64,000 nt of DNA from an uncultured Desulfobacterales bacterium (GTDB lineage: Bacteria > Myxococcota_A > UBA9160 > JAFDET01), in the NCBI GenBank assembly GCA_964194905.1, contig CAXMOD010000074.1, positions 3,940 through 67,939 on the forward strand, in the 5' to 3' direction. The notes under the pieces are model-generated. The model saw only the letters and a list, made by a program, of their open reading frames with translations. It ran no database searches and was not told the origin of the DNA. Below, in pieces: positions 1 through 64,000 of this stretch (positions are counted from its first letter, which is position 1; each line of letters starts with the position of its first letter). Made by a program: the position numbers and the translations under genes.

Positions 1-134
1 GCGGCTTCGTGCTCGAGCCGCTGCGCGACGTGGCGCCGAACCTGGTGCACCCTGTGCTGGGTGAGACGGTGGAAACGCTCGCGCAACGGGTGCGCGACCC
101 GGAAGCGGTGCGCTTGTTCACCGCGGAGACCTGA
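1..134 (+). CDS. 3' end of an unidentified protein-coding gene (partial, start lies outside the window)
   Basis: Open frame from the window edge (codons phased from nt 3) to TGA at 132-134. Strong G/C third-position bias. Tail reads ...GETVETLAQRVRDPEAVRLFTAET. No family recognised. Confidence 0.45.
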   Translation, partial: GFVLEPLRDVAPNLVHPVLGETVETLAQRVRDPEAVRLFTAET

Positions 135-145
135 GGAGACAGAAG

Positions 146-451
146 ATGGCGATCGTGGCCGTGAGCATTGCACCGATCGGGCGGGGAGAGAGTGTGGGAC
201 GCTACGTGGCAGAGGCCTTGCGCGTGGTGCGCGCTCAGGACGAGGTTCGCCACCGGCTGGACCCCATGTTCACGACGCTGGAAGGGGAGCTCCCGGCCAT
301 CTTCGACCTGATCCTGCGCATGCAGGAGGCGGTCTTCTCCGCAGGCGCGGCGCGCGTCTCCACCGTCATCAAGGTGGACGAACGCCGCGACAAGGCGGTC
401 CGCATGGAGGACAAGGTGGCGGAGGTGGAGGAGCGGCTGGGCGGCCGCTAG
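146..451 (+). CDS. MTH1187/YkoF-family (UPF0045/DUF77) small thiamine-binding-type protein
   Basis: 101 aa. GAGGAG Shine-Dalgarno 7 nt upstream of the ATG. Full-length pattern match to the MTH1187 family (MAIVAVSIAPIG..YVAEAL..TTLEGE..VSTVIKVDERRDK). Confidence 0.85.
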   Translation: MAIVAVSIAPIGRGESVGRYVAEALRVVRAQDEVRHRLDPMFTTLEGELPAIFDLILRMQEAVFSAGAARVSTVIKVDERRDKAVRMEDKVAEVEERLGGR

Positions 452-496
452 ATCGTCAGGCGCACCGCCGGGCCACGCGAGTCCATAGGGCCGGCT

Positions 497-1183
497 CTAG
501 TCGGTGTCGGACGAGAAGACCGCGCGCACGCGCAGGCCGCCGGGCAGGCCGCGCGCGGAGAGGGAGCCCCCGCAGCCGGCTACCACGGCGAGCACGGCTT
601 GCAGCGCGAACGCGTTGCCTGCTCCGTCGGCCAGATTCGGGTTCAGGAGCGTCTCGGCGCTGGCGTCCTCCAGCCCCTGGGCGTAGAGGTCCACCTCCAG
701 CGCGGCAGTGTCGGGCTTGTCGCCGGGAGCGGCGGCCAGACGCATACAGGCCACGACCTCGCAGCGGTCGGCCATGTGGTACGCGAGCGTCAGCAGCAGA
801 AGCTCGAGGCGGGCGGGGTCCACCGCCACGTGGAAGACCTCGGCGGGGAGGTCGGCCTCTACGGAAAAGCGGCTTCCCAGGGTGTCCGAGAGCAGCGGTG
901 CGACGTGACGCACCACCGCTCCCAGCTCCGCTTCCTCCACGCGGCCGAAGCGGCTGGTGTGGTGAGCGGTGAGGCTGCGCGCAGCACGGGTGCAGCGGCC
1001 GAGTTCCTGCTCCATCTCTCCCGCGCTCTCGGGTTCGTCCACCAGTCCGCAGAGGGCGGTGAGCGCATTGTTCAGGGTGTGGGCTGCACCGCGGGTGGTG
1101 CGCCATACGCACTGGAGGTGCGCGATCTCCAGGAGGGCCTCTTCGTCGATTCCGGGCACCTGGCGGCGAATGGGGACGGGCAT
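497..1183 (-). CDS. Soluble histidine-kinase-like protein (DHp H-box plus degenerate GHKL domain), no sensor domain
   Basis: 228 aa. H-box-like segment RGAAHTLNNALTAL, followed by a C-terminal region of HATPase_c length and layout. I cannot find clean N and G1 boxes in it. High GC3. Confidence 0.55.
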   Translation of the reverse strand: MPVPIRRQVPGIDEEALLEIAHLQCVWRTTRGAAHTLNNALTALCGLVDEPESAGEMEQELGRCTRAARSLTAHHTSRFGRVEEAELGAVVRHVAPLLSDTLGSRFSVEADLPAEVFHVAVDPARLELLLLTLAYHMADRCEVVACMRLAAAPGDKPDTAALEVDLYAQGLEDASAETLLNPNLADGAGNAFALQAVLAVVAGCGGSLSARGLPGGLRVRAVFSSDTD

Positions 1184-1308
1184 CCCCGGCTACATCGACT
1201 GGAACCGGGGCGGGATTGAGCCCCGCAACGGAGTGCGGCCCCGGGCAACATGCCCAGGGCCGCAGGGGACGAACACCGGTGGCGGGTCGGTTGTTTCGTT
1301 TCGCCCCC

Positions 1309-1863
1309 TTACACCACTCCCTTGCGGGTCTTCCGCGCAGCCCTCTCGCGCATGCGGACCAGCAGCTCCTCGTGGAGCTCGATCTGGAGCTCCAGGTGGG
1401 CCACCCCGGACTCGCGCAGGAACTTCACGAAGAAGGTCGAGAAGGCCTTCGGGTTGGCCAGGTCGGCGCGCAGCTGGTCCAGCGCCGCGCGCGTGCCTTC
1501 GAGCTGCTTCTCCACCCAGGAGATGGCCTCCGGGAAGTCCTCGCCGTGGGCAAAGAGGAGCTTCAGGTAGAGGGGGTTGCGCACGCTCGGCGTCGTGTCG
1601 GGCGGGAGCCGGCGCCAGCTCGCCAGCTCCTCCCGGCCTTCGCCGGTAATGGTGTAGACCTTGCGATCCGGCCGGCCCTCGCCGCTGGGCTCGCGGTGGA
1701 AGGAGACCAGGCCCTCCTCCTCGAGCTTGCGCAGGCTCGGGTAGATGGCGGCCAGGTTGACGGGCCAGAAGCTCGAGATGCCCTCCTCGAGCACGCGCTT
1801 GAGCTGGTAGCCGTGCATCTCGCGGTAATCGAGGATTCCGAGGATGGCATGCCGAAGTGACAT
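1309..1863 (-). CDS. PadR-family transcriptional regulator
   Basis: The N-terminal winged helix MSLRHAILGILDYREMHGYQL...IYPSLRKLEEEGLV is typical of PadR. I prefer the ATG at 1863 over the track start at 1893, because codons 1864-1893 (TAT ATT AGA AAA GAT CAT) are AT-rich and atypical for this genome. Confidence 0.85.
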   Translation of the reverse strand: MSLRHAILGILDYREMHGYQLKRVLEEGISSFWPVNLAAIYPSLRKLEEEGLVSFHREPSGEGRPDRKVYTITGEGREELASWRRLPPDTTPSVRNPLYLKLLFAHGEDFPEAISWVEKQLEGTRAALDQLRADLANPKAFSTFFVKFLRESGVAHLELQIELHEELLVRMRERAARKTRKGVV

Positions 1864-1943
1864 ATGATCTTTTCTAATATAAGCCTCCATCACTAGTCAA
1901 CCCCGCCGTGCGCTACGCTCCGGCCCTTCGAGGGACCCCGCCC

Positions 1944-2723
1944 ATGAGCTCTACTTCGCCGAGCCCGCTCAGCGCCCGAAAGCCCTTGTCTTCCGAGGTC
2001 TTGGACCAGGTGGGCGACGGCCGCCTCGAGGCGCTCCCGGCCGCCGAGGTGCTGGAGTGGGGGCTCAAGACCTTCCACCCGCGCATCGCCCTCTCGGCGT
2101 CGTTCGGCGGGCCGGAGGGGATGCTGCTTCTCGACATGATGACCCGCATCCGGCCCGACGCGCGGGTGTTCGTACTCGACACCGGGCGTATGCCCCAGGC
2201 CACCTACGACCTCATCGATCGGGTCCGCGACCGCTACGACAAGGAGGTCGAGATCGTCTTTCCCGACCCGGCCGCGGTGGAGAAGATCGTGCGCGATCAC
2301 GGTGCCAACCTCTTCTACGAGTCCATCGAACGCCGCCAGCTCTGCTGCCAGGTGCGCAAGGTGGAGCCCCTGAAGCGCAAGCTGGCCGAGCTCGACGCGT
2401 GGGTGACCGGTCTGCGCCGGGACCAGGCGGTGACGCGCACCCGAGCCGTCAAGGTGGAGGTCGATCGCGCGCACCATGGGATCATCAAGGTGAATCCGCT
2501 CGTGGACTGGTCCCACGAGGACGTGTGGCGCTACGTGCGCGAGCACAACGTTCCCACCAACCGGCTCCACGGCGAGGGCTACCCGTCGGTGGGCTGCGAC
2601 CCGTGCTCCCGCGCCGTCAAGGCCGGCGAAGACGAGCGCGCCGGGCGTTGGTGGTGGGAGCAGCCGGACACCAAGGAGTGCGGCATCCACGTGGGCGAGG
2701 AAGAGGAAGGGTCGGGCATCTAG
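1944..2723 (+). CDS. cysH: Phosphoadenosine/adenosine phosphosulfate reductase (CysH; Fe-S type APS/PAPS reductase)
   Basis: Motifs SASFGGPEGMLLLDM, CC pair (RRQLCCQVRKVEPL), SVGCDPCS and KECGIH at the C-terminus. The ATG at 1944 is preceded by GAGGGA. The track start at 1908 (GTG) remains possible. Confidence 0.9.
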   Translation: MSSTSPSPLSARKPLSSEVLDQVGDGRLEALPAAEVLEWGLKTFHPRIALSASFGGPEGMLLLDMMTRIRPDARVFVLDTGRMPQATYDLIDRVRDRYDKEVEIVFPDPAAVEKIVRDHGANLFYESIERRQLCCQVRKVEPLKRKLAELDAWVTGLRRDQAVTRTRAVKVEVDRAHHGIIKVNPLVDWSHEDVWRYVREHNVPTNRLHGEGYPSVGCDPCSRAVKAGEDERAGRWWWEQPDTKECGIHVGEEEEGSGI

Positions 2724-3226
2724 TGCTGCACCGGCGGACCTTCCTGGCCGGCGTTCTCGGGCTTCTCGCCGCTCCGCTGCAGCGCGCGCGCGCCGCGGCC
2801 CCTTCCGACGAGGCGAGCGGCGCGCTTGGATCGAGCCGCTACGCATACGTCTCGCCGCTGCGATCCGACGGAAGCGAGAGCGCCTGTCACGGCGAGGTCT
2901 GGTTCGGTTGGCTCGACGACCGAGTCGTCGTCATCACGGGCTCCGAGCGCTGGAAGGCGCGCGCCCTGGTGCGGGGTCTCGACCGCGCCCGCATCTGGGT
3001 AGGCGACTACGGGGCCTGGAAGCGCCTCGGTGTCACGAATGACGACTTCCGCAAGGGGCCGACCTTCGACGCGCGCGCGCGCAAGGTCACGGACCCGGCG
3101 CTGCTCGATGGTCTGATGGCCGAGTTCCGCCGCAAGTACCCCGACGAGATCGGCAAGTGGGAGCCAAAGATGCGCGCGGGCTTTGCCGACGGCGACCGCA
3201 CGCTGATCGCCTACGAGCCCCTCTAG
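2723..3226 (+). CDS. Hypothetical protein with twin-arginine-like signal peptide
   Basis: This is the last 167 codons of track ORF 2057..3226. Its GTG at 2723 overlaps the cysH TAG by 1 nt (TAGTG). The N-terminus VLHRRTFLAGVLGLLAAP.. looks Tat/Sec-like. High GC3. No family recognised. Confidence 0.65.
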   Translation: MLHRRTFLAGVLGLLAAPLQRARAAAPSDEASGALGSSRYAYVSPLRSDGSESACHGEVWFGWLDDRVVVITGSERWKARALVRGLDRARIWVGDYGAWKRLGVTNDDFRKGPTFDARARKVTDPALLDGLMAEFRRKYPDEIGKWEPKMRAGFADGDRTLIAYEPL

Positions 3227-4263
3227 CCCCCGAGCTCGTCGGCGGCGCGCACCGGGTTGCGCAGCCGCCCGATGGCCTCGATCTCCACCTCGACGACGTC
3301 GCCGTCGCCGAGCCAGCGGGGCGGACGCCGCGCCGCGCCGACGCCGGCCGGCGTGCCGGTCAGCACCACATCCCCGGGCTCGAGCGTCATGAGCTGGGAA
3401 GCGAACGCGATCACCTCGGCGACCGGGAAGATCATCTCCTTGGTGCGCGCCGACTGCATCGTCTGGCCGCAGACCAGCGTGCGCAGGCCCAGGTCCTGGG
3501 GATCGGATACGGCGTCCGCCGTCACCAGCGCGGGTCCGAGGGGACAGAAGGTGTCGCACGACTTTCCGACGAAGTGCTGGCCGCGAACGTTCTGGAAGTC
3601 GCGCGCGGTCACGTCGTTGGCCGCCGTGTAGCCGGCCACGCACGCGAGCGCCTCCTCCGGCGCGACGTTGCGCGCGGTGCGCCCGATCACCACCGCAAGC
3701 TCGCCTTCGTAGTCCACCTTCTCGCTTGCGGCGGGCAACACGATGGCGTCTTCGGGGCCGATCACGGAGGATGACGCCTTCACGAAGAGGACCGGCTCGC
3801 GGGGCCGCTCGGCGCCGCGCTCGTCGGCGTGGGCGCCGTAGTTGCGGGCCACCGCGACGATCTTCCCGGGGCGGGGCACGGGGGCGCGCAGCCGGGCGCT
3901 GCGGGCGTCCTCGAAGATCCCCGCGCGCTCCAGGTCGACGGCGTCCCAGCGCCCCAACGCGTTGGCCGCGAACGCGAGCGCATCCTGCGCGGCGAGGTGC
4001 GTTCTCGGGAAGCGGCGCAGGAAGGCGAGCGGTTCGGCGGGCAGGCGCGCGTCGGCTTCGGCCCCGGGAGCGCCCACGTCCTGGAGCGCCAGTTGCGCCG
4101 CGAGCGCGCGGTTCAGGTCCACCACGGTGCCCGCGCGCGGTCCCTCGGGAAGCAGCGCGCCGATGCGTACGCTGCCGGGCCGGCCCACCTCGAGGGCGTC
4201 GAATCCCTCTCCTGTCCCAGCGCCGCGCGGGCGACGCGCGCGTTCGAAGCAGACGATGTGCAA
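3223..4263 (-). CDS. Fumarylacetoacetate hydrolase (FAH) family protein
   Basis: 346 aa. The C-terminal FAH domain carries VDYEGELAVVIG, KSCDTFCPLGP and LTGTPAGVG motifs. Confidence 0.88.
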   Translation of the reverse strand: MHIVCFERARRPRGAGTGEGFDALEVGRPGSVRIGALLPEGPRAGTVVDLNRALAAQLALQDVGAPGAEADARLPAEPLAFLRRFPRTHLAAQDALAFAANALGRWDAVDLERAGIFEDARSARLRAPVPRPGKIVAVARNYGAHADERGAERPREPVLFVKASSSVIGPEDAIVLPAASEKVDYEGELAVVIGRTARNVAPEEALACVAGYTAANDVTARDFQNVRGQHFVGKSCDTFCPLGPALVTADAVSDPQDLGLRTLVCGQTMQSARTKEMIFPVAEVIAFASQLMTLEPGDVVLTGTPAGVGAARRPPRWLGDGDVVEVEIEAIGRLRNPVRAADELGG

Positions 4264-4336
4264 CTGGGGTCCTCGAACCGGAATCTAGCGCCGTGGCGGG
4301 GTCAAGCCCCCCCTCGGTTCGGTCGATACCCGCTGT

Positions 4337-4672
4337 ATGGGAAACCTCATTCGCAGCGCCGCCGGCGCTCTCCTGTTCGCAGCCGCCCTGGCGCTTTCGC
4401 TCCCTGGGGCTTCGGTGAGCGCCGATCCTGCAGACTCCGCTCAGCCCGCCTCCCCGAGCGAGGCCCCGATGTGCCGCGCCGACGACCCGATCGCCGACGC
4501 GGTCGCCGTCGAGAGCGTGGTCGCCGCCGTACGCCGCCAGGCCGTCCAGGCTCCAGCCGAGGACTCCCCGCGCGTGCTCAACGCGGCCGGCTACAACTAC
4601 CCGAGCAACCGCAAGATCGATTTCCGCGCCCTCGAGCGCGAGCTGCGCATGGACCGGGCCCGCTCCCGCTAG
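4337..4672 (+). CDS. Small secreted hypothetical protein
   Basis: 111 aa. Sec-type signal peptide (MGNLIRSAAGALLFAAALALSLPGASVSA). High GC3 throughout. Lies 47 nt upstream of the PDZ-containing sensor kinase. Confidence 0.65.
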   Translation: MGNLIRSAAGALLFAAALALSLPGASVSADPADSAQPASPSEAPMCRADDPIADAVAVESVVAAVRRQAVQAPAEDSPRVLNAAGYNYPSNRKIDFRALERELRMDRARSR

Positions 4673-4719
4673 AAGCCTGATCCAACCGCTATAGTCCTGC
4701 CGCGCGCCCTTGGAGCGGC

Positions 4720-7257
4720 ATGGACCCCATCGCCACCCAGCGTCTGCGCCGAGCGACCGCCGCACTGGCGATCGCGTGGGCGTTGTCTGCCTTTGCGCTG
4801 TCCCTCATCGCCAAGGCCGAGGCCGAGTTGCGGGCGCGTCCCCCGATCGCACCCATGGCTCTGCGCGGCGAGTACTGGGTCGTGCAGTGGGCCAACGACG
4901 CGGCTGCCGAGGCGGGTGTGCGCGTGGGCGACCGGGTGCTGGCGGTGGACGGCCGGCGCGCCGACCGCAACCTCGATCGCCGCTTCCTGGACCTGCACGA
5001 CGGCGTCCCCAACGCCTACCGCATCCAACGCCGCGACGGCTCCGTGATCGAGGTGGATCTGCTGCCCCTGCGCCCGGGCGAGAGGCGGCCCATCTACGGC
5101 GTCGTGGTGGACGCGGGGCTCCCGCTGGTGGGCGCCATCTACCTGGCCATCGGCGTGGCGGTCTGGCTGATGCGACCGCTGCGTTCCGAGTCGTGGGCGT
5201 TCCTGCTCTTCTGTTCGACGATGGCGGCGGGTCTCTTTGGTGCCGGCTGGTCGCGCTCCGCGGCGTGGGACGTGCAATGGCTGAACCTTCCCCTCATCGG
5301 GGCGACGGCCTTCCATCTGTTCAGCACCTACCCCATCGCGCCCGGCTGGGTCGTGCGCCGCCCCCAGGTGCGCGTGCTGGTCTATGGGGTCGCGGTGCTG
5401 CTCGGCGCGTTGGCCTACGCCGAGGGCTTCGTGAACATCCCGCCGGGCATCTGGCGCACGGCGGCGTCCTTCTTCCCGGCGTTGTGCGGTGCGGCGCTGG
5501 TCGGTGTGCTGTGGGCGGAACGCCGGCGCATGGCCGAGAGTACGCAGCGGGACCGGGCGGACGTGGTGCTCTTCGGCGCCGCGGTCGCGTTCCTTCCCGT
5601 CCTGGCCGTGGTCGCCTCCCAGTTCCTGTTCCGCACCGCGACGCCGTGGTTCCTGGCGTTCCTGTGGTTCTTCGTATTCCCGGTGGCGGTGGGCTACGGG
5701 ATCGTGCGCAAACAGCTCTTCGACATCCGCGGCGTGGCGCGCTCGTCGGTGGCCTATGGCTTCACCACGCTGGCGATCACGGGCCTCTTCGCGCTGCTCA
5801 TCACCAGCGCCGACGCCGCCTTCGCGCGCTTCAACATCAACGCCCGTTCGCCCTGGTTCGCGGTGGCGTTCCTGTTCTTCGCCATCCTGGCCATGAACCC
5901 GCTGCGCGATCGTCTCCAGCGCTTCGTGGACGACTGGTTCGACCGCGATCGCCGCTCCTACCGCCGCGCGGTGCGGGAGATCTCGGAGGCCATGGTCTCC
6001 ATGCTCTCCATCAAGGAGATCGTGGACCGCATCCTCGTCGCCGTGACCGACACCATGGGCGTGGAGCGCGCGATGGTGATGATCCTGGACGAGGACGCCC
6101 GGGTGTTGCGCCCCCAGGCGGTGCGCGGCGACTGGGGAGAGGACCTGGCGGGCCTGGAACTGGGAGCCGACCACCCGGTGACGCGCCAGCTCTGGGTGCA
6201 GAGGCGCATCCTGGCCCGTGGGTCCTTCGACGACGAGTTCGACCTGGAGGCCCGCGAGGCGAGCCGCGATGTCTTCGAGACCCTCGAGATCGAGCTGCTG
6301 GTGCCCATACTCTACGGGGTGGACCTAATGGGCGTGATCGCCGTGGGGCGCAAGCTTTCCGGCGAGCAGCTCGACAGTTCGGATCGCGGTCTGCTCACCA
6401 CGCTGGCCAACCAGAGCTCCGTGGCCATCGAGAATGCCAAGGCGTACGACGAGATCGCGCAGCTGAACGAGACGCTGGAGGCGCGCGTGGAGCAGCGCAG
6501 CCGGGAGCTGCGCGAGACGCAGCAGCAGCTCATGCAGGCGGAGAAGATGAAATCCCTGGGCCAGCTCGTGGCGGGCGTGGCCCACGAACTGAACAACCCG
6601 ATCGGCTTCGTGCACGCGAACATCCAGCTCATCGACGAGAACGTTCAGAAGATCGCGCGGCCGGACGCCACCCCCGAGGAGATCGCGCGCGCGCGGGCGG
6701 CTCTGGCGAAGCTGCTCACGCGCAGCCGGGAGGGCACGGAGCGTGTCAAGCAGATCGTGCAGGACCTGCGCAGCTTCTCGCGCATGGACCAGGCCGAGCT
6801 CCAGGAGGTGGATCTCCACGACGAGCTCGACCGCACCATCGACCTCATGGAGCCGCGCTGCAAGGACTGCATCGCGATCGAACGCGATTACGGCGAGCTG
6901 CCCCACGTGCGCTGCTACCCCGGCCAGCTCAACCAGGTCTTTCTCAACCTGCTGATCAACGCCTGCGACGCCATGGACGGCACGGGGCACATCCGCGTGG
7001 TGACCCGCCCCATCGAGGACGGCGTGCGCGTGGAGGTGGAGGACGACGGCTCCGGCATTCCGGAGGAGCTGAAGGGCCGCATCTTCGATCCGTTCTTCAC
7101 GACCAAGCCCGTGGGCAAGGGAACCGGCCTCGGCCTCTCGCTCTCCCACGGCATCGTCGAGCGTCACGGTGGGCGCATGACCGTGGAGTCGGAGCCCGGG
7201 CAGGGCACGACCTTCCGCATCGAGCTTCCGCTCGACGCGGAAGACGCGGGCGGATAG
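4720..7257 (+). CDS. Multi-pass membrane sensor histidine kinase (TM - PDZ-like - polytopic TM block - GAF - HisKA - HATPase_c)
   Basis: 845 aa. PDZ-like segment [13 protein letters not shown] after TM1. About 8 further hydrophobic helices and a GAF-like region. H-box [14 protein letters not shown]-box [14 protein letters not shown]1 DDGSGIP, G2 GKGTGLGLS. Confidence 0.9.
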
Positions 7258-7284
7258 CCTTGGAGGCCCTCGGAGGACCCCCCA

Positions 7285-8334
7285 ATGCCCGACCTGAAAC
7301 TCGGCCTCATCGCCGGCTACTCCGGCGCCACAATGTCCGTCCCGCTGGAGCCCATCCAGGAGGCAGAGCGTCTCGGTTTCGACTCCGTCTGGACCGCCGA
7401 GGCCTACGGCTCCGACGCGGTGGCGCCGCTCGCGTTCATCGCGGCCAAGACCAGCACCATCAAGCTGGGTACAGCGATCATGCAGATGCCGGCGCGCAGT
7501 CCGGCCATGACCGCCATGACTGCGATGACCCTGGACGGGCTCTCGGGCGGCCGCTTCATCCTCGGCCTCGGACCGTCCGGACCGCAGGTGGTGGAGGGCT
7601 GGCACGGCGTCGCGTACGGCAAGCCGCTCACGCGCACGCGCGAGTACATCCGCATCATCCGAAAGATCCTCGCGCGCGAGGAGCGGGTGACCTTCGACGG
7701 CGAGATCTACCAGCTCCCCTACGCGGGGCCCGGCGCCAGCGGCCTCGGCAAGCCGCTGAAGAGCATCCTGCACGGACGGGCCGACCTCCCGATCTACACC
7801 GCCTCGATCAGCCCCAACGGCATGAAGTGCGCGGGCGAGGTCTCCGACGGCGTCTTCCCGGTGTGGATGAACCCGGAGCGCTTCGACCTCTTCAAGCCGC
7901 ATCTCGAAGAGGGCTTCGCCAAGGCCGGCGGTGGCAAGAACCTGGCCTCCTTCGACGTGGCACCCTTCGTGACGGTGGTGCTCGGCGACGACGTCGAGCA
8001 GTGCCGCATGCCCGTCAAGATGATGATGGCCCTCTACATCGGCGGCATGGGCGCGCGCGGCAAGAACTTCTACAACGACTACGCCAAGCGCCTGGGCTAC
8101 GAGGAGGCCGCGGAGCAGATCCAGGACCTGTATCTGGACGGCAAGAAGGGCGAAGCCACGGCAGCCGTCCCCGACGCGCTGGTGGACGACGCCGCGCTGG
8201 TGGGTCCCAAGGAGCGCATCGTCGAGCGGCTCGAGGCGTGGAAGGAGGCCGGCCGCAACGGCCACGTCGGCTCACTCCTGGTGGGTGGCGGCCAACCCGA
8301 CGCGCTCCGGCTCCTCGCGGAGAACGTGCTCTAG
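7285..8334 (+). CDS. Luciferase-like monooxygenase (LLM) class flavin/F420-dependent oxidoreductase
   Basis: 349 aa. Typical LLM N-terminus ([10 protein letters not shown]...[39 protein letters not shown]). Confidence 0.85.
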
Positions 8335-8336
8335 CG

Positions 8337-9650
8337 GTGTCGTCCGTCGATCGCCGCCGGGTGGTCGCCCTCGACAAGCAGAGGGTGTGGCACCCGTACA
8401 CGGAGATGGGTCGATACCGGGCGGAGGTGGATCCGCTCGTGATCGTCGAGGCCTCGGGTTCGCGCCTGCGCGATGCCGACGGTCGCGAGTACCTCGACGC
8501 CAACGCCTCGTGGTGGACCTGCGCCCTCGGACACAACCACCCGCGCCTGGTGGCCGCGCTGAAGCGCCAGGCCGAGGTGCTGTCCCACACTGCCCTGGCG
8601 GGCATCGCCCACGAGAACGCGTCGGAGCTGGCGGAGGCCCTGTGCGCGGCCGCGCCCGACACGCTCGAGCACGTCTTCTTCAGCGACAACGGCTCCACGG
8701 CCGTCGAAGTGGCCATGAAGCTCGCACTTCAGTACTGGGCGCAGAACGGGCGTCCCGAACGCACGCGCTTCGTGTCCCTGGAGGAGGCCTTCCACGGCGA
8801 GACCGTGGGCGTCACCGCTCTGGGCGGGGTGGAGGTCTTCCGCGCGCCGTTCGCACCGGTGCTGCTCGACTGTGCCCACCTGCCGTCGCCGGGCGACCCC
8901 GAGGTCTCCGTCGAGCGCGCCGTCGAAGCGCTGGCCGCGGAGCTGGATGCGCGCGCCGACACGGTCGCTGCCGTGGTGCTCGAGCCCATGGTGCAGGGCG
9001 CGGCGGGCATGCGCACCTACGACGCCGAGTACCTGCGTCGCGCCCGCCAGCTCTGCGACCGCCACGACACGTTCCTGGTCTGCGACGAAGTCTTCTCGGG
9101 CTACGGGCGCACCGGCCCCATGTGGGCGAGCCAGCACGCGGGAGTGACGCCCGACGTAATGTGCACCGCCAAGGGCTTCACCGGCGGCATGCTCCCGATG
9201 GCTGCCACGCTGGCGACCGAGCGGATCTTCGAGGGTTTCCTGGGCGCGCCCGAGCGCGCGTTCTACTACGGCCACACCTTCTGCGGGAACCCTCTCGGCG
9301 CCGCGGTGGCGCGCGAGGTGCTGCGCGTGTACGAGGAGGAGCGCATCGTCGAGCGCGCCAAGCCCAAGGCCGAAGCGATCGCAGAGGCATTCGCTGCGAT
9401 GCAGGAGCATCCGGGCGTGGCGCGCACCCGCTCCCTCGGCATGATCGGCGCCCTCGAGCTGGCGGGCGAAGGCGGCTACCTGGCCGACGCCGGCTGGCGC
9501 GTCTATGCCGAGGCGCGGAAGCGCGGCGCCTATCTGCGGCCGCTCGGCAACGTGGTGTACGTGACGCCGTCGCTCACGATCCCCGGTGACGACCTCGACT
9601 CGCTCCTCGCCATCGTGCGCGATAGCGTGGAAGCGGTTACTGCAACGTGA
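8337..9650 (+). CDS. bioA: Adenosylmethionine-8-amino-7-oxononanoate aminotransferase (class III PLP aminotransferase)
   Basis: This is the last 437 codons of the artefactual 4710..9650 track ORF. The GTG at 8337 lies 2 nt after the LLM stop. Motifs WHPYT, SWWTCALGHNHP, DEVFSGYGRTG and TAKGFTGG (PLP lysine). Confidence 0.88.
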   Translation: MSSVDRRRVVALDKQRVWHPYTEMGRYRAEVDPLVIVEASGSRLRDADGREYLDANASWWTCALGHNHPRLVAALKRQAEVLSHTALAGIAHENASELAEALCAAAPDTLEHVFFSDNGSTAVEVAMKLALQYWAQNGRPERTRFVSLEEAFHGETVGVTALGGVEVFRAPFAPVLLDCAHLPSPGDPEVSVERAVEALAAELDARADTVAAVVLEPMVQGAAGMRTYDAEYLRRARQLCDRHDTFLVCDEVFSGYGRTGPMWASQHAGVTPDVMCTAKGFTGGMLPMAATLATERIFEGFLGAPERAFYYGHTFCGNPLGAAVAREVLRVYEEERIVERAKPKAEAIAEAFAAMQEHPGVARTRSLGMIGALELAGEGGYLADAGWRVYAEARKRGAYLRPLGNVVYVTPSLTIPGDDLDSLLAIVRDSVEAVTAT

Positions 9651-10276
9651 AGCTCCTGGTCGATCCCGGCGAGCTCGCCAGCTACGAGGGCTGGAGCCGC
9701 GAGGTGTACGCCGACCTTCTCGCACTCCAGGAGGGACGACTTGCGGCCGGCGAGTTCGACGCGCGCTACCTGGTCACCAAGGCGGTCCTGGTGCTCGACG
9801 TGACCGGCTTCACGATCAACGCCATGCACGGCGGCGCTCTCACGAGCTTCCTGCGCATCCTCGACGTGCAGAAGGTCTGCCTGCCCGTACTGCGCGACGG
9901 GGGCGCCGCCTACGTGCGCACCTTCGCCGACGACATCGTGGCGCTCTTCGACGCTCCCGAGCTCGCGCTCGACGCGGCGCTCGAGATGCAGAGGCGCGTG
10001 GATGAGTTTCCCGAGGCGAGTACCGCGTACGCCGATCCTCCCGAAATCTGCATCGGACTCGGCTACGGGAGCCTGTACGCGATCGGTCCGAACTTCGCGA
10101 TGGGCGACGAGATGAATCGCGCCAGCGTGCTGGGCGAGGACGTGGCCCGCGGCGGCGAAATCCTGATCACCGAGGGGCTCCACGACGCGGTCGCTCCCCG
10201 CGCCGCTCTGGCGTTCGACCGGCAGACGAGGGATGACACTCCTTTCCCCTACTACCGCGTCGAGCGGACCAGCTAG
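9647..10276 (+). CDS. Class III nucleotidyl-cyclase-homology-domain (CHD)-like protein, stand-alone
   Basis: 209 aa. GTGA start/stop overlap with bioA. CHD-like layout: VLVLDVTGFT (metal Asp), FADDIVALF, IGLGYGSLY, GDEMNRASVLGE..GGEILITE. The Asn/Arg spacing is non-canonical. Confidence 0.5.
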   Translation: MKLLVDPGELASYEGWSREVYADLLALQEGRLAAGEFDARYLVTKAVLVLDVTGFTINAMHGGALTSFLRILDVQKVCLPVLRDGGAAYVRTFADDIVALFDAPELALDAALEMQRRVDEFPEASTAYADPPEICIGLGYGSLYAIGPNFAMGDEMNRASVLGEDVARGGEILITEGLHDAVAPRAALAFDRQTRDDTPFPYYRVERTS

Positions 10277-12021
10277 CGCCGCTCGCCCAGCGTCGCACGC
10301 AGCGGTACATGTGCCCCGTCGCGCTGCACCACGATCTCGACCTCGGTTCCGGGCTCCGCTCGGAAGAGCAGCGCCGCGAACTCCTCCAGGTTGGCCACCT
10401 CGGCGCCGTCGAACGACACGATGACATCGCCGTTGCGCAGGCCCGCCTTCGCGGCCGGGCTCCCGTCGCGCACGCCCTGGAGCCGCACGCCGCGCACCGG
10501 CTCGCCGCCGAAGGCCGGGATGGTGCCGAGGTAGACGCCGTAGCCACCTTCGCCGGAGAGCCGGAGGTTGGCGCCCGCAGGCCGTGCGGGCGGCCGCGCC
10601 GGCGAATTCGCCAGGCTCCACGCGACCCGGTGCACGAGCTGCGCTACGCGGGCGATACCCTCGGCGTCCACCCGATCGTCGTCGGGGGTGTGGTACTCGT
10701 CGTGCACGCCGGTGAAGAACAGCAGCGCCGGCACACCGCGCGCCGAGAACGACGTGTGGTCGGACGGGCCGAGGCCATCCTCCACGAGTTGGAGGCGCAG
10801 GCCCAGGGGATCCGCCGCCCGCCGCAGTAGACCGGGCCAGACCGGCGAAGTCTCGACGCCGTACACCGTCACCAGATCGGACACCAGGCGTCCGACCATG
10901 TCGAGATTCAGCATCGCCACCGTGTCCGCGAGCGGTCGCAGCGGGTGCTCGGCGTAGTGGTCGGAGCCGACCAGGCCCACCTCCTCGGCCGTGAAGCCGA
11001 TGAATACGAGCGTGCGTCCGGGCGCAGGGCCGCGCCCGAAGGCGCGCGCTAGCGCCAGCAGCGCCGCGGTGCCCGACGCATTGTCGTCGGCGCCGTTGTG
11101 GACCTCGCCGCGCCGGTCGGGAGCGAGGGTGTCGAACTGGCCGAAACCCAGGTGGTCGTAGTGGGCGCCGATCACGAGCGTCTCGTCTTCGTGCGTGCCC
11201 CGGCGCACGCCCACCACGTTGGCCACCTCGCCCGTCGTCCGCTCCACATGCGTACGCACGCGCACCTGCGCACCCGCCGCGGCGGACGCCGGCTTCCCGC
11301 TCTCGTCGATGCGTGCGCGTCGCTCCGCCAGGTCGGGCACCAGCCGTTCGGCGGCGGCCCGTGAGAGCCCGAGCAGCGGGAGGTTTCCGGCCGGGATCGT
11401 CGGGTTGCGATTGGCTTCCTCCGGGCGACCGGCCAGGCCCTCCGCTTTCGCACTGGCGGGGGCCAGCAGGACGGCTGCGGCCCCATGGCGGTGCGCGTTG
11501 ACGGCCTTGTAGGGTCGGGTGAGGTGGCTCCCGTGCCCCTTGCTCAGCGTCTTGGGCCCGTGGCTCAGGACCAGCACCACCTTGCCCTCGACATCGAGGT
11601 CCGCGTAGTCGTCGTAGCCGGACGCGGAGTCGCTGACGCCGTAACCCGCGAAGACCAGCTCGCCCGTCACGTCGCCGTCGGCGCTCCCCGAGAACGCCTC
11701 GAACTCCGTGCCGCGCGCGAATTCGCGCCCCTCGGCTTCGAGCCTCGCCTCGGCGACCCGAATCGACACCGGCATCTCGAAGCGCTGAAGCTGCGTCTCG
11801 AGCCCCGCCGCCTCGAACTCCGCGGCCAACCAGTCGGCGGCCGCACCCAGGCCCTCGGTGCCGAGGCCGCGGCCCTGGCGCGCGTCGTCGGCCAGCCATG
11901 CCACGTCGGCGCCGATGCGATCGGCGTCGAGCTCCGGCGCCGGCGCGAGCGGCCAGCTCCAGGGCAGGTGCGCGCAGGCGACGCCGACGCTCAGCAGCAG
12001 CATCCAACGCAGGTTCTTCAT
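10273..12021 (-). CDS. Secreted M28-family aminopeptidase with PA domain and C-terminal PDZ domain
   Basis: This is the last 582 codons of track ORF 10273..13158. Starts at MKNLRWMLLLSVGVACA (signal peptide). M28 motifs HYDHLG, NGADDNASG, FTAEEVGLVGS. C-terminal PDZ GVRDGSPAAKAGLRNGDVIVSFDG. Confidence 0.88.
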   Translation of the reverse strand: MKNLRWMLLLSVGVACAHLPWSWPLAPAPELDADRIGADVAWLADDARQGRGLGTEGLGAAADWLAAEFEAAGLETQLQRFEMPVSIRVAEARLEAEGREFARGTEFEAFSGSADGDVTGELVFAGYGVSDSASGYDDYADLDVEGKVVLVLSHGPKTLSKGHGSHLTRPYKAVNAHRHGAAAVLLAPASAKAEGLAGRPEEANRNPTIPAGNLPLLGLSRAAAERLVPDLAERRARIDESGKPASAAAGAQVRVRTHVERTTGEVANVVGVRRGTHEDETLVIGAHYDHLGFGQFDTLAPDRRGEVHNGADDNASGTAALLALARAFGRGPAPGRTLVFIGFTAEEVGLVGSDHYAEHPLRPLADTVAMLNLDMVGRLVSDLVTVYGVETSPVWPGLLRRAADPLGLRLQLVEDGLGPSDHTSFSARGVPALLFFTGVHDEYHTPDDDRVDAEGIARVAQLVHRVAWSLANSPARPPARPAGANLRLSGEGGYGVYLGTIPAFGGEPVRGVRLQGVRDGSPAAKAGLRNGDVIVSFDGAEVANLEEFAALLFRAEPGTEVEIVVQRDGAHVPLRATLGERR

Positions 12022-12051
12022 GGCCGGGACTCTAGCGGTATCCTCGCGGGC

Positions 12052-13317
12052 GTGACCGAGCGCGCGGACGTGCTCATCGTCGGCGGAGGCGTCGTCGGCG
12101 CGAGCCTTGCCTGGGCCCTGGCCGATCGCGGTGTCGAGGGCGTGGTGGTGGTGGATCTGGACCTGGCCGGGCTCTACGCCTCCTCGGAGCTGAACGCCGG
12201 GGGCGCGCGGGCCACCTGGTGGCAGCCGGTCAACATCGAAGCGTGTCGGATCACCCTCGACTTCTTCCGCGCTCATCGCGAGGAGTTCTCGTTTCTCGAG
12301 CGCGGCTACCTGTGGCTCTACGAGGACGCGGACCTGTGGGCGCAGGCGCTGGACAAGCGGGTGATCCAGAACGCATCCGGCCTCGGAGTGGAGGCGCTCG
12401 ACGCCGGGGAAGTGCGCGCGCGCTTCCCGATCCTCGACCGCAACATGGACGCCATCGTCGGCGCCACCTTCTCGCCGCGCGACGGTCTGCTCAACCCCAA
12501 CTCGGTACGGGCCTGGTATCGCGCCGAGGCCGAGCGCCTCGGGGTGCGCTTCCTCAACCGCCACTACGCGGCGGGCGTGGCGACCGGCGTCGTCTCGGGC
12601 GCGGCGGCGGGTCCACTGCGGCGGGTGACGCACGTGGACGTGGCCGAAGTGCGCCGCGGCGACCCCACCGACGACGACGGCACCGTGCGCGAGATCCTCA
12701 CCACCCACCGCGTGCCGGTGGGCGCCCTCGTCGCCGAAACCCGCGTCGCCTGCGAGGTCGTCATCAACTGCCTGGGCGCCTGGTCGCCGGTCTTCTCCGC
12801 CAAGATCGGCGTGCGCGACGTGACCGAGCCCGTGCGCCGCCAGATCGCGCTGGTGGACCTGCACGCAGACCTTTCCGAGCTCGGCATGATCGTCGATCCG
12901 AGCGGCCTCTATTTCCATCCCGAAGGGCCATACGTCCTGGCCGGCTACTCGACCCCCGAGGAGCCCCCCGGCTTCGACTTCGCGTACGACGGCGACGCCT
13001 TCTTCGAGCAGGAGATCTGGCCGCGCCTGGCCCACCGCGCGTCGAGCTTCGAGCGCTGTGGTCACGTGCGCGGCTGGGCCGGGCTCTACGCCGTGACCCC
13101 CGACTGCAGCGGCATCGCCGGGCACGTGGGCGGCTTCACCAACCTCTACGAAGCCCACTCCTTCACCGGCCGCGGCGTGATGCAGTCCTACGCCGTGGGC
13201 CGCGCCATGGCGGCGCTGGTCGCCGAGGGCGCCTTCGCCGAAGTGGACCTCTCCCCGCTCTCACGCGAGCGCTTCGCCGACCCCGCGCGCTGGGTCACCG
13301 AGGACCTGCACATCTAG
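12052..13317 (+). CDS. FAD-dependent oxidoreductase (DAO / glycine-sarcosine oxidase-like family)
   Basis: The GTG at 12052 is in frame with track ORF 11485..13317. Rossmann motif DVLIVGGGVVGASLAWALA. Length of 421 aa and C-terminal FTGRGVMQS are typical of DAO-family enzymes. Confidence 0.8.
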   Translation: MTERADVLIVGGGVVGASLAWALADRGVEGVVVVDLDLAGLYASSELNAGGARATWWQPVNIEACRITLDFFRAHREEFSFLERGYLWLYEDADLWAQALDKRVIQNASGLGVEALDAGEVRARFPILDRNMDAIVGATFSPRDGLLNPNSVRAWYRAEAERLGVRFLNRHYAAGVATGVVSGAAAGPLRRVTHVDVAEVRRGDPTDDDGTVREILTTHRVPVGALVAETRVACEVVINCLGAWSPVFSAKIGVRDVTEPVRRQIALVDLHADLSELGMIVDPSGLYFHPEGPYVLAGYSTPEEPPGFDFAYDGDAFFEQEIWPRLAHRASSFERCGHVRGWAGLYAVTPDCSGIAGHVGGFTNLYEAHSFTGRGVMQSYAVGRAMAALVAEGAFAEVDLSPLSRERFADPARWVTEDLHI

Positions 13318-13320
13318 GGG

Positions 13321-13791
13321 CTAGGCGTCGCCCTTGCCCGGATCGTCCCGCTCGCACCACGCGCGCGCGGCGCGCAGGTTTTCGTCGACGATCTCCTGCA
13401 CCAACTCGCGCACGGCGAAGCGGTCGAGTACCTCTCCCACCAGCGCGATGGAGTTGGGCGAGGTGAGCTTCAACGAAAGGCGGGTGCGGCCACCGCCGTT
13501 CTCGGGCGCCAGGGTCCAGGTCTGATCGAAGTGCACCAGCGACAGGCGCAGCTCCGTGCGCAGTCTTTCAGTGCGCACCACCTCGACCGGCACCTCGGTC
13601 ATGGGCATGGCCACGCCGTGCAGGCGGAAGCGCCAGAGAGCGGGCGAACCGGGCTTGGGGTAGTCGGCCGGGACGTCCACCGCGTTGGCGCGCTCGGGGC
13701 TCCAGGCGGCCACCTCGTCGGGACGGATCAGCGCATCCCACACGCGACCTCGATCCGCGTCGACGGAGACCGACATGGTCACAGTGATCAC
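13321..13791 (-). CDS. SRPBCC-superfamily (AHSA1/polyketide-cyclase-like) protein
   Basis: C-terminal part of track ORF 13321..14127. A GGAGG lies 9 nt upstream of the GTG at 13791 (alternative ATG at 13776). Sequence VSVDADRGRVWDALIRPDEVAAWSPE... is typical of SRPBCC proteins. Confidence 0.7.
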   Translation of the reverse strand: MITVTMSVSVDADRGRVWDALIRPDEVAAWSPERANAVDVPADYPKPGSPALWRFRLHGVAMPMTEVPVEVVRTERLRTELRLSLVHFDQTWTLAPENGGGRTRLSLKLTSPNSIALVGEVLDRFAVRELVQEIVDENLRAARAWCERDDPGKGDA

Positions 13792-13816
13792 GCCCGCGCT
13801 ACCTCCCCGGTCTCGA

Positions 13817-15223
13817 CTAGAACTCCGGCCAGTGCTGCGCCCAGGGGCGCGCCTGCTCGAATGCATAGGATGCCTGCAGGCACAGATCGTCGCGGTGCCG
13901 CGGCCCCACGATCTGCAGGCCGACCGGAAGCCCGGCCTCGGACAGGCCCGCGCGCACCGTGGACGCCGGGTGCCACGACAGGTTGAACGGAATGGTGAAG
14001 GCGCCGACGCCCGCGTCCGGCAGCTTGTTGCCTTCGATCTCCTGCGGAAAGGGACCCTTGGCGGGGGGAGGGTCGAACGGAAGCGTGGGTGTGAGCAGCA
14101 GGTCGTACTGCCCGAAAATCTCCGCACACCAGCGATTGAGCTCCGCGCGGCGTCGCCGCGACTCGGCCCAACGCTCGGGTGTCATGCGCCACCCCTGCTT
14201 GACCCCCCAGATGAAACTGCGCCCGAACTCGTCCTCGTGCTCGGGAAGATACTGCGCGAGCTCGCCCGCCGCCTCGAAAGAGTTGGCCATGCCCCAGTCC
14301 CGGCCGAGCGCGGGCGGGCCGCCCTTCAACAGCTCCACGTGGTGACCCAGCTCGGCGAAGGCGGCGGCGGCGTCGCCTACCACCTCGGCCACGTCGCGCT
14401 GCACGGGTGTGAAGTCGAGATCCGGGGAAAACCCGATGCGCAGGCCGTCCGGCAGGTCGCGCAGGGTCTCGCGGTAGGAGATGCCGGGGTGCGGCAGCGA
14501 GTTCGGATCTTCGCGGTGCGGTCCCGCCACCAGATCGAGGTGCAGCGCCGCGTCCTCCACGGTGCGCGTGAGCGGCCCGTGTACCGACGTGTCGATGCTC
14601 ACCCAGAACGGCAAGGGTCCGTGGGGGATGCGGCCGTAGCTCACCTTGTGGCCGAAGCAGCCGGTCATGGCGGCGGGGAGGCGCACGGAGCCGCCGCCGT
14701 CGCTCGCCGTGCCCAGCGGCACGACGCCGCCGGCGATGGCGGCCGAGGTGCCTCCGCTCGAGCCGCCGGGGCTCCGGTCCAGGTTCCACGGGTTGCGGGT
14801 CACGCCGAAGATCAGATTCTTGGTGATGGCGGTGTAGCCGAACTCCGGCGCGTTGGTCTTGCCGATCACGATGGCGCCGGCGGCGCGCAGGCGTTCCACC
14901 TGATACGAGTCGCGCGTCGCCATGTTGTCCTTGAAGGGGACCGAGCCCTTCGAGGTCACGAGGCCCTCCGCGTCTTCCAGGTCCTTCACTCCGAGGGGTA
15001 CGCCCTCCAGCGGACGTGCGTCGTCGGCTGCGATGCGCTCCGCTGCGGCGCGCGCGTCGGCGAGACAGGCGTCGGCGTCGCGCATGGAGGTAAAGGCGTT
15101 CAGCGTGGGCTGCGTTTCTTCGATGCGTGCGAGCGTCTCCTCCATCAGCTCGACGGGAGACAGCTCGCGGGCGGCCAGGAGGCGCACGGTCTCGGTGAGG
15201 GATCGGTGCAGGGGGTCGGCCAT
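13817..15223 (-). CDS. Amidase-signature (AS) family amidase
   Basis: The ATG at 15223 is preceded by GAAGGAG. AS motif GGSSGGTSAAIAGG, with GVPLGVKD upstream of it. 468 aa. Confidence 0.88.
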   Translation of the reverse strand: MADPLHRSLTETVRLLAARELSPVELMEETLARIEETQPTLNAFTSMRDADACLADARAAAERIAADDARPLEGVPLGVKDLEDAEGLVTSKGSVPFKDNMATRDSYQVERLRAAGAIVIGKTNAPEFGYTAITKNLIFGVTRNPWNLDRSPGGSSGGTSAAIAGGVVPLGTASDGGGSVRLPAAMTGCFGHKVSYGRIPHGPLPFWVSIDTSVHGPLTRTVEDAALHLDLVAGPHREDPNSLPHPGISYRETLRDLPDGLRIGFSPDLDFTPVQRDVAEVVGDAAAAFAELGHHVELLKGGPPALGRDWGMANSFEAAGELAQYLPEHEDEFGRSFIWGVKQGWRMTPERWAESRRRRAELNRWCAEIFGQYDLLLTPTLPFDPPPAKGPFPQEIEGNKLPDAGVGAFTIPFNLSWHPASTVRAGLSEAGLPVGLQIVGPRHRDDLCLQASYAFEQARPWAQHWPEF

Positions 15224-15272
15224 GGCTGCTCCTTCGCTCGGGGGGAACAGTCTACCAGGGACGGGCCGGCTC

Positions 15273-16088
15273 CTAGGGCAGTCGCTCCAGGAAGGCACCC
15301 ACGTGACGCAGCACCATCGCCGGCTGGTCGATGTGGACGTGGTGGCCGGCTTCCGGGATCTCGATCAGCTCGGCGTGGGGCAGCTCTTCGCGGAAGCTGC
15401 GCGCCGCCTCGGCGCTGAGGAACGGGCTCTCGTCGCCGCGCAGCAGGAGCGTCGGGCACTGCACGCCGCCGAGCGGCGGCAGCTTGCGGTAGGGCAGCGC
15501 AAACCAGCGCGGGTCGAACTTGAAGCCGAAGCGGCCGTCGGGCTCCTCGCGGAGCGAGCGATCCGCGATGTGGTCGCGCAGGGCGGGGTCGGCGTGGTCG
15601 GCGGAGGGCAGGAAACGGAAGCGCTCCAGCGCGCGTTCGCGCTTGGCGTAGGTAACGCGCAGGGACAACGCCCGGCGCGCGGAGCGGCGTACTGCCCGCG
15701 GCATGCCCCAGGCCAGGTCGAGCAGCACCAGCCCGCGCGTATCCGAGACGCGCGCGGCGTGCTCCAGGGCCATGTGGGCGCCCATGGAGTGGCCGATCAA
15801 GCAGGCGGGCGGGGCGTCCAGGTGGTCCAGCAGCGCATCCAGATCGTCGCCGAAGGCGCCCACCGCCGTCTCGTCCGGGTAGTCGGAATCCCCGTGCCCG
15901 CGGAAGTCGAGCGCAACTACGTGGAAGTGCTCGGCCCAGGTCGGCGCCAGATGGTCCCACCAGTGGGCATTGGAGCCGCCTCCGTGCAGCAGCACGAGCG
16001 TCGGGAGCACGGGGTCGCCCCAGCGCAGGGTGTGAAGATTCACCCCTCGGAGGCTGGGCGCCGTGAATCGTTCGGAGCGGACATTCAC
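15273..16088 (-). CDS. Alpha/beta hydrolase
   Basis: 271 aa, GTG start. LVLLHGGGSNAHWW, nucleophile elbow GHSMGA, HxxxxD region near the C-terminus. Confidence 0.85.
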   Translation of the reverse strand: MNVRSERFTAPSLRGVNLHTLRWGDPVLPTLVLLHGGGSNAHWWDHLAPTWAEHFHVVALDFRGHGDSDYPDETAVGAFGDDLDALLDHLDAPPACLIGHSMGAHMALEHAARVSDTRGLVLLDLAWGMPRAVRRSARRALSLRVTYAKRERALERFRFLPSADHADPALRDHIADRSLREEPDGRFGFKFDPRWFALPYRKLPPLGGVQCPTLLLRGDESPFLSAEAARSFREELPHAELIEIPEAGHHVHIDQPAMVLRHVGAFLERLP

Positions 16089-16151
16089 GGCGCCGGATCC
16101 TAGTACCCCCCGGAATCGGCCGCCAGACGCCGTATGCAGGCGGTTTTGGCT

Positions 16152-16179
16152 TTGACTCCGACGGGGAGTCGCCTATGAT
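16152..16179 (+). promoter_or_regulatory. Sigma70-type promoter candidate for the histone-fold gene (TTGACT-N16-TATGAT)
   Basis: TTGACT at 16152-16157 and TATGAT at 16174-16179, with a 16-nt spacer. It lies ~43 nt upstream of the ATG at 16222. A purine-rich SD (GGAGGGAAAGAGGAA) sits in between. Confidence 0.55.
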
Positions 16180-16221
16180 GCGCCGTCGCCCGCGAAGGGC
16201 GCATGGAGGGAAAGAGGAACG

Positions 16222-16416
16222 ATGGCAGCCCGCAAGAAGTCGGCTCCGAAGGAGCTCATCATCTCCAAGGCCCGTACCAAGGCCGCGACCAAGAAGTGCA
16301 ACGTCGGCAGCGAGTTCTACGCTGCGCTCGACCAGCACGTGCGCCAGGCGATCGCCGCCGCCGAACAACGCGCGCTCGGCAACAAGCGCAAGACCCTGAA
16401 GGCGGTCGATCTCTAG
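16222..16416 (+). CDS. Bacterial histone-fold DNA-binding protein (DUF1931 / Bdellovibrio Bd0055-HBb-like)
   Basis: 64 aa and Lys/Arg-rich. The pattern ELIISKARTKAATKK-CNVGSEFYAALDQHVRQAIAAAEQRALGNKRKTLKAVDL aligns position by position with the DUF1931 singlet histone fold (..vskvK......mn.s.e....L...i......A...grKT....Dl). Confidence 0.75.
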   Translation: MAARKKSAPKELIISKARTKAATKKCNVGSEFYAALDQHVRQAIAAAEQRALGNKRKTLKAVDL

Positions 16417-16440
16417 TCGAGACCGATGACGTTCGAAGCG

Positions 16441-16480
16441 AAGGGCCCTCCGGAGTCATCCGGCGGGCCCTTTCGCGTTT
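16441..16480 (+). terminator. Hairpin terminator after the histone-fold gene
   Basis: 14-bp stem with one mismatch: AAGGGCCCTCCGGA (16441-16454), GTCA loop, TCCGGCGGGCCCTT (16459-16472). Followed by TTTCGCGTTT, a weak T tract. Confidence 0.55.
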
Positions 16481-16581
16481 CGGGCGAGATCTCCCGGATC
16501 GGCACTCTCGAATCGGCAGGTTTGGAGCAACTTCCGGCCGCTTTACTTCCACTTCCGGTCAGGACCATACTTCGAGGCCCC

Positions 16582-18015
16582 ATGAGCCTCCACGCCCGCC
16601 TGACCGAAGAGATCCGAGGCGGACCTTCGGGACCGAAGGTCGCGGCCCTCTTCGACCTGGACCAGACGCTTCTGGCCGGCTTCTCGGCCGTGTCCTTCTT
16701 CCAGGAGCGTCTCTTCTCCGGGCGCATGGCCCCGCGCGACATCGCCGACTCGCTGCTGGGCGGGCTCTCCTTCGCGGTCGGCCGCACCGGCTTCTCCGGC
16801 ATGATGTCGGCCACCACGGCGGCCTACCGGGGACTCGCGGAATCGGTGCTCGAGGAGATCGGCGAGGAGGTCTTCGAAAAGCACCTGGCCACGCAGATCT
16901 ACCCGGAGTCGCGCGCCCTGGTGCGAGCACACCAGGACATGGGCCACACCGTCGCGATCGTCTCCTCGGCCACGCCCTACCAGGCGCTACCGCTGGCGCG
17001 GGACATGGGCATCGAGCACGTGCTCTGCACCCGACTCGAGGTCAAGGACGGCATCTTCACGGGTGAAGTGCTGCGTCCCACGTGTTGGGGCGAGGGAAAG
17101 GCCGAGGCCGCGCGCGATCTCGCCGCGCGTCACGACCTCGACCTCGCCGAGAGCTGGTTCTACACCGACAGCCACGAGGACCTGCCGCTTCTCGAGAGCG
17201 TGGGGCGGCCGCGTCCGCTGAACCCGAACAGCCGGCTCGCGCAGATCGCCAAGGAGCGCCAGTGGCCGGTGCGTCGCTTCACCAGCCGCGGTCGTCCGGG
17301 CCTCGGCGACCTGATGCGCACCGGCATGGTCTACGCGAGCCTCGTGCCGTCGCTGTGGGCGAGCGCGGCGGCGGGCCTGGCGAGCGGCTCGCGGCGTGAG
17401 GCGACCAACGTATTCGCCTCGGTGTGGGGCGACCTCGCGACGTCGCTCGCCGGGATCGATCTGCGCGTCGACGGCGAGGAGCATCTCTGGGAGCGGCGGC
17501 CTGCGGTCTTCATCTTCAACCACCAGAGCGCTCTCGACGCGGTGCTGATGATCAAGCTGCTGCGCCGCGACCTGACCGGCGTCGGCAAGAAGGAAATCCA
17601 GCGCAACCCGATCTTCGGGCCACTGTTCACCGCTGCCGGAGTGGTCTTCGTGGACCGCGCCGACACCGGCAAGGCCATCGAGGCACTCAAACCCGCCGTC
17701 GACGCCCTGCGCGAGGGGCGCTCGCTCGTGATCGCGCCGGAGGGGACGCGTTCGCCGACGCCGCGCCTCGGCCGCTTCAAGAAGGGCGCGTTCCACATGG
17801 CGATGCAGGCGGGCGTGCCGATCGTCCCGGTGGTGTTCCGCAACGTGCTGGATGCACTGCCGAAGGACGCCATGGTCGTGCGGCCCGCCACGATCGAAGC
17901 GGTGGTGCTCCCGCCGGTCGAGACGACGGACTGGAGCGTCGAGCGCCTCGACGACGAGATCGAATCCATTCGCGCGCGCTACCTGGAGGTCCTCGGACAG
18001 CGCCAGGGCCTCTGA
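16582..18015 (+). CDS. HAD-IB hydrolase fused to 1-acyl-sn-glycerol-3-phosphate acyltransferase (PlsC-type)
   Basis: The ATG at 16582 is in frame with track ORF 16426..18015. The upstream codons are occupied by the terminator hairpin. HAD motif I FDLDQTLL. Acyltransferase motifs NHQSALD and IAPEGTRS. Confidence 0.85.
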   Translation: MSLHARLTEEIRGGPSGPKVAALFDLDQTLLAGFSAVSFFQERLFSGRMAPRDIADSLLGGLSFAVGRTGFSGMMSATTAAYRGLAESVLEEIGEEVFEKHLATQIYPESRALVRAHQDMGHTVAIVSSATPYQALPLARDMGIEHVLCTRLEVKDGIFTGEVLRPTCWGEGKAEAARDLAARHDLDLAESWFYTDSHEDLPLLESVGRPRPLNPNSRLAQIAKERQWPVRRFTSRGRPGLGDLMRTGMVYASLVPSLWASAAAGLASGSRREATNVFASVWGDLATSLAGIDLRVDGEEHLWERRPAVFIFNHQSALDAVLMIKLLRRDLTGVGKKEIQRNPIFGPLFTAAGVVFVDRADTGKAIEALKPAVDALREGRSLVIAPEGTRSPTPRLGRFKKGAFHMAMQAGVPIVPVVFRNVLDALPKDAMVVRPATIEAVVLPPVETTDWSVERLDDEIESIRARYLEVLGQRQGL

Positions 18016-18029
18016 AAGCGGGAGGAAGA

Positions 18030-19034
18030 ATGCAGCAGCTTCGCGTCTCCGTTCTGGGTGCCGGCTCCTTCGGTACGACCATGGCGCACCTCGCCACACG
18101 CAACGCACCCACCACATTGTGGTGCCGCCGCCCGGAAGTCGCCGACGAGATCAACGCGCAGCACACCCACGAGCGCTATCTCTCGGGCTACCCCTTGGCG
18201 CCCGAACTGCGCGCCACCACATCGCTGGAAGAGGCGGTGTCGGGGAGCGACGTCGTCGTGATGGGCGTGCCGTCCCACGGCATGCGCGAGGTGCTCTCCG
18301 GGGTGGCGCAGCACATCCGCCCCTGGGTCCCGATCGTGAGCCTGGCCAAGGGGCTCGAGCCCGGCACCCACCTGCGCATGACCGAGGTGATTCGCGAGGT
18401 GCTCCCCGAGCACCGCGCCGGCGTGATCACCGGTCCCAACCTGGCCAAGGAGATCATGGCCGGTTTCGCGGCGGCGAGTGTCGTGGCCTTCGACGAGTCG
18501 GACGTGGCGCGCCAGATCCAGAACGTCTTTCATTGCGGCGTCTTTCGCGTCTACACCAACCGCGACGTCGTGGGCTGCGAGCTGGGCGGCGCCCTCAAGA
18601 ACGTGATCGCCATCGCGACGGGCATGGGCGACGGGCTTGGCGTGGGCGACAACACGCGCTCGGCGGTGATCACCCGCGGACTCGCCGAGCTGATGCGCCT
18701 GGGCGTGGCCATGGGCGGCGAGCCCGCCACCTTCGCTGGGCTCGCGGGCATGGGCGACCTCATCGCCACTTGCACCAGTCGCCAGAGCCGCAACCGCCAC
18801 GTGGGCGAGGAGCTGGGCAAGGGCCGCACCATCGACGAGATCATCGCCGACATGAACCAGGTGGCGGAGGGCGTGAAGACCACGCGCGTGGTGATGGAGC
18901 TGGGCGCCAAGCACGGCGTGGACCTGCCGATCTCCCATGAGGTGCACGGCGTCCTCTACGAGGGGCGCACCGCCATCGATGCGTACCGCGGCCTCACCCG
19001 CCGCGTGCCCGGCGCCGAGCACGATCCCGACTGA
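18030..19034 (+). CDS. gpsA: NAD(P)H-dependent glycerol-3-phosphate dehydrogenase
   Basis: GGAGGA SD upstream of the ATG at 18030. Motifs VLGAGSFGTTMA, GPNLAKEI and GGALKNVIAIATG. 334 aa. Confidence 0.92.
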   Translation: MQQLRVSVLGAGSFGTTMAHLATRNAPTTLWCRRPEVADEINAQHTHERYLSGYPLAPELRATTSLEEAVSGSDVVVMGVPSHGMREVLSGVAQHIRPWVPIVSLAKGLEPGTHLRMTEVIREVLPEHRAGVITGPNLAKEIMAGFAAASVVAFDESDVARQIQNVFHCGVFRVYTNRDVVGCELGGALKNVIAIATGMGDGLGVGDNTRSAVITRGLAELMRLGVAMGGEPATFAGLAGMGDLIATCTSRQSRNRHVGEELGKGRTIDEIIADMNQVAEGVKTTRVVMELGAKHGVDLPISHEVHGVLYEGRTAIDAYRGLTRRVPGAEHDPD

Positions 19035-19047
19035 GCGTCCACTCCTC

Positions 19048-20709
19048 CTACTCGTCGAGGACGTGGAGCTCCAGGTGGGAAGGCTGGTCTGCGTCGTGGA
19101 AGAGGGTCTGGCGCGCGGGAGTGCCCTTCTCCGCAGTGGCGGGGTCCTCGCGCGTGTTGGGGTTGCGGTCGAAGCGCGGGAAGTTCGACGAAGAGATCTC
19201 GAGGCGCAGCCGGTGGCCGGCGGCCACGCGCGCCCCGGCGGCCCACAGGTCGATCTCCAGGCGCACGGGAACGTCGCGCTCGAGCCAGGTCGGCTCCTCG
19301 CCGCCCTCGCGCCAGCGGCAGCGCACGGCGCCCTCGGCCACGTTGATCGCCGTACCGTCGGGCGCCACGACCACGAGCTTGGCGGTGAAGTCCGTGTCCG
19401 GCGCGCTCGACGCCGCGTGGAGCACGCAGCGCAGCGGGCCCGCCACGAGCCTCGCGCGCATGCGGTTCGGGGGCTCGGTGAAGGTGAGCACGTCGGCGCG
19501 CGCTTCGACGCCGCGCTGGTCCACGGGACCACCGGGACCGATCAGCGCGCCGCCGCAGGTGGGAGCCGGGTCGTCGGGATCGTAGGTGAAGCGCGTCGGC
19601 TCTTCGGCGCCGGGCGGCTCCACGTCGAGCACGCCTCCGGCGCGCAGGTGGAGGCGCTCCACGCGCGCGTCGGGCGGCGGCCAGGCGCCGGCGTCGAGCC
19701 AGCGCTCCTCACCCCCCGCGCGGGCCACCGGGAGCAGGCGCACGGCAGGGGCCTCGCCTTCGTCTATGCCCAGCAGCTCGCGGTCGAGAAAGCGCAGCAT
19801 TTCGAGGACCGCAGCGCGCCCGAACCAGCGTGTGCGCGGCGACCAGGTGCGCTTCACGTAGCGCCCGTGGGACCAGGGCCCGAGCACCAGGCGTGTAGTG
19901 CCGGCGTCGGGGCTCGTCGCGAGCGCGGCGTGGTCGGCGAGCTGCGGACCGAGGAAGAAGTCCCACCAGCCGCCCACCAGAAGCGTCGCCGGTGCGCGGC
20001 TCACGTCGGGCCGGAAGGCCTGCCAGTACGCGTCGAGGCGCGGGTGGTCGAGCCAGTCCCGGTAGAAGTCGCGCCGGCGGATGGCGACCCGGTCTGCGGC
20101 GCGGATCGGGCGATGGCGCACGGCGCGCTCGAAGTCGATGCGCCGTTCCGGCAGCCCCTCGCGTTCACCGACCCCGGCCGCCCAGCGCAGCGCCGTCTCC
20201 AGCGAGAATGCGCCGCCGGGATAGAAGGCGTCATGGAGATTCGACGTGCCGATGCCGGCGGCGATCGCCTTCACCGGTTCCGGACAGGCCGCCTGGGCCG
20301 CCCATGCCGCGTAGGCCAGATAGGAGAACCCGACCAGGCCGACGCGACCGTCGCACCAACTCTGCTCCGCGGCCCAGGCTACGCAGCGCGCGCCGTCGGC
20401 GCCTTCGTTCACGAACGGGGTGAACGTCCCCTCGGAGGCGTAGCGGCCGCGCACGTCCTGCACTACCGCCGCGTGACCGGCTTCCGCAAAGACGCGTGCC
20501 AGCAGGAACATGGGCGTGGCCAGGCCGCGGGATCCGTAGGGCGTGCGCAGCAGCACGGCCGGCGCGCGCTCCACCCCGGTGGGACGCCACACCGTAGTCG
20601 CGAGGCGCACGCCGTCGGCCATCTCGACCCAGCGTGTATCCGTGGTGATGGAGCGGTGGCGCCGCGGCGGAAGGTCGAGCGCCCAGCGGAGGAGGCCCGA
20701 TGCGCTCAA
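19048..20709 (-). CDS. CocE/NonD-family (S15-like) alpha/beta hydrolase
   Basis: Motifs MADGVRLATTVWRP, RTPYGSRG and GFSYLAYAAW (nucleophile elbow), plus a C-terminal beta-domain. I propose the TTG start at 20709, forming a TTGA overlap with the upstream stop. The conservative alternative is the ATG at 20622. The remainder of track ORF 19048..21003 overlaps the upstream gene. Confidence 0.8.
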   Translation of the reverse strand: MSASGLLRWALDLPPRRHRSITTDTRWVEMADGVRLATTVWRPTGVERAPAVLLRTPYGSRGLATPMFLLARVFAEAGHAAVVQDVRGRYASEGTFTPFVNEGADGARCVAWAAEQSWCDGRVGLVGFSYLAYAAWAAQAACPEPVKAIAAGIGTSNLHDAFYPGGAFSLETALRWAAGVGEREGLPERRIDFERAVRHRPIRAADRVAIRRRDFYRDWLDHPRLDAYWQAFRPDVSRAPATLLVGGWWDFFLGPQLADHAALATSPDAGTTRLVLGPWSHGRYVKRTWSPRTRWFGRAAVLEMLRFLDRELLGIDEGEAPAVRLLPVARAGGEERWLDAGAWPPPDARVERLHLRAGGVLDVEPPGAEEPTRFTYDPDDPAPTCGGALIGPGGPVDQRGVEARADVLTFTEPPNRMRARLVAGPLRCVLHAASSAPDTDFTAKLVVVAPDGTAINVAEGAVRCRWREGGEEPTWLERDVPVRLEIDLWAAGARVAAGHRLRLEISSSNFPRFDRNPNTREDPATAEKGTPARQTLFHDADQPSHLELHVLDE

Positions 20710-21995
20710 GCGCGCAACGTTTCCGTTCGGATGTGGTACACGCGCAGTCCCGCCTGCACGTGGGTCCCCACCGCGAGGTAGGCGAGCACCGCTTCCACGT
20801 GACCCGTAGCGCCGGCGATGAGCGCGAGGAACAGGCGCCCGTCGCGGCCCAGCAGGAACCAGCGCGCGCGGCCCTCGCTCTCGTCGGCGTAGCGCCGCCG
20901 GAACTGGGTGCCGTACTTCTCCTTCACCAACATCGAGAGGCTGTTGCCCGCCATCGCGCCGAAGCCGAGCACGATGGCCGACGATCCGGCGCCGAGCGCC
21001 CACGCCCAGAGCGTCATCCCGCCGATCAGGAACGTCTCACCGACGCGGTCGAGGATGGCGTCGTAGAGCCCGCCGAAGGGCGAGTCCTGGTAGCGGATGT
21101 GGGCCACCTCGCCTTCCACACCGTCGATGACCGAGGCGCTCTGGGCCAGCAACCCACCCGTCAGCCCGTGCCCCATTGCGAAGGAGATGCCGGCACCCAT
21201 CGTGCCGAGGAACGACGCCACCGAGATCTGCCACGGCTTGACGTTGCGCGACACCAGGCGCTCGGTGATGCGCCGGGAGAGGGGACGGTTCAGGTGGCGC
21301 GCGACCATGCCGTCGGCAACGCCGACGGCGCCGGCGAGGATCTTGCGCCGGGCGAGGGGCACGTCCGCCTCGCAGCGCACCTCCTGCCACAGCTCGGCCA
21401 CGCTCCACGGCTTTACCGGCTCGCGCGCCGCCAGCGTGGTGAACGCCTGCGCCAGCGAGCGCTTCTCGGGGAGCTGCTCGTCGAGCACCCGGGCGAAGCC
21501 GGGCGTGACCAGCGCCAGCCCGGTGAGGACGGCGTCGGCGCCCACCAGGGACTCGGCGGCCATGCGCAGGGTCTCGCCGCCCGGCCAGAACGCCGCGCGC
21601 GCGGCGCCCTCGTGGGCGGCGAGCGCGTCCTCGCGCAGGTCCACCGCCACCCGTGCGCCCACCTCGGCGTGGGTTCCCTCGACGAAGCGTGCGATCAGGC
21701 GGCGGTCGAGGTGCGAGTCGGTCGCCGCGACGAAGACCGGCTCACCCGAGCCAAGGGCGCCCGACAGGTTCTCCACGGCGCGCACGCGCGCGCGTCGGCA
21801 GGGACCCTCGTGCAACAGCGCGTACACGCGCCGCGCTTCGTCGGGATCGCCGGTGACGAGAAACTCGCGGACGCCGGCGCGCAGGAACGCCAGGACGGTC
21901 CGCTCGACCGGCTGAAGTGTGAAGATGGGGGTGCGCTGGGCCGGTCCGGAGCCGGTCGCAAACAGGACGCAGCGTCGCCGGTCAGGCGTCTCCAT
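20706..21995 (-). CDS. Bifunctional IPCT/DIPPS-like protein: N-terminal nucleotidyltransferase-like domain fused to a membrane CDP-alcohol phosphatidyltransferase domain
   Basis: 429 aa. The C-terminal polytopic domain carries the CDP-alcohol transferase signature in the DIPPS-like form IDGVEGEVAH-x8-FGGLYDAILDR. The linker ADGMVARHLNRPLSRRI..KPWQISVASFL parallels archaeal IPCT/DIPPS. The N-terminal loop VLFATGSGPAQRTP is a divergent version of the GxGTRxxxxPK motif. Overlaps the MIPS gene by 14 nt. Confidence 0.75.
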   Translation of the reverse strand: METPDRRRCVLFATGSGPAQRTPIFTLQPVERTVLAFLRAGVREFLVTGDPDEARRVYALLHEGPCRRARVRAVENLSGALGSGEPVFVAATDSHLDRRLIARFVEGTHAEVGARVAVDLREDALAAHEGAARAAFWPGGETLRMAAESLVGADAVLTGLALVTPGFARVLDEQLPEKRSLAQAFTTLAAREPVKPWSVAELWQEVRCEADVPLARRKILAGAVGVADGMVARHLNRPLSRRITERLVSRNVKPWQISVASFLGTMGAGISFAMGHGLTGGLLAQSASVIDGVEGEVAHIRYQDSPFGGLYDAILDRVGETFLIGGMTLWAWALGAGSSAIVLGFGAMAGNSLSMLVKEKYGTQFRRRYADESEGRARWFLLGRDGRLFLALIAGATGHVEAVLAYLAVGTHVQAGLRVYHIRTETLRA

Positions 21996-23115
21996 CGGTG
22001 AGGAACTCTTCGATCCTCCGCGCAGCCTCCACGTCGTGCATCTGCACGGGCGGGTGCTTCATCGTGTACGCGGAGATCGGCAGCTGGGGTCCCGCGAGTC
22101 CGCGATCGCGGGCCAGCTTGATGTAGCGGATGATGTCGATCACGATGCCCGCCGAGTTGGGCGAGTCCTGCACGGACAGGCGCGCCTCCAGCTCGATCGG
22201 TGCTCCACCGAAGCCCTTGCCCTCGATGCGCAGGAAGCAGAGCTTGTTGTCCTTCTGCCACGGCACGTAGTCGCTGGGGCCGATGTGGACGTTGTCTGCT
22301 CCGATGTCGTAGGGGATCTGCGAGGTGACGGCCTCGGTCTTCGAGATCTTCTTCGACTTGAGGCGCTGGCGCTCCAGCATGTTGAGGAAGTCCGTGTTGC
22401 CGCCGGTGTTGAGCTGGTAGGTCCGCTCCACCTTCACGCCGCGGTCGGCGAAGAGCTTCACCGCCATGCGGTGCAGGATGGTGGCGCCCAGCTGGCTCTT
22501 GATGTCGTCGCCAGCGCAGGGAATGCCCGCTGCGCGGAAGCGCTCCCCCCACTGGGGGTCCGACACGATGAAGACCGGCACGCAGTTGACGAGCGAGACG
22601 CCCGTCGCGAGGCACGCTTCGGCGTAGCCCTGGACCGCCTTCTCCGAGCCGACCGGCAGGTAGGAGAGCAGGATGTCGGCGCCGGTCTCTTCCAGCACCT
22701 TGGCCACGTCCACCGGCTTCTCGTCCGAGGCGCGGAAGGCCTTGTCCGGCGGGTAGTCCGCCATATGGGCGGCGATCCCGTCGTGGATCGGCGCCATCTG
22801 GACCGCCACGTCGCTCTTCGCGACGGAATCTGCGATGACCGAGGTGCAGTTCGGAGCCGCGAAGGCCGCCTCGTGGATGGGCTTTCCGACCTTGCGCACG
22901 TCGATGTCGAACGCCGCTACCACCTCGACGTCGGCCGGCCGGTAGCCGCCCATGTCGAGATGCATCAAGCCCCAGGCTTCCTGGGCCTCGGCCGGCACGC
23001 CGCGGTAGTGGTCGATGCCTTGCAGCAGCGAGCTCGCACAGTTGCCCAGTCCGGCGATGGCAATGCGCACGCGGCGCTCGCCCCCGGTTCCCCCACCCGT
23101 GGTCTTGTTCGTCAT
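21982..23115 (-). CDS. ino1: myo-Inositol-1-phosphate (inositol-3-phosphate) synthase
   Basis: 377 aa. N-terminal VRIAIAGLGNCASSLLQGI plus full-length resemblance to bacterial/archaeal MIPS (GDDIKSQLGAT, NTGGNTDF). Confidence 0.92.
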   Translation of the reverse strand: MTNKTTGGGTGGERRVRIAIAGLGNCASSLLQGIDHYRGVPAEAQEAWGLMHLDMGGYRPADVEVVAAFDIDVRKVGKPIHEAAFAAPNCTSVIADSVAKSDVAVQMAPIHDGIAAHMADYPPDKAFRASDEKPVDVAKVLEETGADILLSYLPVGSEKAVQGYAEACLATGVSLVNCVPVFIVSDPQWGERFRAAGIPCAGDDIKSQLGATILHRMAVKLFADRGVKVERTYQLNTGGNTDFLNMLERQRLKSKKISKTEAVTSQIPYDIGADNVHIGPSDYVPWQKDNKLCFLRIEGKGFGGAPIELEARLSVQDSPNSAGIVIDIIRYIKLARDRGLAGPQLPISAYTMKHPPVQMHDVEAARRIEEFLTDGDA

Positions 23116-23158
23116 GGTCCCGGACTCTACGGGCCCGCCCAGGGGGGGTCAAGCGAAC

Positions 23159-23174
23159 GTGACGGGCCCGTCAC
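23159..23174. repeat. Perfect 16-nt palindrome GTGACGGGCCCGTCAC
   Basis: Self-complementary over all 16 nt. Spans the stop codon of the 23171..24343 gene and lies 44 nt upstream of the MIPS start codon on the minus strand. Confidence 0.9.
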
Positions 23175-24343
23175 TCCGCCGCCGCGGACGTCTCCGCGGG
23201 CTCTTCCGGGGGGAGTTCCCCTCGAAGATTGGCGCCCACGCGGAAGAGTCGGGCCAGCGGCGTCCGGCGCAGAACCTCCGTTGGATCGAGGCCATGGGCC
23301 TCGGCCAGGTGCTCGAGCCCGCTGCTGGCGAGCTCCGCCGCTCGCTCGATGGCGCGGGGGCTGGACTCGGCGTCGCCCAGGGGCATGCGGTCGGCCACGG
23401 CCACCGAGTTCGAGAGACCCAGCAGGGCGTAGAGGAAGGTGCTGCGGCGGTCCGAGTCGAGCTCCGCAGCGGCCCGGAAGACCAGAAGGCGGGCATCCGG
23501 CGCCACCGGCAGCTCGGGCTGCAGGACCGGGAGACGCCCTGTCTCCGTGTCGAGCGCGTGGGCATCCGCGGGCAGGTCGCCGAGCTGCTCCGGGGGCAGG
23601 TGGGAGTAGAGGGCGAGCACGGCCTGGCTGCGCGGCGGGAAGCCGAGGTCCTCGAGGCGGCCATCGCGCCAGCGCTCCGCCCAGACCGCGGTCTCCTCGT
23701 CCAGTTCCCAGATGGCGCCCTGCATGAGCCGGAAGTAGAGCCAGTAGTCGCCGCTGAAGAGCGCGTGCATGAGCCGGGTGAGCGCGGCGACGTCGTCGCC
23801 CTCGTGGAGTGGCCGCCAGTAGAACTGGCCTTCGAGCGTCCGGCTTTGGGCAGGAGGCTGCCAGTCCTGGTCGTCGTTCGGCGGCTTCAGCCACACCTCG
23901 ATGCGCGAGCGCAGCTCGAGCACCAGGAGCTCCGCGTCGAGCGCCTGCGCGGCACGCAGCAAGGCGGGGTCCCCCGCCTCCGCCAGCACCTCGAGCCAGT
24001 TGCCCAGCGCGACGGTGTCGAGTGTGTCCGCATTCCACGCGTCCAGGTCCACCGCCGCCACGATCTGCTCCGGGGTGGCCAGCTCCAGGATCCAGGCGGC
24101 GTCCGAGACGCCGAGTTCCTTCACCGTGAAGCAGAGCTCCGCCTCGGGGAGCAGCGGGATCAGCTTCTCGGGCTCGCCGGCCAGGTCGAGCAGTTCGCGG
24201 CGCCGGTTGAGGGGCGAGCGGCAGATGAGTTCCACCTGGGCCTCGGGGGAGAGGTCCGAGAACGCGGCTCGGGCGGCAGGCTTGTCGCGCCGTGCCAGCC
24301 CGAGGATGCGCCGGGCTTCGGCCGGAAGCGTGGGGAGGGACAT
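23171..24343 (-). CDS. Conserved-looking hypothetical protein (acidic, helical; no family recognised)
   Basis: 390-aa ORF with saturated GC3. No TM segments and no motif I can assign. Confidence 0.75.
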   Translation of the reverse strand: MSLPTLPAEARRILGLARRDKPAARAAFSDLSPEAQVELICRSPLNRRRELLDLAGEPEKLIPLLPEAELCFTVKELGVSDAAWILELATPEQIVAAVDLDAWNADTLDTVALGNWLEVLAEAGDPALLRAAQALDAELLVLELRSRIEVWLKPPNDDQDWQPPAQSRTLEGQFYWRPLHEGDDVAALTRLMHALFSGDYWLYFRLMQGAIWELDEETAVWAERWRDGRLEDLGFPPRSQAVLALYSHLPPEQLGDLPADAHALDTETGRLPVLQPELPVAPDARLLVFRAAAELDSDRRSTFLYALLGLSNSVAVADRMPLGDAESSPRAIERAAELASSGLEHLAEAHGLDPTEVLRRTPLARLFRVGANLRGELPPEEPAETSAAAE

Positions 24344-24512
24344 GGGCCTGCGGAGGGTAACGGACGCAAGGACGCCGAGTGGTCGGGCGCCATCGGGCGC
24401 CGGGCGGGGTGGTATGCTGCTGCGCCCTCGGCGCTGGGGCCGGGGCGGGTCGAGCCGGGATCGGGCCAGGATCGAGCCAGGCTCGACCGGGGATCAGAGA
24501 GGAAGGAGAGCG

Positions 24513-25967
24513 ATGCGACGGCTGTGGAGCGCAGCGGCGGGAGTGCCGTTGGGAGTCCTGGCTGCGCTCGCTCTGGCGGGGGTGGGCGGGTCCGCTCCGG
24601 CGATCGGTGCGGTTGCCGGCGCCCTGCTGCTTCCGGCGCTGGTGTGGATCATCGGGCGTGGCGGTCGGGAGGCCGCGCTGGCGGCGACCGCCCAGGCGGG
24701 CTGGCTCGCGCTCCCTGCGGCGATCGCGGCTTGGCTCGGTCTGGCACCCGGCGCCGTGGTCCTGCTGGTCCTGGTGGGGGTGGTGGTGCTGGCCTCGCTC
24801 CTCCTCGGTTGGCGCGAGGGGCGTGGTCCCGCCGCGAGCGCCGCCGCGTTCCTGGTCGCAGGCTGCGTGGGGGTTCCGGCGCTGGCGGGGTTCCTGGCGG
24901 CGCGGGGGGCGGTGCAGCCTTCCTTCAGCGAGGGAACCGCCGCAGTCATCTACGGGGTGGACGCGCGAGTAGCGACGCGTGCGCTCCCGGCCTGCGGCGA
25001 AGGGCCCGCCCGCGTGGAGACGCTGCTCGAGCGCGGTGCGCATCCGAGTCTTTCGCAAGAGGGCGCGCAGCTCTGGTTCGACGCTCCGGCCGACGATCGC
25101 GACGGCGCGCGCCAGATCCACCGCCTCGATCTCGCGAGCCGCGCCGTCTTCTGCATCAGCTGCGGCGAGGCCGGCAACAACCGGCGCCCCGCTCCGAGCC
25201 CGACGGGCAGCGTCGTCGTCTTCGATACCGACCGCCATGCCGATCGCAGCGCGCCCGCCAATACGGAGATCCACCACCTGCGCGTGGTCTCCGGTATCGC
25301 GCCGCGCGGCTCCCGACGCCTGACCGCTTCGCCGGGGCGCGACGACCATCCCATCCTGGACCCGGGCGGACGCGGCGTGGTCTGGTCGCACGGCAGTGAC
25401 GGGCGCTTCGCGGTGGTTTCGGCGGGCTTCCGCACCGGCCACGGCGCGCTGCTTCTGGCCGATCCGTCTCCGATCCTTCCGGGCGGTGCAGCCTGGGCCG
25501 CTCCGGTCGCCTGGTCCCCGGACGCGCGTGGCCTGGCCTGGGTGCGCGGGAATCCGTTGGGTCCGATGTCGGGCAGCCGCCTCGATCCTGCCACCGCGCG
25601 GATCGACGAGTTGGGCGACGGCCTGGGCGCCGGTGCCGTGGCCTATTCCGCTGACGGAGGACGCGTGGTCGTCGCCAGCGCTGGCGGTGCTGCGGGCGCC
25701 GGGCGCCTGCCCGCGTTCCTGGGATTCGCGCTGGGCGTCCTGCCCGCCGCGTTCGAGCCCGCATCCACGGCCGCTCCCACGCGCTTGCGCACCGGGCCGG
25801 CTCGGCTCGCCCCGCTCCACGACGTGGATCTCGGCGAAGCAGCGGCCTGGGGAGCGCCGAGCGGTGTCGCGCTATCGCCCGACGGCACCTGGCTGGTGCT
25901 CGCTCAGCGAGACGCTTCTGGCCGCGAGCGCCTGCTTCGTGTGACACTGGATTGCGCCATCCCGTAG
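24513..25967 (+). CDS. Membrane protein with N-terminal TM bundle and C-terminal TolB/PD40-like beta-propeller repeats
   Basis: GGAAGGAGAG SD before the ATG at 24513, in frame with track ORF 23901..25967. 4-5 hydrophobic helices, followed by repeated SPDG/SADG-type blades (WSPDARGLAWV, YSADGGRVVVA, LSPDGTWLVLA). Confidence 0.75.
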   Translation: MRRLWSAAAGVPLGVLAALALAGVGGSAPAIGAVAGALLLPALVWIIGRGGREAALAATAQAGWLALPAAIAAWLGLAPGAVVLLVLVGVVVLASLLLGWREGRGPAASAAAFLVAGCVGVPALAGFLAARGAVQPSFSEGTAAVIYGVDARVATRALPACGEGPARVETLLERGAHPSLSQEGAQLWFDAPADDRDGARQIHRLDLASRAVFCISCGEAGNNRRPAPSPTGSVVVFDTDRHADRSAPANTEIHHLRVVSGIAPRGSRRLTASPGRDDHPILDPGGRGVVWSHGSDGRFAVVSAGFRTGHGALLLADPSPILPGGAAWAAPVAWSPDARGLAWVRGNPLGPMSGSRLDPATARIDELGDGLGAGAVAYSADGGRVVVASAGGAAGAGRLPAFLGFALGVLPAAFEPASTAAPTRLRTGPARLAPLHDVDLGEAAAWGAPSGVALSPDGTWLVLAQRDASGRERLLRVTLDCAIP

Positions 25968-26042
25968 CTCCGGAGTCGCCCATGCGAGCCGCCCTCTCGG
26001 CGCTGGAGGTTTCGGCCGGACCCTGAGAGCTATCCTGATCGC

Positions 26043-26657
26043 GTGCCGCACCTAGACGACATCCGCGCCGCGTTGGAGGCGCATCGCCCGGAGCTGCGCG
26101 AGGCCCCGGGTCGGGCAGCGGTGGCCATGGTGTTGCGCGGCGCGCCGGAGGAGCCGGAGGTGCTCTTCATCGAGCGCGCGGAGCACCCGGAGGATCCCTG
26201 GTCCGGGCACATGGCCTTCCCCGGGGGTCGCATGGAGCCGGCCGACGCCGGGCCCCACGCGGCCGCCGAGCGCGAGACGCTGGAAGAGGTCGGTCTGTGC
26301 CTGGAGGGTGCGGAGCGCCTGGGTCGGCTCGACGACCTGGAGGGACGCCACGCGGGAAGGTCGGCCGGGCTGGTGATCTCGGCGTTCGTCTATCACCTGC
26401 CCGAGACGCCGGAGCTCGCTCCCAACCATGAGGTCCGCGAAGCGTTGTGGCTTCCGCTGCGCGAGCTGCGCGCGGACGAGCGCCACATCGACTTCCGCTT
26501 TCCGCGCCTTCCGGAATCGATGCCGGCCTACCCGGGCATCGTGGTGGGCCACCCGACGCGGCAGGTGGTGTGGGGCCTCACCTACCGCTTCGTCGAGGTG
26601 TTCTTCGAGATCGTCGGCCGGCCGCTGCCGGATCGTTGGGAAGCGCTTCAGGCGTAG
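26043..26657 (+). CDS. NUDIX hydrolase (CoA pyrophosphatase-like)
   Basis: 204 aa, GTG start. Nudix box GGRMEPADAGPHAAAERETLEEVGL. Confidence 0.85.
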   Translation: MPHLDDIRAALEAHRPELREAPGRAAVAMVLRGAPEEPEVLFIERAEHPEDPWSGHMAFPGGRMEPADAGPHAAAERETLEEVGLCLEGAERLGRLDDLEGRHAGRSAGLVISAFVYHLPETPELAPNHEVREALWLPLRELRADERHIDFRFPRLPESMPAYPGIVVGHPTRQVVWGLTYRFVEVFFEIVGRPLPDRWEALQA

Positions 26658-26705
26658 CCGCTGGTTGGGCCCTCCGGGCCCGACCGCTGGGCGGCCCTCC
26701 GGGCC
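26658..26705. repeat. Two tandem copies of a ~23-nt unit, each ending in a small GGCCC-TCC-GGGCC hairpin
   Basis: CCGCTGGTTGGGCCCTCCGGGCC, then CGA, then CCGCTGGGCGGCCCTCCGGGCC. They fill the convergent spacer between the NUDIX gene and the ACT-domain gene. Confidence 0.7.
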
Positions 26706-27241
26706 TAGGGTGTCTCCAGTGACACGTCGATCACCAGCAGGTTGGCCTGGGCGACGAGAGCCGCGCGGAGCGCCTCTTCGTCGGCGCGCTGGGGCAGCTC
26801 GGCGACGATCTCCATCTCGTAGTGGGGCTCGCCGCCCGGTCCGGGACGGGTGCGACTCGTGAGCTCCGCGATGTTCACGCCGTGCTCCGCGAGCGTGCGG
26901 CACACGCCTGCCACGATGCCCGCCTTGTCCTGGCCGGCGGCGCGCACGAGGCGCACGCGTGCGTTCTCGCTGGGCGGCTCGCTGCGCGGCCCCTCCTCGA
27001 GCGGGCGGAGCAGGACGGTGAGGCCGTGGTCGCGCTCCAGGCGCTTGGCGCCGAGCGCGAGGCGCCCGGCCGTCTCGGGCACGGCGTGGGAGCCGAGCAG
27101 GATCACCGCGAAGTCGCTCCCGAGGATGGTCATGCGCGAATCCTCGAGGTTGGCGTCGCAGTCGAAGATGAGCTGGGCCAGCTCGGCCACCAGCCCGGGG
27201 CGATCGCGTCCGATCGCCGAGAGAACGAACCAGCTCTTCAT
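26705..27241 (-). CDS. Tandem ACT-domain protein (GcvR/glycine-cleavage-repressor-like)
   Basis: The last 178 codons of track ORF 26705..27892. GGAGGAACC SD before the ATG at 27241. Two ACT-like repeats (VLSAIGRDRPGLVAELAQ.. and VRAAGQDKAGIVAGVCRTLAE..). Confidence 0.8.
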   Translation of the reverse strand: MKSWFVLSAIGRDRPGLVAELAQLIFDCDANLEDSRMTILGSDFAVILLGSHAVPETAGRLALGAKRLERDHGLTVLLRPLEEGPRSEPPSENARVRLVRAAGQDKAGIVAGVCRTLAEHGVNIAELTSRTRPGPGGEPHYEMEIVAELPQRADEEALRAALVAQANLLVIDVSLETP

Positions 27242-27444
27242 AGGTTCCTCCGGGCCTCGTAGCCCGGACACTCCCGGACCGGGAGCGGCGGGTAGCGGCG
27301 GTACGAGGCGTCGGTGTCCGCGCGTTTGCAGCGCCAGAACCCCTGGCCCTTGGCGCTGGTCTGCGTCAGCACGTGGGCGCAGGCCGAGCAGAGACCCACT
27401 TCGGGAAGCGGCACGTCGCGAAGCGGGTCCCTCGGCTTCGGCAT
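27238..27444 (-). CDS. Small cysteine-rich hypothetical protein (CxxC ... C ... C, possible Zn/Fe-S ribbon)
   Basis: 68 aa with high GC3. Cys pattern LCSACAH..WRCKR..VRECPGY. ATGA overlap with the ACT-domain gene. Confidence 0.65.
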   Translation of the reverse strand: MPKPRDPLRDVPLPEVGLCSACAHVLTQTSAKGQGFWRCKRADTDASYRRYPPLPVRECPGYEARRNL

Positions 27445-27468
27445 CCCGGCATTCTACAATCGCAGCTC

Positions 27469-28344
27469 GTGGGACGCCTCCGAGATACGTCGACCCGCCT
27501 GGGACGGGTGCTGGAGCTGGCCGAGCGCCTGTTGGAAAGGCGCGTGGGCTCAACACCTCGGCCGGAGTTCTTCGAGCGGCACTTGGCCTTTCGCTGGGAG
27601 GCCGGGCCCGAGGGCGGCTGGCTCGTGCCCATCCGCACGCCGCAGCACTTCGATCTGGAGGATCTGGTGGGCGTGGATCTCTCGCTGGAGCGCCTGGTGC
27701 GCAACACCGAGCAGTTCGTGCGCGGCCTGCCCTCGAACCACGTGCTGCTCCATGGCGAGCGCGGCACGGGCAAGTCCTCTGCCGTGCGCGGTCTCCTCTC
27801 GCGGTTCGCCGGCCACGGCCTGCGCGTGGTGGAGGTGCACAAGCAGGACCTGATGCATCTGCCGCGCATCCTCGACTCGCTGCGGGAGGCATCCTTGCGC
27901 TTCGTACTCTACTGCGACGATCTCTCCTTCGACGCGGGAGAGCCCGGCTACCGCGAGCTGAAGGCTGCGATGGAGGGGAGCTTCCAGGCGCCGCCCGAGA
28001 ACGTGCGCATCATCGCCACCAGCAACCGCCGCCATCTCCTGCCGGAGTCGCCGAGCGACGCCGACGCGCGCCTCGACGAGCACGGCGACCTGCATCTGGG
28101 CGAGGTCGTGGACGAGAAGCTGGCGCTCTCTGACCGCTTCGGTCTGATGCTCGGCTTCTACGGCTTCGACCAGGACACCTATCTCGACATCGTGCGCCGC
28201 TACGCGGAGAAGGCCGGCCTCGACGCGCCCTGGGAGGAGGTGCGCGCGGCCGCCCTCACCTGGAGCGTGCGCCGAGCCAGCCGCTCGGGCAGGACCGCCC
28301 GCCAGTTCGTAGATGACTTCACCGGCTCCCGCGCCCTCGATTGA
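27469..28344 (+). CDS. DUF815-type AAA-like ATPase
   Basis: Walker A LHGERGTGKSS, Walker B-like VLYCDDLSF, ATSNRRHLLPE. The GTG at 27469 is in frame with track ORF 27373..28344 and is the first start that does not overlap the divergent gene. Confidence 0.75.
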   Translation: MGRLRDTSTRLGRVLELAERLLERRVGSTPRPEFFERHLAFRWEAGPEGGWLVPIRTPQHFDLEDLVGVDLSLERLVRNTEQFVRGLPSNHVLLHGERGTGKSSAVRGLLSRFAGHGLRVVEVHKQDLMHLPRILDSLREASLRFVLYCDDLSFDAGEPGYRELKAAMEGSFQAPPENVRIIATSNRRHLLPESPSDADARLDEHGDLHLGEVVDEKLALSDRFGLMLGFYGFDQDTYLDIVRRYAEKAGLDAPWEEVRAAALTWSVRRASRSGRTARQFVDDFTGSRALD

Positions 28345-28376
28345 TCGACGGGAGGAACGTCCCCTCGGTCGACGGG

Positions 28377-29504
28377 TCAGCCGCAGACTTCGGTGAGGAC
28401 GCGGATGGCGTTGGCGCCCAGGAACTTCTGCACGACCTGGGGTGAGTGGCCGCGGGCCAGCAGCTCTTCGGTGACGCGAGGTAGCCCCGTCACGTCGCCG
28501 AGGCCCTCCACCGGCACGATGGCACCGTCCCAGTCGCTGCCCAGCGCGATGCACTCGGCGCCCCCCACGTTCAGCGCGTGCTCGATGTGGTCGACGAAGC
28601 CCGCTACCCCCGGTCGCCCGACGAAGCTCCGAGCCAGGCACAGGCCGATCACGCCGCCACGGTCCGCGACGCGGCGGATGTGGTCATCCTCCAGATTGCG
28701 CCGCATGTCGAGGAGCGCGCGGCAGGCGGTGTGGCTCACCACGAAGGGGCGGGTGATCCGTTCGAGTGCCTCGTCCACGCCCGCGTAGTTCACGTGGGCC
28801 AGGTCCACCACCATGCCGAGCCGCTCCATCTCGCCGAGGAGTTCGCGGCCGAAGTCGGTGAGTCCGCGCCCGTCGAATTCCGCCACGGTCATGGGATAGG
28901 CGGCGGACGATGCCTGGAAGTGCGTGAGGCCGATCATGCGCAGGCCGCGTTCGTAGGCCCGGCCGACGTTGGCCATGTCGCTCTCGATGCCGTGGCTTCC
29001 TTCGAGGCCCGGAATGCCGGCGAACCTGCCCTGAGCTACGGCTTCGCGGATCTGCGTTCCCGTGGTGCAGAAGGCGACCTGCTCCGGGTAGCGGCGCGCG
29101 GTCTCGGCCCACAGGTCGAGGGTGAGGAGCGTTTGCTCGATGCCCTTCTCGTCTTCCAGGGCCGCGAGGAGTCGCAACAGCGCCATCAGCTCCTCGCGCA
29201 CCTCGCGCGGGTTGATGACCAGGCCCATCACCGCGGCGTCGAGGCCGCCCTCCCGCGCTCGGGGTACGTCCATGTGCCAGCTGAACGGCGAAGAGGGCAG
29301 CCGGTTCGTGTGGCGCGCGGTGATGTCGTAGCCCGCAAAGCGCATGGAGAGCAGCGTGTCGAGGTGGAGGTCGATCACCAGGCTCTCGCGGTGCAGCGCG
29401 GCGACCTCATCGGGGACCACGGCGGCCTCCGGGCCGCAGCCGGTTGCCCAGGCCGCGCTCGCGGCGAGGCCAGTCTGGAGGAAGCGGCGTCGGGTGATCG
29501 GCAT
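28377..29504 (-). CDS. Membrane (renal-type) dipeptidase, peptidase family M19, with Tat signal
   Basis: 375 aa. N-terminus MPITRRRFLQTGLAASAAWATGC. M19 motifs IDLHLDTL, GLTHFQASS, VDLAHV, VVSHTACR. Confidence 0.88.
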   Translation of the reverse strand: MPITRRRFLQTGLAASAAWATGCGPEAAVVPDEVAALHRESLVIDLHLDTLLSMRFAGYDITARHTNRLPSSPFSWHMDVPRAREGGLDAAVMGLVINPREVREELMALLRLLAALEDEKGIEQTLLTLDLWAETARRYPEQVAFCTTGTQIREAVAQGRFAGIPGLEGSHGIESDMANVGRAYERGLRMIGLTHFQASSAAYPMTVAEFDGRGLTDFGRELLGEMERLGMVVDLAHVNYAGVDEALERITRPFVVSHTACRALLDMRRNLEDDHIRRVADRGGVIGLCLARSFVGRPGVAGFVDHIEHALNVGGAECIALGSDWDGAIVPVEGLGDVTGLPRVTEELLARGHSPQVVQKFLGANAIRVLTEVCG

Positions 29505-29557
29505 GGCGGGATTCTACCGGCTGCCGGCGGGGAATCGGCGGTAGACTCGGCCGACCT

Positions 29558-31009
29558 GTGAACGGCGCAGTGGCTACCGGACATGAGAAGACCAGCGAGG
29601 CGGCCGTGGCCGTGCTGGCGGGCGGCGGCAACGCCTTCGATGGGGTGGTGGCGGCGGGCTTCGCGGCCGCGGTCGCCGAGCCGGGCTTCACCAGCCTGGG
29701 TGGAGGCGGATTCCTGCTGGCGCGCACGGCAGCGGGCGAAGCGGTGCTCTTCGACTTCTTCGTGGACACCCCGGGCATGGGGTCGGGCGAAGCTGAGGGC
29801 GAACCCCACTTCCTGCCCGTCACCATCGCCTTTCCCGCCTCGGACCAGGTCTTCAACGTGGGACGCGGCTCCGTGGCGGTGCCCGGGGTGTTGGCCGGGC
29901 TGCTGCACGTGCACGAGCGCCTGGGGCGGCTCTCCCTTGCCGACGTGCTCGCGCCGGCCATCGCGCTGGCGCGGGGCGGCGTGGTGGTGAGTGACCTCCA
30001 GGCCTACGTGCTGGGGCTGCTCGCTCCGATCATGGGGCTTTCGGAGGATGGCCGTCGCCTCTACGCGCCGGGCGGGCGCGGTCCGCGCGAGGGTGAACGG
30101 CTGCGCAACCCGGAGCTGGCGGACTTCCTCGAGCGGCTCCCCGACGACCGCGGCCGCCGCTTCTACGAGGACGAGCCGGCGCGGCGCATCGTCGCCGACA
30201 TGCACGCCGGCCAAGGCCTCGTCACCGAGGAAGACCTGGCCGGCTACCGGGTGATCGAGCGCGAGCCGTTGCGCGCGGGGTACCGCGGCCACGAGCTGCT
30301 CACCAATCCAGCGCCGTCCCTGGGCGGTGGTCTGGTGGCCTTCGGTCTGGAGGGCCTCGCCACCCACGAGCTCGCCCGCGCGGACGGTCCCGAGCACGTG
30401 CGGTCGCTCGGCGAAGTGCTGCAGTCGATGGAGGAGCGCCACTCGGAGCCCGGGCCCGTCTTCCGGCGCGGAACCACCCACGCCAGTGTGGCCGACGCCG
30501 AGGGCAACGTCGCCAGCATGACGACGAGCAACGGCGAGGGCTCCGGCTACGTGGTTCCCGGCGTCGGCATCATGCTGAACAACATGCTGGGCGAGGACGA
30601 CCTGCAACCCGACGGCTTCCACAGTGCGGCTTCCGGGCAGCGCGTGGGCTCGATGATGTCGCCTTCGCTGGTGCTGCGGGGCGGCGACGTGCGGCTCGTG
30701 CTGGGAAGCGGTGGCAGCAAGCGCATCCGCACGGCGGTGCTCCAGGTTGCCAGCCGCGTGGTGGACTTCGACTCGGAGCTGGGCGCCGCGGTGCGCGCGC
30801 CGCGTCTGCACTGGGATGGGGAGCTGCTCCAGGTGGAGCCCGGACTGCCGAGCGAGGCGCTGGCGGCGCTGCACGAGCGCTGGCCGATCAACCTCTGGCC
30901 TGCGCCCAATCTCTACTTCGGCGGGGTTCACGCGGTCGCGCCTCGGACGGGTGACGCGGCGGGGGACCCACGGCGCGGCGGCGACGCGCGTCGCGTCTCG
31001 TCACGTTGA
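29558..31009 (+). CDS. Gamma-glutamyltransferase-family protein (no signal peptide seen)
   Basis: 483 aa, GTG start. Catalytic-Thr region GTTHASVADAEGNVASMTTSNG, GIMLNNMLGEDD and a C-terminal GGVHAV..GDPRRGG. Confidence 0.88.
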   Translation: MNGAVATGHEKTSEAAVAVLAGGGNAFDGVVAAGFAAAVAEPGFTSLGGGGFLLARTAAGEAVLFDFFVDTPGMGSGEAEGEPHFLPVTIAFPASDQVFNVGRGSVAVPGVLAGLLHVHERLGRLSLADVLAPAIALARGGVVVSDLQAYVLGLLAPIMGLSEDGRRLYAPGGRGPREGERLRNPELADFLERLPDDRGRRFYEDEPARRIVADMHAGQGLVTEEDLAGYRVIEREPLRAGYRGHELLTNPAPSLGGGLVAFGLEGLATHELARADGPEHVRSLGEVLQSMEERHSEPGPVFRRGTTHASVADAEGNVASMTTSNGEGSGYVVPGVGIMLNNMLGEDDLQPDGFHSAASGQRVGSMMSPSLVLRGGDVRLVLGSGGSKRIRTAVLQVASRVVDFDSELGAAVRAPRLHWDGELLQVEPGLPSEALAALHERWPINLWPAPNLYFGGVHAVAPRTGDAAGDPRRGGDARRVSSR

Positions 31010-31886
31010 GGCCCGCCAGCAGCAGGATGCCCGAGGCGACCAGCAGGCCGGTGTTCGGCTCGGGCAGCAGGAATTGCGGCACCAGCCAACCGATGTCGGC
31101 GAAGCCGGCGTAGTCCAGGGCGGTGAGCATCTTGCGCGAACCCGGGTCGACGATCGGGTCCATGGCCGGCTCGGGGACGCCCGCGAGGTTGTCTTCCCAG
31201 TGGGCCTGGTCGGGATCGAGCGGGACGTTGGAGCCGTAGATGTTCACTGACTGCGCTCCGTCGAACTCGTCGGGCGTGCCGAAGTTGATCTGCGCCTGCC
31301 AGGCGCCGGACGCGCCGATGCCCATGATGTGGCCGAGCTCGTGCACCGCCAACGAGAGGAAGTCCACCTCGTCGAAGGCCGGCAGCCCGGCGGTGAGGTT
31401 CCAGTTGGTGGTGGTGTCGAAGGAGACGTAGCCGCCCCACGGCCCGTAGTCGGTGTTGGTCGGCTCTCCGCTCTGCCCGCGGAAGTCCACGGTGTCGACC
31501 CAGTTCGGATCGGTGAAGCCGATGCTCCACCCGCCCGGCCCGGCCTGGCCGGCAATCATTCCGCCGAGCTCCATGGCGCCCACGTAGATGACGAGCGTGT
31601 CCTCGGGGACGACGAGCCCCGGAATGGTCAGGGGGCTGGCACCGGTGGTGGGGTTCGTGGTGATTGCCGACCAGGTGTTGCCCGGCGCGAAGTCGGCTTC
31701 GTCGATGCGCAGGAGGTTGTCGGTGAAGGGCGTGAACTCGGCAGCCGCGGTGTCGAGCAGCGCCTGCACGCCGGGGTCGTCGATGAACGTGCCCCCGGCG
31801 TACGTGTAATCGAACTGAAAGTTGATCGCGCCGGCCGCGGGCACGTGGAGCAGCAGCGCCGCCGCGAGGGCCATCAGACGGTTCAT
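30888..31886 (-). CDS. Secreted HExxH zinc-metalloprotease-like protein with PEP-CTERM sorting signal
   Basis: Signal peptide MNRLMALAAALLLHVPAAGA (ATG 31886). AVHELGHIMG. C-terminal LPEPNTGLLVASGILLLAGL..RRDARRRR is a PEP-CTERM pattern. The ORF runs 28 further codons and overlaps the 3' end of the convergent GGT-family gene by 122 nt. Confidence 0.75.
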   Translation of the reverse strand: MNRLMALAAALLLHVPAAGAINFQFDYTYAGGTFIDDPGVQALLDTAAAEFTPFTDNLLRIDEADFAPGNTWSAITTNPTTGASPLTIPGLVVPEDTLVIYVGAMELGGMIAGQAGPGGWSIGFTDPNWVDTVDFRGQSGEPTNTDYGPWGGYVSFDTTTNWNLTAGLPAFDEVDFLSLAVHELGHIMGIGASGAWQAQINFGTPDEFDGAQSVNIYGSNVPLDPDQAHWEDNLAGVPEPAMDPIVDPGSRKMLTALDYAGFADIGWLVPQFLLPEPNTGLLVASGILLLAGLNVTRRDARRRRAVGPPPRHPSEARPREPRRSRDWAQARG

Positions 31887-32059
31887 GCGGTTCCCCCAGC
31901 CGGTCTTATCGGGCGGCAACTCGGGATCCTGAGGGCGCAGCTGGAATGCAACGGGCCGGCAGCTCCTTAGGCGAGGGGATTTGGCTACAGTCCGTGAGCC
32001 ATCAGATCGCTATCTTCCCGTCTTCCGCGGTGAAACGGTCTTCGGAGGGGAACTCGCCC

Positions 32060-32929
32060 TTGCACCACGGTCCCCGACGGGTGCTCCTGGCAGCACTGGT
32101 GCTGCTGGTGGCTGCGCCGGCCTCGGCGTTCTCGGAGCGCGCGCTCGACTTCGCGCCGCGCGTGCCCGCCGGCGATGCGCTGCAGTACGTGGCGCTGGCG
32201 GAAGTACTGCCGGCGACGCCGGCCGTCTCCGATCCCTATGCGGCGGACGCGGACCTCTACGCCGACGAGGAAGACTGGACCAACCCCGACCTCGCGGCGC
32301 CGGCGGAGCCCGATCCGTTCGAAGGGGCCAACCGACGGCTGCTCATGTTCAACAACGGTGTCGATCGCTTCCTGCTCGATCCGGCGTCGAAGGTTTACGG
32401 CTTCGTCATGCCGGACCCGGCGGAGCGTGCGCTGCTGCGCGCGTTCACGAACCTCAACTCGCCCGCAGTCTTCATAAACGACGTGTTCCAGCTCGAGTTC
32501 AAGCGCGCGGGCGTCACGCTCTCGCGCTTCGTCGTCAACTCCACCGTCGGAGTCGCGGGCCTGTTCGACGTGGCAGGGAAGCTGGGGATGGAGGGGCATA
32601 CCTCGGACTTCGGCCAGACGATGGCGCGTCTCGGCATCGGCAGCGGTCCGTACGTGGTGATCCCGCTACTCGGCCCGTCCACCGCGCGCGACGCCGTCGG
32701 CCTCGGCGTGGACCTCTTCTTCCGTCCCCTCTTCTATCTGATCGGGCCGTTCGAGTTCCTCATCGTCGGCACGAGCAACGGCTTCGTCGTCCGCTCGTCC
32801 TACGCAGACGAGATGGAGGCGCTTCGCGAAGGGTCGGTGGACTACTACGCGGCGCTGCGCAACGCGTACTTCCAGCGTCGCGCCGAGCAGCTCCGCGAGG
32901 TGGGCGTCGCGACACCCGGTGGCGACTAG
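32060..32929 (+). CDS. mlaA: MlaA/VacJ-family outer-membrane lipoprotein
   Basis: The TTG at 32060 lies 9 nt after GGAGGGG, in frame with track ORF 31946..32929. VacJ core: DPFEGANRRLLMFNN..NLNSPAVFINDVFQ..NSTVGVAGLFDVA..DFGQT...GPYVVIPLLGPST. Confidence 0.85.
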   Translation: MHHGPRRVLLAALVLLVAAPASAFSERALDFAPRVPAGDALQYVALAEVLPATPAVSDPYAADADLYADEEDWTNPDLAAPAEPDPFEGANRRLLMFNNGVDRFLLDPASKVYGFVMPDPAERALLRAFTNLNSPAVFINDVFQLEFKRAGVTLSRFVVNSTVGVAGLFDVAGKLGMEGHTSDFGQTMARLGIGSGPYVVIPLLGPSTARDAVGLGVDLFFRPLFYLIGPFEFLIVGTSNGFVVRSSYADEMEALREGSVDYYAALRNAYFQRRAEQLREVGVATPGGD

Positions 32930-33571
32930 CTAGCCCTCGCTGAGGTCGGTGATCTTCTTGTCGAGTGCCTCGACCAGGGCCGGGAAACCCTCGCGCCGCA
33001 GCATCGCCGAGTACTCGGAGCGGCGCATCGCCAGCTCGCTGATCGTCCCGTTCATGTAGACGTCGATGATCCGCCAGCCGTTCTCGGACGTCTGGTGCAG
33101 GCGGTAGTCGAGGGCCACGTCCTCGTCGTCCGGGCGAACGATCCGCGTGCGCACCAGCATGGTCTCGTGGACGCCCGGTTCGAAGCCCAGGGTCTCGAAC
33201 TCCTCACCCGTCCAACCGGTGAAGCGCCCGGCGTAGTTGGCCACCGTGAGTCCCCCGAAGAGATCGAGGAAGCGGGTCCGGTCTTCCTCGCTCAGCTCCT
33301 TCCAGTGGCGCCCCACCGACTTGCGCGCCATGAACCCCAGGTTGTAGGCGTTGTTCACGGCCGGCTCGAGTCTGTGCACCCGCCCGCTGTAACCGAGCGT
33401 CTCGGCGTTCTTCATGACATCGAGAAGCACCCCGTGCAGGCGCTCCACGCACGCGGCAGCTTCCATCGCGCCCCCGGCGACCGGGGTCACTTCGGCGGGG
33501 GCCTCTGAGATCGGCAGCGCGACGAACAGCACCAGCGGGAGGCACACCAAGAGCGCGCGGGCGGAAGCCAT
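32930..33571 (-). CDS. mlaC: MlaC/Ttg2D-family periplasmic phospholipid-binding protein
   Basis: 213 aa with a signal peptide. Family pattern FMARKSVGRHWKELSEEDRTRF..LFGGLTVANYAGRF.. and WRIIDVYMNGTISELAMRRSEY. Confidence 0.8.
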   Translation of the reverse strand: MASARALLVCLPLVLFVALPISEAPAEVTPVAGGAMEAAACVERLHGVLLDVMKNAETLGYSGRVHRLEPAVNNAYNLGFMARKSVGRHWKELSEEDRTRFLDLFGGLTVANYAGRFTGWTGEEFETLGFEPGVHETMLVRTRIVRPDDEDVALDYRLHQTSENGWRIIDVYMNGTISELAMRRSEYSAMLRREGFPALVEALDKKITDLSEG

Positions 33572-33623
33572 CGAGTCCTCTCAGGGGGGATTTGACGCGG
33601 CCGCAGTGTAGCGCTTCGCGGGC

Positions 33624-34490
33624 TCAGTCCTCGCCCAATACGAACCCACACACGGCCCGGTTGAAACCCTCAGGATTCTCGACCATGAGAGCATGCGCCG
33701 CCTGAGACACCACCGCCAGGGTCCCGTCCGCCAGCACCTCGTCCACCATGCGGTCGGCGGTCTCCGGGGAGAGCACGTCGGATGCCGCCCCCCGCACCAC
33801 GAGGGTCGGGCACGGGATCTTCGCCAGCGCGTCCCAAAGCTCGTCGGATTCCCCCTGCGTGGCCTTCGCCATTTCGTCCGGCGAGGCGTCTTGGGTGACC
33901 CCGCGGCGGAAGAACGGGTCGAGTTTGGGTTCGAAGCGCCCGTCGGGCCGCTCGCGCAGCGCCTGGCGTGCCTGGCGCGAGATCACCTCCGGCGAGGCCA
34001 TGGGCAGGGCGCGCGCCAGGTGTCCTTCGAACTCGGGCACCGATGCAAAGGAGTCGGGTGCGCGCGCCGCGTCGTCGCGGATCTTCAGCACGCCGCGCCA
34101 GTCGAGGTCGGGACCCGCGTCCACGATGACGAGGCCCGCCATGCGCTCGGCGTGGCGCGCGGCGAAGCGAATCGCGGTGCGGCCGCCCAGGGAATGGCCC
34201 ACCACCACCAGGCGCTCGATACCCAGGTGCTCGAGCATCGCTTCCACGTCCGCGACCAGCGAGTCGTAGCCGTAGCGTCCCTCGGGGTCGCGATCCGAGT
34301 CGCCGTGGCCGCGGTGGTCCATGGCCAGCACGCGGTAGTGGGGCGCCACCAGCGGAGCGAAGTCGTCCCACACGTGGGCCTCGTTGCCGAAGCCGTGCAA
34401 GAGCAGCATCGGAACGCCCTCGTGGCTCCACTCGAGCAGGTTGACCGAGAGGCCGTCGGTGGCGGGGATGCGGCGTGCGACCGGTTCCAT
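33624..34490 (-). CDS. Alpha/beta hydrolase
   Basis: Starts at the ATG at 34490 within track ORF 33624..34613. LLLHGFGNEAHVWD, nucleophile elbow GHSLGG, C-terminal SQAAHALMVENPE. Confidence 0.85.
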   Translation of the reverse strand: MEPVARRIPATDGLSVNLLEWSHEGVPMLLLHGFGNEAHVWDDFAPLVAPHYRVLAMDHRGHGDSDRDPEGRYGYDSLVADVEAMLEHLGIERLVVVGHSLGGRTAIRFAARHAERMAGLVIVDAGPDLDWRGVLKIRDDAARAPDSFASVPEFEGHLARALPMASPEVISRQARQALRERPDGRFEPKLDPFFRRGVTQDASPDEMAKATQGESDELWDALAKIPCPTLVVRGAASDVLSPETADRMVDEVLADGTLAVVSQAAHALMVENPEGFNRAVCGFVLGED

Positions 34491-34530
34491 CGGCGCCAGA
34501 TCGTACCCGAATCGGATACCCTGCGCGGCG

Positions 34531-35931
34531 ATGGCCGATCGCGACGCCGCCCTGGCCGCCTTGGAGCGCGACTTCGACCGCGCGGTAGCCGAGTTGGTCG
34601 AGCTCTCGCGCATCCCCGGGGTCTCGGCCGCCGGCTTCGAGCCCGCCGAGGTTGAGCGTTCCGCCGAGCACGTGGCGACGCTGTTGCGCGAGGCCGGGCT
34701 CGACGGCGTGGAGATCCTGCGCGTGGACGGCGCGCACCCGTACGTCGTGGCCGAGTGGTGCCGCGCCGGCCCCGACGCGCCGACTGCGCTCGTCTACGCC
34801 CACCACGACGTGCAGCCCCCCGGCCGCCTCGACCACTGGGAGACGCCGGCCTTCGAGCCCACCGTGCGCGCCGACGGGCGCCTCTACGGACGTGGCGTCG
34901 TGGACGACAAGGCCGGTTTCATGCTTCACCTGGCAGCCCTGCGCGCGTGGCTCGCTGGGACCGACGGGTTGCCGCTGAATGTGAAGGTGCTGGTGGAAGG
35001 CGAAGAGGAGATCGGCTCGCGCCACCTCGAGGCGTTCCTGCGCGCGCATCGCGAGCGGCTCGGCGCCGACGTGCTGGTGCTGTCGGACACCGCGAACCTG
35101 GCAACCGGCCTGCCGTCGCTCACGACGAGCTTGCGAGGGCTGGTGGCGGTGGACGTCACAGTGCGCGCACTCGACCACCCGCTGCACAGCGGCATGTGGG
35201 GCGGTCCGGCGCCCGACGCGGCCACCGCGCTCACGGTGCTGCTCGCTCGGCTGGTCGCGCCCGACGGATCGATCGCCGTGCCGGGCCTCTACGACGACGT
35301 GCCCGCGCTCTCGGGCGACGAGCGCGCGCAGCTCGCCGCGCTGCCGTTCGACGAGGCGGCGTTTCGTGCGGACGGTGGGTTTCTCGCCGGCTCCGCACTG
35401 GCGGGCGAGGCCCCGCACTCGGTGTACGAGCGCATGTGGTACCGGCCGGCGCTCGCGCTCACCGCGCTCGAGGGCATGCCGATGGAGGGTGCGGCCAACC
35501 AGCTCATGGCCGAAGCCCGCGCGCGCGTGGGCTTGCGACTTCCGCCCGGCCAGGACGCGGAGCGGGTGCGCGACCTCGTGGTCGCGTTCCTCGAGCGCGA
35601 TCCGCCGTGGGGCGTGCGCGTAGGAACCCGCTGCGAGGTGGCGGTCCCCGGCTGGCGCACGCGCAGCGAGGGCCCGGCCTTCGACGCCGCGCGGCGCGCT
35701 CTCGGCGCCGGCTTCGGAGTCGATCCGGTGGACATCGGCTGCGGCGGATCGATCCCCTTCGTCGGCCCCTTCGTCGAAGTGCTCTCGGGCGCACCTGCGC
35801 TGCTGCTGGGCCTCGAAGACCCGCCCTGCAACGCCCACGGCGAGAACGAGAGCCTCGACCTGGACGACTTCCGCAAGGCCGCGCGGGCGTCCGTGCATTT
35901 GTGGGAGGAGCTGCGCGAAGCCCTCGCGTAG
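34531..35931 (+). CDS. M20-family dipeptidase (ArgE/DapE/ACY1/CPG2 family)
   Basis: The ATG at 34531 is in frame with track ORF 34384..35931. Motifs YAHHDVQPPG, GRGVVDDKAG, EGEEEIGS. Confidence 0.88.
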   Translation: MADRDAALAALERDFDRAVAELVELSRIPGVSAAGFEPAEVERSAEHVATLLREAGLDGVEILRVDGAHPYVVAEWCRAGPDAPTALVYAHHDVQPPGRLDHWETPAFEPTVRADGRLYGRGVVDDKAGFMLHLAALRAWLAGTDGLPLNVKVLVEGEEEIGSRHLEAFLRAHRERLGADVLVLSDTANLATGLPSLTTSLRGLVAVDVTVRALDHPLHSGMWGGPAPDAATALTVLLARLVAPDGSIAVPGLYDDVPALSGDERAQLAALPFDEAAFRADGGFLAGSALAGEAPHSVYERMWYRPALALTALEGMPMEGAANQLMAEARARVGLRLPPGQDAERVRDLVVAFLERDPPWGVRVGTRCEVAVPGWRTRSEGPAFDAARRALGAGFGVDPVDIGCGGSIPFVGPFVEVLSGAPALLLGLEDPPCNAHGENESLDLDDFRKAARASVHLWEELREALA

Positions 35932-36014
35932 CCGCGTCTTCGCATCCGCGAATCCGGGACCCCGGAACACCGCTCGGGTTTCGCTAACTTCGAAGCTCGC
36001 AAGGAGACCCCCTG

Positions 36015-38285
36015 ATGCCTGTCATCGAGACCACGCCCCAGCTGGTCCGCGACGCCTACGCTCGGATGCAGCGGAACCTGGAGGTCGTGCGCGGCCGCCT
36101 CGGCCGCCCCCTCAGCTACTCCGAGAAGGTGCTCTTCGGCCATCTCGCCGACCCCGCCGGCCAGGAGTTGGAGCCCGGCGCCGCCTACCTGGAGCTGCGT
36201 CCCGACCGCGTGGCCATGCAGGACGCCACTGCGCAGATGGCGCTTCTCCAGTTCATCTCCTCGGGCAAGGCGGAGACCGCGGTGCCCACCACGGTGCACT
36301 GCGACCATCTCATCCAGGCCTACAAGGGCGCCTCCGAGGACATGGACAGCGCGCGCATCGGCAATCGCGAGGTCTACGACTTCCTGCGCTCCGCGTCGGC
36401 GCGCTACGGCATCGGCTTCTGGGGCCCCGGCGCCGGCATCATCCACCAGGTGGTGCTCGAGAAGTACGCCTTTCCGGGCGGCATGATGATCGGCACCGAT
36501 TCGCACACCCCCAACGCCGGCGGCCTCGGCATGTTCGCCTGCGGCGTCGGCGGCGCCGATGCGGTGGACGTGATGGCCGGCTTCCCGTGGGAGGTGCTGC
36601 ACCCGAACAAGGTGGGAGTGCGGCTCACCGGCAGCCTGTCGGGCTGGACGGCGCCGAAGGACGTGATCCTCTGGGTGTGCGCGCAGCTCACCGTGACGGG
36701 CGGCACGAACCGTGTCGTGGAGTACTTCGGGCCGGGCGTCGCCTCGATCAGCGCCACCGGCAAGGGCACCATCACCAACATGGGCGCCGAGCTCGGAGCC
36801 ACCACCTCGATCTTCCCGTTCGACGAGCGCATGGCCACCTACCTGAAGGCGACGGGTCGCGAACAGCTGGCCGACCTGGCCGGCGAGAACCTGGAGCTGC
36901 TGCGTGCCGACCCGGAGGTGGAGAGCGACCCGGAAGCGTATTTCGACGTAGTGCTCGAGCTCGATCTCTCGGAGCTCGAACCCCACATCGTGGGTCCCCA
37001 CACGCCCGACCTGGCGCGGCCCTCCGCGCAGATGGGCGCCGACGCGAAGAGCGAGGGCTACCCCGTGAAGCTCTCCTCGGCGCTGATCGGGAGCTGCACC
37101 AACAGCTCGTACGAGGACCTTTCGCGCGCGGCCGACGTGGCGCGTCAGGCTGCGGCCCACGGCGCCAAGTCGAAGATGCCGCTCTGGTGCACGCCCGGCT
37201 CCGAGCAGATTCACAAGACCATCGCGCGCGACGGCCAGCTCGCGGATCTGGAGTCCATCGGCGCCACGGTGCTGGCCAATGCCTGCGGCCCGTGCATCGG
37301 CCAGTGGAAGCGCGACGACATCAAGAAGGGCGACAAGAACTCGATCATCAACTCGTTCAACCGAAACTTCCCGCGGCGCAACGACGGAAACCCGGAGACG
37401 CTCTCCTTCATCGCCAGCCCCGAGGTGGTGGTGGCCTACGCGCTGGCGGGGAGCCTCGACTTCGACCCGATCTCGGGCGAGATCGAGGCTGCGGACGGCA
37501 CCCGCTTCCGGCTCGACCCGCCGGCCCCGGCGCCGGAGATTCCCGAGCAGGGGTTCGTCTTCTCCGACGAGGGCTACCACGCACCGCCGGCGGATCGGGG
37601 CGGCGTGGAGCTGGAGGTGGCGCCGGACAGCGAGCGGCTTCAGCTCCTGGAGCCCTTCCCCGCATGGGGGGACGTGGCGAAGCTCGAGCGCATGGCGCTG
37701 CTGTTCAAGGCGAAGGGCAAGTGCACCACAGATCACATCTCGCCGGCCGGTCCCTGGCTGCGCTACCGCGGCCACCTGGACAAGCTCAGCGACAACCTGC
37801 TGAACGGCGGCGTCAACGCCTTCAGCGGGACGACGGGCGAGACCCTCGACCAGATCACCGGCGAGCAGGGTCGCGTGCCCGACGTCGCGCGCCACTACAA
37901 GGCCGAGGGCAGGCACTGGGTGATCGTGGGCGACGAGAACTACGGCGAGGGCTCGAGCCGCGAGCACGCGGCCATGACCCCGCGCTTCCTGGGCGCGGCG
38001 GCCGTCATCGCGCGGGGCTTTGCGCGCATCCACGAGACCAACCTGAAGAAGCAGGGGGTGCTGGCGCTCGTGTTCGAGGACCCGGCGCTCTACGAGAAGG
38101 TCGCCGAGACCGACACGGTCTCGATCCTCGGTCTCGACGGCCTTGCGCCCGACGCCCCGCTCGAGGTGGTGTTCCACCACGCCGACGGCAGCGGGGACCG
38201 CGGCCCGGTGCGCCACAGCCTGAACGACGACCAGGTGGCCTGGTTCCGCGCAGGCAGCGCCATCAACGTCCTCCGCTCCGGTTGA
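36015..38285 (+). CDS. acn: Aconitate hydratase (~755-aa mitochondrial-type aconitase)
   Basis: AAGGAGA SD before the ATG. Fe-S and substrate motifs IGTDSHT, GSCTNSSYED, NACGPCIGQW. 756 aa. Confidence 0.93.
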   Translation: MPVIETTPQLVRDAYARMQRNLEVVRGRLGRPLSYSEKVLFGHLADPAGQELEPGAAYLELRPDRVAMQDATAQMALLQFISSGKAETAVPTTVHCDHLIQAYKGASEDMDSARIGNREVYDFLRSASARYGIGFWGPGAGIIHQVVLEKYAFPGGMMIGTDSHTPNAGGLGMFACGVGGADAVDVMAGFPWEVLHPNKVGVRLTGSLSGWTAPKDVILWVCAQLTVTGGTNRVVEYFGPGVASISATGKGTITNMGAELGATTSIFPFDERMATYLKATGREQLADLAGENLELLRADPEVESDPEAYFDVVLELDLSELEPHIVGPHTPDLARPSAQMGADAKSEGYPVKLSSALIGSCTNSSYEDLSRAADVARQAAAHGAKSKMPLWCTPGSEQIHKTIARDGQLADLESIGATVLANACGPCIGQWKRDDIKKGDKNSIINSFNRNFPRRNDGNPETLSFIASPEVVVAYALAGSLDFDPISGEIEAADGTRFRLDPPAPAPEIPEQGFVFSDEGYHAPPADRGGVELEVAPDSERLQLLEPFPAWGDVAKLERMALLFKAKGKCTTDHISPAGPWLRYRGHLDKLSDNLLNGGVNAFSGTTGETLDQITGEQGRVPDVARHYKAEGRHWVIVGDENYGEGSSREHAAMTPRFLGAAAVIARGFARIHETNLKKQGVLALVFEDPALYEKVAETDTVSILGLDGLAPDAPLEVVFHHADGSGDRGPVRHSLNDDQVAWFRAGSAINVLRSG

Positions 38286-38289
38286 CTCT

Positions 38290-38335
38290 GGGAACGGGTC
38301 TGGGAGCGGGTCTGGAAACGGGGCCGGGGACGGGG
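38290..38335 (+). repeat. G-run tandem repeat (four degenerate 12-mers), canonical G-quadruplex motif on the plus strand
   Basis: GGGAACGGGTCT GGGAGCGGGTCT GGAAACGGGGCC GGGGACGGGGCC. Seven runs of three or more G within 46 nt, separated by 2-3-nt loops. Occupies almost the whole spacer between the aconitase stop (38285) and the convergent TVP38 stop (38340). Confidence 0.85.
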
Positions 38336-38339
38336 CCGA

Positions 38340-39008
38340 CTACTCGACGCCGTCCTGTTGGTCGAGTCGGGCCTTGATCCAGGCGCGCGAGCGCGGGTGC
38401 ACGAGCGGCGCGGCCGCGAGTCCGAACAGTGCGATTCCGGCGATGAGCAGCGTGCGGTCGCCCTCGATGAGCGCGCTTCCGAAGTAGGCGTAGACCGCGG
38501 CGCGGACCAGCGCCCCGGCCGCCAGGGCCAGCAGGAAGGCCGGGACCGACATGGCCGTGAGCCCGGCACCCGCGTGGAAGGCGCCGATGGGCCCTACCGG
38601 CCAGCCTGTGCCTACCGCCACCACGGCGGCGCCCGCGCGTGAACCGGCCGCAGCGAACGCCCAGCGCATGCTCTCGGGCACGTTGGCGAGGACGCTCTCG
38701 CGGCCCACCCAGCGCGCCAGCGCGAACGCCGTCACGCCGGAGACCATCAGCCCCAGCGCTCCGTAGAGGGTCCCGGCGGTGGCGCCGAACACGAGACCGC
38801 CGGCGATCAGCATGAACTGGGACGGGACGAGCAGGAAGTAGCGGAAGCCCATCAGCCCGACGAAGGCCAGCGGGCCCCAGACGCCGTAGCCCCGCACCGC
38901 ATCGCGGATCGATTCGGCGTTCCACTCGATCCCCAGCGAATCCCGGGCGACGGCGGCCATGGCGATGAGAGCGCCAAAAGCCGCCAGAACGGTCAGGCTG
39001 CGCCGCAT
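38340..39008 (-). CDS. TVP38/TMEM64 (DedA-related, SNARE-associated) family membrane protein
   Basis: The last 222 codons of track ORF 38340..39689, starting at MRRSLTVLAAFGALIAMAAVA (alternative ATG at 39092). Family core FLLVPSQFMLIAGGLVFG with 5-6 TM helices. Confidence 0.8.
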   Translation of the reverse strand: MRRSLTVLAAFGALIAMAAVARDSLGIEWNAESIRDAVRGYGVWGPLAFVGLMGFRYFLLVPSQFMLIAGGLVFGATAGTLYGALGLMVSGVTAFALARWVGRESVLANVPESMRWAFAAAGSRAGAAVVAVGTGWPVGPIGAFHAGAGLTAMSVPAFLLALAAGALVRAAVYAYFGSALIEGDRTLLIAGIALFGLAAAPLVHPRSRAWIKARLDQQDGVE

Positions 39009-39158
39009 CTGGGGATCCACGGCCTCCGAGCCTAGCGCTGCTGTGCCAGCGGGGCGCCGGAGGCGTTCCTCGGTCTGCGAACACGTTCTCATTGAGATGA
39101 TTCCCGGAATGAAATCGATGGGTTGGTGAATCGGGTGGACGGAGTGCTTCGTGTCTGA

Positions 39159-39200
39159 GAGACTGTGGTCCGACCTCGGACCACAGTCTCCGACCACAGT
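39159..39200. promoter_or_regulatory. Operator candidate: perfect 15-bp inverted repeat plus a third half-site, upstream of the GntR-family gene
   Basis: GAGACTGTGGTCCGA (39159-39173), CC spacer, TCGGACCACAGTCTC (39176-39190). Followed immediately by a further CGACCACAGT copy (39191-39200). Ends 22 nt before the regulator ATG. The core TGGTCCGA resembles FadR-subfamily operators. Confidence 0.65.
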
Positions 39201-39222
39201 TTCGAGAAGGAAATCGAAGCCC

Positions 39223-39981
39223 ATGGAAGCAGCCGACCTCCAGCCCCTCCCCAGCGTTCGCCGCCCCGACGAGGTCTTCGAGCGGCTGCGCTCGCGGATC
39301 CTGTCGGGGGCTTTCCAGACGGGGGAGCGCCTTCCCACCGAGCGCGAACTCTCGGCGGCGCTGGGCGTGAACCGCTCGTCGGTGCGCGAAGCCCTGAAGC
39401 ACCTCGAATTCCTCGAGCTGGTCGAAGTGGTGCACGGCCAGGGTGCGTTCGTGCGCGACCCGAGCGAATCCTCGGCACTCCAGCTCGTGGAGACGCTGCT
39501 GCGCGACCCGGGCACCGTGACCCCGCACCTGATGCGCCAGATCCTGGAGTTCCGGCGCCACATCACGCTGCACGTGGTGGACCTCTCGGCGCGCAACCGC
39601 CGCGAGGAGCACCTGGTCCGGGCGCGGGAGCTCCTCACGCGCGAGTCCCAGGCCGGCGCCGACCCGGCCGCCGCGCTGGAGCTCGACATCGCGATGAACG
39701 CGCTGCTCGGCGAGGCCTCCGGAAATCTCCTCTACCAGATCGTGGCCAACCTCTTCACCAAGCTGCTGCGCCGGCTGGGGCCCATCTACTACAACGAGAC
39801 TCGCGACCACTCGCGCTCCCACGAGAACCACCGCGAGCTGCTCGGCGCCCTCGAAGCCGGCGACCCCGAGGAGGCTCGGCGCATCGTGCGCGTGATGCTC
39901 GACTACAGCGAGGCGAAGATCCTCGCGGCCATCGACGAGCTCGACGCCCAGGGCGCGATCGGCCCCGGATCCGTCTCGTGA
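39223..39981 (+). CDS. GntR-family (FadR/FCD subfamily) transcriptional regulator
   Basis: The ATG at 39223 lies within track ORF 39151..39981. wHTH GERLPTERELSAALGVNRSSVREALKHLE, followed by an all-helical FCD-like C-terminal domain. Confidence 0.88.
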   Translation: MEAADLQPLPSVRRPDEVFERLRSRILSGAFQTGERLPTERELSAALGVNRSSVREALKHLEFLELVEVVHGQGAFVRDPSESSALQLVETLLRDPGTVTPHLMRQILEFRRHITLHVVDLSARNRREEHLVRARELLTRESQAGADPAAALELDIAMNALLGEASGNLLYQIVANLFTKLLRRLGPIYYNETRDHSRSHENHRELLGALEAGDPEEARRIVRVMLDYSEAKILAAIDELDAQGAIGPGSVS

Positions 39982-41639
39982 GCTGGTCGCTCGCGGAGCG
40001 CAGCGCGGACCTGCGCAGCGCGGCCCACGAGGGTGTAGACCTGCTGGTGGTGGGCGGCGGCATCAGCGGCGCCGCGGTGGCGCGCGACGCGGCCTCGCGT
40101 GGGCTCTCGGTCCTCGTCGTGGAACGCGACGACTTCGCTTCCGGCACGTCCAGCCGCTCCTCCAAGCTCATCCACGGGGGCCTGCGCTACATCGGCGAGG
40201 GCCAGCTCGCGGTTACGCGCGAGTCCTGCCGCGAGCGCGACCTGCTCGTGCGCCAGAACCCGAACCTGGTGCGCACGCTGCCCTTCCTATTCCCGTCCTG
40301 GAAGGACAGCAAGCTCCCGCTGTGGCAGGTGCGCGCGGCCCTGTCGGTGTACGCCGGCCTCGCAGGCTTTCGCAGGAGCGCGCGCTTCCGAATGACCGGC
40401 GCCGACGGTGTGCGCGCCTTCTGCCCGGACCTGCGCCGCGACGGGCTGCGCGGCGCGGGCGTCTACCACGACGCACAGGTGGACGACGCGCGCCTGGTGT
40501 TGGAAGTGCTGAAGGGTGCACGGCGCCTGGGCGCCGGAGCCGCGAACCACGCCGAGGTGATCGCCTTCGAGCGCGACTCCGCGGGCCGCCTGTGCGCGGC
40601 CCGCGTGCGCGATCGGCTGGCCGACGAGGTGCTGACGGTTCGTGCCCACGCCGTGGTGAATGCGGCTGGGCCGGGCATCGAGCGTGTGCGCGGCCTCGAC
40701 CGTCCGACCGAGAGCGGCTCGCTGCGCCCCGCCAAGGGCGTGCATCTGGTGATTCCGCGGCGGCGCATCCCTTCGAAGGGAGCCGTCACCTTCGATTCGC
40801 AAGACGGGCGACACCTCTTCCTCGTCCCCTGGGACGATGTCGCAATCCTCGGCACGACCGATACCTGGAGCGACGAGATCGACGAGCCCGTCGTCACCAT
40901 CGACGAGGTGCACTACCTGCTGGCCGCCGCCAACGCGGCCTTCCCCGACGTAGGGCTCACCACCAACGACCTGCGCTCGGTCTTCGCGGGGGTGCGCGCG
41001 TTGGTGGCGCCCGCCGCCGGCGAGGGCCCTTCCACCAAGGTGTCGCGCGAGTCCCACGTGTGGGACGAACCGTCGGGGCTCGTTTCGGCGGCCGGAGGAA
41101 AGCTCACCACCCACCGCGCCACAGCCCAGGGCATCGTGGATCGCGCCCTCCACCACCTGCCGGCCGAGCGCCGCCGGGCGGCGGGCAAGAGCCGCACGGC
41201 CGAGCTGCCCCTGCGCCCGGACGACTTCGACCGCGCCGAGCTGAAGGCCCGGCTCGGCGAGCGCTTCGGCGTGGACACCGATCGCGCCAAGTATCTCGTG
41301 CGGACCTGGGGCGCCGCGGCGGAGACGCTCTTCGAGGAGGCGCCGCCGGAGCTGCACGCGCCCATCGGAAGCACCCGCTTCACGCTGGCCGAGATCCCCT
41401 GGTCGCTGCGTCACGAGAGCGCTGCCGGACTCTGCGATCTTCTGGAACACCGCATGCGTCTGGCAATCTTCGCAGACGGCCAGGGGCTCGCGGAGCTCGA
41501 CGCCATTGCGAAGGTGGCCGGCGAGGCCCTCGGCTGGGATGCCGAGCGGCGCCACGCCGAGTGCGCCGCCTACCGCGACGCGGTGAGGACGCGCTACCAG
41601 ATCCGCCCCGCCGAGCCGGTCGCCTCCGCCGCCGCCTGA
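39978..41639 (+). CDS. glpD: FAD-dependent glycerol-3-phosphate dehydrogenase/oxidase
   Basis: GTGA overlap with the regulator stop. In frame with track ORF 39165..41639. DLLVVGGGISGAAVARDAASRG, SGTSSRSSKLIHGGLRY. 553 aa. Confidence 0.9.
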   Translation: MSWSLAERSADLRSAAHEGVDLLVVGGGISGAAVARDAASRGLSVLVVERDDFASGTSSRSSKLIHGGLRYIGEGQLAVTRESCRERDLLVRQNPNLVRTLPFLFPSWKDSKLPLWQVRAALSVYAGLAGFRRSARFRMTGADGVRAFCPDLRRDGLRGAGVYHDAQVDDARLVLEVLKGARRLGAGAANHAEVIAFERDSAGRLCAARVRDRLADEVLTVRAHAVVNAAGPGIERVRGLDRPTESGSLRPAKGVHLVIPRRRIPSKGAVTFDSQDGRHLFLVPWDDVAILGTTDTWSDEIDEPVVTIDEVHYLLAAANAAFPDVGLTTNDLRSVFAGVRALVAPAAGEGPSTKVSRESHVWDEPSGLVSAAGGKLTTHRATAQGIVDRALHHLPAERRRAAGKSRTAELPLRPDDFDRAELKARLGERFGVDTDRAKYLVRTWGAAAETLFEEAPPELHAPIGSTRFTLAEIPWSLRHESAAGLCDLLEHRMRLAIFADGQGLAELDAIAKVAGEALGWDAERRHAECAAYRDAVRTRYQIRPAEPVASAAA

Positions 41640-41654
41640 GTTAGCCTCCGCGCC

Positions 41655-42590
41655 ATGCCGGCGCAGATGCTTCTCGTCGTGAACCCGGCCAGCAAGAGTG
41701 GCCTGCTGGGCCGTCGCTGGCCCAAGCTCGAGAAGAAGCTGCGCGCGGTGCTGGGCGACTTCGAGGTGGAGCAGACGCGCGGGCCGCGCGACGCCGTGCG
41801 CATCGCGCGCGAAGCGGTGCGCGCGGGCGTGGAAACGGTGGTCGCAGTGGGCGGCGACGGTACCGCGAGTGAGGTGGTGAACGGAATCCTGGGCGCCGAG
41901 CTGGGCGCCGTGGCGCGCGTGGGTCTGATCCCGTTCGGCACTGGAGGTGACCTGGCGCGCGGCCTCCGCATCCCACGCGACCTCGACGGGGCCGTCGCGG
42001 CGATTGCCTCGGGCAAGACACGACGCATCGACGCCGGGCGCGCGCGCCTTCAGGGGCAAGACGGACGCGAGGTCACCACGTACTTCGTGAACGTGGCGAG
42101 TATCGGTATCTCGGGGCTCGTGACGCAGCTCGTGAACGCCGCGCCCAAGACCCTCGGCGGACGCGTTTCGTTCCTGGTGGGGTCGCTGCGCGGTATCGCG
42201 CGTTGGAAGAGCCGCCCGGTCGTGCTGCGGCTCGACGGGAAGCTCGTGCACGAGGGGACGCTCTCGCTGGCGGCGGTCGCCAACGGCCAGTGGTTCGGCG
42301 GCGGCATGAAGGTGGCGCCGGACGCGCGCTTCGACGACGGGCTCATGGACGTGGTCTTCGCCGCCGGCCTGGGCAAGGTGCGCCTCGTGCGCATGCTCCC
42401 CACCCTCTACGACGGCTCCCACGTGACCCGCTCGGACGTGCAGTCGCTGCGGGGCGCGCGGCTGGAGGCCGAGGCGGAGCCCGGAGAGGTCTGGATGGAA
42501 CTCGACGGCGAGCCGCTCGGGACGCTCCCCGCCAGCATCGAGGTGCTGCCGGCTGCGCTCACGTGGCTCGGAGCTGCGGACTCGTCGTGA
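41655..42590 (+). CDS. Diacylglycerol-kinase-family lipid kinase (YegS/BmrU/DagK type)
   Basis: 311 aa. LLVVNPASKSG and the AVGGDGTASEVVNG catalytic-domain signature. Confidence 0.88.
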   Translation: MPAQMLLVVNPASKSGLLGRRWPKLEKKLRAVLGDFEVEQTRGPRDAVRIAREAVRAGVETVVAVGGDGTASEVVNGILGAELGAVARVGLIPFGTGGDLARGLRIPRDLDGAVAAIASGKTRRIDAGRARLQGQDGREVTTYFVNVASIGISGLVTQLVNAAPKTLGGRVSFLVGSLRGIARWKSRPVVLRLDGKLVHEGTLSLAAVANGQWFGGGMKVAPDARFDDGLMDVVFAAGLGKVRLVRMLPTLYDGSHVTRSDVQSLRGARLEAEAEPGEVWMELDGEPLGTLPASIEVLPAALTWLGAADSS

Positions 42591-43555
42591 CGAGCGTCGC
42601 GGTCTGCGCCGAGATCCGCGCCGCCTGCGCGGCCGTGGCCGCGGGGGCGAAATGGGTGAGCATCGACGAGGCCGCGCTCGCCGCCCTTGCCGAGAGCCTG
42701 CAGGACGCGCCGCTCCACCCTACCGACGCAGACCCGGCCCGCCGCCTCCAGGGATCCGCGGACGACACCGTCGCCTTCGTGCTCACGCTCGACGCGGTGA
42801 ACTTCGGTTCCGGGTGGTTCCCGCATCTCGCCAAACGCGCGGGGTGCTCGGGTTACTTCACCGTGGCACTCTCGTTGGAGAAGCGCTTCGCGACCGAGGG
42901 ACCGTGGAGCGCGCGGGAGCTCGCAGCACTCACAGCGGCCGACGTGACCGCGGTCTTCGGGCAGAATCCCGCGAACTCCGAGATCGCCGGCTTGATGGAG
43001 CACTTCGCCACGGCCTGGAACGAGCTGGGCGCCTTCCTGCGGGCCGGCTGGGACGGTCGCTTCGCCGGGCCGGTGGAGGAGGCCGCGGGCTCCGCCCAGG
43101 CACTGGTCGCGGTACTGGCCCGCATGCCGATGTGGCGCGACGTGGCCCGCTGGCGCGGCCGCTCGGTTCCGTTCTACAAGCGCGCGCAGATCACGGCGTC
43201 GGACCTGGCGCTCGCCTTCGACGGGCGCGGCTTGGGGCACTTCTCCGACCTGGACCAGCTCACGATCTTCGCAGACAACCTGGTGCCCCACGTGCTTCGC
43301 TGCGAAGCAGCCCTCGTGTACGATGCGGATCTCGCCGCGCGCATCGAGGAGGGGACGCTCCTCGATGCGGGCTCCGAGGAGGAGGTGGAGATCCGGGCCT
43401 GCGGTGTCGATGCGGTGGAACGGCTGGTGGCGCTGCTGCGCGCGCGCGGCGTGGTCACCACTGCGCAAACCCTCGACCACGTGCTCTGGGATCGCGGCCA
43501 GCAGCCCGCCTACAAAGCGCGCCCGCGCCACCGCGCGCGGTCGGTGTTCTATTGA
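42587..43555 (+). CDS. Queuosine-salvage protein family (DUF2419; Qng1-like Q/QMP N-glycosylase homologue)
   Basis: GTGA overlap with the kinase stop. In frame with track ORF 42203..43555. Family motifs LDAVNFGSGWF, FYKRAQITASDL, LTIFADNLVPHVL, EEEVEIRAC, and C-terminal RPRHRARSVFY. Confidence 0.8.
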   Translation: MTSVAVCAEIRAACAAVAAGAKWVSIDEAALAALAESLQDAPLHPTDADPARRLQGSADDTVAFVLTLDAVNFGSGWFPHLAKRAGCSGYFTVALSLEKRFATEGPWSARELAALTAADVTAVFGQNPANSEIAGLMEHFATAWNELGAFLRAGWDGRFAGPVEEAAGSAQALVAVLARMPMWRDVARWRGRSVPFYKRAQITASDLALAFDGRGLGHFSDLDQLTIFADNLVPHVLRCEAALVYDADLAARIEEGTLLDAGSEEEVEIRACGVDAVERLVALLRARGVVTTAQTLDHVLWDRGQQPAYKARPRHRARSVFY

Positions 43556-43557
43556 AG

Positions 43558-44067
43558 GTGAACGGCGCGCTCCTCACGATGGTGGCGGTGCTCGGCGTAC
43601 TGATGGTGGTGGCCTGGGTGCGTGGCGGCGAAGCGCTCGTGCGCGAGGGCATGGGCAAGGGTGCCGGACTCCTGATCGAGTTCGCCCTGCTGCTGCTCGT
43701 GTCGTTCCTGGCGGCCGGCCTGGCCACGGTGCTGGTCCCGGCCGAGTGGATCCAAGCGACCCTCGGCACCGACTCCGGCGTGCGCGGCATCGCGATCGCC
43801 GCCGGCGTCGGCGTGGTGACACCCGCCGGCCCCTTCGTGGCGATGCCCCTCGCCGCAGTGATGCTGCGCTCCGGCGCGGCCGTCGGTCCGGTGGTGGCCT
43901 TCCTCACCGCGTGGTCGCTCCTCGCGGTGCACCGGCTCATCGCCTGGGAGATCCCCATCGTCGGCGTCCGCGTGGCGCTGCTGCGCTACTCGATCTCGTT
44001 CTTCGTACCCATTCTCGTGGGCCTGCTGGCCAAGGCGCTGATGGACCTCTCCGACCGCTACCGCTGA
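43558..44067 (+). CDS. Small polytopic permease-like membrane protein (predicted-permease / DUF318-like half-size)
   Basis: The GTG at 43558 lies 2 nt after the Qng1-like stop, in frame with track ORF 42652..44067. 169 aa with about 5 hydrophobic helices. Confidence 0.7.
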   Translation: MNGALLTMVAVLGVLMVVAWVRGGEALVREGMGKGAGLLIEFALLLLVSFLAAGLATVLVPAEWIQATLGTDSGVRGIAIAAGVGVVTPAGPFVAMPLAAVMLRSGAAVGPVVAFLTAWSLLAVHRLIAWEIPIVGVRVALLRYSISFFVPILVGLLAKALMDLSDRYR

Positions 44068-44080
44068 CGCACATGTCGGG

Positions 44081-45325
44081 CTAGCGGACCGCGACAGGGC
44101 AGCGGCCGCCGCGCAACCCGGCGAGCGCGGAGGCGATGGCGGCGACGTCGGCAGGATCGACCCGCGCTGTGCGCACCGCATCCACGGCGGCGGAGCGGGT
44201 GGCGTCGCAGCCGAGCTCCGCGGGTAGCATCACCACGAGCCGCGCGATCTTTTCGCCAATGCGCAAGAGCGCCGGGCGCAGGTCGCGGTCCAGATCCCAG
44301 ATGGCGCCCGCGAAGAGCCCCGGAGCCACGCGCACCGTGCGCTGTACGGCTTTGGCCGCCTCGATCTGGGCGCGCGCGAAAGCGCGAACCGCCTCCGGTT
44401 CGGGGGGCGCGACGCCCGACGCGGCAGCCGCCGCGGCGACGGCCACGACGGTGGCGTCGAGCACGCGCGCTTCGCGCTCGGGCACCTCGATCGGGAGCCC
44501 GCGCGCGCGCTTCGTCTCTGCCACCAGCTCCATCAGCGAGAGCCGTTCGTCCACGGCCGCGAGGAGCGCTGCCAGGGGTTCGGCGGTGGCGCCCTCGGGC
44601 AGCCCGTGCGCAGAGCGCCAGCGCGCCAGGCTGCCGTCGGCCTCCCTCGCGAGGAGGAAGCGGTCCAGTGCCGCCGCCAGGTCCGGCCGGTCGGACCGCA
44701 CCAGCCAGGCCTTGCGGTCGCGGGTGAAGGGACCGAGCGTGCGCAGGCGCAGGCCGCGGCTCCAGTGGGGAGCCTCCACGGTGTCGGTGATGGCCGCATC
44801 GGCGCGCCCCTCGAGAAGCGCCGTGCGTACCGCGGCGTTCGGTGTGAGGGCCCGGATGCTCGCGCGGGGGAAGCGCGCGCGCGCCACCCGCTCCAGGTGC
44901 CCGCCCTGGTTGACGGCGATGCGCACCGTCGCGGCGTCGAGTTCGTCGAGCCGGCGCCACGAGGCCGCCTCGTGGACGAGGGCCACCGCCCCGGTCTCCA
45001 CCAGGGGTACGCTGGTGCGGGCCGCCACCGAGCGCTCGGGGCGCACGGTGATCCCGCTCGCCGCTGCCTCGAACTCGCCAGCGACGAGGTCCTCCAGCAG
45101 ACCGGGCCAGCGGAACGGCACCCAGAGGATCTCGCGGCCCCGCTCGGCGGCGAAGGCGCTCGCCACGCTCGGGGCGAAGCCCTCGGTGCCGTCCGGGCCC
45201 GCCAGGCTGAACGGAGCGTAGTCTCCGCTGGTGCCCAGCCTGAGCTCCCCGTCGGCGGGCTCCTGGGCGGCTGCGGGCCCCGTCGAGGCCAGCAGCAGGG
45301 CCAGCGCGGCGGCCAAAAGCCCCAC
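44081..45325 (-). CDS. Secreted fusion: family-3 solute-binding/cyclohexadienyl-dehydratase-like domain plus AroQ-type chorismate mutase domain
   Basis: The last 414 codons of track ORF 44081..47224. The GTG at 45325 gives the signal peptide GLLAAALALLLASTGPAAAQ. N-terminal PBP type-2 fold (LRLGTSGDYAPFS..). The C-terminal segment DERLSLMELVAETKRARGLPIEVPEREARVLD is typical of CM type 2. Confidence 0.7.
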   Translation of the reverse strand: MGLLAAALALLLASTGPAAAQEPADGELRLGTSGDYAPFSLAGPDGTEGFAPSVASAFAAERGREILWVPFRWPGLLEDLVAGEFEAAASGITVRPERSVAARTSVPLVETGAVALVHEAASWRRLDELDAATVRIAVNQGGHLERVARARFPRASIRALTPNAAVRTALLEGRADAAITDTVEAPHWSRGLRLRTLGPFTRDRKAWLVRSDRPDLAAALDRFLLAREADGSLARWRSAHGLPEGATAEPLAALLAAVDERLSLMELVAETKRARGLPIEVPEREARVLDATVVAVAAAAAASGVAPPEPEAVRAFARAQIEAAKAVQRTVRVAPGLFAGAIWDLDRDLRPALLRIGEKIARLVVMLPAELGCDATRSAAVDAVRTARVDPADVAAIASALAGLRGGRCPVAVR

Positions 45326-45344
45326 TATCCCGGTAGGTTGTAGG

Positions 45345-45372
45345 TTGAAGACCGGAATCCGCCTGCTATACT
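45345..45372 (+). promoter_or_regulatory. Sigma70-type promoter candidate for the cold-shock-domain gene (TTGAAG-N16-TATACT)
   Basis: TTGAAG at 45345-45350 and TATACT at 45367-45372. Preceded by a tandem TAGGTTG TAGGTTG (45334-45347). Would give a ~50-nt leader containing a GCCCC-ACGCGC-GGGGC hairpin. Confidence 0.5.
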
Positions 45373-45430
45373 GCGCGGCTCGCTGGCCCCCACGCGCGGG
45401 GCCGCGTTTCCTTCCCCGAGGGCCACCACC

Positions 45431-45895
45431 ATGCTCACTCTCGACGAGCTCGAACCGGGCCTGGCCGTCACCCACAAGAACACGGGCTTCCGTTACAAGC
45501 TGGGCGACGTTGGGGACGACGAGGTGCTGCTCACCCCGGACGACGGAAACCTGCAGGACCTGCTGGTTCCGATCGACCTCTTCCGGGCCGAGTTCGTGGC
45601 CAGCGATCGCTACAGCGCCCGCCGGGGTCGCGGTGGGGGCCGCCGGCGCAGCCCCCAGGCCGCGCCGACCGGGCCCAAGGTGCGCGGGCGCATCAAGAAG
45701 ATGGTGCGAGACCGCGGCTTCGGGTTCATCCGCGGCGACGACGGCAAGGAGGTCTTCTTCCACCGTTCCGGTCTCGGCGGCGCCGACTACGACGCTCTCG
45801 GCGAGGGCGACGTGGTCGAGTACAACGTGCAGGAGAGCCCGCGCGGGCCGCGTGCCGAGAACGTCCGCGGCGTGACGGACGTCGCCACCGCCTAG
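45431..45895 (+). CDS. Cold-shock-domain protein with an extra N-terminal domain and an Arg/Gly-rich linker
   Basis: 154 aa. C-terminal CSD GRIKKMVRDRGFGFIRGDDGKEVFFHRSGL..GDVVEYNV (RNP1-like GFGFI, RNP2-like VFFH). Linker RRGRGGGRRR. The ~65-aa N-terminal domain is unassigned. Confidence 0.85.
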   Translation: MLTLDELEPGLAVTHKNTGFRYKLGDVGDDEVLLTPDDGNLQDLLVPIDLFRAEFVASDRYSARRGRGGGRRRSPQAAPTGPKVRGRIKKMVRDRGFGFIRGDDGKEVFFHRSGLGGADYDALGEGDVVEYNVQESPRGPRAENVRGVTDVATA

Positions 45896-47535
45896 TCCGA
45901 ACCCTGGTAGCGGTGCACGATCGGCAGGCGCCGCCCCGACCCGAACGCCTTCGGTGACACGCGCAGTACCAGCGGCGCCTGGCGGCGCTTGTACTCGTTG
46001 CGGTGCAGCCGTGACACGATCTGACGCACCACCTCGGGCGGTGCACCCTCGGGCGGGCGGATGTGCGCGGCGTCGAGACTCCCCTCGATGGCTTGCTCCA
46101 GCACCGCATCGAGGATCGGGTAGGGCGGCAGGTCGTCCGTGTCCTTCTGGTCCGGCGCCAGCTCCGCCGAAGGTGGCTTGTCGATGGCGCTTTCGGGAAT
46201 GCGTTCGCCGGCTCGGTTGGCGTGGCGCGCGAGCGCGTACACGTCGCGCTTGTATACGTCGCCCAGCACCGCTACGCCGCCGACCGTGTCGCCGTACAGT
46301 GTGCAGTAACCCACCGAGAGCTCGCTCTTGTTGCCGGTGGCCAGCACCAGGCGTCCCTCGGCGTTGGAGACCGCCATCAGGATGGCGCCGCGGATGCGCG
46401 ACTGGATGTTCTGCTGGGTGAGGCCGTAGTCGTCCTTTTTCCCGAAGAGCGCGGCGAACGCACCGCGGTACGCCTCGTAGATGGGCTGGATGTCCACGGT
46501 GCGCGATTCGATGCCGAGCCTGCCGGCCAGCGCTTCGGCGTCGCGAACGCTGTGGTCCGACGAGAACGGGCCGGGCATCAGCACGCCGAGCACCCGGTCG
46601 GGGCCCAGGGCCTCCACCGCGAGGTGCGCGGTGACCGCCGAGTCGATGCCCCCGGACAGCCCGATCACGGCGCCCGGCGGGAGCCCCTGCTTGCGGAAGT
46701 AGTCGCGGATGCCCAGCACGAGCCCGGCTTCGAGCTGGGCGACCAGCGGCGGGTCCTCCACCTCGTCGGCGCCGCAGTCGAGGCCCGGCGCGTCGAGATC
46801 TACGACCTCGAGCGCAGACTCGAACAGCGGAAGTGCTGCCAGCACGCGCCCACGTGCGTCCACCGCGAACGACGCGCCGTCGAAGATCAGCTCGTCGTTG
46901 CCGCCCACCTGATTGCAGAACACGATCGGCACGCCGTGGCGCTGCGCCAGTGCAGCGACCATGCGCCGGCGTTCCGCGGACTTGCCCGCGTGGAAGGGCG
47001 ACGCGGAGAGGTTCAGCACCGCCTGCGCGCCCGCGGCGGCCAGGTCGGCGGTGGGGTCGACGCCGTACGGGATTTCGTCGCTCCAGGCGTCCTCGCAGAT
47101 CGTGAGGCCGAGCCGGGTGTCCCCCCAGGCCACCGGCTCGCGCGCCGTCGCGGGCGCGAAGTAGCGGTTCTCGTCGAAGACGTCGTAGGCGGGGAGCAGG
47201 CTCTTGGCGCGCTCGGCTACGCACGCGCCGTCGGCGAGCAGCACGGCCGCGTTGCGCCAGTGCTTGTGTCCGCGCTCGGCGGGAAGCACGGCTCCCACAG
47301 CAATGGCAATCCTGCGGCTGGCGGCGGCCAGGGTTTCGAGCTCCGCCAGCTGGTCGCGCACGAAGCCCTCGCGCTCCAGAAGGTCCATCGGCGGGTATCC
47401 CGTGAGTGCGAGCTCCGAGGCCAGCAGCAGGTCTGCGCCCGCCGCCGCGGCCTTCGTGGCGGCCTCCTCCACCAGGCGCCGGTTGCCCGCCAGGTCGCCC
47501 ACCGTCGGGTTGAGCTGGGCGATGGCCACGCGCAT
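45892..47535 (-). CDS. nadE: Glutamine-dependent NAD+ synthetase (nitrilase-like domain + NAD synthetase domain)
   Basis: The last 547 codons of track ORF 45892..48234, starting at MRVAIAQLNP. CN-hydrolase region LGLTICEDAW. ATP-PPase P-loop GLSGGIDSAV. Confidence 0.92.
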   Translation of the reverse strand: MRVAIAQLNPTVGDLAGNRRLVEEAATKAAAAGADLLLASELALTGYPPMDLLEREGFVRDQLAELETLAAASRRIAIAVGAVLPAERGHKHWRNAAVLLADGACVAERAKSLLPAYDVFDENRYFAPATAREPVAWGDTRLGLTICEDAWSDEIPYGVDPTADLAAAGAQAVLNLSASPFHAGKSAERRRMVAALAQRHGVPIVFCNQVGGNDELIFDGASFAVDARGRVLAALPLFESALEVVDLDAPGLDCGADEVEDPPLVAQLEAGLVLGIRDYFRKQGLPPGAVIGLSGGIDSAVTAHLAVEALGPDRVLGVLMPGPFSSDHSVRDAEALAGRLGIESRTVDIQPIYEAYRGAFAALFGKKDDYGLTQQNIQSRIRGAILMAVSNAEGRLVLATGNKSELSVGYCTLYGDTVGGVAVLGDVYKRDVYALARHANRAGERIPESAIDKPPSAELAPDQKDTDDLPPYPILDAVLEQAIEGSLDAAHIRPPEGAPPEVVRQIVSRLHRNEYKRRQAPLVLRVSPKAFGSGRRLPIVHRYQGSD

Positions 47536-47540
47536 GGGAG

Positions 47541-48032
47541 TCAGGCCAGCTCTTCGCGCGTGTCCGTGCGCGTGTAGACGAGGCCGACGTCCGCGGTGAG
47601 GGCGGGCTTGGCGGAGCCCTCCACCTCGATCGCGAGCTTGATCACGGCGCGGAGGGCGCCACCGGGCATCTCGCGGGCGCGGCTGATCTCGCAGCGCAGG
47701 CGCACGCGCGAGCCCGCCGGCACCGGTGCGGAGAGCTTCAATCGGCTGAGGCCCGTGTTCAGGATCGTGGAGCTCCCCTCGACCCGCAGAATCTGGGTGA
47801 GCAGGGTCGGTGCGAGTGCGAGCGTCAGATAGCCGTGGGCAACCGGTCCGCCGAAGGGCGACTCGCGCCGCGCCCGCTCCGGGTCCGTGTGGATCCACTG
47901 GTGGTCGTCGGTGGCGTCGGCGAACAGGTTGATCCGCTCCTGGGTCACCTCGACCCAGTCGGAGGGACCCAGGGGCTTGCCGAGAAAGTCCTTGACGGCC
48001 TCGATACCCGGGATGACGGTGGGGACGGCCAC
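47541..48032 (-). CDS. MaoC-like (R)-specific enoyl-CoA hydratase/dehydratase
   Basis: 163 aa. Hot-dog-fold motif FADATDDHQWIHTDPERA..GPVAHGY. Lies 5 nt upstream of nadE. Confidence 0.88.
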   Translation of the reverse strand: MAVPTVIPGIEAVKDFLGKPLGPSDWVEVTQERINLFADATDDHQWIHTDPERARRESPFGGPVAHGYLTLALAPTLLTQILRVEGSSTILNTGLSRLKLSAPVPAGSRVRLRCEISRAREMPGGALRAVIKLAIEVEGSAKPALTADVGLVYTRTDTREELA

Positions 48033-48053
48033 GGGCGGATGGTAGGAAGCCGG

Positions 48054-48572
48054 CTAGGCGCGTTCCACCCCGACGAGTTCGAACCAGCGCCGGGTTTCGG
48101 TTTGTCGTCGCACCACCGCAGCGCGCTCGAAGCGCAGTGGGAAGCGGCCGCCGCGTCGCGTGACCAGATAGCCCTGGTCGCTTTCCACGACGTCGGACAC
48201 GTCGTCCACGGTCTCGACGCCGGACTCGGTCCACGCAGTGAAGCGCACGCGACTGCGGGGCTTCACCTCCAGCGCGAAGTCGCGGCCCAGCGCGCGTTCG
48301 AGCAGGCCCAGCGCCTCTTCCACCCGGCCCGCCAGCGCGAAGGACTCGCGCGGCGCGGCGATGCGCGCGGCGCGCAGGATGCGCAGCACCTTGCCGATGC
48401 CCTGCACCACGGGCACGGTGAGCTCGGGTCCCAGCTGGGCAAAATCGTCGATGCGGTCCGCCCCGAAACGCGGGCTCGCCACGCGGAAGCCGAGCTCCAC
48501 CCCCAACCGCTCATCCTCGGCCACCGGCGCCACGTGATCGAAGCGGGCCACGACGCGGCGCGGAGGGGGCAT
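48054..48572 (-). CDS. Hypothetical protein
   Basis: 172 aa from the ATG at 48572 within track ORF 48054..48635. High GC3. No motif recognised. Confidence 0.6.
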   Translation of the reverse strand: MPPPRRVVARFDHVAPVAEDERLGVELGFRVASPRFGADRIDDFAQLGPELTVPVVQGIGKVLRILRAARIAAPRESFALAGRVEEALGLLERALGRDFALEVKPRSRVRFTAWTESGVETVDDVSDVVESDQGYLVTRRGGRFPLRFERAAVVRRQTETRRWFELVGVERA

Positions 48573-48580
48573 CGTGTGAG

Positions 48581-48586
48581 TATAAT
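48581..48586 (+). promoter_or_regulatory. Consensus TATAAT -10 element upstream of the AKR/Fe-S gene
   Basis: TATAAT at 48581-48586, then GGTAGGAGGG SD and the ATG at 48622. I found no convincing -35 element. Confidence 0.35.
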
Positions 48587-48621
48587 GGGCCCTTCTCGTC
48601 AGGGTAGGAGGGCTTCCGCCC

Positions 48622-50190
48622 ATGTCCACGCGCAACGTCGTTCTCGTGTGTCTGGCAGTCGCAGTCGGCGTCGGCTTCCTGTTCAGCGGACCGCTCCTCT
48701 ACTACTCGTTCGTGGGCCTCGATCCGAGCGGCTTCCCGATGGGCCAGGCGATCCAGTCCGCCTCCAACGAGGTGATGAGCTGGTTCGGCCGCGGTCCCTT
48801 CCCGAACGCCGTATCCGGTCTGGTGCTCGGGCTCGGCGTGCTGCTCGTGCTGGCAGACGCCTCCTTCATGGCCGTGTGGCTGGCGGCGCGGCGCAAGACC
48901 GATCCTGCGCGACGCAGCTTCCTCACCGGCGCCGCGGCTGGCGCTGGCGCCGGCTTCGGGGCGCTGCTGCTGGGCCTGGCCGGTGCCTTCGGACGCGCCA
49001 CCACCGGCGCCGCCATGGGCGGCAAGGGCTGGGCCACGGTTACGGGTCCCGCGCTTCGCCCCGAAGTGCCGATGACCCACCCCGAATGGAAGGACGCCTG
49101 GAAGGGCGCCACGGTGCAGCGCTACCGGCGCCTGGGCCGCACGGAGGCCAGCGTCTCCGACATCTGCGTCGGTGCCGGACCCATCTCGGGAGACAAGGGT
49201 GAGCGCATCGTGCGCGAGGCGATCGAGCGCGGCGTCACCTACATCGACACGGCGCCGGACTACTCCGCCAACGGCAGCGAAGAGGCCATCGGCAAGGCCA
49301 TCTCCGGCCGCCGTGACGATCTCTTCCTGGCCACGAAGTTCTGCACCCACGTCGGCCACCTGCCCGCGGGCACGCCGGTGCGCGACTACATGGCGGCCGT
49401 GGAGTCGAGCCTGCAGCGCCTGGGCACCGACCGCGTGGATCTGGTGCACATCCACTCGTGCGACTCGGTAGAGCGGCTGATGGATCCCAACGTCCACGAG
49501 GCCTTCGATCGCCTGAAGGATCAGGGCAAGGCGCGCTTCCTCGGCTTCTCCAGCCACACGCCGCGTCTCGAGGAGGTCGCGAACGCGGCCGTCGACTCGG
49601 GTCGTTTCGACGTGATGATGCTCGCCTACCACTACGGTGCCTGGCCGCAGCTCGGCGACATCATCGCCCGCGCCCACAGCGAGCAGGACATGGGCGTGGT
49701 GGCGATGAAGACGCTGAAGGGCGCCAAGCATCGGGGGTTGGAGGACTTCCAGGCGTACGCCGACGCCTACAGCCAGGCGGCCTTCAAGTGGGTTCTCTCG
49801 CGCGACGACGTCTCGTGCCTGGTGGTCTCGTTCCGCGAGTACCAGCACGTGGACGAGTACCTGCACGCGTCGGGCAAGTCGTTCAAGCAGCAGGACCTGG
49901 CAGTGCTGCGTGAGTACGACCGGCGCATCGCGGGCACGTACTGCGCGCCTCACTGCGGCGCCTGCCTCGACGCGTGTCCGGAGCAGCTGCCCATCAACGA
50001 CGTGCTTCGCTACCGGATGTACTCCGAGGACTACGGCTTCGAGAAGGAGGGCATGCAGCGCTACGCGGCCCTCGGCAAGAACGCCTCGGTTTGCGCCACA
50101 TGCAGCGCGCCTTGCACCGGAAGCTGCCCGCTGAGCCTGCCGATCCAGGAGCGCATGACGGGCGCCCACCGGATCCTCTCGCTGGTCTAG
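48622..50190 (+). CDS. Aldo/keto reductase with N-terminal TM helices, an internal twin-arginine motif and a C-terminal Cys-rich (4Fe-4S-type) domain
   Basis: 522 aa. Two N-terminal hydrophobic helices, then RRKTDPARRSFLTGAAAGAGAG. AKR core (GVTYIDTAPDYS..SEEAIGKA..FLATK). C-terminal CAPHCGACLDACP ... CATCSAPCTGSCP. Confidence 0.85.
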   Translation: MSTRNVVLVCLAVAVGVGFLFSGPLLYYSFVGLDPSGFPMGQAIQSASNEVMSWFGRGPFPNAVSGLVLGLGVLLVLADASFMAVWLAARRKTDPARRSFLTGAAAGAGAGFGALLLGLAGAFGRATTGAAMGGKGWATVTGPALRPEVPMTHPEWKDAWKGATVQRYRRLGRTEASVSDICVGAGPISGDKGERIVREAIERGVTYIDTAPDYSANGSEEAIGKAISGRRDDLFLATKFCTHVGHLPAGTPVRDYMAAVESSLQRLGTDRVDLVHIHSCDSVERLMDPNVHEAFDRLKDQGKARFLGFSSHTPRLEEVANAAVDSGRFDVMMLAYHYGAWPQLGDIIARAHSEQDMGVVAMKTLKGAKHRGLEDFQAYADAYSQAAFKWVLSRDDVSCLVVSFREYQHVDEYLHASGKSFKQQDLAVLREYDRRIAGTYCAPHCGACLDACPEQLPINDVLRYRMYSEDYGFEKEGMQRYAALGKNASVCATCSAPCTGSCPLSLPIQERMTGAHRILSLV

Positions 50191-50198
50191 GAGCCGCC

Positions 50199-51698
50199 AT
50201 GCTTCGCTTGCTCGCCCTGTCCATCGCGCTCTTGCTGGCGGCGCCGGCCGTCGCCGGGCCGTGGGACGTTCCGCCGGAGGGTTCGTGCGCTCCCGCCGGC
50301 GGGTTGCTCGGCTGGCCGTTGGGTGAGGACGCACCGCCGGTGCCGTTCGTGCCCGGCGACGTGATCGACCACGAGAAGGCGGCGCTTCTCAAGAACTACC
50401 TGCCCACGGAGATCTGGAACCACCGCGACAAGTTCTTCTACGAGGGCATGCGTCTCGAGATCGGCGCCTGTTTCCGCGACTACTCGGCGCCTGCCTTCTA
50501 CCGGGAAGCCACCGAGAAGTTCCGCGGCCAGCCGCAGGTGACCGAGGGCGGAGGCCTCGAGAACTACACGGCCGGTCGTCCCTTCCCGCTCGACGCACTG
50601 TCGCCCGACGACCCCCAGGCCGGCCACAAGTGGGCCTACGACATCGAGTTCCGCTACCAGGCGGCGGGCTTCGGCGGGCCGTTCCGCATCATGGACATGG
50701 TGGGGCGCACCCACCGCGGCGAGCCGTTCGAAGGCGAGATCTTCAAGTGGCAGCTCGCCTTCCGCGCCGACCAGGCCGAGAAGGACTTCAAGGCCAAGGG
50801 CGCCAAGAACTACCACTGGGTTGCCGGCGGTCTGTTCTTCATGCCCTTTGCGGCGCGCGAGTTCGCGTGGCGCCAGTATCGCGACGTCGAGATGCTGGTG
50901 AACGAAAAGCGCACCGACGAGCTGCAGGCCTACCTGCCGGACATGCGGCGCGTGCGACGCCTCTCCGCGGTCGGCTCCGAGGGGCTGTTCCTTCCGGCCT
51001 TCAGCGTGGGGGTGGCGCCGGCCACGACCCTCGCCTTCGTCGGCGGCGGCTCGTCGGCGGCGGGGGCGGCGGGCGGCATGGCTGCGGGCGCGATGGCCGG
51101 TGGAGGGGTGGGCGCCCTCGGCGCCGTCGGTGGGGTGGCCGACGCGATCAAACCGAAGCGCAACGGGTTCGAAGGCCTCGAGCTGCGTCCCATGCTCTAC
51201 ACCTACAAGGTGCTGGGCCTCCAGGACGTGATCACTCCCATCAACGCGAAGGAACCCTCGTATCCGGAGGCCAAGGATCGCGGCTTCGGAAGCTGGGGTC
51301 TCTCGTTCGCGAGCGACCGCTGGGACCTGCGTCGGGCGGTGGTGCTGGAGGCCACGACCAAGAAGGTGGAGAGCGACTCCGACGCGGCGCGCATCTTCCA
51401 CTACGTGGACGTGCAGACCGCCCAGCCGCTCTTCTACGTGTCCTGGGACCGGCGCGGCGAACTCATCGACGTGGGGATGTACGTGGGGCGCTGGAGCGAG
51501 GACCGCGAGAGCTACGGGCCGTGGCCGGACGATCCCGAGCGGCCGGTGCGCGTGATCGACTCCGTGGGTGCCACCTTCGCCAACGTGCGCGAAGACGGGG
51601 GGTGGCGTCGCGAGAACTGGACCGTGGTCTCCACACCGCCGAACGACAAGGAGCTGCGCCGGACGACCTCGGTGGGGCAGCTCACCAAGCGGCGCTAG
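50199..51698 (+). CDS. DUF1329-like secreted protein (LolA-like outer-membrane lipoprotein-sorting fold family)
   Basis: The ATG at 50199 lies 8 nt after the AKR stop, with an AGGAG SD. Signal peptide MLRLLALSIALLLAAPAVAG. Family-like segment YTAGRPFP...GHKWAYDIEFRY. Contains an internal Gly/Ala-rich insertion. Confidence 0.6.
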   Translation: MLRLLALSIALLLAAPAVAGPWDVPPEGSCAPAGGLLGWPLGEDAPPVPFVPGDVIDHEKAALLKNYLPTEIWNHRDKFFYEGMRLEIGACFRDYSAPAFYREATEKFRGQPQVTEGGGLENYTAGRPFPLDALSPDDPQAGHKWAYDIEFRYQAAGFGGPFRIMDMVGRTHRGEPFEGEIFKWQLAFRADQAEKDFKAKGAKNYHWVAGGLFFMPFAAREFAWRQYRDVEMLVNEKRTDELQAYLPDMRRVRRLSAVGSEGLFLPAFSVGVAPATTLAFVGGGSSAAGAAGGMAAGAMAGGGVGALGAVGGVADAIKPKRNGFEGLELRPMLYTYKVLGLQDVITPINAKEPSYPEAKDRGFGSWGLSFASDRWDLRRAVVLEATTKKVESDSDAARIFHYVDVQTAQPLFYVSWDRRGELIDVGMYVGRWSEDRESYGPWPDDPERPVRVIDSVGATFANVREDGGWRRENWTVVSTPPNDKELRRTTSVGQLTKRR

Positions 51699-53080
51699 GA
51701 CTCCAGCGTCTTCGTGAAGGCGCGCACCAGAACCTTCCGGACCGTGGCGCGGTCGGTGCCGCCGTAGGCCTTGCGGAACGCCTTGAGCGGGATGATGCCC
51801 TTGGCCATCGAGCGGTGGCCGCCGCCCACGCCCAGACCTTCGACTACTGCGCGGACCACCTCTCCGGCGGCGCGCACGTAGCCGACGTTGCGCACCGAGA
51901 AGACCAGGTCCGAGTTCACGCTGCCGACGGCGATGGACCACTCGGCGCCTTCGGCCTGGAGCCCCAGGTCCGCTACCTGAGGGATCACGTCCTCCCGCAC
52001 GCGGCCCAGCACCAGCAGGTGGATGCCCTTGTCGACACTGGTGTGCGAGAGCGCGCGGCCGAGCGCCTTGAGTCCGTCGAGGGGCAGCGCGGGCCGCTCG
52101 ATGCGCCGTAACAGCGCGGGACTGTGCCATTGGTGCAGATACGCGAACGCGTTGATGTCGTGGCGGCTGGTCTCGCGGCCCAGGAGCTGGGTGTCGCTCT
52201 TGACCCCGTAGATGAGGGCGGTCGCCAGCTTGGGGCGGATGTCGAGCTGCGCGGCCCGCACGTAGCCGGTGATGATGGTGGCCGTTGCGCCGTAGGACGG
52301 GCGGATGTCCCGAATCACGGTGTCGTAGCCCGAGCGCTCCGGGTGGTGATCGATCACCACGTCCACGGAGCGCACACGCGCGGGCATTTCCTCGCCGAAC
52401 ACGCTGGGCTGGACGTCCACCAGGGCGAGCCCGTCGAACTCGTCCAGGTCGTCGGCGGATACGGTGCGCACCTCGAGCCCCAGCGCGGCCACCATCGCCA
52501 GGTTCTCCGGCCGCTTCACCTCGCCGAAGGAGATGAGCGGACAGGTGGAGCTCTTGCGTCCGAGCAGCGCGCGCAGTGCGAAGCCCGAGGCGATGCCGTC
52601 CGGGTCCGGGTCGGGCTGGAGGAGGATGCCCACCTTGCTGCGTGACTCGAGCAGCGCGCGGGTGTCCTCGAGGCGGCGCAGGTCCCACAAGCGGTCGAAC
52701 TCCTCGTCCACGTCGTCGCGGATGAGCGAGCGCAGCGGAGATTGGCGCAAGCACGGATGGTCGGGCAGATCCTCCGGCACGAGTCGGTCCGACAGCACCA
52801 GGATGGGCGAGTTGGGCGCCGCACCATCGATGGCCGCCACCGCGGAGCGCCCGAAGGGGCCGTCCTCGGTCACCAGCGCGAAGCCGTCCCCGTCCTTGGG
52901 GTCCAGCTTCGCGACGGCATCGGCGGACAGGCCGCCCGGGAGCACGCGGAATCCGGGAGGACGCGAGCGGGATTCGCCTTCGCGGGGAACCCAAGTGAGT
53001 TCCTCGTCCTCTGCGGCGCCGATCAGCCCCCAGAGGCGGGCCAGCTCTGCGCCGTCGCACAGGATGATGCGCCTGGCCAA
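51695..53080 (-). CDS. DHH/DHHA1-family phosphoesterase (NrnA-like) with an extra ~150-aa N-terminal domain
   Basis: 461 aa. DHH motifs DPDPDGIASG and VIDHHP. DHHA1 motif GGGHRSMAKG. Confidence 0.85.
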   Translation of the reverse strand: MARRIILCDGAELARLWGLIGAAEDEELTWVPREGESRSRPPGFRVLPGGLSADAVAKLDPKDGDGFALVTEDGPFGRSAVAAIDGAAPNSPILVLSDRLVPEDLPDHPCLRQSPLRSLIRDDVDEEFDRLWDLRRLEDTRALLESRSKVGILLQPDPDPDGIASGFALRALLGRKSSTCPLISFGEVKRPENLAMVAALGLEVRTVSADDLDEFDGLALVDVQPSVFGEEMPARVRSVDVVIDHHPERSGYDTVIRDIRPSYGATATIITGYVRAAQLDIRPKLATALIYGVKSDTQLLGRETSRHDINAFAYLHQWHSPALLRRIERPALPLDGLKALGRALSHTSVDKGIHLLVLGRVREDVIPQVADLGLQAEGAEWSIAVGSVNSDLVFSVRNVGYVRAAGEVVRAVVEGLGVGGGHRSMAKGIIPLKAFRKAYGGTDRATVRKVLVRAFTKTLES

Positions 53081-53251
53081 GAAGCCCCCCGAAAGAGCAA
53101 TCGCGGGTCGCCTCCCCGGAGCGGGGGGCTCGGTCTCGCGAAGCGGCAGAGTCTAGCGGATGGACAGGAGCCCGAGTTGAGTCGATGTCCCCGAGGGGGC
53201 CTGGAACGGGCGGAAACGGCCGGAGCGGCCCGCAGAGGCTACGGTCCCGCC

Positions 53252-54124
53252 GTGCAACCGGTTTTCGTGGGCGACGTGCAGGGCTGTGGGGACGAGCTGG
53301 AACTCCTGCTGGAGCGTGTCGCCGCGGCTTGCGGGGAGCGTGACTTTCGGATCTGGCAGGTGGGCGACCTGGTGAACCGAGGCCCCCACAACCTCGCGGT
53401 GCTCGAGCGGGTGCGGGGGCTCCATCAGCAGGGCCGCGCCCGGATCGTGCTGGGCAACCACGACGTCACGCTGATCCGGGTGCACCTCGGACTGCGCCAG
53501 GCGGGGCCGCGCGACACCTTCGGCGACGTGCTGGCGAGCGCCGACGCCGACGACTGGATCGGCTGGTTGCGCGGCCTGCCCATGGTCGAAACGGGGCATC
53601 TGGGCGACACGCCCTTCGCGATGGTGCACGCGTCGGTGGCGCCGGAGTGGACGTTCGACGAGCTGGAGTCGCGCGCGAGCCGAGTGGAGGCGCGCCTCGG
53701 CGCCGAAGATCTCGACGCTGTGTGCGCTTTCCTGGAAGGCGACGACGCGGAGCGCGATGACCTCGAGCGCATGCTCCACGGCCGCAGCGTATCCCCGGAT
53801 GGAAGCTGGAGTAGCGACGAGCCGCGACGCCCGCGGGATGCGTGGCACGCTGCGTTTGCCGCACGGGGCTACGGCTACGGTGTGGTCTACGGGCACTGGG
53901 CGATGCAGGGGCTGCACGAGGCGCAGTACCTGCGGGGGCTCGATACGGGTTGCGTGCACCACGGGCGCGGACACAACGGCTTTCTGACCGCGTGGTTACC
54001 CGACGTAACGGCGAACGAACCGTTCGGGGTTCCCGATTCTGGAACGCTCGTCCAGGTGAAGGCGCACGCGGCGCACTACAAGCTTCTCCTCGAGAAGATC
54101 GATTCTTCCACTGGATCCCCTTGA
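53252..54124 (+). CDS. apaH: Symmetrical bis(5'-nucleosyl)-tetraphosphatase (ApaH-type metallophosphoesterase)
   Basis: The GTG at 53252 is in frame with track ORF 52742..54124. Motifs GDVQGCGDEL, VGDLVNRGP, LGNHD, MVHASV, YGHWA and LDTGCVHHG align with E. coli ApaH along the full length. Confidence 0.85.
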   Translation: MQPVFVGDVQGCGDELELLLERVAAACGERDFRIWQVGDLVNRGPHNLAVLERVRGLHQQGRARIVLGNHDVTLIRVHLGLRQAGPRDTFGDVLASADADDWIGWLRGLPMVETGHLGDTPFAMVHASVAPEWTFDELESRASRVEARLGAEDLDAVCAFLEGDDAERDDLERMLHGRSVSPDGSWSSDEPRRPRDAWHAAFAARGYGYGVVYGHWAMQGLHEAQYLRGLDTGCVHHGRGHNGFLTAWLPDVTANEPFGVPDSGTLVQVKAHAAHYKLLLEKIDSSTGSP

Positions 54125-54529
54125 TTCCTGCGAGGGGCGGTATAGGTTGGAGGAGTCGCCCGAAGCCGCGGTGCGAGGAGAACGAGGTCTCGCTCCCGTC
54201 GGCTGCAAAAGCACCGTCGGCAGCGGACGACGCGTTCGTTGATGGGAGTGAGCGTCACCCGCAGAAGAAGGCGTGCTCGAGAAAGGGGCACCACTTCAGA
54301 AGCGGGAATGGTGCGGGGACAGCTTCCCGACCCCGGGAGCTTCCAACCATCCGCGGAGCCAAGGGGTGCGCCTCCGTCTGTCGCCGGCGGGAGGGCCCGA
54401 GCCTTTATCCCTTACCGGTCCGTCGATCGTGGCAGCGGGACACGCCTCCGGTGGCGCGAAAGCGGCACCACTTCGCGCAATGAGAAACGTCTCGACGGCG
54501 GATTGGGAAGCACCCCGCAACCTCGGTTC
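54125..54529. other. Unusually long non-coding spacer between convergent genes; candidate structured RNA of unknown class
   Basis: ~405 nt with no convincing ORF. Duplicated module GAAAG(G/C)GGCACCACTTC (54281-54297 and 54458-54474), each copy part of a hairpin. The second hairpin is GGTGGCGC-GAAA-GCGGCACC. There are several further local stems and a long-range complement (GGTTGGA 54145 / TCCAACC 54341). Confidence 0.3.
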
Positions 54530-55435
54530 CTAGCGCGAACGCCCCAGCGCGCGCGCGGCCGACGCCCGCAGCTCTTCGGTCGCGCCTTGGGCTGCGATGC
54601 GCTCCAACTCGGCACGCACCGCCGGCCCGCGGGCCGAGAGCGTCGCCGCCGGGAGCGCTGCCGCCACCACCTCCGGGTCGGTCGAGCGCAGCGTCGCGAC
54701 CAACGCCGGCGTGAGGCCCTCCGCCCTCTGCATGACGGCGAGCGCCAGGCCGAGCTGTACGACGCCGGGATCGACGCCCGGCGCCCCGATTCCCGCGAGA
54801 AGCGTCGCAGTGCCGGCGGGGTTCTGGCAGGCGATGTTCACCGACGCGCGCCGCACGGCCGGCAGGCGCGCGGGGTCGAGCGCGATGCGCGCGCGCTCGC
54901 GCGCGAGGTCCGCCGTCACGGGTAGCGCTTGGGACCGGTCCCCCAGCGCCTGGATCGCGGCGCCTCGCAGCTCCTCGTCGGGGCCGTCGATCCAGGCGAG
55001 GTAGACGTCGCGCTGCGCCTCCCCACCCTCGCTGGCGAGCAGCTCGCCGAGCGCCGCCCGCCAGCGCTGCTCCTGCTCGGCGGAGGCGAGCTTGAGGATC
55101 TCGCGGGGCTCGTCCACCACCACGTAGGGCGTGCGCGCGCCGCGCAGCAGCAAGAGTGCGCGCTCGCCGGGCGCCAGGCCGAAGGGCCGCGATGGGGCGC
55201 GCTTCAGTCGGAAGCGGTCGCCTGGCTCGCCGCGCAGCGCGAAGGCGTCCACCACGTCGATGCGGCCCGTCTCCACGCGCTCGACCGTGCCCAGCGCCAC
55301 CACGTCCGCCTCGGCGAGACGCGCATGCAGAGGCCGCAGGGCCTTGGGCATGCCGTGCTGGGCCGAGGCCGCCGATGCCCACAGCAGGAGCAGCACCACA
55401 CAGGCATCGCGCAGACGGTTCACGGCGGGCATCAT
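54530..55435 (-). CDS. Secreted hypothetical protein (helical-repeat/HEAT-like)
   Basis: The last 301 codons of track ORF 54530..55840. Signal peptide MMPAVNRLRDACVVLLLLWASAASAQ. Ala/Leu/Arg-rich helical repeats. Confidence 0.65.
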   Translation of the reverse strand: MMPAVNRLRDACVVLLLLWASAASAQHGMPKALRPLHARLAEADVVALGTVERVETGRIDVVDAFALRGEPGDRFRLKRAPSRPFGLAPGERALLLLRGARTPYVVVDEPREILKLASAEQEQRWRAALGELLASEGGEAQRDVYLAWIDGPDEELRGAAIQALGDRSQALPVTADLARERARIALDPARLPAVRRASVNIACQNPAGTATLLAGIGAPGVDPGVVQLGLALAVMQRAEGLTPALVATLRSTDPEVVAAALPAATLSARGPAVRAELERIAAQGATEELRASAARALGRSR

Positions 55436-55441
55436 AGCCGC

Positions 55442-56911
55442 GTGCCGCGTCTCCGCTCGACCGCCGTCGTTCCGATTCTGCTGGTCCTCGGCTGTGCGCT
55501 GAACCCGGTCACCCGCACGCCGGAGGTGGTCTTTACCACCCGTGACCAGGAGGTGGAGATCGGCCGCCAGGCGGCGCGTGAGGTGGAGCGCACCATGGGC
55601 ACCGTGCGCGACGAGGCGATCGTCGGGTACGTGGCCGAGGTCGGCGCGCGCCTCGCCGCACGCTCGCCGCGCCAGGACGTGGAGTACCACTTCGCGGTGG
55701 CCGACATGGAGGAGCCGAATGCTTTCGCGCTGCCCGGCGGTTTCGTCTTCGTCTCCTGGGGCATGCTCGCGCTCGCCGAGAGCGAGGACGAGCTGGCCGG
55801 CGTGATGGGTCACGAGATCGTTCACGTGGCTGCGCGCCACGCGGTGCAGCGTGAGTCCGCGGCGCTGCCGGTGGGGGTGCTCTCGGCGCTGGGCTCGCTG
55901 GCGGGGGGGCTGGTCGGCGGTGCCCAGCTGGCGCAGCTAGTCGGCGGCATTCCCGAGCTGGCGGGCGGTCTCTTGCTGGCGAGCTACGGGCGCGACCAGG
56001 AGCGCGAGGCGGATCGCGTGGGCCAGACCCTCGTGGCCGAGGCGGGTTGGGACCCCGCCGCGCTCGCCGACGTGCTGGAGCGCATGGAGGATGTGGTGGC
56101 TCTGGAGGCCGGTGAGGAGCGCCAACCGAGCTGGTTCGATTCGCACCCCTCCACCCCCGAGCGAGTGGAGTCGGCGCGTGAGCGCGCAGCGCGCCTCGTG
56201 GGCGACGCCGCGGTGCCGCAGAGCGATGGGCGCGAAGCGTTCCGGGCGTTCCTCGACGGAATGCGCGTGGGACCCGACCCGGGCGAGGGCGTCTTTCGCA
56301 AGGAGCTCTACCTGCACCCGGACATGGGCTTCGCGGTGCGCTTCCCACTGGGCTGGCGCACCCACAACTCGCGCGACTCCGTCGCCGCGCTGGCGCCGAA
56401 GGGCGACGCGGTGATGGCACTGCGCCTGCACGGTCGCGGCGACGATCCCGAGGCTGCGGCTGTAGCGTTCGCGCGCAAGAACGACCTCACCCTCTCCGAC
56501 TTCGAGAGCGTCGAGATTCGCGGAAACCCCGCCGTGCGCGCCCTCGCCGGTGTGCGGACCCGCGGCACCACTCTGGTGGTGGACTTCACCTTCCTCGCGC
56601 ACCAGGGATTGGTCTACCGCTTCACCGGTGCGTCGCCGGTGAACGTGTACGAGCGGCGCGCCGAGGACCTGATCTCCGTCCCCGAGAGCTTCCGCGACCT
56701 CGAGGAGTCCGAGCGTGCCTTCACGGTGCGGCGCTTGCGCATCGCGCGCGCCGAGCCGGGCGAGACCCTGACGGCTCTCGGCCGCCGGGTCGGCAATGCC
56801 TGGGCTGCGGACCGCACGGCCGCCGTGAACGGGCTGGACGTGGCGGCGCCGCTCCAGGCCGGCACGCCGGTCAAGGTGGCGGTGGACGAGCCGTACGCGC
56901 CGGCTCGCTAG
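55442..56911 (+). CDS. M48-family zinc metalloprotease lipoprotein with C-terminal LysM-like domain
   Basis: The GTG at 55442 is in frame with track ORF 54929..56911. Lipobox ILLVLGCA. HEXXH GHEIVHVAARH, with a downstream ...READRVG. The C-terminal ~45 aa are LysM-like (GETLTALGRRVGN...VNGL). Confidence 0.85.
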   Translation: MPRLRSTAVVPILLVLGCALNPVTRTPEVVFTTRDQEVEIGRQAAREVERTMGTVRDEAIVGYVAEVGARLAARSPRQDVEYHFAVADMEEPNAFALPGGFVFVSWGMLALAESEDELAGVMGHEIVHVAARHAVQRESAALPVGVLSALGSLAGGLVGGAQLAQLVGGIPELAGGLLLASYGRDQEREADRVGQTLVAEAGWDPAALADVLERMEDVVALEAGEERQPSWFDSHPSTPERVESARERAARLVGDAAVPQSDGREAFRAFLDGMRVGPDPGEGVFRKELYLHPDMGFAVRFPLGWRTHNSRDSVAALAPKGDAVMALRLHGRGDDPEAAAVAFARKNDLTLSDFESVEIRGNPAVRALAGVRTRGTTLVVDFTFLAHQGLVYRFTGASPVNVYERRAEDLISVPESFRDLEESERAFTVRRLRIARAEPGETLTALGRRVGNAWAADRTAAVNGLDVAAPLQAGTPVKVAVDEPYAPAR

Positions 56912-56920
56912 ACTGGGGCC

Positions 56921-57184
56921 ATGCCGAAGGTGAGCGTCTCTCCGCCCCTGCGCGGTCCGACCCGGGGCGAGGCGGTGGTGGAAGTGGCCGGAGCCAGCGT
57001 CCGCGCCTGTCTCGAGGCCGTCGACGCGCTCCATCCGGGCTTCCTGGCCCTCGTCGTGGGGCCCGATGGGGCCGTCCACAACTTCCTGAAGGTCTTCCTG
57101 AATGGGGAGCAGGTGGAGTCCCTGGACGGCTCCGTGGCCGAGGGCGACGAAGTCGAGGTGATGGCCGCGGTCGGGGGCGGTTGA
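56921..57184 (+). CDS. MoaD/ThiS-family sulfur-carrier protein
   Basis: 87 aa. Ubiquitin-like pattern ..VFLNGEQVESLDGSVAEGDEVEVMAAVGGG, with a C-terminal Gly-Gly(-Gly). Confidence 0.8.
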   Translation: MPKVSVSPPLRGPTRGEAVVEVAGASVRACLEAVDALHPGFLALVVGPDGAVHNFLKVFLNGEQVESLDGSVAEGDEVEVMAAVGGG

Positions 57185-57222
57185 GCTATCCTGCCGGCCC
57201 TGCGCAGAAGGAGGTGCCCCCC

Positions 57223-58953
57223 ATGGGTGACAAGCTCATCCGTGTCGATATGACCAACCTGACCGCCACGGTCGAGGACTATCCCGAGGATTGGAATCTC
57301 CTCGGTGGCCGCGCTCTCTCGGCGCGCATCCTCCTTCAGGAGTGCGATCCCGAGTGCGATCCGCTCGGCCCCGACAACGTGCTGGTGATGGCGCCGGGCG
57401 TGCTCTCGGGAACCATGGCGCCCACCTCCGGCCGCATCTCCATCGGCGGCAAGAGTCCCCTCACCGGCGGCATCAAGGAGGCCAACGCCGGCGGCAACCC
57501 GGGCCAGGACCTGATGAAGCTCGGCTACCGCGGCATCGTGGTGAAGGGCCAGCCCGCGGACCCGGAGAAGCGCTACGCAGTCGAGGTCCGGAAGACGGGC
57601 ATCGAGGTCGTCGAGGCCGACGACACCAAGGGCATGTGGAACTACGCCCTCATCGAGAAGCTGGGCGACACCTACGGCAAGACGGCCTCCTTCATCAGCA
57701 TCGGTCCCGCCGGTGAGATGAGGCTCTCGGGCGCGTCGGTGGCCTGCACCGACGCCGACCAGGAGCGCCGCCCCGCGCGCCAGGCGGCCCGCGGCGGCTT
57801 GGGCGCCGTGATGGGGAGCAAGGGCCTCAAGTACGTGATGATCGACGCAGAGAAGGCGCCGGTGCGAAAGCCCGCCGACCTGAAGGCCTTCGCGGGGCTG
57901 ACCAAGAGCTACACGAAGGAGTTCCGCGATGGTCCCAAGGCGAACGTGTTCAAGTTCGGCACCAGCTCGGTCGTGCCCGTGGCCAACATCCTCAACACGT
58001 TCCCGTACAAGAACCGCACCGAGGGTCAGTCCCCGGACGTGGACACCCTTTCGGGCGCGCGCATCGTGGAGAGCTTCGAGACCCGCGGCGGCGGCATGCA
58101 CAACTGCATGACCGGATGCATCGTGCAGTGCTCGAACATCGTCCACGACAAGGACGGCAACTACAAGACGAGCGCCCTCGAGTTCGAGACGCTCACCCTG
58201 CTGGGTGCCAACTGCGCCATCGCGAGCTGGGAGGACGTGGCCGACCTGGACCGCCTGTGTGACGAGATCGGCGTCGACACCATCGAGATGGGCGCCGCCA
58301 TCGCCGTCTACATGGATTCGGGCGGGCTCGAGTGGGGCGACGCCGAGGGCGCCAAGCGCATCCTCAAGGAGATCGCCGAGGGCACGGAGCTCGGCACGGC
58401 CATCGGCAACGGTGCGCTCTCCATCGGGAAGAAGCGCGGCCACAAGCGGATCCCCGTGGCGAAGGGCCAGGCCTTGCCGGCGTGGGATCCACGCCCGCTC
58501 AAGGCGACGGGCATCACCTACTGCACCAGTCCCATGGGCGGCGACCACACGGCTGGCCTGATCGTGAACCCCGGCCTGCCGCCGGAGCAGTTCGCCCAGG
58601 CCTCGCAGGAGTCGCAGCTCATCAACGCGGCGTGCGACTCGTCGGGCTTCTGCCAGTTCCTGCAGCCGACGCTTCCCGAGATCGCCGACTTCTACTCCCA
58701 GTACTGCGGCGAGGCCGTGACGAAGGAGCAGGTGGCCGACATCGGTTGGCAGTGCCTCCAGGACGAGTGGGCGTTCAACGAGCGCGCCGGCTTCACCGCG
58801 GCAGACGACGATCTTCCGGAGTGCATCCGGGAAGAAGGCGTGGGCCCCGGCGGCGCGCTCAAGTTCGACGTCGCCGCAGACGTGATCGCCCAGGCGAAGG
58901 CTTCACGCTTCTCGCCCAGCGATACGTTCTGGGACACCAAGGTCACCGGCTAG
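57223..58953 (+). CDS. Aldehyde:ferredoxin oxidoreductase (AOR) family tungsto/molybdopterin enzyme
   Basis: AAGGAGG SD before the ATG at 57223. N-terminal AOR domain LIRVDMTN..GGRALSARILL..GKSPLTGG. SIGPAGE and RGGLGAVMGSKGLK. Cys cluster NCMTGCIVQC. 576 aa. Confidence 0.9.
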   Translation: MGDKLIRVDMTNLTATVEDYPEDWNLLGGRALSARILLQECDPECDPLGPDNVLVMAPGVLSGTMAPTSGRISIGGKSPLTGGIKEANAGGNPGQDLMKLGYRGIVVKGQPADPEKRYAVEVRKTGIEVVEADDTKGMWNYALIEKLGDTYGKTASFISIGPAGEMRLSGASVACTDADQERRPARQAARGGLGAVMGSKGLKYVMIDAEKAPVRKPADLKAFAGLTKSYTKEFRDGPKANVFKFGTSSVVPVANILNTFPYKNRTEGQSPDVDTLSGARIVESFETRGGGMHNCMTGCIVQCSNIVHDKDGNYKTSALEFETLTLLGANCAIASWEDVADLDRLCDEIGVDTIEMGAAIAVYMDSGGLEWGDAEGAKRILKEIAEGTELGTAIGNGALSIGKKRGHKRIPVAKGQALPAWDPRPLKATGITYCTSPMGGDHTAGLIVNPGLPPEQFAQASQESQLINAACDSSGFCQFLQPTLPEIADFYSQYCGEAVTKEQVADIGWQCLQDEWAFNERAGFTAADDDLPECIREEGVGPGGALKFDVAADVIAQAKASRFSPSDTFWDTKVTG

Positions 58954-58979
58954 CCCTCCGGCCGGGGGCGTTCACGGCC

Positions 58980-60203
58980 ATGCGCGACGTCCGGATGAAA
59001 GGGTTCGCCGAGCGGGCGGACGTGGAGGAGGTGGAGCGCTTCCTCGCGGACGCCGCCGCGGCGCTGCCGGGCGAACGCGTCGCGCTGGCGATGTGCGCCG
59101 GACGCGTGCTGGCCGAGGCTGTGCGCGCCGACGTGGACGTGCCGCCTTTCGCGCGCAGTGCCATGGATGGCTACGCGGTGCTCGGGGAGGACACCTTTGG
59201 TGCCTCGGAGTACGACCCGGTGAGTCTCGCGCTGGTGGGCGTGACGCTGCCCGGGAAGCCCTACGCGGGGCGGCTCGGCGTGGGCCAGGCGGTACGCATC
59301 ATGACCGGGGCGCCGATCCCGGACGGCGCCGACGCGGTGGTGATGGCCGAGGTGTGCAGCGAGTCGGAGCAGCGTGTCGAGGTGCGCGAGCCCGTGGCGC
59401 CGCGCCGGAACGTGGGCGCGGTGGGCGAGGACATTGCCGCCGGAGCCGTGGTGCTGCGGGGCGGTCGTCGCCTGCGCGCACAGGACGTGGGTTTGCTGGC
59501 GTCGATCGGCGCCGCCGAGCCCGTCTGCGTGCGGCGCCCGCGCGTGCGCCTGGTGATCACCGGCGACGAGCTGCTGGAGCCCGGGAGCCGCCCCGCCGGC
59601 GCCCACATCGTCGACAGCAACTCGCCCATGCTTGCCGCCCTGGTGGCGCGCGACGGGGGCGAGCTGCTTCCCCACGAGATCCTGCCCGACCGCCCCGAGC
59701 GCATCCGCGCCGAGCTCGAGCGCGACGACGCCGACGTCGTGCTCGTCTCCGGCGGCAGCTCCGTCGGCCAGGAGGACCACGCCCCGAGTCTCGTGGCCGA
59801 ATTGGGCAGTCTCGATTTCCACGGTGTCGCGATGCGCCCGTCGTCGCCCACCGGGTTGGGGCGGATCGGTGACCGTTGGGTCTTCCTGCTGCCGGGCAAT
59901 CCGGTTTCCTGCTTGTGCGCGTACGACTTCTTCGCGGGCCCCACGCTGCGCGCCCTGGGCGGGCTGCCCCGGGACTGGCCGCACCGCCGCGTGCGCCTGC
60001 CCCTGGCGCGCAAGATCTCCTCGATGGTGGGCCGTGTGGACTACGTGCGCGTGGCGATCGAGAAGGAACGGGTCGTGCCCATCGCCACGTCCGGTGCGTC
60101 GATCCTCTCTTCGACCGTGCGCGCCGACGGCTTCGTGCTGGTGCCCCGAGAGCGCGAGGGCATGCCCGAGGGCGCCGAGGTGGAGGTCTTGCTGTACGCA
60201 TGA
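58980..60203 (+). CDS. moeA: Molybdopterin molybdo/tungsto-transferase MoeA
   Basis: The ATG at 58980 is in frame with track ORF 58332..60203. Motifs SAMDGYAV, IMTGAPIPDGADAVV, VSGGSSVGQED and LPGNPVS. Confidence 0.9.
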   Translation: MRDVRMKGFAERADVEEVERFLADAAAALPGERVALAMCAGRVLAEAVRADVDVPPFARSAMDGYAVLGEDTFGASEYDPVSLALVGVTLPGKPYAGRLGVGQAVRIMTGAPIPDGADAVVMAEVCSESEQRVEVREPVAPRRNVGAVGEDIAAGAVVLRGGRRLRAQDVGLLASIGAAEPVCVRRPRVRLVITGDELLEPGSRPAGAHIVDSNSPMLAALVARDGGELLPHEILPDRPERIRAELERDDADVVLVSGGSSVGQEDHAPSLVAELGSLDFHGVAMRPSSPTGLGRIGDRWVFLLPGNPVSCLCAYDFFAGPTLRALGGLPRDWPHRRVRLPLARKISSMVGRVDYVRVAIEKERVVPIATSGASILSSTVRADGFVLVPREREGMPEGAEVEVLLYA

Positions 60204-62089
60204 AACAGCAGCAGTTCCTCGACGTGATCGATCGCGACGAAGCGGAAGCCCGCTGGCACGCAGCGCTGGACCTGCCGCTGATGCCGCCGGAAATCATCCA
60301 CCTGGGCGACACGCTGGGCCGCATCCTGGCCGAGAACGTGCGCGCGGACGTGGACGTGCCTTCCTTCGACCGCTCCAACATGGACGGCTTCGCCGTCCAG
60401 GCGCGCGACACCTTCGGCGCGATGGAGGAGGCGCCGGTGCGCCTGCGCCTCAACCGGGAGACGATCCCGACGGGCGTCGAGCCGGGCGAAGAGGTGAAGC
60501 CCGGCAGCGCCACCACCATCGCCACGGGTGGCATGCTGCCCCGCGGCGCCGATGCGGTGGTTCCGGTGGAGGACACCGACGTCGAAGAGGACGGGGAGAC
60601 GCTGGTGGTGCGCCGCGCCATGGTTCCGGGTGGCGCCATCTCCTTCGCCGGCACCGACATCGGCCGCGGCGAGACGGTGCTCTTCGCCGGGACGAGGCTC
60701 ACCTCGCGCGAGACCGGCATGCTCGCGGCCATCGGCCGTGAACACGTGCGGGTGGTGCGCCGTCCCAAGGTGGCGGTTCTCTCCACGGGCAACGAGATCG
60801 TCGAGCCCGGCGCACCCATGCGACCCGGCCTGGTGTTCGACAGCAACGCGCGCATCCTGTGCGACGCGGTCACCGAGCTGGGCGGCGAGCCCTGGTTCGT
60901 GGGCACGTTCCTGGACGATGAGACGGCGCTGCACGCCGGCCTCGAGCGGGCGCGCCGCGAGGCCGACGTGATCCTGCTCTCGGGCGGCACGTCGAAGGGC
61001 GAGGGCGACCTCAACGCGCTGGTGGTCGGCGAGCTCGACCCCGGCATCGTGGTGCACGGCGTGGCGCTGAAGCCGGGCAAGCCCATCTGCCTGGCCTCCG
61101 ACCGGGGCCGGCCGGTGGTGGTCCTGCCCGGCTTCCCGACCTCCGCGGTCTTCACCTTCCACGAGTTCGTGGCGCCGGTGATCCGTCGCCTCCAGGGACT
61201 ACCCGCCGCCGCACGGGAGACCACGCCGGCGCACATGGCGGTGCAGGTGACCTCGGAGCGCGGTCGTCTCGAGTACCTGCTCGTAGGACTCGTGCAGGGC
61301 GCCGACGGCCTTGCGGCCTACCCCATGGGCAAGGGCAGCGGCAGCGTGACCGCCTTCAGCCGCGCCGACGGCTTCGTGCGCGTGGGGCGCAACGTGGAGA
61401 TCGTGGAGGCCGGGAGCCGCGTAGACGTGACGCTCATCGGCCGCCAACTCGAGCCGGCCGACCTGGTCCTGATCGGGAGCCATTGCATCGGCCTCGACGC
61501 CATTGCCGCCGCAATGCTCGCCGAAGGCTTTCGCGTGAAGATCCTCTCGGTCGGAAGCCAGGGCGGGCTCGCCGCCGCGCGGCGCGGCGAGTGCGACGCC
61601 GCGCCGATCCACCTGCTCGATCCGGAAAGCGGCGAGTACAACCAGCCCTTCCTCTCCGACGGGCTGCGCCTGTTGCGCGGCTATACGCGCATGCAGGGCG
61701 TCGTGACCCGCTCGCGGGAGAAGCGCGACCTGGAGGCCCTGCTGGACGATCCGACCCTGCGCATGGTGAACCGAAACCGCGGCGCGGGTACGCGCATCCT
61801 GATCGACCAGCTCCTGGGCGAACGGCGCCCGCCGGGTTTTGCCTACGAGCCGCGTTCCCACAACGCCGTAGCGGCCGCCGTGGCCCAGGGCCGCGCCGAC
61901 TGGGGAGTCACCATCGGGCCGGTAGCCGCGGCGGCCAAGTTGCGCTTCCGTCCGCTGCGCGCCGAGCACTTCGATTTCGTGGTGCCCGAGGACCGCTGGG
62001 ACAGGCCCGCGCTTCAGGCGCTGCGGCGTGCGCTCGAACCGGGATCCACCACGCGGGCGGAACTCGTACACTTGGGATTCGACGAATGA
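60200..62089 (+). CDS. moeA: Second MoeA paralogue fused to a C-terminal periplasmic-binding-protein-like (PBP/oxyanion-binding type) domain
   Basis: ATGA overlap with the first moeA. Motifs SNMDGFAV, IATGGMLPRGADAVV, LSGGTSKGEGD and LPGFPTS, then ~210 aa of PBP-like fold (LVLIGSHCIGLD..HLLD..NRNRGAGTR). Confidence 0.85.
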   Translation: MKQQQFLDVIDRDEAEARWHAALDLPLMPPEIIHLGDTLGRILAENVRADVDVPSFDRSNMDGFAVQARDTFGAMEEAPVRLRLNRETIPTGVEPGEEVKPGSATTIATGGMLPRGADAVVPVEDTDVEEDGETLVVRRAMVPGGAISFAGTDIGRGETVLFAGTRLTSRETGMLAAIGREHVRVVRRPKVAVLSTGNEIVEPGAPMRPGLVFDSNARILCDAVTELGGEPWFVGTFLDDETALHAGLERARREADVILLSGGTSKGEGDLNALVVGELDPGIVVHGVALKPGKPICLASDRGRPVVVLPGFPTSAVFTFHEFVAPVIRRLQGLPAAARETTPAHMAVQVTSERGRLEYLLVGLVQGADGLAAYPMGKGSGSVTAFSRADGFVRVGRNVEIVEAGSRVDVTLIGRQLEPADLVLIGSHCIGLDAIAAAMLAEGFRVKILSVGSQGGLAAARRGECDAAPIHLLDPESGEYNQPFLSDGLRLLRGYTRMQGVVTRSREKRDLEALLDDPTLRMVNRNRGAGTRILIDQLLGERRPPGFAYEPRSHNAVAAAVAQGRADWGVTIGPVAAAAKLRFRPLRAEHFDFVVPEDRWDRPALQALRRALEPGSTTRAELVHLGFDE

Positions 62090-62895
62090 GAGCCCTCCTC
62101 ATCCTCCCCGTCCTTCTGGCGTGCGGCGGCCCGCCTGCGGACACGGTGCTCGACGTAGCCACGACGACGAGCACCCGCGACTCCGGTCTCTTCGACGAGA
62201 TCCTGCCCGCCTTCCAGCAGAGCAGCGGGCTCGAGGTGCGGCTCATCGCAGTGGGAAGCGGTGCGGCACTGCGCATGGGCGCCGACGGCGAGGTGGACGT
62301 GCTGATCACCCACGCGCCCGAAGGCGAAGAGGAGCTCGTGGCGCAGGGCAAGCTCGTGGACCGCACGCCCTTCATGCGCAACTGGTTCGTGCTGGCGGGC
62401 CCGCCCGAGGACCCCGCCGGCGCACGCGGTGCCGCGAACGCCGCGGACGCGCTGCGCCGCATCGCCGCGGCCGAGGCCCCCTTCGTGAGCCGCGCCGACG
62501 ACTCGGGCACGCACCGCCGCGAGAGGGCCCTGCTCGCCGCCGCCGGCCTCGATCCGGAGGCGACGTGGCCCGGTGTGGAGCGCACCAACGCCGGCATGGG
62601 CCAGTCCCTCCAGGTCGCCGGCGAACGGCGCGCCTACATTCTCTCGGACGTGGGCACCTTCGAGGCCTTCCGGGAGCGCATCGATCTGGTGGGCTTCTCG
62701 GACCGAGACGATCCCGAGCTGGCCAACATCTACGCGGTGAGTCGCCCGGCGCCTGCCGGGGGCCGCGAGCTCAACGTGGAAGGCGCGAAGCGGCTCGCCG
62801 CGTACCTCAGCGCTCCCGGGACTCAACGCGAGATCGCCGCGTTCCGCGGCGGGGAACTCTTCGTGCCGCTTCTCCTCGACGAGGGGGGTCCGTGA
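62086..62895 (+). CDS. tupA: Tungstate ABC transporter substrate-binding lipoprotein (TupA type)
   Basis: ATGA overlap with the upstream gene. Lipobox LLACG. TupA signature VATTTSTRDSGLFDEILPAF. Confidence 0.85.
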   Translation: MRALLILPVLLACGGPPADTVLDVATTTSTRDSGLFDEILPAFQQSSGLEVRLIAVGSGAALRMGADGEVDVLITHAPEGEEELVAQGKLVDRTPFMRNWFVLAGPPEDPAGARGAANAADALRRIAAAEAPFVSRADDSGTHRRERALLAAAGLDPEATWPGVERTNAGMGQSLQVAGERRAYILSDVGTFEAFRERIDLVGFSDRDDPELANIYAVSRPAPAGGRELNVEGAKRLAAYLSAPGTQREIAAFRGGELFVPLLLDEGGP

Positions 62896-63533
62896 ACGAG
62901 CTCCTCGAGGTCGCGCTGCGCACGCTGGCGGTCTCCGGCGCAGCGCTGGTCTTCGCCGTGGCCATCGGTCTTCCGATCGGTTTCGTGCTCGGGCGCTACC
63001 GCTTCTTCGGGCGCGGTCTCCTGGTGGCGCTCGCCAACTCGGGCATGGGACTCCCCCCGGTGGTCGTAGGGCTCGCCGTGGCGCTGCTTCTGTGGCGCAG
63101 CGGGCCTCTCGGTGAGCTGCGTCTCATGTACACGCCGCGGGCCATGGTGCTGGCGCAGCTCGTGATCGCGCTGCCGCTCATCATCGGCATCACGCTGGCC
63201 TCCGTCGGGCAGCTCCCCGAGGACTTCCACCTCCAGGTGCGTGCCATGGGGCTGCGCCGGGGCCGGGCTGCGTGGGTGCTGGTGCGCGAGATCCGGCTCG
63301 GCCTGTTGGCCGCGGTGATCGTGGCGCTCGGCGGGATCCTCTCCGAAGTGGGCGCCGTCATGATGGTGGGCGGCAATCTCGAAGGACAGACGCGCGTGCT
63401 CACCACGGGAATCCTCACGTACGTGCAGATGGGGCGCTACGAGGACGCCCTCGCGCTGGCCGCGCTCCTGTTGGGGCTCACCTTCGTGCTGGCCGGCACC
63501 CTCACCGCCATCCAACAGGCGCGCCGCGCATGA
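62892..63533 (+). CDS. tupB: Tungstate ABC transporter permease
   Basis: GTGA overlap with tupA. 213 aa, about 5 TM helices, ABC-permease EAA-like loop region. Confidence 0.8.
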   Translation: MNELLEVALRTLAVSGAALVFAVAIGLPIGFVLGRYRFFGRGLLVALANSGMGLPPVVVGLAVALLLWRSGPLGELRLMYTPRAMVLAQLVIALPLIIGITLASVGQLPEDFHLQVRAMGLRRGRAAWVLVREIRLGLLAAVIVALGGILSEVGAVMMVGGNLEGQTRVLTTGILTYVQMGRYEDALALAALLLGLTFVLAGTLTAIQQARRA

Positions 63534-64000
63534 GCGCCACACCCGCGCTCGCCGTCCGTGATCTCGAGCTGACTCGCGGTGGGTTCACTCTGCGCGTGCC
63601 GGACCTCGATCTGCGCGCGGGCGAAGCCGTGGCCGTGCTCGGCCCCAACGGTGCCGGAAAGAGCACGCTGCTGCGCGCGATGGCGGACCTGCTGCCGCTG
63701 AGTTCGGGCGAGGTGACGCGCGCCGCTGGGTGCGACGTGGCCCTCGTCTTCCAGCGGCCCATCGCGTTCTCCGGCACGGTGGCGCGCAATGTGGAGCTTC
63801 CGCTCTGGGCGCAGCGTCTGCCGCGCACGGAGCGTCGCGAGCGGGCCCACGCGGCCATGGAGGAGTTCGGGATCGCTCCGCTGGCGGAGCGCGATGCCGC
63901 CACGCTCTCCGGCGGCGAGCTGCGCCGCCTGGCCCTGGCGCGGGCCTTTGCCACGCAGCCCGACGTGCTGCTGCTCGACGAGCCCTTCGACGACCTCGAC
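63530..64000 (+). CDS. tupC: Tungstate ABC transporter ATP-binding protein (partial, runs off the window)
   Basis: ATGA overlap with tupB. Not in the ORF track because no stop codon is reached. Walker A GPNGAGKST, signature LSGGE, Walker B LLLDEPF. Confidence 0.85.
   Translation, partial: MSATPALAVRDLELTRGGFTLRVPDLDLRAGEAVAVLGPNGAGKSTLLRAMADLLPLSSGEVTRAAGCDVALVFQRPIAFSGTVARNVELPLWAQRLPRTERRERAHAAMEEFGIAPLAERDAATLSGGELRRLALARAFATQPDVLLLDEPFDDLD

What the first reader, a model, noticed from the sequence alone, without database searches (positions are those of the whole stretch)
16152..16480. Monocistronic bacterial histone-fold (DUF1931/Bd0055-like) gene framed by a near-consensus promoter and a strong hairpin
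The 64-aa basic protein matches the singlet histone-fold pattern described for Bdellovibrio Bd0055/HBb and other DUF1931 proteins (..LIISKARTKAATKK-NVGSEF..L..HV...I..A...A..N.RKTL...DL). It has TTGACT-N16-TATGAT, a purine-rich SD and a 14-bp-stem terminator. This is the signature of a highly expressed stand-alone nucleoid protein. Bacterial histones have only recently been characterised and are usually annotated as hypothetical, so one in a very GC-rich diderm is worth a look.
Basis: partly seen in the sequence, partly recalled or inferred. Interest (0 to 1): 0.6.

Follow-up and report, generated by a model that had tools for sequence, protein, structure and literature searches.

The report
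Face-to-face bacterial histone gene
This is a real, self-contained gene for a 64-residue bacterial histone, but it belongs to the tetramer-forming, DNA-wrapping "face-to-face" subfamily (like HLp and HTkC) rather than the Bd0055 or DUF1931 types, so it is a new member of a recently described family.

Summary
ORF 16222-16416 (+) encodes a 64-aa protein (pI 10.4). It lies between the only strong sigma-70 match in the 64-kb window (TTGACT-16-TATGAT, 16152-16179) and a 14-bp GC hairpin (16440-16473). Promoter, ribosome-binding site, ORF and hairpin recur together in dozens of related Myxococcota-like MAG loci.

The protein is a histone. The AF2 model (pLDDT 82) has a short alpha2 and a one-turn alpha3. 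Its top Foldseek PDB hits are HTkC, HLp and HBb. Sequence profiles hit HTkC at 6e-19, HLp at 5e-14 and HBb at 4e-13.

The family label needs correcting. Pfam DUF1931 gives no hit, and the protein is a single fold, not a pseudodimer. Unlike HBb/Bd0055, it keeps the face-to-face (FtF) tetramer residues R50, N54 and R56 and ends one residue after D63. It is 59% identical to A0A518BNL0, which Schwab et al. 2024 classify as FtF.

The most likely function is an abundant nucleoid protein that forms a toroidal tetramer and wraps about 60 bp of DNA. The tetramer, DNA binding and expression level are inferred, not shown. FtF histones were already catalogued in Myxococcota, so this is a new member of a known kind and of moderate interest.

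The parts
16142..16151 (+). T-rich stretch (GGTTTTGGCT) just upstream of the -35 hexamer; possible UP-like element
   Evidence: A T-run occupies the same position in 19 of 20 aligned orthologous promoters, in genomes of about 70% GC. Its function is inferred.
16152..16157 (+). -35 hexamer TTGACT
   Evidence: Scanner hit. It is part of the only >=10/12 match in the 64 kb. TTGAC(T/A) is conserved upstream of orthologs in about 50 of 77 loci.
16174..16179 (+). -10 hexamer TATGAT, after a 16-nt spacer
   Evidence: The transcription start is inferred near 16185-16187 and was not measured.
16205..16219 (+). Purine-rich Shine-Dalgarno region (GGAGGGAAAGAGGAA)
   Evidence: Read from the sequence. GGAGG-like motifs lie 4-12 nt upstream of ATGGC in nearly all of 77 orthologous loci.
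16222..16416 (+). Histone gene: 64 codons plus stop (TAG at 16414-16416)
   Evidence: ORF list. GC3 is 0.83. There are 1099 homologs at E <= 1e-3. It is the only histone-fold ORF in the window.
16222..16251 (+). Codons 1-10: basic, disordered N-terminal tail (MAARKKSAPK)
   Evidence: Mean pLDDT is 56 for residues 1-10. Among homologs the tail always begins MAA(R/K)KK but varies in length.
16267..16287 (+). Codons 16-22: helix alpha1, with conserved K16, R18 and K20
   Evidence: AF2 secondary structure. K16, R18 and K20 are present in 100% of 120 close homologs.
16309..16380 (+). Codons 30-53: helix alpha2 (24 residues), containing R50
   Evidence: AF2 model. R50 is invariant. It aligns with HTkC R45, whose R45A mutant forms dimers instead of tetramers.
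16381..16413 (+). Codons 54-64: loop L2, one-turn alpha3 and the C-terminus (N54-K-R56-K57-T58-LKAV-D63-L64)
   Evidence: This is the RxTxxxxD motif plus the FtF residue N54. All of these positions are 96-100% conserved. The chain ends one residue after D63, as in HLp and HTkC.
16440..16473 (+). 14-bp GC-rich hairpin (GAAGGGCCC-T-CCGGA-GTCA-TCCGG-C-GGGCCCTTT); probable transcription terminator
   Evidence: The same AGGGCCC...GGGCCCT hairpin lies just downstream of the gene in 17 orthologous loci and nowhere else in them. Hairpins of <= -20 kcal/mol are found in 83% of 76 loci.
16474..16483 (+). Weakly U-rich tail after the hairpin (CGCGTTTCGG)
   Evidence: Read from the sequence. It does not meet the scanner's T-run criterion.

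Best explanation

Proposed mechanism:
1. A strong, conserved sigma-70-type promoter with an upstream T-tract starts an mRNA of roughly 290 nt. The mRNA has a 5'UTR of about 36 nt and ends at a GC-rich hairpin (inferred).
2. The 64-aa product has a disordered Lys/Arg-rich tail (residues 1-10) and a minimal histone fold: alpha1 16-22, alpha2 30-53 and a one-turn alpha3 61-63 (modelled).
3. Two chains form the usual head-to-tail histone dimer. Two dimers then close into a toroidal tetramer through R50, N54, R56 and the C-terminal carboxylate of L64 (inferred by homology with HTkC and HLp).
4. About 60 bp of DNA wraps around the positively charged rim without sequence specificity. Contacts would come from the S15-K16 helix end, the alpha1 lysines, the L1/L2 bridge (K57-T58) and the tail. 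This would make the protein an abundant nucleoid-compacting protein (inferred).
For: **It is a real gene.**
- 1099 homologs at E <= 1e-3.
- 31 of 64 positions are invariant in 31 sequences.
- GC3 is 0.83.

**It has a histone fold.**
- AF2 model with pLDDT 82 and helices 16-22, 30-53 and 61-63.
- Top Foldseek PDB hits are HTkC, HLp (rmsd 1.3 A, TM 0.86) and HBb, followed by generic histone folds.
- Profile A2 hits HTkC at 6.4e-19, HLp at 5.2e-14, HBb at 4.2e-13, and then NF-YB, HMfA/B and H4.

**It is the FtF type.**
- The close-homolog profile hits only HTkC (8.6e-7) and HLp (0.023) in the PDB. It does not hit HBb at E <= 10.
- R50, N54, R56, T58 and D63 are 100% conserved in 120 close homologs and 96-100% in 149 representatives. 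These match the FtF signature R48/N52/R54/T56/D61 and the HLp tetramer residues R49/N53/R55.
- HBb has S and D at the R50 and N54 positions.
- HTkC R45, which aligns with R50, binds the C-terminal carboxylate of the opposing dimer, and the R45A mutant is a dimer. This protein likewise ends at D63+1.
- It is 59% identical (BLASTP 1e-20) to P0286 = A0A518BNL0. Schwab et al.'s source data label that protein 'Face-to-face'.

**The transcription unit is conserved.**
-.

**DNA wrapping is shown for relatives.**
- It has been shown experimentally for HLp and HTkC.
Against: - The tetramer is not tested here.
- Schwab et al. place FtF histones in Myxococcota but 'bacterial dimers' in Myxococcota_A. The GTDB placement of this uncultured lineage is unknown.
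- K57 gives an RKT motif, which is also typical of bacterial dimers and nucleosomal histones. This feature is not discriminating, since HTkC has it too.
- The labelled relative A0A518BNL0 has only a moderate tetramer ipTM of 0.61.
- The protein itself gets no Pfam or NCBIfam hit.
- There are no expression, DNA-binding or oligomer data for this protein.
- The hairpin lacks a canonical U-tract.
Confidence: 0.78

Rival explanations
1. It is an HBb/Bd0055-like 'bacterial dimer' histone. It acts only as a dimer and bends DNA rather than wrapping it.
For: - It has the same alpha3-truncated fold, and HBb chains are among the top Foldseek hits with TM 0.73-0.77.
- HBb is hit by profile A2 at 4e-13.
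- The RKTxxxxD motif is present.
- Bacterial dimers are reported in Myxococcota_A.
- The tetramer was not tested here.
Against: - Bacterial dimers are defined as lacking R48 and N52. Here R50 and N54 are invariant, while HBb has S and D at these positions.
- The close-homolog profile does not reach HBb at E <= 10 but does reach both solved FtF histones.
- The chain ends at D+1, as FtF histones do. In the HBb chain 8CMP, five more residues follow the aligned D-I (66 residues, alignment ending at 61).
- The protein is 59% identical to a relative labelled FtF.
Confidence: 0.12
2. It is a histone-fold protein that does not organise chromatin. It could be a protein-protein scaffold or a specific regulator, as proposed for true DUF1931 pseudodimers.
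For: - The histone fold is also used by non-chromatin proteins. NF-Y, TAFs and CENP-X appear among the weak hits.
- NCBI names some cluster members 'DUF1931 domain-containing protein'.
- No DNA-binding data exist for this protein.
Against: - The net charge is +9.6 and the pI is 10.4.
- K16, R18, K20, K24 and K25 on alpha1 and R56-K57-T58 in L2 are conserved. They correspond to the DNA-contacting elements of HLp.
- The protein has a basic N-terminal tail.
- It is a single fold rather than a pseudodimer.
- It gets no Pfam DUF1931 hit.
- No partner gene is conserved in an operon with it.
Confidence: 0.07
3. It is not a functional gene, only a chance ORF with chance promoter-like and hairpin-like flanks in GC-rich DNA.
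For: In DNA of about 71% GC, long spurious ORFs are common on all frames.
Against: - More than 1000 homologs have strongly conserved sequence.
- Promoter, ribosome-binding site and hairpin are conserved in position across dozens of loci.
- The model shows a confident histone fold.
Confidence: 0.01

Closest known systems
HLp, the face-to-face histone of Leptospira perolatii (PDB 9QT0, 9QT1, 9QT2; PMC12701072)
   Same: - It is a bacterial singlet alpha3 histone of about 63 aa with a short basic N-terminal tail.
- R49/N53/R55 correspond to R50/N54/R56 here. The RD clamp R55-D62 corresponds to R56-D63.
- The chain ends one residue after the conserved Asp.
- It gives the best structural superposition with the model: rmsd 1.3 A, TM 0.86.
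   Different: - Sequence identity is only about 23%.
- HLp has T56 where this protein has K57.
- HLp lies next to SMC, MAP and DUF350 genes. This gene lies divergent from an alpha/beta hydrolase and an amidase.
- The HLp tetramer and its wrapping of about 60 bp are experimentally shown. Here they are inferred.
HTkC, the archaeal face-to-face histone of Thermococcus kodakarensis (PDB 9F2C; PMC11390915; bioRxiv 10.64898/2025.12.06.692711)
   Same: - It is the best sequence match in the PDB: E 0.018 for the single sequence, 8.6e-7 and 6.4e-19 for the profiles, with 19 of 52 residues identical.
- HTkC R45 aligns with R50 here.
- It has the RKT motif.
- It ends at D+1.
   Different: - It is archaeal and has no N-terminal tail.
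- It has E at the N54 position.
- It coexists with nucleosomal histones.
A0A518BNL0 (Engelhardtia mirabilis) and D0LYZ1 (Haliangium ochraceum), bacterial FtF histones in the Schwab et al. 2024 catalogue
   Same: - A0A518BNL0 is 59% identical over the fold and is labelled 'Face-to-face'.
- D0LYZ1 is a myxobacterial FtF histone with an H3-like basic tail.
   Different: - Their tails are much longer: A0A518BNL0 is 89 aa in total.
- None of these proteins has been characterised experimentally.
HBb / Bd0055, the bacterial dimer histone of Bdellovibrio bacteriovorus (PDB 8CMP, 8FVX, 9EZZ, 9F0E)
   Same: - It has the alpha3-truncated histone fold and the RKTxxxxD motif.
- It is small, basic and stand-alone.
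- Structural TM score is 0.73-0.77.
   Different: - HBb has S and D at the positions of R50 and N54.
- Five more residues follow the aligned D-I in the 8CMP chain (66 residues, alignment ending at 61).
- It forms only dimers and bends DNA.
- The close-homolog profile does not detect it.
True DUF1931 pseudodimeric histones (Pfam PF09123; Aquifex Aq_328 1R4V, Thermus 1WWI)
   Same: - They belong to the histone-fold superfamily.
- The NCBI name 'DUF1931 domain-containing protein' is applied to some cluster members, and to HLp itself in the PDB.
   Different: - They have two folds in one chain and lack DNA-binding residues.
- This protein gets no PF09123 hit at E <= 10.
- 1R4V and 1WWI are not among the top 60 PDB profile hits.

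Membership tests
Histone fold, alpha3-type (Schwab et al. 2024) | Helix-loop-helix-loop-helix fold with a shortened alpha2 and an alpha3 truncated to about one turn | tested here: met
   The AF2 model has helices 16-22, 30-53 and 61-63, with pLDDT 82. The top Foldseek PDB hits are the three solved alpha3 histones.
Histone fold, alpha3-type (Schwab et al. 2024) | RxTxxxxD motif (L2 loop and RD clamp) | tested here: met
   R56-K57-T58-LKAV-D63. R56 is 99-100% conserved, and T58 and D63 are 100% conserved.
Histone fold, alpha3-type (Schwab et al. 2024) | Profile-level sequence homology to solved histones | tested here: met
   Profile A2 against the PDB hits HTkC at 6e-19, HLp at 5e-14, HBb at 4e-13, and then HMfA/B, NF-YB and H4 at 0.02-0.3.
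Face-to-face (FtF) histones | Conserved dimer-dimer residues R48 and N52 of the HMM (HLp R49/N53; HTkC R45) | tested here: met
   R50 and N54 are 100% conserved in 120 close homologs and 97% and 96% in 149 representatives. They align with the HTkC and HLp residues.
Face-to-face (FtF) histones | Chain ends one residue after the conserved Asp, so the C-terminal carboxylate can pair with the Arg of the opposing dimer | tested here: met
   D63-L64-stop. All 31 sequences in A1 end D-L or D-I. The mechanism is described for HTkC.
Face-to-face (FtF) histones | Closed toroidal homotetramer, predicted or measured (the defining criterion) | not testable with these tools
No multimer predictor or coordinates are available.
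Face-to-face (FtF) histones | Clusters with proteins already classified as FtF | tested here: met
   It is 59% identical to A0A518BNL0, which is labelled Face-to-face in the Schwab source data. The close-homolog profile reaches only FtF structures.
Bacterial dimer histones (HBb/Bd0055) | Lack of the FtF residues R48 and N52 | tested here: not met
   R50 and N54 are present and invariant, whereas HBb has S and D.
Bacterial dimer histones (HBb/Bd0055) | Forms dimers only and bends DNA | not testable with these tools
   There is no multimer prediction and no experiment.
DUF1931 (Pfam PF09123) pseudodimeric histones | Match to the Pfam DUF1931 model | tested here: not met
   No family is hit at E <= 10. 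Only weak hits (best 8.8e-4) occur, in 20 of 44 relatives, and these are matched equally by CBFD_NFYB_HMF.
DUF1931 (Pfam PF09123) pseudodimeric histones | Two histone folds in one chain, without DNA-binding residues | tested here: not met
   The protein is a single 64-aa fold. Its basic alpha1 and RKT residues are conserved.
Sigma-70-type promoter | -35 and -10 hexamers close to consensus at 16-18 nt spacing, conserved in orthologs | tested here: met
   It matches 10 of 12 positions with a 16-nt spacer. It is unique in the 64 kb. It is conserved in about 50 of 77 loci, together with an upstream T-tract.
Sigma-70-type promoter | Mapped transcription start site | not testable with these tools
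   No transcriptome data are available.
Intrinsic (Rho-independent) terminator | GC-rich hairpin immediately followed by a U-run | tested here: inconclusive
   The hairpin is strong and conserved. The tail is CGCGUUUCGG, and the UUU lies inside the stem, so the scanner made no call.

The most novel reading that the evidence does not exclude
In this uncultured, GC-rich Myxococcota-like lineage the FtF histone could be the principal chromatin protein. It would form nucleosome-like tetramer particles of about 60 bp across the chromosome. Its conserved MAARKK tail (here AARKKSAP, resembling histone H3 residues 24-30, AARKSAP) could be a target of regulatory modification. That would make it a bacterial counterpart of histone-tail signalling.
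Probability: 0.08. Interest if true: 0.8.

Novelty: new member of a known kind. Interest (0 to 1): 0.35.

Why it matters
Bacterial histones are rare, and only two have been characterised (HBb and HLp).

- **A good candidate for experiments.** This locus is a clean example from a lineage with no characterised member, an uncultured GC-rich Myxococcota-like group. Its fold core is very strongly conserved and it has more than 1000 relatives. Promoter, gene and hairpin are conserved together, which suggests high constitutive expression. That makes it a good candidate for testing whether tetrameric DNA wrapping is general among bacterial FtF histones.
- **An annotation gap.** Pfam and NCBIfam give the protein no name. 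The 'DUF1931' label that some databases use mixes three mechanistically different histone types.

Tried and rejected
- **Single-sequence family scans.** Pfam and NCBIfam gave no hits.
- **Pfam on 44 relatives.** Only weak, sub-threshold hits appeared, split equally between DUF1931 and CBFD_NFYB_HMF.
- **Tetramer test.** I built a four-copy fusion with Gly-Ser linkers and a matching alignment.
- **AFDB fold search.** I wanted UniProt-labelled neighbours, but the library was not available.
- **Mapping close homologs to the Schwab categories.** The first cluster look-up gave no UniProt accessions. The second gave A0A518BNL0, which worked.
- **5'UTR structure.** The fold is not better than shuffled sequence, z = +0.74.
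- **RNA genes.** Rfam and tRNA scans of the window found nothing.
- **Viral or mobile origin.** There are no relatives in IMG/VR (one search failed for lack of conserved stretches).
- **Source genome.** The exact protein is found only on one 1.7-kb metagenome contig, ERR13301385.
- **HU/IHF in the window.** This says nothing about the rest of the genome.
- **Functional link to the downstream genes.** The HAD-acyltransferase and GpsA genes are not conserved downstream of the orthologs.

Full report
**1. Observation**

- The ORF at 16222-16416 (+) encodes the 64-aa protein MAARKKSAPKELIISKARTKAATKKCNVGSEFYAALDQHVRQAIAAAEQRALGNKRKTLKAVDL. ATG 16222 is the first start codon after the in-frame stop.
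- The protein is 6.97 kDa, with pI 10.4 and net charge +9.6. GC3 is 0.83, typical of coding sequence in this window of about 71% GC.
- TTGACT-N16-TATGAT lies at 16152-16179. It was the one promoter-like hit in a 3-kb scan against 0.2 expected. By my own scan it is the only >=10/12 sigma-70 match on either strand of the whole 64 kb.
- A purine-rich GGAGGGAAAGAGGAA stretch lies at 16205-16219.
The surrounding 87 nt fold at -46.9 kcal/mol, z = -4.06.
- The hairpin has no canonical U-run, so the terminator scanner did not call it.

**2. The whole unit is conserved**

- A genome scan found 80 related loci, all of them MAGs. Most are labelled Myxococcota or Deltaproteobacteria.
- In about 50 of 77 loci a TTGAC(T/A)-16-TATGAT promoter precedes the gene. 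An alignment of 20 loci shows the -35, the spacer, the -10 and a T-run just upstream of the -35 in register.
- GGAGG-like ribosome-binding sites precede ATGGC almost everywhere.
- GC-rich hairpins of <= -20 kcal/mol follow the stop codon in 83% of 76 loci.
- The specific AGGGCCC...GGGCCCT hairpin occurs once in the window against 0.03 expected. It occurs once, always just after the gene, in 17 orthologous loci.
- Upstream, a divergent alpha/beta hydrolase (15273-16088, -) and an amidase (13817-15298, -) are syntenic in many loci. The downstream HAD-acyltransferase fusion (16582-18015) and GpsA (18030-19034) are not.
- The gene therefore behaves as a self-contained, vertically inherited unit. 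Monocistronic transcription is inferred, not measured.

**3. What the protein is**

- Single-sequence Pfam and NCBIfam scans give nothing.
- The protein has 1099 homologs at E <= 1e-3. Some are named 'histone H3/H4' by JGI or 'DUF1931 domain-containing protein' by NCBI.
- The best PDB sequence match is 9F2C (E 0.018). This is the archaeal face-to-face histone HTkC.
- A profile of close homologs (A1) hits only HTkC (8.6e-7) and the bacterial FtF histone HLp (0.023), and nothing else meaningful at E <= 10.
- A broader profile (A2) was built after an exhaustive search that found 369 representatives at E <= 1e-3. It hits HTkC at 6.4e-19, HLp at 5.2e-14 and HBb/Bd0055 at 4.2e-13. Weaker hits follow to HmvA, NF-YB, HMfA/B and H4.
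- The AF2 model has pLDDT 82 and helices at 16-22, 30-53 and 61-63. This is a histone fold with a short alpha2 and a one-turn alpha3.
- Foldseek against the PDB ranks HTkC, HLp (rmsd 1.3 A, TM 0.86) and HBb first. Generic histone folds follow.
- The histone-fold interpretation is therefore solid.

**4. Which histone**

The literature separates three kinds:
- True DUF1931 proteins are pseudodimers without DNA-binding residues.
- 'Bacterial dimers' such as HBb/Bd0055 lack R48 and N52 of the FtF profile, and they bend DNA.
- Face-to-face (FtF) histones close into a toroidal tetramer through R48 and N52 and wrap DNA.

This protein fits the FtF type on five counts:
- Its motif R50-x3-N54-x-R56-K-T58-x4-D63 has exactly the FtF spacing.
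- In the diverse alignment A2 the invariant columns are R50, T58 and D63. The >=90% columns are F32, L36, A47, N54 and R56.
- Across 120 close homologs these residues are 100% conserved. Across 149 representatives they are 96-100% conserved. HBb has S and D at the R50 and N54 positions.
- R50 aligns with HTkC R45. That residue salt-bridges the C-terminal carboxylate of the opposing dimer, and the R45A mutant is a dimer. Like HTkC and HLp, this protein ends one residue after the conserved Asp. The HLp tetramer residues R49, N53 and R55 all have equivalents here.
- It is 59% identical (BLASTP 1e-20) to A0A518BNL0 of Engelhardtia mirabilis. Schwab et al.'s source data label that protein 'Face-to-face'.

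The basic, variable-length tail that always starts MAA(R/K)KK also fits what is described for bacterial FtF histones.

I therefore file it as an FtF alpha3 histone. It is not Bd0055-like and it is not a Pfam DUF1931 protein.

**5. What remains untested**

- The defining FtF property, the tetramer, could not be tested.
- Schwab et al. report bacterial dimers in Myxococcota_A and FtF histones in Myxococcota. I cannot place this uncultured lineage in GTDB.
- Expression level, DNA binding and wrapping are inferred from the promoter and from homology to HLp and HTkC.
- Whether the genome has HU or IHF is unknown. None is present in this window, and there is only one histone-fold ORF.

**6. Mechanism proposed**

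1. A strong promoter with an upstream T-tract drives a short monocistronic mRNA that ends at the hairpin.
2. The protein dimerises head-to-tail.
3. Two dimers close into a torus through R50, N54, R56 and the L64 carboxylate.
4. About 60 bp of DNA wraps around the basic rim. The S15-K16 helix end, the alpha1 lysines, the L1/L2 bridge (K57-T58) and the tail would make the contacts.

The fold rests on the AF2 model, and the residue conservation and the conserved gene architecture are shown directly. Steps 1 to 4 are inferred.

**7. Novelty**

FtF histones were catalogued in Myxococcota in 2024, and HLp was characterised in 2025. This is a new member of a known kind. Its value is as a clean, strongly conserved and probably highly expressed example from an uncharacterised lineage. 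It also shows that the 'DUF1931' label hides mechanistically distinct histones.

Noticed in passing
window 16222-16248 (residues 2-9): The tail sequence AARKKSAP closely resembles histone H3 residues 24-30, AARKSAP (the K27 region; H3 sequence recalled from memory). Only the MAA(R/K)KK start is conserved among homologs, so the similarity is probably compositional.
   Followed up: partly
related loci L011, L015, L022-L024, L029-L036, L042, L080 and others, compared with window 16180-16221: In most orthologous loci the conserved promoter lies 100-200 nt upstream of the start codon, which gives a long leader containing a small hairpin and a G-run. The window and its closest relative L001 have only about a 36-nt leader, as if the leader had been deleted. 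I did not test whether the long leader is regulatory.
   Followed up: partly
window 16129-16151: A short hairpin followed by a T-run lies directly upstream of the -35 hexamer. The scanner called it terminator-like. Similar small hairpin-plus-T-run elements occupy the same place in many orthologous loci. It could be an insulating terminator or an UP element.
   Followed up: partly
window 13817-16088 (-): A divergent alpha/beta hydrolase and an amidase are syntenic with the histone gene across many MAG loci at 50-80% amino-acid identity. No functional link is evident.
   Followed up: partly
window 16582-19034 (+) and 20706-23115 (-): This is a lipid-synthesis neighbourhood. It holds a HAD-phosphatase/PlsC-acyltransferase fusion, GpsA, a weak CDP-alcohol phosphatidyltransferase match (just below Pfam's cut-off: 21.8 vs 22 bits) and a myo-inositol-1-phosphate synthase. 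Together they suggest inositol phospholipid synthesis.
   Followed up: no
proteins P0181, P0184, P0191, P0198, P0199, P0204, P0215, P0243: Relatives of about 117-122 aa contain two tandem copies of this histone fold. These are natural pseudodimers that keep the R..N.RKT....D motif in both halves. They differ from the classical DUF1931 doublets.
   Followed up: no
loci L034, L062, L069, L070: Fold cores 67-78% identical occur in MAGs labelled Latescibacterota, Eisenbacteria, Planctomycetota and NC10, as well as in MAGs labelled 'Spirochaetales'. This could reflect very strong purifying selection, horizontal transfer or mislabelled bins.
   Followed up: no
window 23171-24343 (-), 27373-28344 (+), 45431-45895 (+): Other genes of unknown or general nucleic-acid function lie in the window: a DUF6178 protein, a DUF815 AAA-type ATPase, and a cold-shock-domain ORF whose true start is probably internal.
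   Followed up: no

What the first reader, a model, noticed from the sequence alone, without database searches (positions are those of the whole stretch)
19048..23115. Translationally coupled inositol module: MIPS, then an IPCT/DIPPS-type fusion, then a CocE/NonD hydrolase
- Three minus-strand genes overlap: 14 nt between MIPS and the fusion, and a TTGA stop/start between the fusion and the hydrolase.
- The middle protein resembles, over its whole length, the bifunctional CTP:inositol-1-phosphate cytidylyltransferase / di-myo-inositol-phosphate-phosphate synthase of hyperthermophiles. This comparison is from memory of the Archaeoglobus enzyme.
  - The linker RHLNRPLSRRI..KPWQISVASFL corresponds to RKINRKISTRI..NPNQMTLISFL.
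  - The active site IDGVEGEVAH...GGLYDAILDR corresponds to LDGCDGEIAR...GGYVDSILDR.
- The N-terminal nucleotide-binding loop is divergent (GSGPAQRTP, no Lys).
- Two signature residues are substituted (D to E, R to H).
- The third gene is a serine alpha/beta hydrolase rather than the phosphatase expected for either DIP or phosphatidylinositol routes.
- DIP synthesis is regarded as a (hyper)thermophile trait. A CDP-inositol route to inositol lipids has only been proposed for some Bacteroidetes.
- This cluster could therefore make a CDP-inositol-derived solute or lipid head-group with an undescribed tailoring step.
Basis: partly seen in the sequence, partly recalled or inferred. Interest (0 to 1): 0.7.

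Follow-up and report, generated by a model that had tools for sequence, protein, structure and literature searches.

The report
Inositol-phosphate module with dead cytidylyltransferase half
An uncultured soil and sediment Myxococcota lineage pairs an inositol-phosphate synthase gene with a membrane enzyme built like the heat-lover enzyme that makes the solute di-inositol phosphate. The half that should activate inositol has lost its catalytic residues, and the neighbouring hydrolase is only an occasional neighbour.

Summary
Three minus-strand genes sit at 19048-23115: MIPS, a 429-aa fusion and a CocE/NonD hydrolase. They overlap by 14 nt and by TTGA, and the quoted motifs align residue-for-residue with Archaeoglobus IPCT/DIPPS.

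- **Architecture.** The fusion is an IPCT/DIPPS-type protein. Its model matches 4mnd over the full length, and it groups with DIPPS and AF2299, not with PIP synthases.
- **N-terminal domain.** It belongs to a tight family from uncultured Myxococcota. Across that family the nucleotidyltransferase-fold domain has lost GxGxR, the PK lysine, D-x-G and W-x-D-x-D. These are conserved in 86 sequence relatives chosen for their intact GxGxR loop. This domain is most likely a pseudoenzyme.
- **D-to-E and R-to-H.** Both changes are private to this genome (1 of 68 members). The family motif is canonical.
- **CocE/NonD.** It follows the fusion in only 5 of 35 related loci. MscL follows in 13. MIPS is upstream in all 32 loci with upstream sequence.

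Most likely function: MIPS supplies inositol-1-phosphate as acceptor for a six-helix CDP-alcohol phosphotransferase. The CDP-activated donor is made elsewhere, and the product is probably a polar inositol phosphodiester. The product is untested. I rate this a new variant of a known kind, of moderate interest.

The parts
21982..23115 (-). myo-inositol-1-phosphate synthase (MIPS), 377 aa
   Evidence: Pfam Inos-1-P_synth at 124 bits. TIGR03450 scores 437 bits, below its equivalog cutoff of 638. It lies immediately upstream of the fusion in all 32 related loci that have upstream sequence.
20706..21995 (-). 429-aa fusion of a cytidylyltransferase-like domain and a DIPPS/AF2299-type CDP-alcohol phosphotransferase
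   Evidence: PDB 4mnd at E 2e-18 with the single sequence and 5e-28 with the family profile. AF2299 at E 2e-16. The AlphaFold2 model has pLDDT 88 and its top Foldseek hit is 4mnd. More than 200 full-length homologues exist; all named hits and all 35 genome loci are uncultured MAGs, mostly labelled Myxococcota or Deltaproteobacteria.
21321..21995 (-). N-terminal nucleotidyltransferase-fold domain (about residues 1-225), predicted to be catalytically dead
   Evidence: The fold is supported. No Pfam NTP_transferase or NTP_transf_3 hit. Only 10 of 68 family members give a weak NTP_transf_3 hit. Most conserved N-domain positions of 86 relatives with an intact GxGxR loop are changed or deleted, including all the catalytic-type ones.
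21924..21965 (-). Degenerate glycine-rich loop (residues 11-24, LFATGSGPAQRTPI) in place of ILAAGxGxRL...PKPL
   Evidence: The loop is unconserved across the family, the Arg column is deleted, and the Lys is replaced.
20709..21320 (-). Juxtamembrane helix plus six-transmembrane-helix CDP-alcohol phosphotransferase domain (about residues 226-429)
   Evidence: Helices from the model. The polar JM1 motif NRxxSxR is shared with DIPPS and AF2299. R317 after D4, R384/R387 and R418 are conserved.
21045..21125 (-). CDP-AP signature D291-G-V-E294-G-E-V-A-H299 ... G308-x3-D312-x3-D316-R317
   Evidence: The family consensus is DGVDGELAR...GGVYDALLDR.
21114..21116 (-). Codon GAA, giving the private D294E (D2 of the signature)
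   Evidence: 66 of 68 family members have D, including the 90%-identical P0002.
21099..21101 (-). Codon CAC, giving the private R299H
   Evidence: 63 of 68 family members have R; the other five, this protein included, have H, L, A, Q or S.
19048..20709 (-). CocE/NonD (S15) serine hydrolase, 553 aa from the TTG start. Co-transcribed neighbour, probably not part of the inositol module.
   Evidence: TIGR00976 at 334 bits. Rhodococcus CocE at 264 bits, with the Ser (GFSYLA), Asp (GGWWDFF), His (GPWSHG) and oxyanion Tyr (RTPY) aligned. It follows the fusion in only 5 of 35 loci.
23171..24343 (-). DUF6178 protein, 390 aa, 55 nt upstream of MIPS on the same strand. A frequent but not universal companion.
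   Evidence: Pfam DUF6178 at 229 bits. Upstream of MIPS in about 25 loci. The all-helical model shows no enzyme fold.
21982..21995 (-). 14-nt overlap between MIPS and the fusion
   Evidence: An overlap or a gap under 70 nt is seen in all related loci.
20706..20709 (-). TTGA start/stop overlap between the fusion and the hydrolase

Best explanation
This is a conserved two-gene module of an uncultured Myxococcota lineage.

1. MIPS converts glucose-6-phosphate to L-myo-inositol-1-phosphate. This follows from family membership.
2. The translationally coupled 429-aa membrane protein uses that inositol-1-phosphate as the soluble acceptor of its six-helix DIPPS/AF2299-type CDP-alcohol phosphotransferase domain. 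It forms a phosphodiester and releases CMP. This is inferred from conserved catalytic and inositol-phosphate-binding residues.
3. Its N-terminal half keeps the cytidylyltransferase fold but has lost the residues needed for nucleotidyl transfer. It most likely serves as a scaffold or ligand-binding domain, as in AF2299. The loss of residues is shown; the loss of activity is inferred.
4. The CDP-activated donor must therefore come from another enzyme. Because the juxtamembrane helix is polar like DIPPS and AF2299, and because MscL often follows the gene, I favour a polar donor: CDP-inositol or CDP-glycerol. The product would then be a phosphorylated inositol phosphodiester (DIPP- or GPIP-like) that a phosphatase turns into a compatible solute. 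This is the least certain step.
5. The CocE/NonD hydrolase is an active-looking serine hydrolase co-transcribed in this sub-clade only. It is more likely part of the surrounding peptidase and amidase neighbourhood than a tailoring enzyme.
6. The D294E and R299H changes are recent private mutations of this genome. They may lower activity.
For: **Architecture and fold:**

**Placement:** the family lies within the IPCT/DIPPS/AF2299 radiation and away from PIP synthases. NCBIfam gives DIPPS 110.6 bits, against 44.6 for archaetidylinositol-phosphate synthase and 43.5 for PIP synthase. The PDB profile search gives 101 and 83 bits against 31-38 bits. A neighbour-joining tree agrees.

**Dead N-domain:**
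- No Pfam NTP-transferase hit.
- 86 relatives were selected for having GxGxR. Their conserved AAGxGxR, K, NG.S, M.DH, TK, GK, D.G.F and W.D.D positions are nearly all changed or deleted in 40 family members. Every conserved C-domain residue except N255W is retained.
- An HMM of the canonical fusions aligns to the window protein only from model position 25.

**No second IPCT-like ORF** lies in the 64-kb window or within 10 kb of the fusion in the related loci held.

**Inositol-phosphate acceptor:**
- MIPS is upstream in 32 of 32 loci.
- R317 directly follows D4. The equivalent R94 of M. tuberculosis PgsA1 is critical and is conserved in inositol-phosphate-using CDP-APs (PMC6506517).
- The R384-D-G-R387 and R418 positions are conserved with DIPPS and AF2299.
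- Six-helix CDP-APs use soluble acceptors (PMC4634129).

**Polar donor:** JM1 reads 'HLNRPLSRRITERL', against 'GLFAAIFLPIARLL' in RsPIPS. The NRxxSxR motif is shared with DIPPS and AF2299.

**Solute context:** MscL lies directly downstream in 13 loci.

**CocE is peripheral:**. Many other peptidase genes lie nearby.

**Private substitutions:**. The window protein is not a strong outlier overall, with 5 deviations at 147 conserved columns against a median of 2 and a maximum of 9.
Against: - No biochemical data exist for any member.
- With the cytidylyltransferase half dead, and no IPCT or glycerol-phosphate cytidylyltransferase found nearby, the source of a polar CDP-alcohol is unexplained. CDP-diacylglycerol is available in any bacterium, which favours the lipid rival.
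- The N-domain is strongly conserved within the family, with many invariant Arg, Asp and Glu residues. A non-canonical activity therefore cannot be excluded.
- The polarity argument for JM1 rests on sequence alignment, not on model coordinates.
- The MscL association is circumstantial and is absent from this window.
- No phosphatase is consistently linked to the module.
- The window enzyme carries D2-to-E in a metal-binding position and may be impaired.
Confidence: 0.5

Rival explanations
1. Inositol phospholipid route. After losing the IPCT activity, the DIPPS-type domain switched its donor to CDP-diacylglycerol and now acts as a phosphatidylinositol-phosphate synthase. The product would be dephosphorylated to phosphatidylinositol and possibly passed on to ceramide.
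For: - This is the most economical explanation for a dead cytidylyltransferase half, because CDP-diacylglycerol is ubiquitous.
- Six helices and the inositol-phosphate-type residues fit PIP synthases equally well (PMC4634129, PMC6506517).
- Myxococcus xanthus contains ceramide phosphoinositol (cited in PMC9246714).
- In this window only, gpsA and a HAD::PlsC acyltransferase lie next door.
Against: - Sequence and structure are much closer to DIPPS and AF2299 than to PIP synthases.
- JM1 is charged where RsPIPS is hydrophobic.
- gpsA and PlsC are absent from all 35 related loci.
- MscL, not lipid genes, is the commonest downstream neighbour.
- No PIP phosphatase homologue was seen.
Confidence: 0.25
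2. The protein is a fully bifunctional IPCT/DIPPS whose divergent N-domain still makes CDP-inositol. The CocE/NonD hydrolase performs a new tailoring step on a CDP-inositol-derived solute or lipid head group.
For: - Full-length structural match to 4mnd.
- JGI pipelines annotate many homologues as IPCT/DIPPS.
- The N-domain is under strong purifying selection within the family.
- The window's closest relatives keep G-x-G-x3-R remnants.
- The fusion and hydrolase share a TTGA overlap.
Against: - Loss of GxGxR, the PK lysine, D-x-G and W-x-D-x-D across the family.
- No NTP-transferase HMM hit for the window protein.
- The hydrolase is present in only 5 of 35 loci and is replaced by MscL or other genes elsewhere.
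- From my own knowledge, serine hydrolases of this family act on esters and amides, not phosphoesters.
Confidence: 0.1
3. In this particular genome the transferase is impaired or decaying. The two private changes in the metal and CDP-binding signature (D294E, R299H) mark loss of function, so the module here mainly supplies inositol phosphate through MIPS.
For: - Both changes are unique among 68 homologues, including a 90%-identical one.
- GAA is a rare A-ending codon in a gene with GC3 of about 0.9, which fits a recent mutation.
- D2 coordinates catalytic metal in CDP-APs (PMC6506517).
Against: - The ORF is intact and tightly coupled to MIPS.
- D-to-E is conservative.
- The Arg position varies in five of the 68 aligned family members, this protein included.
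- The protein has only 5 deviations at 147 conserved columns, within the family range.
- A consensus error in the metagenome assembly cannot be excluded.
Confidence: 0.1

Closest known systems
[quoted passage not shown]
   Same: - Same two-domain order: a nucleotidyltransferase fold, then JM1, then six transmembrane helices.
- Best sequence and structure match.
- Shared NRxxSxR JM1 motif, the D..DG..AR..G...D...DR signature and the RDxR motif.
- Genetic linkage to MIPS, as in one relative with an intact N-domain that was checked.
   Different: - The N-domain lacks the cytidylyltransferase catalytic residues.
- It scores 110.6 bits against the 580-bit equivalog cutoff.
- PNQ is replaced by PWQ at the start of TM1.
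- The hosts are uncultured MAGs labelled Myxococcota or Deltaproteobacteria, not known thermophiles.
Archaeoglobus fulgidus AF2299 (PDB 4o6m), a CDP-alcohol phosphotransferase with a cytidylyltransferase-like extramembrane domain
   Same: - A six-helix CDP-AP preceded by a 'cytidylyltransferase-like' cytosolic domain that is described only as a domain, not as an enzyme (PMC4634129).
- Second-best match.
- This is the best functional analogy for a non-catalytic N-domain.
   Different: - The AF2299 domain is shorter.
- AF2299 binds CDP-glycerol in crystals, and its physiological role is unsettled.
- No MIPS linkage is known to me for AF2299.
Bacterial phosphatidylinositol-phosphate synthases (M. 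tuberculosis PgsA1, Renibacterium PIPS)
   Same: - Six-helix CDP-AP using inositol phosphate as acceptor.
- Arg after D4 and Arg residues in TM5 and TM6.
- Operates downstream of MIPS.
   Different: - Much weaker similarity: 31-38 bits, and 43.5 bits against a cutoff of 170.
- No N-terminal domain in the native enzymes.
- The JM1 is hydrophobic, to hold the acyl chains of CDP-diacylglycerol (PMC4634129).
Bacteroides vulgatus/Prevotella-type putative alternative inositol-lipid cluster (Heaver et al. 2022, PMC9246714)
   Same: A MIPS-linked set of an NTP-transferase and a CDP-alcohol phosphatidyltransferase, proposed to work through CDP-inositol.
   Different: - There the NTP-transferase is a separate protein that the authors predict makes CDP-inositol.
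- A HAD hydrolase is part of that cluster.
- The proposed acceptor is a lipid.
- Here the NTP-transferase is fused and degenerate, no HAD gene is conserved, and the enzyme has only the six helices typical of soluble-acceptor enzymes.
- I did not compare sequences directly, because no Bacteroides sequence was available.
Rhodococcus cocaine esterase CocE (CocE/NonD, peptidase S15 family)
   Same: The third gene aligns end to end at 264 bits. The Ser-Asp-His triad and the oxyanion Tyr are conserved.
   Different: The substrate is unknown, and linkage to the inositol genes is limited to one sub-clade.

Membership tests
Bifunctional IPCT/DIPPS | N-terminal domain with a nucleotidyltransferase (Rossmann-like) fold | tested here: met
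   The AlphaFold2 model has pLDDT 88. Foldseek matches 4mnd over the full length and matches GalU and RmlA at E about 1e-8.
Bifunctional IPCT/DIPPS | Nucleotidyltransferase catalytic signature: GxGxR loop, downstream Lys, acidic metal ligands | tested here: not met
   86 relatives selected for GxGxR conserve AAGxGxR, K, D.G.F and W.D.D. The family has P/x, a deletion, A, L.G.A and W.E.R at those positions. No Pfam NTP_transferase or NTP_transf_3 hit for the window protein. Only 10 of 68 members give weak hits.
Bifunctional IPCT/DIPPS | C-terminal CDP-AP signature D1xxD2GxxAR...GxxxD3xxxD4 | tested here: inconclusive
   The family consensus is canonical. The window protein has D2-to-E and R-to-H; D1, G, A, G, D3 and D4 are intact.
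Bifunctional IPCT/DIPPS | Six transmembrane helices plus a polar juxtamembrane helix (NRxxSxR) | tested here: met
   Model helices at 237-248, 254-273, 277-301, 310-336, 338-365, 384-397 and 400-428. Motif alignment.
Bifunctional IPCT/DIPPS | Score above the NCBIfam equivalog cutoff (NF041135) | tested here: not met
   110.6 bits against a cutoff of 580. The match covers residues 149-423 only.
Bifunctional IPCT/DIPPS | Produces CDP-inositol and DIPP | not testable with these tools
   Needs enzyme assays or 31P-NMR.
AF2299-like CDP-AP with a non-catalytic cytidylyltransferase-like domain | Cytidylyltransferase-like cytosolic domain fused to a six-helix CDP-AP | tested here: met
   Foldseek hits to 4o6m, 4o6n and 4q7c with TMt 0.81-0.83. 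HMMER E 2e-16. Domain description from PMC4634129.
AF2299-like CDP-AP with a non-catalytic cytidylyltransferase-like domain | Use of CDP-glycerol as donor | not testable with these tools
   No ligand modelling or assay was possible.
Phosphatidylinositol-phosphate synthase (PgsA1/PIPS) | NCBIfam PIPSynth equivalog score | tested here: not met
   43.5 bits against a cutoff of 170. The BT1523-type model gives 22.3 bits against 350.
Phosphatidylinositol-phosphate synthase (PgsA1/PIPS) | Hydrophobic JM1/TM2 groove for the acyl chains of CDP-diacylglycerol | tested here: not met
   By sequence only: JM1 reads HLNRPLSRRITERL against GLFAAIFLPIARLL in RsPIPS. Model coordinates were not examined.
Phosphatidylinositol-phosphate synthase (PgsA1/PIPS) | Inositol-phosphate-binding basic residues: Arg after D4, plus Arg in TM5 and TM6 | tested here: met
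   R317, R384/R387 and R418 are invariant in the family. Their roles are taken from PMC6506517 and PMC4634129. The TM5 and TM6 equivalences are inferred, not superposed.
CocE/NonD (S15) hydrolase | Family HMM above cutoff, plus the Ser-Asp-His triad | tested here: met
   TIGR00976 at 334 bits against a cutoff of 66.3. The triad and oxyanion Tyr align to CocE.
   Present after the fusion in L003, L004, L015, L016 and L036 only. MscL follows in 13 loci, and other genes follow elsewhere.
myo-inositol-1-phosphate synthase | Pfam Inos-1-P_synth domain above cutoff | tested here: met
   124 bits against a cutoff of 27.

The most novel reading that the evidence does not exclude
A widespread, non-thermophilic Myxococcota lineage makes an inositol phosphodiester with a DIPPS-type enzyme whose built-in cytidylyltransferase has become a pseudoenzyme. 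The product could be a DIP- or glycerophosphoinositol-like compatible solute, or a new inositol head group. This would imply either an unrecognised trans-acting CDP-inositol or CDP-alcohol supplier, or a donor switch within the DIPPS clade. It would also extend DIP-type osmolytes, with MscL as the release valve, to soil and sediment bacteria.
Probability: 0.3. Interest if true: 0.65.

Novelty: new variant of a known kind. Interest (0 to 1): 0.45.

Why it matters
DIP-type solutes and their IPCT/DIPPS genes are treated as markers of life at high temperature. Bacterial inositol metabolism outside Actinobacteria and Bacteroidetes is poorly charted.

Here a large family from uncultured MAGs labelled Myxococcota or Deltaproteobacteria, some from sand and soil samples, keeps MIPS welded to a DIPPS-type transferase while letting the cytidylyltransferase half decay.

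If the product is a solute, this would be a new osmoadaptation route in these bacteria. If it is a lipid, it would show a DIPPS-clade enzyme re-tooled as a PIP synthase, and could bear on how Myxococcota obtain inositol lipids.

The case also warns that automated 'IPCT/DIPPS' annotations of these proteins over-call the first activity. It provides a natural example of a pseudoenzyme domain kept as a scaffold on a membrane transferase.

Tried and rejected
- **DUF6178 as the missing cytidylyltransferase.** I predicted its structure (pLDDT 91). It is all-helical, with only local similarity to the MgtE N-domain and no enzyme fold, so I rejected the idea.
- **A separate IPCT-like gene.** I searched all six-frame ORFs of the window and of 37 loci with an HMM of canonical fusions. 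None was found. TagD-type cytidylyltransferases would not be detected this way. Pfam scans of 46 window proteins showed no cytidylyltransferase, but my gene calls left some stretches unscanned.
- **Pseudogenisation of the window copy.** I counted deviations at conserved columns. The window protein is not an outlier.
- **gpsA and HAD::PlsC as part of the module.** They are absent from all related loci, so I rejected this.
- **Exact-match look-up of the window protein's contig.** It returned nothing.
- **Primary papers.** The structural papers on IPCT, DIPPS and AF2299 (Brito 2011, Nogly 2014, Sciara 2014) are not held in the library. The residue roles for the nucleotidyltransferase signature therefore rest on general knowledge of the fold and on the conservation pattern in 86 relatives.
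- **Apparent absence of MIPS in L031 and L035.** This turned out to be frameshifted assemblies.
- **The neighbour-joining tree.** It uses 96 columns and has no bootstrap, so it is indicative only.

Full report
**Observation**

The window has about 71% G+C. Three minus-strand ORFs occupy 19048-23115:
- a 377-aa MIPS at 21982-23115;
- a 429-aa protein at 20706-21995;
- a hydrolase whose ORF runs 19048-21003.

The fusion ATG at 21995 lies 14 nt inside the end of MIPS, whose TGA is at 21982-21984. At 20709-20706 the sequence reads TTGA, so a TTG start for the hydrolase overlaps the fusion stop.

Pfam and NCBIfam give these assignments:
- Inos-1-P_synth, 124 bits, for MIPS;
- CDP-OH_P_transf, 21.8 bits against a gathering score of 22, for the fusion, with no nucleotidyltransferase family;
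- Peptidase_S15, PepX_C and TIGR00976 CocE_NonD (334 bits) for the hydrolase.

It also pairs 'idgvegevah..gglydaildr' with 'LDGCDGEIAR..GGYVDSILDR' of A. fulgidus IPCT/DIPPS (4mnd, E 2e-18). AF2299 is the next hit at E 2e-16.

**What the middle protein is**

An AlphaFold2 model built on 68 homologues has pLDDT 88 and pTM 0.80. It shows an alpha/beta N-terminal domain (residues 1 to about 225), a juxtamembrane helix and six transmembrane helices.

Foldseek against the PDB ranks 4mnd first (E 4e-18, 439 aligned columns, TM 0.66/0.68), then AF2299, then the engineered PIP synthases. The N-domain on its own also hits GalU and RmlA nucleotidyltransferases.

Three comparisons place the C-domain with DIPPS and AF2299 rather than with PIP or PGP synthases:
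- NCBIfam gives the DIPPS model 110.6 bits, archaetidylinositol-phosphate synthase 44.6 and PIP synthase 43.5. All are far below their equivalog cutoffs.
- A family profile scores 101 bits on 4mnd and 83 on AF2299, against 31-38 on PIP synthases.
- A rough neighbour-joining tree puts the family inside the fusion-protein radiation that holds AfDIPPS and AF2299, with PIP synthases outside.

**The family**

More than 200 full-length homologues at 55-90% identity exist. All named hits, and all 35 loci found in one-genome-per-species contigs, are uncultured MAGs, mostly labelled Myxococcota or Deltaproteobacteria.

At 50% clustering the family collapses to a single representative (745 bits). The next relatives score 250 bits or less. 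139 representatives have E < 1e-30 and 4775 have E < 1e-3.

Most of those relatives start with the canonical nucleotidyltransferase signature ([IVL]LAAGxGxRL...PKPL). One of them, P0124, has Pfam NTP_transferase, NTP_transf_3 and CDP-OH_P_transf. It sits directly after a MIPS gene and a PHP-domain phosphoesterase. The Myxococcota family is thus an offshoot of a broader, largely uncharacterised bacterial set of IPCT/DIPPS-like fusions; the one canonical relative whose context was checked is MIPS-linked.

**The N-domain is degenerate**

I compared 86 canonical relatives with 40 family members column by column. The table lists the conserved N-domain positions of the canonical set and what the family has there.

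| Canonical relatives | Myxococcota family |
|---|---|
| A-A-G-x-G-x-R | A-P-x-x-x, with the Arg column deleted |
| Lys of PKxL | Ala |
| N..W...NG.S block | deleted |
| M.DH | R.D[Y] |
| TK | PR |
| GK | variable |
| D.G.F | L.G.A |
| W.D.D | W.E.R |

From general knowledge of this fold, the glycine-rich loop Arg, the downstream Lys and the acidic metal ligands are the catalytic core. Further points agree with this:
- An HMM of the canonical fusions aligns to the window protein only from model position 25 onward.
- Pfam finds no NTP-transferase family in the window protein. It gives weak NTP_transf_3 hits in only 10 of 68 members, while all 68 hit CDP-OH_P_transf.
- Every conserved C-domain residue of the canonical set is kept in the family, except an invariant PNQ-to-PWQ change at the start of TM1.

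I conclude that the cytidylyltransferase half is a pseudoenzyme. The loss of residues is shown; the loss of activity is inferred. The N-domain is nevertheless strongly conserved within the family, with E31, R32, T33, R39, G41, D93, R98, D119, G159, R191, E192 and W203 invariant or nearly so. It must therefore keep a structural or ligand-binding role. The analogy is the 'cytidylyltransferase-like' domain of AF2299 that packs on the membrane domain (PMC4634129). Relatives with degenerate loops are scattered through the tree, so this loss has happened repeatedly.

**The two substituted signature residues**

The family consensus is fully canonical: DGVDGELAR...GGVYDALLDR. D294E and R299H occur in 1 of 68 sequences, the window protein. 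Even the 90%-identical P0002 has D and R.

The codons are GAA (21114-21116) and CAC (21099-21101), each a single-base change from the common GAC and CGC codons. The Arg position also varies in four other members.

The window protein deviates at 5 of 147 highly conserved columns, against a median of 2 and a maximum of 9. It is not obviously decaying. These are private mutations or consensus errors of this genome, not a trait that defines a new enzyme type.

**Gene context**

A tblastn survey of 37 loci gave the following picture.
- **MIPS** is immediately upstream of the fusion in all 32 loci with upstream sequence. In two long-read MAGs it is fragmented by frameshifts. It overlaps the fusion or lies less than 70 nt away.
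- **DUF6178** precedes MIPS in about 25 loci.
- **The downstream slot is variable.** CocE/NonD follows in 5 loci, all among the window's nearer relatives. MscL follows in 13 loci. MFS transporters and other genes follow elsewhere.
- **An amidase** recurs 0.5-6 kb further on.
- **gpsA and the HAD::PlsC fusion**, which abut CocE in the window, are found in none of the other loci.

The CocE homologue looks active. It scores 264 bits to Rhodococcus CocE, with the Ser, Asp and His of the triad and the oxyanion Tyr all aligned.

The window is full of peptidase and amidase genes: M28, amidase, S33, S15, M19, GGT, M10-like and M20. The simplest reading is that CocE belongs to that neighbourhood and has been captured into the transcription unit in one sub-clade.

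**Mechanism**

The acceptor is very likely inositol-1-phosphate, for four reasons:
- MIPS coupling is universal.
- Six-helix CDP-APs take soluble acceptors (PMC4634129).
- The Arg that follows D4 (R317) is invariant. Its equivalent, R94 in M. tuberculosis PgsA1, is critical and typical of enzymes that use inositol phosphate (PMC6506517).
- RDGR (384-387) and R418 are conserved with DIPPS and AF2299.

The donor is the open question. No IPCT-like ORF lies in the window or within 10 kb of the fusion in any locus. DUF6178 is an all-helical protein without an enzyme fold.

Two lines favour a polar CDP-alcohol, and hence a DIPP- or GPIP-like solute precursor:
- JM1 is charged (HLNRPLSRRITERL) and shares NRxxSxR with DIPPS and AF2299. 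The corresponding RsPIPS segment, which lines the acyl-chain groove, is hydrophobic (GLFAAIFLPIARLL) (PMC4634129).
- A mechanosensitive channel gene is the most frequent downstream neighbour.

One strong argument favours CDP-diacylglycerol and an inositol lipid. A ubiquitous donor would explain why the cytidylyltransferase could decay. In addition, Myxococcus is reported to contain ceramide phosphoinositol (PMC9246714). I put the polar-product model at about 0.5 and the lipid model at about 0.25.

**Comparison with known systems and novelty**

The protein works like, and descends from, IPCT/DIPPS. It fails the membership test for the bifunctional enzyme, because the catalytic signature of the first domain is not met and it scores far below the equivalog cutoff. 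In domain logic it is closest to AF2299.

It differs from the Bacteroides vulgatus-type alternative cluster, which has a separate NTP-transferase that its authors predict makes CDP-inositol, a HAD hydrolase and a proposed lipid acceptor (PMC9246714).

IPCT/DIPPS genes outside thermophiles have been noted before, in hadal Thaumarchaeota (PMC7265257). My literature searches found no description of this Myxococcota family or of its degenerate N-domain. I rate it a new variant of a known kind, of moderate interest (0.45). The finding as written over-states the role of the hydrolase and mis-assigns the signature substitutions, but the underlying module is real, conserved and biochemically unresolved.

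Noticed in passing
L001, L018-L027, L029 and L031 (for example L018:11330-11716); absent from the window: A large-conductance mechanosensitive channel gene (mscL) lies directly downstream of the fusion, on the same strand, in 13 related loci. It is the commonest neighbour and hints at an osmolyte role.
   Followed up: partly
window 16426-19034 (+): A HAD-IB phosphatase fused to a PlsC-type acyltransferase (16426-18015) and gpsA (18012-19034) are wedged convergently against CocE. This occurs only in this genome. Related loci go straight from CocE to the abhydrolase and amidase genes.
   Followed up: partly
window 23171-24343 (-): DUF6178 is a frequent upstream partner of MIPS. Its model (pLDDT 91) is all-helical. 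It shows only local similarity to the cytosolic N-domain of the MgtE Mg2+ channel, and its function is unknown.
   Followed up: yes
window 24402-25967 (+): A protein of about 521 aa has hydrophobic N-terminal segments and no Pfam match. It is conserved divergently upstream of DUF6178 in most related loci.
   Followed up: no
L038:3860-7353: A canonical relative (P0124) shows a PHP-domain phosphoesterase, then MIPS, then an intact NTP_transferase::CDP-OH_P_transf fusion. This may be a complete DIP-type operon in an uncultured bacterium.
   Followed up: no
L031:7600-11200 and L035:8900-11300: MIPS, DUF6178 and the fusion are split over several reading frames in two 'MFD' MAGs. These are most likely indel errors of the assemblies rather than pseudogenes.
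   Followed up: partly
window residue 255 of the fusion (codon 21231-21233): The PNQ motif at the start of TM1 has Asn in 81% of canonical relatives, and in DIPPS and AF2299. It is invariantly PWQ in the Myxococcota family. This could mark a change in the nucleotide or donor site.
   Followed up: no
window 10273-35931: There is an unusual density of peptidase and amidase genes: M28 with PDZ, amidase, S33 hydrolase, S15 CocE, M19 dipeptidase, gamma-glutamyltranspeptidase, an M10-like protein and M20. MlaA and MlaC lipid-transport genes lie at 31946-33571.
   Followed up: no
P0131, P0137, P0154, P0167, P0172, P0188, P0248 and P0269 (relatives outside the family): Other lineages of the fusion radiation also lack the GxGxR loop and are scattered in the tree. 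P0137 has no MIPS nearby. Loss of the cytidylyltransferase signature seems to have occurred repeatedly.
   Followed up: partly
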